Part shown: positions 1 to 64,000 of the stretch, one piece after another
Layout of the letters: each line of letters begins with the position of its first letter
How positions within the stretch are numbered: position 1 is the stretch's first letter
Source of the DNA: Pocillopora damicornis
Lineage: Eukaryota
DNA length: 64,000 bases
Direction of reading: 5' to 3'
NCBI RefSeq assembly: GCF_003704095.1
Contig: NW_020846779.1
Location: forward strand, 124,001 to 188,000
Program-made: the position numbers and the translations under genes
The notes under the pieces: generated by a model
What the model was told of the DNA's origin: nothing
What the model saw: the letters and a program-made list of their open reading frames with translations, nothing else
Database searches by the model: none

Positions 1-38756: not shown

Positions 38757-39137
38757 TTAGGCCTTGGGTTTCTTCTCAGTCTTCTTAGGCAGAAGTACGG
38801 CCTGGATGTTGGGAAGAACACCTCCCTGTGCGATGGTGACCCCGGCGAGCAGTTTGTTCAACTCCTCATCATTACGGACAGCCAGCTGAAGGTGACGGGG
38901 AATGATTCTTGTCTTTTTGTTGTCACGCGCAGCGTTGCCTGCCAACTCGAGGATTTCAGCGCTCAGATATTCGAGCACAGCAGCCAAATACACAGGAGCA
39001 CCAGCGCCAACACGTTCCGCGTAATTGCCTTTGCGGAGAAGACGATGGATACGACCAACTGGGAATTGAAGCCCTGCTCGGGATGAGCGGCTCTTGGACT
39101 TGGTGCCCTTAGCTTTACCTTTACCGCGACCAGACAT
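38757..39137 (-). CDS. H2A: Histone H2A (126 aa)
   Basis: [34 protein letters not shown] is at 39137. Confidence 0.99.
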
Positions 39138-39455
39138 GTCGATACGAACTGCTTTGAGTGCTTTCAGCAAGAGTGCATGGTAAACTTTTTACCACTTTTG
39201 ATATTTATAGTTCGTTTATTATGCTGGAAGGATCGAAAAGCACCAATCAGTAGCAAGTTTCATATAATTTAATATCCTAGTAATATATTTGAATAAAGAG
39301 AGAATGTCATGCCAATTGACCCCGGGGTCAGTATAAGAATAAGCCAATCATCGATCGAGAATTTCGATCCGTATGGTAATAGATCCTTTCACGATTCCGA
39401 TATAAATACAAACCGAACAACGCTACACAACCATCAATCTTCGTTATTGAACAAG
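39138..39455. promoter_or_regulatory. Divergent H2A/H2B promoter
   Basis: TATAAATA on both strands (minus near 39202-39209, plus near 39401-39408), three CCAAT boxes and GATCG/GATCC motifs. Confidence 0.65.
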
Positions 39456-39827
39456 ATGCCAGCTAAAGTTGCAGGAAAGAAGGGCGAGAAGAAAGCCGGA
39501 AAGGCGAAGGCTATTGTTGATGGAAAGAAGAAGAGGAGAGGAAAGAGAAGGGAAAGCTATGCCATCTACATCTACAAAGTGTTGAAGCAAGTTCACCCTG
39601 ACACTGGTATCTCCAGCAAAGCCATGGGCATCATGAACTCGTTCGTTAACGACATCTTCGAGCGCATCGCCACCGAAGCATCCCGTCTCGCCCACTACAA
39701 CAAGAAATCAACCATCAGCTCTCGCGAGATCCAGACCGCCATTAGGCTGCTTCTGCCCGGCGAACTGGCTAAACACGCCGTAAGTGAAGGAACCAAGGCT
39801 GTGACCAAGTACACCAGCAGCAAGTAA
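39456..39827 (+). CDS. H2B: Histone H2B (123 aa)
   Basis: [43 protein letters not shown] is at 39456. Confidence 0.99.
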
Positions 39828-39860
39828 ACTCACTCTGTGGGTTTCCCGCCTAAAACAAAC

Positions 39861-39876
39861 GGCTCCTTTAGGAGCC
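39861..39876 (+). promoter_or_regulatory. Histone 3' stem-loop (H2B)
   Basis: GGCTCCTTTAGGAGCC followed by ACCA. Confidence 0.95.
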
Positions 39877-41316
39877 ACCAAATGTCATGAAAGTCGATGC
39901 AATATGAGCCTGAATGAAAATTTTTCTCTTAAATTTCATTTCTGTCGATTGCGATGTTCCCGTAACCTAGAAAAAAGAGTTTTATGTATGTTCTGTTTAA
40001 AACTGACAGTCTTATTGAGACGAAGGAGAATGTGATAAGTGATGCACATACAACAATGGGTCATGTATAAGCCACGAAGACTATTATTCGTATCATAAAC
40101 TTCCTTTTTCCAAATTTCTCACTGGATTTTACACTCTCTGAAGGGCCAGGTTTTTTTTGTTTGTAAACGATACCCTCTTCCTAATCTCAATTCTCTGGCC
40201 AACCGCGGGTTAATATTCCTGAAACGTCTGCGGTAGATATCCGAAGTTTGCAGAATTCTATGCACAAACACTTCCGAGCGGTGAGCCATTAAATGTACGC
40301 CAACTGTCGCACATAAATACCCGACAACTGGCCTAAAACGACATGAAGTTAGACGAGCAACGTATATTTGTTATCAGTGGCAGATCTAGGGGAGGGGCTC
40401 GGAGGGCCCGGGTCCCCCCTTATTTTGGGTAAAAAAAAAAAAAAAAGGAAAAGCCGGCCATACAATTTTTATAATGTTGGTTTTGAGAATTTAGTATTGG
40501 ATCAACTAATTATCCCCAAATTGATATTTCTCTTTACTCTTATCACTTGTCTGCCTGATATTGTACTGATATTGTACTGATATTGTACGGAGAAATTCTC
40601 TTTTGGTCATTCATGGAAGTTAAAGGGTTAAGACTAATTACAGTTGGAAGAGCTTTAAAATAAGATGCTATTCAGTAGTTCGTGAAGTTAATTTTCTTGG
40701 GACCTTCGAACGAAATTGTCTAAGAAGCATTGTGATTTTCCTCGCACGCTTATGATCTAGTGGAAAACATTGATGGAGTAGAAAACACAGGTGGAAATAA
40801 ATATAAATTCCCCATATTGATAAATTTCTTTATTCTCATCAATTGTGTAATTGACAATGTATTGGTATTCTAAGCGCAATTTTTGTCTCAGCAACTCAAG
40901 GGAGTTAAACCGTTAAGTTTTCACTGAACACTTATTGGGACTGGTATAAGAAACACAGCATATCTTTGACAGTCTGTTCATGATCTCTCATTTTCATCTA
41001 TTTTCTGCTGTTTCTGATTGTTTTACTCTCAGATTTTCTTTCCAACTTCCTATTTAGGTCTTGCAATTTCAGTCAAAGGTGTTAGTCCATCAGTAAGTAT
41101 TCCATTCCTAGAGTTATTGCAATATACTTTGACTGAGATCCATCTAACTGATATTTTCACACCGTTCAGAAACTGTAACCTTTTTAGAGGTACAAATTCC
41201 AAGCTTCCCATCAAAATAATAAGATTATTGATAGTTAAATAACAATTAAGTTTTCCACAAATTTTCCTAATTCATTCTCTTCATAACTGGTTCTTGTAAG
41301 CAGCATTTCAGGATAA

Positions 41317-44300
41317 CTACTTGAAGTCCTCTGCACTGAATAAACCCTAACAGTGAAGAGAGAAAGTACTTGATTACTACATGACCTGAGATTTCAGCTT
41401 CAATCTGACATAAACTGTTGTTCAGATGTACAGATTACACCATGGGAAATGCACACAAACAATTTTCACTTTTAAATTAAGTAGAATGAATAAATGCAGT
41501 GAGTGGGCTGCTTTTCTTAGGTAAGTATTGAATGAGGCACAGAATGTCATAAATAAAGCATTTTTTATACACTGATCTGAGTCGTCTAGTTTGGTGGTAC
41601 TGAGACTTTTGAAAAGCAAAAAGGAAAAATTGCTTGTTTACAGTTTGGCTCAGGTGTCCATATAGCCCCTGCATATTATAGTAGGCTCAATAATGAAATC
41701 AGGAGACCCACAAGTTGATAAAGTTTGACAATTAGAGTAAATTGGATTATGAAATGTTGAAATTGGCAAAGGATCATTTATTATATTCTAAATACAGCAC
41801 ACAGCTGTGCTCAGTGTCAACTAAATCAGAGCAAACTTAGATTTTTCTCTCAGTCTGACTTCCCTTCCAAAGTAATGATGTTTACTTACATGACTTTATT
41901 TTAAAATGCCTTTAAGAATTGCCCATTAGCCATCAAAGAGATTATAGCTGAGTTGATTTCCTGATACATACATATGTCATCTAGAAGTTTTTGTTGTTGT
42001 TTTTAACAAGCTTGTTATTTCTTTCTCAAACAACAATGAATTGCGGAAAGTCCCAAACTATGCACTTTTTTTTCACTATATTGTCAGCTAACAGGAAATA
42101 ACCATGAAATTCTTATTCATGGGTTTATTTCCAAAGTTTACTTTGAACCATTTTAAGTATCATACATAAACATGTTTCTGACAGTACATAAATCAGTGTT
42201 TATGAAAGTTAATGAGGATATTTTTCTAACAAAAGAGAAAGGGGAGGACATTTTGCATGAAAAAGCATTAAGTGATTATAAATTTTGGCACAATATGCAC
42301 ATAAGCAGATAATAACTAACAAAAATACGTTCCAAAATTGAGGAGAAAATGCGTCAACTAGATACCTTTGCTCTTCTTAATATTGAGTCCTTAGATGGGT
42401 CGTAGGGATGCTCCTTGGATGGAATCTCAAGAATAGCTGGAATAGCTTTATCATAATTATCAAGAATATGCCTGATCTCCTCAGCAATCTTACAACAAAA
42501 TGAACAATGAAAAAAAATACATGATCAGGAGAACAAACAATACATAGATACAATGGTAATCAATGTCCTCTTTTAACTTGGAGGTGCTTCACCCTAAAGA
42601 TTAGTAGCCTTAAAAGCTGATGGGTTTTTTGGGAAAAGTTTGATCAACAAAATGAAGGCAGTGGTCAGCTAACAAAATAAGAAACAGAGCTTCCTGCCTA
42701 TAAAACCACCAGCTGAAATTCATTATTTCAATTTATCACACCTTTTAATCAAACAGACCAGCTTGAGCTAAACAACATGTCACAAAAAAATAAAGTGTAA
42801 ATCAAACTGTCTATTTAATGCCAGAAAAGACTGGGATGCTAAGGGAGCCTGTTGGCAGGGAAGGCCTCTGAATTGAAAAACCCAGGTTTGAGTTTTAAAA
42901 GGGTTCCTACACTGCCTCTCTCCGGTGTTACCTGAAAACTATCAAGGAAAGCTAATTAAGTGCTGTTGATGGAGTAGTCTACAGTTAAGTAGCATCCCAT
43001 CCTAGAAAAGTGGCAAAATTTCTTGTCGCTTTATGCCACAGAAAGTAAGAAAAGTTGTGGTGCTGTTGCCCAATTAGTTTGTGGAATATAGCAGTTTCAT
43101 GCCACTTTTTCTAAGGACCAAATAAGAAGCATTGTCAATAGTAGAACTTTGTCACTATCTTGATTTAACCTCTTAAAGAAAAAAAATCAACTTCTTACAT
43201 TTTGATTGATCAAAAGAATGGCAATATCACTTCTATTTGTAAACTGCTGAAAGGCTTCTTCAAGTTCGCTAACTGAAGTTTCTGTAGAGAACAAATGAAA
43301 AGTTATTCAAACAAGAAAAAGATACAAGATAATAAAAAAGTTTATCCTTCCACTGCGAAGACCTGAAAAGTAGATATCTTGACTCATAAATATGTTTAGT
43401 TTTAACTCAGAGGAAAATCTTACAATCTGACTGGTTCTTAGCATGGTCCATACCAAGAACATCCCTTGCTTTGTTGCCATTCTCCATAAATAATTTTTTT
43501 TCCCAGCTGGGCATTATTTTCAAGCAAAGTGTTTCAAAGCAAATCAAGCCAATTAATAACTTATTAGTTGTCTCTTCTCTCACTCTCAAATCATTTTGGT
43601 TGCCAGCTGAAAATTCTTTTCAAAATGAATTTGTGGTAGCAAATGTGTCATTAAATGGGTTGACACACAGCCTAAAAAAAAGTTTTCAATTAACTTTTGT
43701 CTTTCATAAACACTAACTCAGAAAGTTAAACCTATGAGATATTTGTTTACAATCGAATTAGTCAATGGAACTTTCATTCATTTAACATCTGAATTCTCTC
43801 AATCAATTTTTTCCTTATAGCAAAATATTCAGTCCTACTTTAAATACACTTTTGGTAAGTCTTTGCAAGTCAACTTGTGCAGTTAAACCATTTGCACCAT
43901 AAATTGCACAAAAAAAAGACAAATGAATTCCACAAGAAAAAGCTAAATTAAATTCCCCCTGGGTCTAGTTAAAGCGTCTCATTTGACTTCAGTTATTTGG
44001 TGGAAACAGGCCAGATTTGCACCATTGCAGCAAACACATAAGCAAACCCCCACAACTTCAAAAAATACATTTGAATTTACTTACAAATACTTTCCTTAGA
44101 ATTTACAGAGCCATTCTTTGTGCAATAATCATCAATGGAAGTAAATAATAATACTTTCTGTAAGATAATTAAATGGTTTTGAGGAAAACATTGTCTTGAT
44201 GGTCATTGAACTTGAGTCTGTTTGCCAAATCTGTACTGTTTGTTTTTTGTTTTGTTTTCGAAAGTGTACATGCTGTTTTTTCTAACACACTTTCTAACTG

Positions 44301-47094
44301 ACAGGTGTCAGATTGTGACAGATACTTGTAAAAATAATGTTTCAAAGTTTGTTTGGAAGCCTTTTAAACAACTTTTAGCGGCACTACACAAATAAAATTA
44401 TCTTGGTGAAGTCTCTCTCTTTAATTTGTGTTATCTCTGTTTTAACTACCATTTTCTCACTCAAAAATTGTTCAGTTTCAGGAGGATCTTGCCATAATTA
44501 CAGCTCTAAAGCATTCCAGTCATTTTAGCAGGAATTTCATGAAGATTTAGAACAAAATAAAAATGTTAATCACCAGCATGGAGGTCCAAATTGGGAAAAA
44601 CTGAGCCCTCTGTCTCAAGGTCCAACATGAACCTCTCAGCTGGCAAATAACATACATAAATGCAGTACTTTCAATAAGATTTGAAGTAGGTGGCTACCTC
44701 CGTAAAGCATCCGCCAGAGGATAATGTGAAAAACAATTTCAATCTTGTTAACCCATTGGTTCCACTAGAGTAAAATTGCCTCCAACAGAATTTTCTGTGG
44801 CGAACTTTGGTAAATGATCATTTAATTTTACTCTCCTCCTTTGTAACATTTGTTATATAACTGATTGTTTATTTCTATTAAAAATCTTCCATTTGCTGAG
44901 TTGCAAACCTGCTGCCTGAGTTTCACACAAGAAGTCCTCTGAAAGGACATGTAGTAACTGGTTACTGAAATTTTAGTCACTATGTTGTAAAATCAAAATC
45001 TTATTTTCCAGGAAATTTGGTTTATGGTATGATAAGACAATACCAATAGTTTTTTACTCAAAACTCATTTATAAAGATACAAGTCACCTGAAAGAAATCT
45101 AAAAGACCTCCAGGTGTTTGAGGTCTCACTTCAGCTTCCAAAAAGTCACAGAAAGATCCAGAATGGTGTTAACGATCCAAAATCGCATAAAACTAAACAC
45201 TTCTAACAAGCAGTCAACAAAAATCAAAACTAGATAATATCCAGTGTGAATCAAATTTCCGTCTGCATATGTTCTCAAATTTTGAGGCTACGATCCAAAC
45301 CTTTCTTCACCTGATCTTTGTTTACAGAGGTTTCTTCTGCTTGCAATTGGAAGCAAACCTCTCAGTCTCCTGCTTCAAACACTGAACAAATTTTTTGTGA
45401 TTGCAGGTTTTTGTTTAGTTTTTGTTTTGTTTTTTGATGTGTTGTGTTTTTTTTCTTTTTTTTTTTTTTGTTACTGGGTGAAATTAAAGATTTGCGGCAG
45501 TGAATTTCACCAGTTTTATTTCCTGGGAAAACCTCAGAATTATTCTTTTCTGCAGAATTGTTCATTTAATATTTACATAGGATAATTGAATTAAATCAAT
45601 CAGCCAATGAATTTTAGTTGTTCCTACAACTCATGTTTCATATCGGATCATAAACAATCGTTGTGTTAACGTAGAACAAGGTCTTCTTCGATTTTTCAGC
45701 AAATACGGCTTTTTTTTTTATAAATTAAAGTTTAGACACTAAGTGTTTAATAGCCTTTTTGTAGTTCTCTTCACAGCCAAGCCTAGGTTAAGTGTCTATA
45801 GGCAAGGTCAACATCTTTCCAAAAAAATTTCAAATTTGATTTACATGTGCTATTAACAAGCAAGCTGTTTTAACTAACTTTGATTTTCAAGTTTGTTTTC
45901 TAACCAGCAGTTGAGAAGAACTGCTTTTGTTTTATTTATCTAAAAGTATTTAATGATTTTAGTTCAGCACAAATTTGTTTGAAAATTATTTAGGTAACTG
46001 ACAATGTACACTTCTACTTTGAGCATTATTAACTTTTATAGAACAAGTAAAACAAGCAGAGAAAGAAAACTGCCAGTGAAAGAATGAATCTAACAAACAA
46101 AGGCTATAGAATTAAAAGAATAACTGGGGTGAATACTCCAGTACTAACTTGACTGTTATTTTCTATATTATTTATTAACCTTTTTGTTCTGTAAATTTGA
46201 CTTGGACATGGCAAAGTATACGCGGCGATTCACAACAGAATACCTGCCAGAGCTCCAGCGGGTGCCGGGTGTTATTGAAAGAACTGACATGGGTTGTTTA
46301 TCTCTTATGCAAGAAGTTGCTGCTATTGCAAGATGATGCTTTTTATGTGATAGTTTCCTCAACCCTCTTCACTTATATCCGTAAAAGTGTATAATATTAA
46401 AACGAGGAATTATTTCCTGATCGCTCTTGTGAGTGTGAGGGTTGATCACGACCACGACGCTAAAAAACTAGCAATAACCCCTCTTTTTCGGTTGCGAAAC
46501 TGGATCCAAACTAAACGAAAAAAAAATATTTACCGGTACATAGTCAGAAGCAAAAGTTGCATATTAATTTGTAAATTTCTGCTACGAGTCAATTGGGGTT
46601 GCCACCCTATCGATACTGAGCACTTGGGATACATTCTTAGCACTTCATTATTTTAAAAAAAAACCGCCTCTTTAAGGATTTTTGTAGAATGGAGGGAATT
46701 ATTTCACACTCTCCCATATCAGTTGTACGATTGCCGCATCCTGGTTGCAAGTTCCTGAGACTGCAAAAGAATGCAATTTGCTCCTCCTACTAAGTCTGAT
46801 TTATGTCTTAAGCTCACTCTTTTTTTTAATCGAGTTAATAAACACAATTCTCAGCAATCAAAGAGAAATTTCTTACCTTTGGTGACAACCAGGAAATTTT
46901 TCTGTCTCTTGGCGTTAATTTCTCCTATTCCTCCCAATAGAAAACCAGTGCAAGTGTCCTTAACCAAGAAAAGTGAACCTAAGTCATTCTGACGATAACT
47001 AGACAAGATTATGAAGAGAATTGGTCCTTACCTCGTCTCCTATCACAGCAACAAGTCTTCCCTTCGCACCAGCAGAAATACCTGAGTGCGCCAT
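41317..47094 (-). CDS. ATP6V1F: V-type proton ATPase subunit F, 5 exons, 126 aa
   Basis: Exons 47094-47032, 46958-46877, 43281-43199, 42488-42366 and 41346-41317, all GT-AG. Protein [73 protein letters not shown]. Confidence 0.97.
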
Positions 47095-48514
47095 CTTGGA
47101 TTCTCGTTTGAGTCGTACGTCGTGTATGTAGAATTGTAGTGTACACATGATTTCCTCATCGCCGACAACCTTTGTCGTAATCCTGAGGTGTGTGAGACTT
47201 TATATAGGATATTTCAACAACTGCACCGATACCTCGAGTAATCGTAGTAAAGGAGGAGAGCCACTAAATGATCAGCATCGAGGCAATAACACTGAATTTA
47301 TATTCTTGGTGTAAAAATTATTTGTTTGTATGAATACCGCTCAGAGTTTGGGGCAAACCGGCTGAGCGGCTGCACTACTCATTTCCAGACTATTTCATCT
47401 TCACCTGCAGTGAATCGAACAAGATCATCGGCAGACTTATCGATAAAGGATCACATCCATTAATTATGGGAATGAATGAATAGCGAAAAGATCCATACCC
47501 CTTTTATAACCCGACAAAAGTTCTTCTTTATGGAAGTAACATTACTCTAAAGAACTGTGCGAGAACTCTTGCTCCGCGTAAGTTTTAGAGAGTAGCTTTA
47601 TATTGCACGCGCGGCGTTCTACTTTTAAAATAAAACAGTAGGGTATTTCTTTAGTTTCAAGACTAAAAAGCTAACATCTTGTTTAAAAGGACTTAGCGGT
47701 ATTGTACTGTAATTGTAATTGCAGTGTAATTATTTAATTAATAAGATACATGAAAAAATTACTAAATTCTTATTGGTTGAGATAAATGCAGTTTTCAGGT
47801 AATTCAATGCAGAAGAGGGTTAATTCAGTGCAAAGAAGTGATAAACCAAACTGAAAAATTCCTTGAATTGTTTAGCCGAACTTTGAACCTTTTTCCTCCT
47901 TAAAGATGTGAAAATATCATTGTATATTATTGTTTTGAACGCACGCGGTTGTTTTGACCGAACGCACAACGTCACTTGCAGGGTTTGAATAAATTATTTT
48001 TGCACTTGATGCGCGCGCTTTGCTTCTGCATAGTTTTTATAAGCAATCTCGTATTTTTTCATGTTTTTTTTAGTCTTTGAAAATAGTTACTCGTAATTAT
48101 TTATTCCAAATTGCGCCCGAAATTATGTGATTACCTATACTAACAATACGAGTACATTTTCATGTAACTCGGGTGCAAAGTTGTAACACAAGTGCAAATT
48201 ACAAATAGCGCGCGCGCTGCCAAAATTGCGTCCGTCTCGACTCTCTGTGATGCTTTTTCAAGGATTAAAAGCTGCACTCGCCCTACGGGCTCGCTCAATT
48301 TTGTTGTCTTTGAAAACTTTACTCGTGCTTATTTGCACCAAATTGCACCCGAAATCATGTTGTTACCAATACTAGTTACTGACGTATGATTGCAAATTTA
48401 GTTATTCCTAATTGTGACGTAGAATCAGTATTGCGGAGCTTTTCTTCATATTAGGAGTTGAGTTGCAGTGCGGAAACAAATTTTCTTTCAAGAGAAATTT
48501 TTTTACGACAAGAA

Positions 48515-51500
48515 ATGAAATTGTGGGTCGGGATTGTGTTCTTGGTTGTGTACGCACAACTGGGAATCAATGCTCGGCCCATTCCAAGATTAAGACCACT
48601 AATGAGTGATGGTAGGTAAACATTCTTGTCCGTTCCTGAATTATGTCCTAGTTAATCGATGAACCGAGAATGCCGTCTTGTCGCATCACTGGCCAACAGA
48701 TAACTGAAGTTCTATTAATCAAATTTAGAATCTGTTTCGATTGAGTGATTACAATGTAACCTAACTTATAACAACAAGAAAGTAATTAGCACAGAGCTGC
48801 CAGACGTAACCTACTTCAAAGCGACGATTGTTGAGAAACGCCTGTGCGCGTCAGTGATTGCATAAAAAATGGAACAAAGGAGTTTTTACCGAGTTTTAAG
48901 TACTTAGGTGCCAGCTTTCGTCGTTTGATCTGGAGTGAAACCGTGGAACAGAAGTGTTCAAAGGATATGTTGTGTATCCGCGTTAGTTGAATGTCTGCAA
49001 CCATAAACCCTGAATGAAATTTCAGGCACCTAAAGTTTTCAAAAACTTCGCTTTTTCTTTGACGAGTCTGTACTTTCACTACTTTATGTCCTACATTTTC
49101 ACGGTTTCCCTGAGTGAGCCCGCGAAAGTCCGTGACGCGTGCAAGCGTATTTCAGCTCCACCTTTCTAAGTTGTACAGTTCGTGATCCATTTAGGTCATG
49201 CGCGCGAATTTTTTAGTTTTAGGAGCATTGAGCAAATTAAACTTAAGCTAAGGAAAAGTCAGTTCTCAACGATAATTTATCAAAAATTCAAAGAGTAAAG
49301 ATGAAGCTCTTGATTCTGAAAATAACCATTCCGAAACGGAAGTTTTACACCAGAATGACTCTAATATTAATGACTCCTTTAGTACTAATGGTAAAACTAA
49401 GGTAATTTTGCGAAAATTTTTACTGGCGATTAGGTTGCGACTCATGGAGGAATTTTAATATAAAAATTGATACTTATGAATCTTTTTGTGTTAAAGGAGA
49501 GCTAGTGCACCATGAAGAAGTCGTCAGGAGAGACAATGATGATGATGAATCTATCGATATTGAAGGTAACCCCATGAAACGTGTCATGAAGATTCACAGC
49601 GCAATTAAGGTGATGCTAATGACTCTGTTTTTGCCAAAGGTGAGTTAGATGACGATGAAGAAGCCGAGTGGAGAGACAACAACAATAAGGACTTTATCGA
49701 TAGTGACGGTGAGCCCTACGAAACGTATCATGGATATTTACAACGAAATTAAGATAATACTAAGACTCTCTTTGTCCTAAAGGCGGGCTTGAAAACGATG
49801 AAGAGGTCGAATGGGGAGACAGTGATGATAATGACTTTATCGATGATAAAGATAAGCCCCATGAAGTGTATTATGGAGATTCACAGTGGAATTGAGATGA
49901 TACTAATGAATCTCTTTGTACGTAAGGTGAGCCAGAAGACGAAGAGGAAGCTAAATGGAGAGACGGTGATGATGAATCCAGCGAAAGTAAAGGTAAACCC
50001 CATAAAAACATATGCTTGAGATTAACAACAGAATTAAGCTGATACAAATAATTCTCTTTGCGCTAAAGGTGAGCCAAATGATGATGCAGAAGCTGAGTGG
50101 AGAGAAAGTGAGGATAATGATTCTATCGATAGTAAAGCTAAGCCCCATGGAACAAATCATGCATATCACAAGCGCAATGAAAATGATTCTAATCCAACTA
50201 TTTTTGCTAAAGGTGAAGTATACGACGATGAAGAAGCTGAAAGGATAGGCGATATTGATGATGACTCCAGCGATAGTAAAGGTAAATCCGATGAAACTGA
50301 TCATGGAAATTTACATCAGAATTAACAACATGGTAATTACTCTCATTGTGCTTAAGGTGAGTTGGAAGACGACGAAGAAGATGAGTGGAGTGACCGTATT
50401 GATAACGATTCTATGGGTAGTGAAGGTAGGTCCCGTGAAAGTTATCATGAAGATTCACAGCCAAATTAAGACGATTTTAAGGACTCTGTTTGTGTTTAAG
50501 GTGAGGCGGATGGCAGTAAAGAAGCCGTGTGGAGAGACGGTGATGATCTTGAGTCTGTCGGTGGTGAAGGTAAGCCCCAAAGAAACTTATCACGGAGATT
50601 CACAGCGGAATTGAAATGATAAGTACGACTCTCTTTCAGCGAAAGGTGAGCTGGATGACCATCAAGAAGCCAAATGGAGAGGCTCTGAGGACTATGAATC
50701 TATTGATAGTGAAGGTAGGCCCTATAAAACTTATCATGGAGATTCAGAGCAGGATTAGAATGATATTCATGACTCTCTTTGTATGAAAGGTTAGTTGTAT
50801 GACGATGATGATGATTGAAGTGAGAGATTATAACGAGTCTATCAATGGCTATGGTATGCCCCATGAAACTCATCATGGAAGCTCATACTAGAATTCAAGA
50901 GGTATTAATAACTCGTTGTATTCGCTGTAGGTGAGCTGGATGATGATAAAGAAGCCGATTGGAGAGACAGTGATGATCTTGAATCTATCGACAATAAAGG
51001 TATCCCCATGAGACTCCCGAGATTCACAGCCTAATAAAGCCGATACTAAGTGCTCTCTTTGTGCTAAAGGTGAACCCGATAACGATGAAGATGCACAGTG
51101 GAGAGACGGTGATAACGATGACTCTAGCGATAGTGAGGGTAAGCCTCATAAAACTTATCATGGAGATTTATTTCGGAATCAAGATGATACTAACGATTCT
51201 CTTCTTGCTAAAGATGAGTTGGCTGACGATGAGGAAGATGAGGGGAGGGACCGTGATGATGATGAATCTATCGATAGTGAAGGTAAGCCCTGTGGAACTT
51301 GCCATAGGGATTCGCAACACATTTAAAATGATACTTATTACCCTCTTTGTGCTAAANNNNNNNNNNNNNNNNNNNNNNNNNNNNNNNNNNNNNNNNNNNN
51401 NNNNNNNNNNNNNNNNNNNNNNNNNNNNNNNNNNNNNNNNNNNNNNNNNNNNNNNNACTAACCACTCTCTTCTTGCTTAAGATGAGTTGGATGACGATGA

Positions 51501-54500
51501 TGAAGATGAGAGGAAGGACCATGATAATAATGAATCTATCGATAGTGAAGGTAAGCCCCGTGGAACTTGTCATAGGGATTCGCAACACATTAAAATGATA
51601 CTTATTATCCTCTTTGTGCTAAAGGGGAGTTGGATGACGATGATGAAGATGAATGGAGGGACGGTGATGATAGTGAAACAAGCGATAGTGAAGGTAAGCC
51701 TCGTTAAACGTATCATATAGATATACAGCACCTTTAAAATTATACTTATGACTCTCTAAGTGCTAAAGGTGAGTAGTTGGATCACGATGAACAAGCCGAA
51801 CGAAGAGACGGTGATGGTTTTGAATCTATTGATAGTGAGGGTAAACCCTATAAAACTTATCGCTGAGATTCGCAGTAGAATTAGGGTTATTGTAATGACT
51901 CTATTTGTATGAAATGTGAGTTTTCTAATGATGAAGAAGATTTAGTGGTGAGACAGAGATGATACAAATCGATCAAAAGTGATAGTTTGCCACATATAGC
52001 GTATCATGGAGACCCATTTTAGAATAATAGAATAAGAGATACTAATATCTCACTTTGTATTTGCTAAAGGCAAGCCGGATGATTATAAAGAAGCCGAGTG
52101 GCGAGACGGTGATGATCTTGAATCTATCGATAAGGAAGGTATGCCTCGTAAAAAACTATCATGGAGATTCACAGCTTAACTAAGACGATTCTAAGGATCG
52201 ACTGTCTTTGTCCCAAAGGTGAGCCGGATAACGTTGAAGAGGCAGAGAGGAGAGAGGGGGATAATGATAATCTCAGCGATAGTGAGGGTAAGCCCCATGA
52301 GAGNNNNNNNNNNGATTCATAGCAGAATCAAGATGATACTGACAAATCTCTTCGTGCTAAAGGTGAGTTGGATGACGATGATGAAGATGAATGGAGGGAC
52401 GGTAATGGTAATGAATATAGCGATAGTGAAGGTAAGTCTCGTTAAACGTATCATGTAGATATACGGCACCTTTAAAATAATACTTATGACTCTCTATGTG
52501 CTAAAGGTGAGTTGGATCATGATGAATATGCCGAATGAAGAGACGGCGATGGTTATGAATCTATTGATAGCAAGGGTAAACTTCATAAAACGTATCATGC
52601 AGATTTGCAGTAGAAATAAGATTACTGTAATGACTCCCTTTGTATGAAATGTGAGTTTTCTAATGATGAAGAAAAATGAGTGGAAAGACAGANNNNNNNN
52701 NNNNNNNNNNNNNNNNNNNNNNNNNNNNNNNNNNNNNNNNNNNNNNNNNNNNNNNNNNNNNNNNNNNNNNNNNNNNNNNNNNNNNNNNNNNNATACTAAG
52801 GACTGTCTTTGTCTCAAAGGTGAGCCCGATAACGATGAAGACGCAGGGTGGAGATTCAGTGATAATCATGATACCAGCGACAGTGAGGGTAAGCCCCGTG
52901 AAACTTATCATGGGCATTCAAAGCAGAATGAAGATGATACTAACGACTCTCTTCGTGTTAAAGGTGAGTTGGATGAGGATGTGGAAGCTGAATGGAGAGA
53001 CTATGATGATCAAAAATCTATTGATAGTGAAGGTAAGCTTCATAAAACATATCATGGAGATTCATACACATTTAATATGATACTAATGTGCCCTATTGTG
53101 TTTAAGGTGGGTTGGATGATGATAATGATGATGAATGGAGGGACGGTTATGATATTGAAGCTATCGAAAGTGAAGGTAAGCCTCATGAAAACTTATCACG
53201 AAGAGTCGCAACACATTTAAAATGATATTGATAGTGAAGGTAAGGTTCATAAAACATATGGAGATTCGCAACACAGAAATTCACAGCTTAACTAAGACGA
53301 TACTAAGGACTGTCTTTGTCTCAAAGGTGAGCCCGATAACGATGAAGACGCAGAGTGGAGATTCAGTGATAATCATGATACCAGCGACAGTGAGGGTAAG
53401 CCCCATGAAACTTATCATGGAGATTCAAAGCAGAATGAAGATGATACTAACGACTCTCTTTGTGCTAAAGGTGAGTTGGATGACGATACAGAAGCCGAAT
53501 GGAGAGACGGTGATGATAAAAAAACTATTGATAGTGAAGGTAAACCTCATGAAACATATCATGAAGATTCGCAACACATTTAAAATGATACTAATGACCC
53601 TCTTTGTGCTGAAGGTGAGTTGGATGACGATGATGAAGATGAATGGAAAAACGGTGATGATAATAAATCTATCGATAATGAAGGTAAACCTCATGGAACC
53701 TATCATGTAGATTTAAAGCATATTTAAAATGATACTTATGACCCTCTTTGTGCTAAAGGTGAGTTGGATTTCAATGGAGAAGATGAGTGGGGAGACACTG
53801 ATGATCTTGAATCTGTCGATAGTGGAGGTAAGCCCCAAGAAACTTATCATGGAGATTCATAACGGAATTAAAATGATACGTACGACTCTCTTTCTACGAA
53901 AGGTGAGCCTGAAATTTTTCACGCCTTATTTTCGCTAATGGGAGGATCGCAGAACTTAATTAGGGAATGATTCTATCGGTAAAGTGAAGGTAAGCCCCAT
54001 GCAACGTGACATGGATGTTTATTGAGGATTAAGATTATACTAATAACTCTCTTTGCGCTAAAGGTGGGCTAGATGATGACAAAGAAGCTGACACTGAAGG
54101 TAAGTCCCATGAAGTTATCATGGAGATAAACAGCAGAATTAACACGATACTAATAACTCTCTTTGTGCTAAAGGTGAGATGGATGACGACGAGGAAACCC
54201 TGTGGTTAGGCGGCGATGATCTTGAATCTGTCAATAGTAAAGGTAAACTCCAAGAAACCTATCATGAAAATTCACAGCAGAATAAAAATGATACTTATGA
54301 CCTTCTTTATACTAAAGGTGAGTTAGATGACGATGAAGGAGACGACTGGAGCGACGGTGATGATCTTGAATCTATCGATGGTGGAGGTAAGCCCCCTGAA
54401 ACTTATCAGGGAGATTCACTCGTTGCTAGAGATGACTTCATAGATACCGAAGCTTCAGTTCCAGATACCGAAGGATTTAAGGACGTTCTTGAATTCGCAG

Positions 54501-54604
54501 ATTATTTCGCACAAACTGAAGATACAGAGTGGAGTGACGATGATGGCGAAGAGGTTTCTGAAGGCTATGGAGTTCGTGATGAGGACTCAGAATTTGCATG
54601 GTGA
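48515..54604 (+). CDS. Predicted secreted Asp/Glu-rich repeat protein encoded by many short phase-1 exons
   Basis: Exon 1 48515-48611 MKLWVGIVFLVVYAQLGINARPIPRLRPLMSD (signal-peptide-like, phase-1 donor GTAGGT). Possible exon 49301-49390. About 27 open exons, mostly 69 nt, consensus GELDDDEEAEWRDGDDxESIDSE, from 49497. Acidic terminal segment ends at TGA 54604. The exact exon set is unverified. Confidence 0.62.
49440..54420 (+). repeat. Tandem array of diverged 144-bp units (about 33 visible, two large gaps)
   Basis: The AAG|GTGAG junction recurs every 144 bp, for example at 53327, 53471, 53615, 53759 and 53903. Confidence 0.95.
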
Positions 54605-55582
54605 AACGACGACGACGACGAAAACTTTTTAAACTTTTTAAACTTTTTTGATGACTTTGGAAATGATCTGGAGGAAATCTGAAGCTCAGAGGGAAAAGAG
54701 GACCTTTCTTATTTTCAATTATTTCAATATGATAACTGTTAACCTGCCTTTGTGGAGTCCATATTTTCTGGAAGGGGAGGCCCCTTAATCAGGATATTTC
54801 AGTGAAGACAATATGTGACTGCATTTAACTTGATTCCAATTAATGAGTGAAAGTTTCGATTTCTTTTCCTGAAATTGCAGGTCCATTTTCAATTTGTGAT
54901 CGTAACAATAAAACTCTGACAAGTTAAAAACTTATTTCTGCAAAGTGTGATAACTCTAAGTGCGTAGTGGTGCGATAATGCCTAGTTATCAATTTTCGTC
55001 GTTTAATTTGGCTCATCCGCTTCTTCACTGACCGAGTGCCTATCTCAGGCCATGGTTCAATCAGGTTTAGGCTCAATGTCATCCAAATTGTATTGCAAAA
55101 TATTTCGCGCTCTTAACGGTTGTCACTTAATCAAGGAATGCCATTGGTGACAACAATCGATCAGTGTCATCAAGACTTACAAATTATAATCGCAGAATAA
55201 ATGCATAGCTTAGATTGTTGCTATTCATCGGAACAACGGTGACAAGGGTCGTTTATTATTATTCTGCGCATGATTTAATGTACCCCTATAGCGTAGTGAC
55301 TTCTCGTGTACTGCATACCCTATGTATTTTTGTGAATGTTCTTTCGTTTTACTTGAATTACCTTTTTAATTTCTCCTACTTTCTCAACCCCTTCTCATCT
55401 GTTCGTCATACACGAACAGTTGCTTTCTCAATCCGTGGACTTTGTAGACTTTTGTACAGATGTTTGGGTTTAAGCTGTACTACTTGTTGCCTAAGGAGCT
55501 TGAAACAGCTCTGAGAGTTCTTCACAGACGCTCGTGCTACTTTGAAATGGTAGATGTATATGGTAATACGTTGATAATACTA

Positions 55583-55880
55583 TTAATAATAATAATAACA
55601 ATAATGATTATAGTATGATAATAACGTTGATAATAATAATAATAGTAATGAGAATAATGGAATTTCGCAGTGGACATTCCACGACGTGGATCTTCCTCTC
55701 CACTTTTTGGTGGGGGAAAAAACCGGAAGACCGGAGTATTTCCCTCGAGCAAGGCGAGAACCAACAAAAAACTCAACCCGGCTACATGTGACACCAGTTC
55801 CGGCGATTGAACCCGAGCAACAGAGGAGGGAGGCAAGCGCTAGCACCACAGTGCTAGCACCACTGCGCCATTCCCGCTCC
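55583..55880 (-). mobile_element. tRNA-derived SINE with (TTA)n tail
   Basis: Minus strand head with A-box TGGCGCAGTGG and B-box-like GGTTCAATCGCC, body GGGTTGAGTTT..GTTGGTTCTC..TACTCCGGT, then a TTA microsatellite tail. Confidence 0.75.
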
Positions 55881-57899
55881 TCCGAAGTCGACGCATTGGT
55901 ATTTTTTGTGGGATTACTTTTTTACTTTATGAAAAATTAACGATTAATCAAGCGAGGAAAGGACGGGTTACCCTACAAATCGTGTAGAGTGCAATAAAAA
56001 ATTTAAATTCAGGGGCGCCCGCTTGCCACACTCAAACTGCACGGTGTTTTTTATCGGAGACATTGCTATATTTGGTCATATTTGTTTTCTCCGTCATGTT
56101 TAAAGGTCAATTTCGTATCGCAACGTTTTACTTCTGAAGTTGAAGCTTAGGTCAACCAGCTGAATGATATCGCTTCAGCACCGTTATTATTTTTATTTCT
56201 AAGACCGGAAGGATTGTTTTTAATCCGAGGCAGTCGTGTTCAGTTCACACCAACTTTACCTCCAACAATAACGTTATCGTTGTGTACGTTCTCTTTAACA
56301 TAAACAATTGAGGGAACAAATTAGTGGCGGAAAAACCTATTCCCCCTTCCGAAGGCGACAAAAGTTCAACTTTATGGTAGTGGTGTTGCTAAAAGGAATT
56401 AAGCTACTACACTTGCTAGGCGGACGTTAGGAAAGTAGAGAGTGTTAGTATGTTTAGACTGAAAACAGTAATAACAAGGACAACTAACACTAGCACTAAG
56501 ACTGCCACACTTTTGAGCTGCATCTGTAAGTGACTCTCGCAGAAATTATGTAAGGCCGTTTAAGCCCTGTTTTTTGTGGACTTTACACTTATTTTGCTTT
56601 TCGCTCAAAACACTCGGACTTTAAACTATGGTAACATAAAACCTTACCAAATTACGTTCGATGTTTTGAAATGGAAAGCAATTGACTTACGGTCGGAATT
56701 CTTGGAGTTCATAGGATTGAAAGGTCCCTTCTTAAATTTTCGTCTCAAGACGTCTTTAAAGGAGATTAAGGTATGAATTTGAAATACATTACATGGTGCT
56801 CTCATATCGCTTGCTGAATAATTAAAAACAATAGAGCTTTACAACGATACTTAAGAAGCTGTAATTATGTACTATGCCCAAAAACGTTCTCTATCAGAAA
56901 AAAGTAAAGAAATCGTAGGAGAACACTGTTATAGGTTTTTTCTTCTAGTGAAGGATCTCTAATATCTAAGGAGGGTCAATGCATTTTACCTAAGCTCCAA
57001 CCAGCTTTATTCAAAGCGCTCAAAGCTAACTTTGCCCCTTTGCCATCGAACGATTTTCATACGTGCCTTGACCAGAGGATTGAAGTTTGAAATGGTGGGA
57101 GAGGCATGGCAATCATTATTAATTTCTTAGTGTTATTAAAAAATACGTAAAACGTTTTACGGATTTTATCTCGGAAAATCTTCACCAGATTTTTTATCAA
57201 CTTCGGGGATCTGTTTATTGGGATAGCCTTGCTGTTGAGTGAATTTCAACCAATTAAATACAGCCATTTAAAAATTGTTATGCCACTTTTGTTGACGGAA
57301 ATATCTCTAAATTAAGGGGGCCCTCTGGTTGAAATTTGGCAAGATTAAAAAAATTTTTTGCTTAATTTTTTTTTTTTGGAAAATATTTACTTGAATCTAT
57401 CAAGATTTTGAATATGTTGTTTGTTTTTGCATAAATTATTTTGCAGAGTAAAATAAACGACGTTGTTTTGAAGATTTTTTTTCGCTGCCACGGTAACTTG
57501 TTCAAAACAACCGAATTTTCTCGGCTTAAATGTAAAAGGAACACTCTGTTCCACGTTCCCGTGTTCCCAAAAATCCCGTAGTTCATTCCAAATTCTAAAA
57601 GTTATTTTAGAGGCCTGGATACACAGCCACAGGAAGCTACTGGGGGCTACAACAGGGTCTGGCAAAGTCGCCAGTTTTGATCAAAGTGTATCAGTTCACA
57701 GTTCATAAAAGCTGGGGGAAAAACAGTCTGTTTTAAAGAAAGGTATTTCAAATAAGCGTAAAGGGTTCAAAGGTGTTCAAAAACAAACTGTAAATATCAC
57801 GTTCGTCGGTGAAGATGATGTGATGAGCGAAATGATTCCGCCGCCAGCAATCCCGGTTTCTTCGCGAAAACTTGGCGCTTGTGCGGTTGATACCTCTTC

Positions 57900-58560
57900 C
57901 TCGGACGAAAGTAGACGATGATGACTTAGAAATTGCTCAAGGATATCGCCTGATATCAATGGAAAGTCTCAGGAAGTTTTTAAACAAAATACATACTCAC
58001 GTCCCATGTGCCTCAGGTGAGTCTGTTGAAATTTTTGCATAGTGCTACTTATCATGTCGGAAAATATGAAACAAAATCCATGATCCACTAATTTATCGGG
58101 ATTTAAACTAGAAAATTGATAGATTGTTTCTTTTTATTTCTCATGTAGATAAGTTGAAGTATTAGAGAGCACTGTAAACAGAATGGGGATGAGCAGTTCA
58201 GTCTTTGTCAAGTGTGATTGTGGCATGATAGAGTTCTTTGCCAATGGTGATCACCCCTCCAACGATACCACTCCAAGGAAAATTCAAGGCAAAGATCTGA
58301 ATTGAAAAATAGTGTACAGTGCATTAGTGATGGGAGTTCAAAAAGAGGGAATTGCCAAGCTGTGTGAAATGCTTAACATGCCATTCAGTATGTCACTCAC
58401 AACCTGTTAGTGATAATGCTAAAATGGAAGCCAGGAGAAGGGATTCAGAGAGAGTTAAATAGGCAGAGAAGAGAGTACAAAATCAGCACAAGAAATACAG
58501 AGTTGCCAGCAGACAAGCTAAACAGTGCAATGAGGATCTCAGGATGCGTGGAAATGGTGT
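57900..58560 (+). pseudogene. Mutator-like transposase fragment, with intron
   Basis: GYRLISMESL..HVPC, intron about 58017-58148, then GMSSSVFVKCDCG..DLN*KIVYSALVMGVQKEGIAKLCEMLNMP. Confidence 0.6.
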
Positions 58561-59229
58561 GACATGTGCAGCTGGGACTCTTGGGGAAATAGAATCTTGC
58601 AATGAAGGCAAAAAGAAGAAAAAGACTAAGTAGACCAGGAAATAACTTTGGGCATATTTGTTTCAAAATGGTCTTGCCAACATATTGTGTTTTTATGTTA
58701 AAGGCCAACTTGGACCCATATTTCCATATATTTTTTCCTTTAAATTGTATTTCCTGCAAATATGGATTTTTCATGAAAATCTGGGTGCCCCCTGAAATTT
58801 CTCAGGATGTATTTGTGCAAACATCACCAAATTTGCCAGATATTGAGACATGACATACTACAAACCTATTGAGCAAAATTCAGTTTGACTGAAAAGTATT
58901 GGAGTTTTGAGGAGTTAATCTTTTCTCGGAATGAATTGGTTGCCATGGCAACATTAATGGTCAAAACTCAATTTTGCTCTATAAGTTTGAAGTGCTTTTT
59001 ACGTAGATCCATGTTTCTTAAAACCAGCTCAGTTGGATGTATTTTGTGCTTTAAATTTGAGGGGGCAGAAGAAAGGTTTAAAAGTGATAGTCTTTGTATT
59101 TGTTAATTAGGTTTAACCCTTTAACTCCCAAGATCTGATTGTTAATTCTCCCCTGGCTAGCTGCTACACATTTCCTCGTAAATTAGTTATGAGAACTTAG
59201 TGCTAGATCAAGATAGCAGCTTCTCCCAG

Positions 59230-59990
59230 GACCAAAACAACATATTTCCAGTTCGCTTTATTCAAACTATCCTTCACCCTATTGCTAAAGGACTTGAATT
59301 GAGCCCAATTAGCAGTGGGTCCCTTGAGGATTTTGCTTTCCTCCACAAGCGCCGTTTCTTTTAAACAAGGATTCGTAATTCAGAATTAAACCATGGTATA
59401 TTCCTTTTATACTTCAGGGACTTTGTTGGAATGTTACGTTCAACTACTTCCATAAACAGTGCTTTCCATGCATCCCAAACATCATTCATATCATCCACTA
59501 AGAAAGCAGTAGTCCAAGGTATATTTGAGAAATCGTCCCGTAGACCATTCCAATTAGCAGAACCAAAGTCATGAACAATCCTGGAGGTTTGCCTAGGTCG
59601 TGATATTTTGAGTCTCAAATTAAATACAATAGAATTATGATCAAACACTAAGGTCAAACAACAAATCAGGAGCCGTAGGTAACACCAAATCCAATATGTT
59701 ATCTCCCCGTGTAGGATTCAAGACCATTTGATGGGAAAGGTAATCTTGAGATATGGAGCAAAACATCGAGGATAAAGTATCAAAGCCAATAGGACAAGAC
59801 GGATTGGACCAGTCAACCCTTGGGTAGATTGAAATCTCCAAGTAATAAAGTTGTTAAATTGCATCCACTTCTCTCTAACAGGCACAATGATTTTTCTAAC
59901 TCCAGCAAATGAGAATAAACAAATCTGGTCAACTTTATTATTGGCTGGTATATAGGGTCGTATACTTTCCTCCTGCTAATTTTCAGCAGG
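59230..59990 (-). mobile_element. CR1/L2 LINE endonuclease and linker fragment
   Basis: QMVLNPTRGDNILDLVL, FDHNSIVF, ANWNGLRDD, IPWFNSEL; frameshifted. Confidence 0.8.
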
Positions 59991-62900
59991 TTACCATAAA
60001 TGGTTATGATCCTGTGACTGTTTTAGTTATGACCTACTCTATTTGTGGATTTCAACCAAAGGGCCTCTTTAAGTCCTGTTAAATAATCCCCTTATTTTTT
60101 CGTTGAGCCGAGAAATATTACCCTTTGAATTGCATTGGTTTTCTGTTAGCGTCATGATGTTAAGTTGACAGCTATTTTATTTCCCTTTTTTCCAGTAACG
60201 ATCTGGCATCTAGCACAGTAACTTTTTGTCAAGCGTAGCGTCATTCAAATAAACGTTTACGACAGTTTACGAGAACAAAAGGAATCGACAACAGCTATCA
60301 ACTTCGTTTACGAACCCAGCATAAAACTGAAGCAATTGAATAGGTTGTAATTCTCGGCGTTAATTTTCATACTACACAAAATTAAGAAGGAAAGGAAGAG
60401 GGGGCTCGTAGGCCCCGCCTCCGCCGCTCCCTCGTGCCAGCCCTATATATCCTAAAGAGCAGGCTATTAGCTTGAATCGTTCTTGTTGGCTTCTTCTTGA
60501 TTCTACTGAAATTTTATGAATCTAGATTAGTGTATATGTTTTGCGTTTTAACAAAATAATAGCTGATTCTCTTTGAAATTGGGTCAAATGAAACTTCAGT
60601 GCGCTTGGCTTATATATTACTTTTCTAGTTTTGAAGATAACTGCAGTGACTGTAGTTGTCAATAATTTAATCACACTTTATTATGATGTATGTTTTATTC
60701 CATATAACTCACTGTTTTCGAAGAAAGATGTTTGCATCATGAATGAAAATATTCTTGCGGTACATAGGTAAGTCAGGAGCCCATCAGGTACGTTAAATAT
60801 TTATGGAACAACGGATTCAAAATTTGTACAATGCACAGTAATTTTTCCTTGCCAAAATCGAACAATAGCAAGCTTCTAGGAGTAAGCTTCATACATAAAT
60901 GTTTCATATCAACATTCTACGTTCTTCTTCGTTTTCATATGTTTTCTTCTGTTGTCATTACCGTCTAGTTGTTCTAAGAATGCTAAAACTTTGATCAGCT
61001 TGTTACACTGACGAGTGAAAAGGCCATTATTGCTGCTGGCAGTTTTTCTTTGTGTATAGCAGTGACATAAATCGACTTGTACTTTCACCTGCAGTAGTTT
61101 GAAATGCCTAACGCGTGTGATTCTATTGCTTCAGCAAGTCTGCTTTCACTTTCATAAGATAATAAAACTAGCAATAAATTTACTCATTTCCCCAGAAATT
61201 GCAGATCATCACAATCACCCCGTAAGATTTCAGCTTGTGTTGTTGCTTGTTGCGCTCCTTCATTACCAAGGTTTGCAAAAATTATTTGTTTGAACGGATT
61301 TTTCGCGAATCACGTTCTCTTGCTCAAAAGTACAATAAGCTGGAGATAAACCTTGACATATGATAAAATAACCATCCGAATGTAGAAATCATTAGATAAG
61401 TGACATGGCACAAGCTAGATAGACCATACTCACGAGACGTCAATGAGATTTCTGATGATTGTCAGAGGGTTTCATGTCTTTCAGAGTGGCTACTTTGATA
61501 GCACTAGTCCCTCATGAGATCATGCCTGGAGTCAAGACGGATAACTTATTTGTCCGTGAGTTATGTGCTTACTTTAAAAATTGTGCGATTAAATATTAAA
61601 AAAGCCATTTCACTATATTTCATTTCTTTGCGACTTGCGAAACATGCAATCGATCTATCCAGGCGCGAATGATTTTGCCCGGCACGCGAGTGCCTAACGT
61701 CACGCGCGCGTGTTTCTTGCGGACTCGATAAATTCTTTGTCAATGACATCTGTTCATCCATTTATTCGTGGTGGGGTGCATAGGTATGTTGTGGTGCGTC
61801 ATACGCTGGTGTAAGATATGGCAGTTTCCCTTTGGTTCCTATGATCTAGCCTATGTCGCAGTAGTTCTTTACGGCTTGTAGGTTCGTGGAGGCGCCAGGG
61901 TCACGAGCGTGGTATCCGCGCAAGAATGTTGTTGTTAGATCACGCGCCCACGAAGTCGTTCGATATAGAGAAAACATCATGCGAGGTCTAAAGTCTAGTT
62001 TGTCTTGTGCGGCGTCTAAAGTCTAAATTCCTCCTATGCACAGCCTGGAAAATGAGATTTTCAGTTTCGATGTGATATCACCAGTTACTGAAATTTACTA
62101 AAAGGGAAGTCGACCCGAGAGAATCAACCAGTTTAATATTAAATTTGCCTCGTACCTTTAGCCACAATTTAATTGATTTCTATCGACATTAACTCGTTTT
62201 CATTCCATATTTTATTTTTTGTTGACAAACTTTAATTAATAGTTGGGCCTAATTCGTACTGAACAAACTCTCCAAGATAGACAATTTCTTGCAATGTTTT
62301 CTTGATGTACCATGGGCGACTCTCAACTTTCGCAGTTTAATTGCCCAATATTTTCCTGGAGTTTCAGTAGGAAACATTGCGAAATTTCGCGGTTCGCTCG
62401 CCGTTCGCTCTCAGACAATAACGACATGGATTAATCCAACGTCGAAAACCTTACCATTCGAGCGACTTCATCCTAGACTCTGCGTTAGTTAGATAGTACC
62501 AGCTCTTAAGTTGTCAGAGTTGTGAGTCTTATTGCTCAACAAAAATAATATTTGAGAAAGGCGGTATTTATCATTGTTAGTACTTGATAATACATAGGAA
62601 TAACTCATCAGTGTCTGATTTTATCACCCTCTGAAAGAGCTCCCCAAGGGATTATGTCCTTGAGGAATCCGCTATGGTAAAGAATAGCCCGGTTTCTGAA
62701 GGTCGGACACAGAACATTTGTTATAATTACCCAGGAAGGAAATTCCTTTTAATACACACCTAAATCGTCTTCTGTTTCAAAACATGCAAAGGGTGAGTTT
62801 TCACAGGGTCAACCAAAAACAGGCATAATTAATTGATTTATTTAGCTTGGTCGGTGTCAATTCTGTCTTGACAAAATTATGGATACTTGCACACATGTAA

Positions 62901-64000
62901 CAACAACAGGCATGGTGCCATGATACTCCAAGAAGTTTATACAAGTGAGACTCGGGGAGTTTGAATGAGGTAACCTGTTCGGAAAGAGTGTGGCACAACG
63001 GGTTGACTTTTAGTTTCAGGGTCTGGCACATCGTTGTGCACCGATCGGGGCAGATCGTTCGGACAGGATTAAATATGGGGTTTTTGCATCCGTGACTAAA
63101 TTCATGTAGGCATTTTCAGTTACTGTAACAGAAAATGAGAAATATAACATGTCATTGCGCGAATAAGCTCTTTACGTCACTCGTGCGTCACTGAAGTTGT
63201 AGATTCTGTACATGATGTGGCAATGACATTAAATTAAACTCGTTCGTTCTTGCACAAATGTACTTTGATGGTGTTTGTTTTTCGCCGAGGTCTTTCTCAA
63301 TCTCTCCTCCTGCAGTCTTGATATGTATATATGTATTTTTTCTTTATTTTTCGTGGCTAGTTTTTGGTTGAAGAAAGTCATGCGCATTCTTCACTAGAAC
63401 GTTTAGTAGAGGTGAATAAATCACAAAACCAATCATAACAAAACGACGCGGGCCGGGCAGAGTGAATTTAAACAAAAGAAATAGAAAACCTCATATATCC
63501 TTTAAAGTTTCTTGTGTCTTTCTTTTTTACACTTGTGGAGGTAGAAAGAATTTACAGCTAGTAATCAAACCAGCATCTATTCCGTTAGATATTGTTCACA
63601 GATGATCTTACCTAGAACAAGGATCTCTCAGTTTACTATTTAAGAGAATACTTTGCATAAGGTCTGGACAGAATACACTAAGGAATAATGTACTCGAAAC
63701 CTAACATTAGAAGGGGTGCCAAAAAATGATCAAATAACAGGTTAAGAGCAAAAAATATAGTGTATCCGGCGCTATCGCTTAAATGCAAGACGATCAAGTT
63801 CAAAACTTTTAGGCTGAAAACTATTCAAAGCGCACTGCAGTCTGCGCTTAAATGTTGTTCGATCCATTCATCCGTGTCTTTCTGTTCATCTACTGTACTG
63901 GCTATGCGTTCCCACCTGCTCTCAGCACTGGGATATTTTTTAGCAGCAATTGAATGATCTAGCCGAAATAGTTTACTTATCTTTACAACATAAAAAACGG

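Follow-up and report, generated by a model that had tools for sequence, protein, structure and literature searches.

A coral gene built from tandem 144-bp exon-plus-intron cassettes probably encodes a secreted, extremely acidic repeat protein

Stony corals control aragonite formation with lineage-specific acid-rich secreted proteins, and the known set of these proteins is small and family-dependent. CARP1-5/SAARPs (Mass et al. 2013, as cited in PMC4878875) were, according to that citation, defined in the coral family of the host studied here and share more than 28% Asp+Glu, a pI below 5, and putative secretion. AGARP of Acropora millepora (UniProt B7W112), a 506-residue, Phe-rich, Acroporidae-specific protein whose net charge is -148, binds Ca2+ and directs how CaCO3 forms in vitro (bioRxiv 10.1101/2024.06.04.597398). 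With respect to gene architecture, Nephila Flag and Argiope MaSp2, which encode spider silks, contain introns that are iterated in near-identical form (Hayashi and Lewis 2000, as cited in PMC3563967), while recursive-splice exons re-form a donor behind the acceptor (AG/GTRAGT; a slash marks a splice boundary throughout).

We analyzed a locus within a 64,000-nt stretch of Pocillopora damicornis DNA (the window; all features below are on its + strand). With a probability of about 0.82, this locus is a protein-coding gene that a Pocillopora-type stony coral transcribes and splices, made of cassettes with phase 1-1 exons. Its predicted product is similar to CARP1-5/SAARPs in acidity and putative secretion but differs in having no non-acidic domain, a regular Trp-bearing repeat, and no sequence similarity that we could find. 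A word-based search within a length window, using the whole Stylophora homolog and the repeat region, returned only the query itself at E<=1e-5 and thus no named CARP, SAARP, or AGARP protein, and no Pfam family was found for the protein. Like AGARP, it is extremely charged, carries a putative signal peptide, is lineage-restricted, and is predicted to be disordered. The RefSeq name of a Pocillopora paralog derives from AGARP; the name probably reflects composition only, homology not being detected. As in the silk genes, a repetitive protein is specified by iterated exon-plus-intron cassettes whose introns are homogenized with the exons; silk cassettes, in contrast, are far larger and encode fiber motifs, whereas exons here are 69 nt and introns 75 nt, close to the minimum intron size. 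As in recursive-splice exons, a GTGAG after each acceptor re-forms a consensus donor at exon junctions, but the regenerated donors show no evidence of use, and GT-GAG also encodes the conserved Gly-Glu.

The protein is uncharacterized, and sister species already have automatic gene predictions for it. Stylophora pistillata XP_022794478.1 (protein PFC0760c-like isoform X9), itself an uncharacterized automatic prediction, has a near-identical signal peptide, 23-residue G-E-L-D...E-W...S-E repeats, and a C-terminal segment that is likewise homologous (profile E 5.8e-13). Unlike in the window gene, the signal peptide and the repeats are set apart by an additional ~380 acidic residues that are not repetitive, and this isoform contains fewer repeats; at least nine isoforms are predicted, which is compatible with variable exon use. 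The Pocillopora verrucosa RefSeq model, with spliced repeats and a C-terminus, is an ortholog of the paralog's 3′ end; it differs from the window gene in representing the other paralog, with the locus divided into three gene models.

Tandem Repeats Finder reported a period of 143 to 144 over 49468-54419, and a profile of the repeat unit run over the window identified 33 units of ~144 bp at 49497-54443, in agreement with the ~33 cassettes of 69- and 75-nt halves described in the first-pass annotation. Every unit contains a short half, mostly 69 nt, flanked as AG/GTGAG...GAAG/GT, and an intron-like long half of 70 to 77 nt (generally 74 to 76; introns removed by splicing, 70 to 80) with GTAAG at the 5′ end and YAAAG at the 3′ end. 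In most spliced introns, the branch-like motif noted earlier in the long halves is present as ACTAAY/ACTTAT, ~20 nt upstream of the 3′ end. Short halves were open in the phase-1 frame with a length divisible by 3 in 27 of 33 units (26 from the first tally plus the unit at 52070-52138 after boundary correction), matching the earlier hand count of ~27. Long halves that are both 75 nt and stop-free in the read-through frame numbered just 5 to 6 of 33; the proportion of broken ones, formerly put at about three quarters, is thus slightly higher, about four fifths. Because composition leaves another frame of the short half largely free of stops as well, openness alone is weak coding evidence, and stop-free frames were dropped as proof of coding. 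All usable exons are symmetric (phase 1-1) and 3n long. The repeat unit comprises one exon and one intron, each homologous between units, as in an exon-plus-intron cassette gene. Usable cassettes number only 25 out of 33, and 8 to 9 are dead, so the initial view of a gene of ~33 cassettes holds for the number of units but not for the use of all of them.

To assess splicing, we used assembled RNA contigs, not raw reads, from runs X1, X6, and X10, which come from three studies. All 15 joints among those listed are GT..AG (34 more lie outside this list). In contigs from the three studies, the joints excise exactly the 75-nt long halves, and the listed ones fall on predicted short-half boundaries except for a 1920-nt skip (51550/53471) that is ambiguous, with an anchor of just 21 nt, and was rejected. 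In X1, a single poly(A) contig (depth 736) joins exon 1 to the first cassette and runs on through ~ten repeat exons; X1 joints recur in X6 and partly in X10. A lack of junctions removing the 75-nt halves, or of a transcript linking exon 1 to the array, had been named as grounds for giving up the gene interpretation, and both the junctions and the linking transcript are present. The joints listed bypass all six defective cassettes (with a broken donor, frameshift, or stop) and include none of them. Expression is strong, with depths of 700 to 4300 for spliced contigs versus 25 to 59, or 1 to 5%, for unspliced ones. Of the X1 pieces, 79 of 241 match two places in the array. Backward joints (e.g., 51551 to 51216) were considered as a sign of another exon order but were attributed to pieces being mis-placed among exons that are 93% identical. 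The loose 24-nt 5′ end of an X6 contig had no match in the window.

The gene is preceded by a conserved upstream region with the 5′ UTR (48393-48514; 88% identity with the paralog over 48393-48625). Exon 1 (48515-48611) contains the start codon and encodes a signal-peptide-like N-terminus near-identical to that of the Stylophora homolog; it ends in phase 1, as first proposed, and the X1 contig connects it to the array by a GT..AG joint (48611/49497). Intron 1 (48612-49496, 885 nt) is skipped in this contig. It contains a relic cassette (49283-49391) with an open acidic frame and an intron-half profile match (E 3.5e-6). The relic had been put forward as a candidate second exon; it is unused, as the RNA links exon 1 straight to 49497.

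RNA joints were found on both sides of the 69-nt repeat exons at 49497-49565 (repeat exon 1), 49640-49708, 50213-50281, 50357-50425, 50931-50999, 51070-51138, 51625-51693, and 53759-53827 and of the 66-nt exon at 49927-49992. The latter and the 36-nt exon at 54064-54099 (RNA acceptor joint) are the frame-keeping length variants pointed out in the first-pass annotation, and both were recovered. Other 69-nt exons have a joint on one side: the acceptor for 50501-50569 (donor predicted) and 51214-51282, the donor for 50646-50714 (acceptor predicted) and 51482-51550, and, in three runs each, the acceptor for 52070-52138 and 53107-53175 and the donor for 52964-53032 and 53615-53683. The 69-nt exon at 52219-52287 is represented by exon-sized pieces within longer X6 and X10 contigs, and that at 53471-53539 by an exon-sized piece in a longer X10 contig, its acceptor lying in the ambiguous long joint. 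Intact AG/GT sites and an open frame predict 69-nt exons at 52363-52431 (none among the joints listed), 52820-52888, 53327-53395, and 54174-54242; the last repeat exon (54318-54386) is predicted from its open frame.

The dead cassettes differ in their defects. Those at 49783-49851 and 50069-50137 are open but have the donors AT (AAAG/AT) and CT (AAAG/CT) and are skipped by joints 49708/49927 and 49992/50213, respectively. A 64-nt short half with three stops (50790-50853) is skipped by 50714/50931, and an 87-nt one with stops (53903-53989) by 53827/54064. Joint 51693/52070, seen in three runs, bypasses both a 72-nt cassette with an in-frame TAG and intact splice sites (51769-51840) and a cassette with stops that has lost its acceptor (51915-51984). 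Other units outside the exon set are a cassette with an in-frame TGA replacing the Trp codon, which may or may not be spliced in (52507-52575), a degenerate cassette start cut by an assembly gap (52650-52692), and a partial cassette with an intron-half remnant (53232-53326).

Three assembly gaps interrupt the array. At gap 1 (51357-51456), the flanks stop at model position 143 and restart at ~120; restoring the register needs 120+144k nt, and therefore at least one short half is hidden. Gap 2 (52304-52313) lies within an intron half and is in register, the unit being 144 nt counting the 10 N. Gap 3 (52693-52792) needs 73+144k nt. Gaps 1 and 3 thus break the register and may conceal exons, which makes the number of exons a minimum. 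Whatever the gaps contain, the frame is unaffected because the usable exons are all phase 1-1 and 3n long. Loci from elsewhere that were drawn on here fall outside the gaps or belong to the paralog.

Behind the last repeat exon, a truncated intron half of 45 nt (54387-54431) is either spliced out as a very short intron or retained and translated in frame; the read-through is open and keeps a linker found in homologs. If spliced, this last intron would be a mere 45 nt. The C-terminal coding part (54432-54601) shows 57% identity with the paralog's end and a profile match to the Stylophora protein (E 5.8e-13). It ends with a TGA (54602-54604) at a position where the paralog has TGG. Twenty-five open codons and the ancestral stop follow (54605-54682) and align with the paralog's final residues; the gene end originally placed at 54682 is thus the ancestral stop, and the ORF terminates at the TGA. 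An AATAAA at 54907-54912 is the likely poly(A) signal, and similarity to the paralog extends to ~55500. No spliced RNA was seen over 54100-54499 in the assembled contigs, and a search for spliced 3′ forms returned the queries alone; judging by the homologs, the array would be joined to the C-terminal exon. Contig L014 was considered for RNA support at the 3′ end; being colinear and free of splicing, it confirms only the TGA. Since an independent sample, 97% identical overall, carries the same TGA, it is not a fresh lesion.

The 27-exon spliced model is a single ORF of 652 codons. The encoded protein has 45% Asp+Glu, 22 Trp, no Cys, a net charge of ~-245, and a pI computed at the method's floor of ~4, and its composition falls within the operational CARP range (PMC4878875). 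It contains ~25 copies of a 23-residue unit with the consensus G-E-L-D-D-D-E-E-A-E-W-R-D-G-D-D-L-E-S-I-D-S-E, and most repeats contain Trp. The expectation of several hundred D/E-rich residues with a recurring Trp was therefore borne out. Inspection by eye showed that the N-terminus starts out basic and has a hydrophobic core of 14 residues, with I-N-A preceding the cut and a small residue at -1. Judged from this composition and the lack of a domain, the product is most likely a secreted, intrinsically disordered polyanion of ~650 residues with a putative cleaved signal peptide. Among units, dN/dS was 0.41 to 0.45 in the real frame compared to 0.84 to 1.13 in the other two short-half frames. 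The first-pass annotation had proposed comparing dN/dS between the two halves; values in intron pseudo-frames ranged from 0.43 to 0.80, so dN/dS alone is not decisive.

A whole-gene paralog with the same exon 1, array, and C-terminus is located on another contig and has almost no dead cassettes. Its indels are 3n in 5 of 5 cases in short halves and not 3n in 26 of 30 in long halves; an even spread of disruptions over both halves, which would have spoken against coding, was not observed. In P. verrucosa, short halves are open in 63 of 68 units. In RefSeq models of S. pistillata and P. verrucosa, the repeats appear in spliced form and run on uninterrupted with the same signal peptide and C-terminus, and the first 33 residues are near-identical in the window gene, the paralog, and the Stylophora protein. 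Position profiles of three arrays concur at G1, E2, W11, D13, and D21. A profile of both paralogs' C-terminal ends matched four proteins only in 1.84 billion, all of this family, and by this search the family was detected only in pocilloporid calcifying corals, Pocillopora and Stylophora. Searching the coral literature for the RefSeq name and accession returned nothing, and the gene is not named in the main text of a Pocillopora tissue-resolved expression paper.

Since the paralog array (~48 units) and its P. verrucosa ortholog (~68 units) do not align one to one, unit-by-unit orthologous dN/dS is impossible. Because intron halves are as alike between units as exon halves, near-identical higher-order copies occur inside the array, and unit numbers differ between these congeners, array growth by cassette duplication is supported, in line with the proposal that a symmetric exon was duplicated with its intron. 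We read the array as having enlarged, and as still shifting, through unequal exchange of entire exon-plus-intron cassettes, which accounts for introns being as alike as exons; cassettes with a lost donor, new stop, or shifted frame are omitted from mature RNA. Relic units at array ends keep the intron-half sequence open (49283-49391 in the window; the penultimate exon of the paralog, which RefSeq translates). We consider it possible, though unlikely, that the 75-nt intron was once coding and that an ancestral 48-codon acidic repeat gained an internal donor and acceptor before being amplified. All exons start with GTGAG, so that a donor is regenerated at every exon junction; further rounds of splicing could then vary the repeat number per molecule, tuning chain length and charge.

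Could the array be a minisatellite that codes for nothing, or could all 144 nt of the unit be coding, with the long half retained? The openness of a second short-half frame, the conservation of long halves to the same extent as short ones, the open frame of some long halves, and their translation by automatic ORF callers would all fit, but GT..AG joints excising the long halves in three studies refute this reading, and the broken read-through frames and the low share of unspliced RNA add to making it highly improbable. The dead cassettes, the loss of the last 25 ancestral codons behind the TGA, and a paralog nearly free of dead cassettes might instead indicate a decaying duplicate, expressed as largely non-functional transcripts while the intact paralog does the work. 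We regard this as improbable given the very high depth of the poly(A) contig, the intact 652-codon ORF that remains once dead cassettes are spliced out, the dN/dS of 0.41 in the real frame, and the TGA shared with the 97%-identical sample.

A role of the gene product in calcification is a hypothesis, as it was in the first-pass annotation. The protein may serve as a high-capacity Ca2+ binder in the secretory pathway and the calcifying space, acting there as coral acid-rich proteins do, and the conserved Trp/Arg pair would be the sole sticky element in an otherwise repelling chain; we put this forward tentatively, at somewhat less than even odds. Close to an even chance is given to a secreted polyanion outside the skeleton, i.e., a mucus or extracellular-matrix component, a cation binder of the cnidocyst matrix, or a protein buffering Ca2+ in the secretory pathway. 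Standard proteomics readily overlooks peptides that are very acidic and have few tryptic sites, which weakens one argument for a non-skeletal product: when the skeletal-matrix proteome was searched as initially suggested, the accession stem and name of the Stylophora homolog were absent from the main text and tables, including the main protein table, of the Stylophora skeletal proteome paper. The failure to find homology to skeletal acid-rich proteins points the same way, but the composition is that of CARPs as operationally defined (PMC4878875), and the family was detected only in calcifying corals.

Overall, these results add an expressed pair of extremely charged genes, absent from the curated biomineralization lists examined, to those of stony corals. 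Such genes are overlooked because they look like minisatellites, break assemblies, and are fragmented or wrongly translated by gene callers. The array also offers a small natural setting in which to study very short introns, the death of exons that lose a splice site, and the possible origin of introns from coding sequence. The differing unit number in congeners suggests a fast route to altered protein length and charge.

In the window, Tandem Repeats Finder detected a 143- to 144-bp period at 49468–54419, and a profile made from clean units delimited 33 units across 49497–54443, the well-formed ones having the exon-like and intron-like halves described by the first-pass annotation. In every well-formed unit, the short half is 69 nt long, directly preceded by AG, and starts with GTGAG. 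Long halves (70 to 77 nt) start with GTAAG, carry an ACTAAY or ACTTAT motif ~20 nt upstream of their end, and finish with a pyrimidine-rich stretch and AAAG. In agreement with the earlier hand count, the phase-1 frame is open, and the length divisible by three, in 27 of the 33 short halves (unit 52070–52138 is included after boundary correction), and the 66-nt (49927) and 36-nt (54064) variants keep frame. Since one of the other frames of this half is likewise largely free of stops, openness alone is little proof of coding. Most long halves are broken, as had been claimed; the estimate of three quarters was slightly too low, as no more than 5 to 6 of 33 measure 75 nt and also lack stops when read through in frame. 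Elsewhere, at 34604–34717, the window contains a 30-bp tandem repeat (3.8 copies, 79% match) that is unrelated to the array.

Between 23 and 52% of the words sampled from 52793–55000 occur in each of 16 RNA runs, which come from several studies on corals or on samples containing coral. Splice joints on 48500–54499 were read from assembled contigs, not raw reads, of four runs. GT..AG borders were found at 15 of 15 joints listed, beside which there are 34 further joints. One poly(A) contig of run X1 (depth 736) splices exon 1 (48515–48611) to 49497 and continues through joints 49565/49640, 49708/49927, 49992/50213, 50281/50357, 50425/50501, 50714/50931, 50999/51070, and 51138/51214; one-third of X1 pieces match two array places. 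Additional joints are 51550/51625, 51693/52070, 53032/53107, 53683/53759, and 53827/54064. Many of the joints were seen again in X6 and X10, runs from two other studies. Contig depth was 25 to 59 for unspliced versus 700 to 4300 for spliced sequence. Both the excision of long halves and the linkage of exon 1 to the array, predicted from the sequence, are thus borne out.

The array joints given excise exactly one long half, or that together with one or two whole cassettes. Those skipped at the joints listed are exactly the defective ones: 49783 (donor AT), 50069 (donor CT), 50790 (64 nt, with stops), 51769 (in-frame TAG), 51915 (acceptor lost), and 53903 (87 nt, with stops). The proposed gene reading is supported, but not with all 33 cassettes: only 25 of them are usable as repeat exons. 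No spliced contig over 54100–54499 was found among the contigs of the four runs. A 592-nt contig of X6 and X10 is unspliced over 53907–54200, and its upstream part runs into units unlike those of the window, which may reflect structural differences among individuals or a further copy.

Joining exon 1, the 25 repeat exons, and a terminal piece up to 54604 yields a single 652-codon open reading frame. The modeled product would be the several-hundred-residue acidic protein with recurring Trp anticipated earlier (26.7% Asp, 18.3% Glu, 22 Trp, no Cys, net charge of ~−245). Inspected by eye, its N terminus begins with a basic segment, followed by a hydrophobic core of 14 residues and by I-N-A ahead of the likely cleavage point. 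The last long half is shortened, and an intron at 54387–54431 would measure 45 nt only. Reading through it keeps the frame and a linker common to the paralog and the Stylophora pistillata protein, so the C-terminal part is probably a direct extension of the last repeat exon. The frame stops at a TGA (54602–54604), not at 54682 where the gene end had been placed. The paralog has TGG here, and the 25 codons past the TGA are still open and align with its C-terminal residues as far as the ancestral stop (54680–54682). An independent public contig (97% identical) carries this TGA as well, and an automatic gene call on it translated both TGAs as Trp. Both paralogs have an invariant GTGAG directly behind every acceptor (first five exon bases, 49497–54386 in the window). 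It encodes a conserved Gly-Glu and also re-forms a consensus donor at every exon-exon junction.

The assembly is interrupted within the array. Gap 1 (51357–51456) begins one base short of a unit end, and the sequence picks up again near model position 120, so the missing length must be 120 nt plus whole units and must include at least one short half. Gap 2 (52304–52313) lies within an intron half, where its 10 N match the register exactly. Gap 3 (52693–52792) follows the first 43 nt of a degenerate unit; the sequence returns at model position 117, and 73 nt plus whole units are needed to fill it. The array contains higher-order duplicates at 51214–53470 (52820 versus 53327, 96%; 51214 versus 51482, 93%; 51625 versus 52363, 92%), and both 100-N gaps fall in this span with near-identical units on either side. 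The assembly likely broke at the large gaps because of these flanking units (93 and 92%). Since all usable exons are phase 1-1 and multiples of three, the reading frame is independent of gap content. Exons of this phase are classic modules from which extracellular proteins are built.

A search of the genome (234,350,878 bases, 4393 contigs) revealed one paralog, C1548:36183–45940, with exon 1 and C terminus as in the window gene and ~48 cassettes. It has no gaps, and dead cassettes are almost absent. Disruptions are unevenly distributed, as expected of a spliced gene by the first-pass annotation: in the paralog, 5 of 5 short-half indels are multiples of three and 26 of 30 long-half indels are not; in the window, short-half indels that break the frame are confined to dead cassettes. 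Pooled unit pairs gave a real-frame dN/dS of 0.41 (window) and 0.45 (paralog), versus 0.84 to 1.13 in the other two short-half frames; intron pseudo-frames gave 0.43 to 0.80, which makes this test supportive, not decisive. Units differ on average by 0.25 to 0.26 in intron halves versus 0.20 to 0.29 in exon halves, a signature of whole-cassette homogenization. Flag and MaSp2, two genes for spider silk, likewise iterate exon and intron as one cassette, with near-identical introns (PMC3563967).

The intron half matches open-frame relics in the window (49339–49388, E = 3.5e-6) and the paralog (45545–45602, E = 2.7e-4, within a RefSeq-translated exon). In the paralog, the next-to-last exon comprises a complete 126-nt unit, including translated intron-half sequence. 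The intron read-through peptide aligns with the RefSeq-translated paralog stretch (10 of 19 identical, E = 0.004) and gave no alignment to the Stylophora protein. The relic matches and the peptide alignment make common ancestry of intron half and coding sequence plausible.

A C-terminal profile from both copies matched only four proteins among 1.84 billion. One is the 822-residue XP_022794478.1 of S. pistillata ("protein PFC0760c-like isoform X9"), which shares the signal peptide, 23-residue repeats, and C terminus but has ~380 additional acidic residues between signal peptide and repeats. A Pocillopora verrucosa RefSeq model among the relatives corresponds to the 3′ end of the paralog. The P. 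verrucosa locus (176–11198 of the chromosome stretch L013), orthologous to the paralog, has ~68 cassettes, 63 with open short halves divisible by three, and is annotated as three genes of 1240, 311, and 201 residues; its array cannot be aligned unit for unit with that of the P. damicornis paralog. The ~68 versus ~48 cassettes and the split annotation point to fast copy-number change and gene-model fragmentation. No Pfam family matched, and a search of the coral literature by RefSeq name and accession found no paper describing this gene family, which already carries automatic predictions in sister species and is uncharacterized.

Coral acid-rich proteins are operationally defined by Asp + Glu above 28% and pI below 5 (PMC4878875), and the modeled window product has both properties. 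Word-based searches with the Stylophora homolog, run within a length window, brought up none of the named CARP, SAARP, or AGARP proteins at E ≤ 1e-5, and the homolog is missing from the main tables of a skeletal proteome paper (PMC7115838). An extracellular function unrelated to the skeleton is about as probable as the skeletal reading. Acropora AGARP binds Ca2+, undergoes electrostatic collapse, and directs how CaCO3 forms in vitro (bioRxiv 10.1101/2024.06.04.597398). Being comparably charged, lineage-restricted, and disordered, it can be taken as the best functional analog of the window protein. Composition and this analogy suggest, at ~40%, a secreted polyanion that would bind Ca2+ and act in the calcifying space or en route to it.
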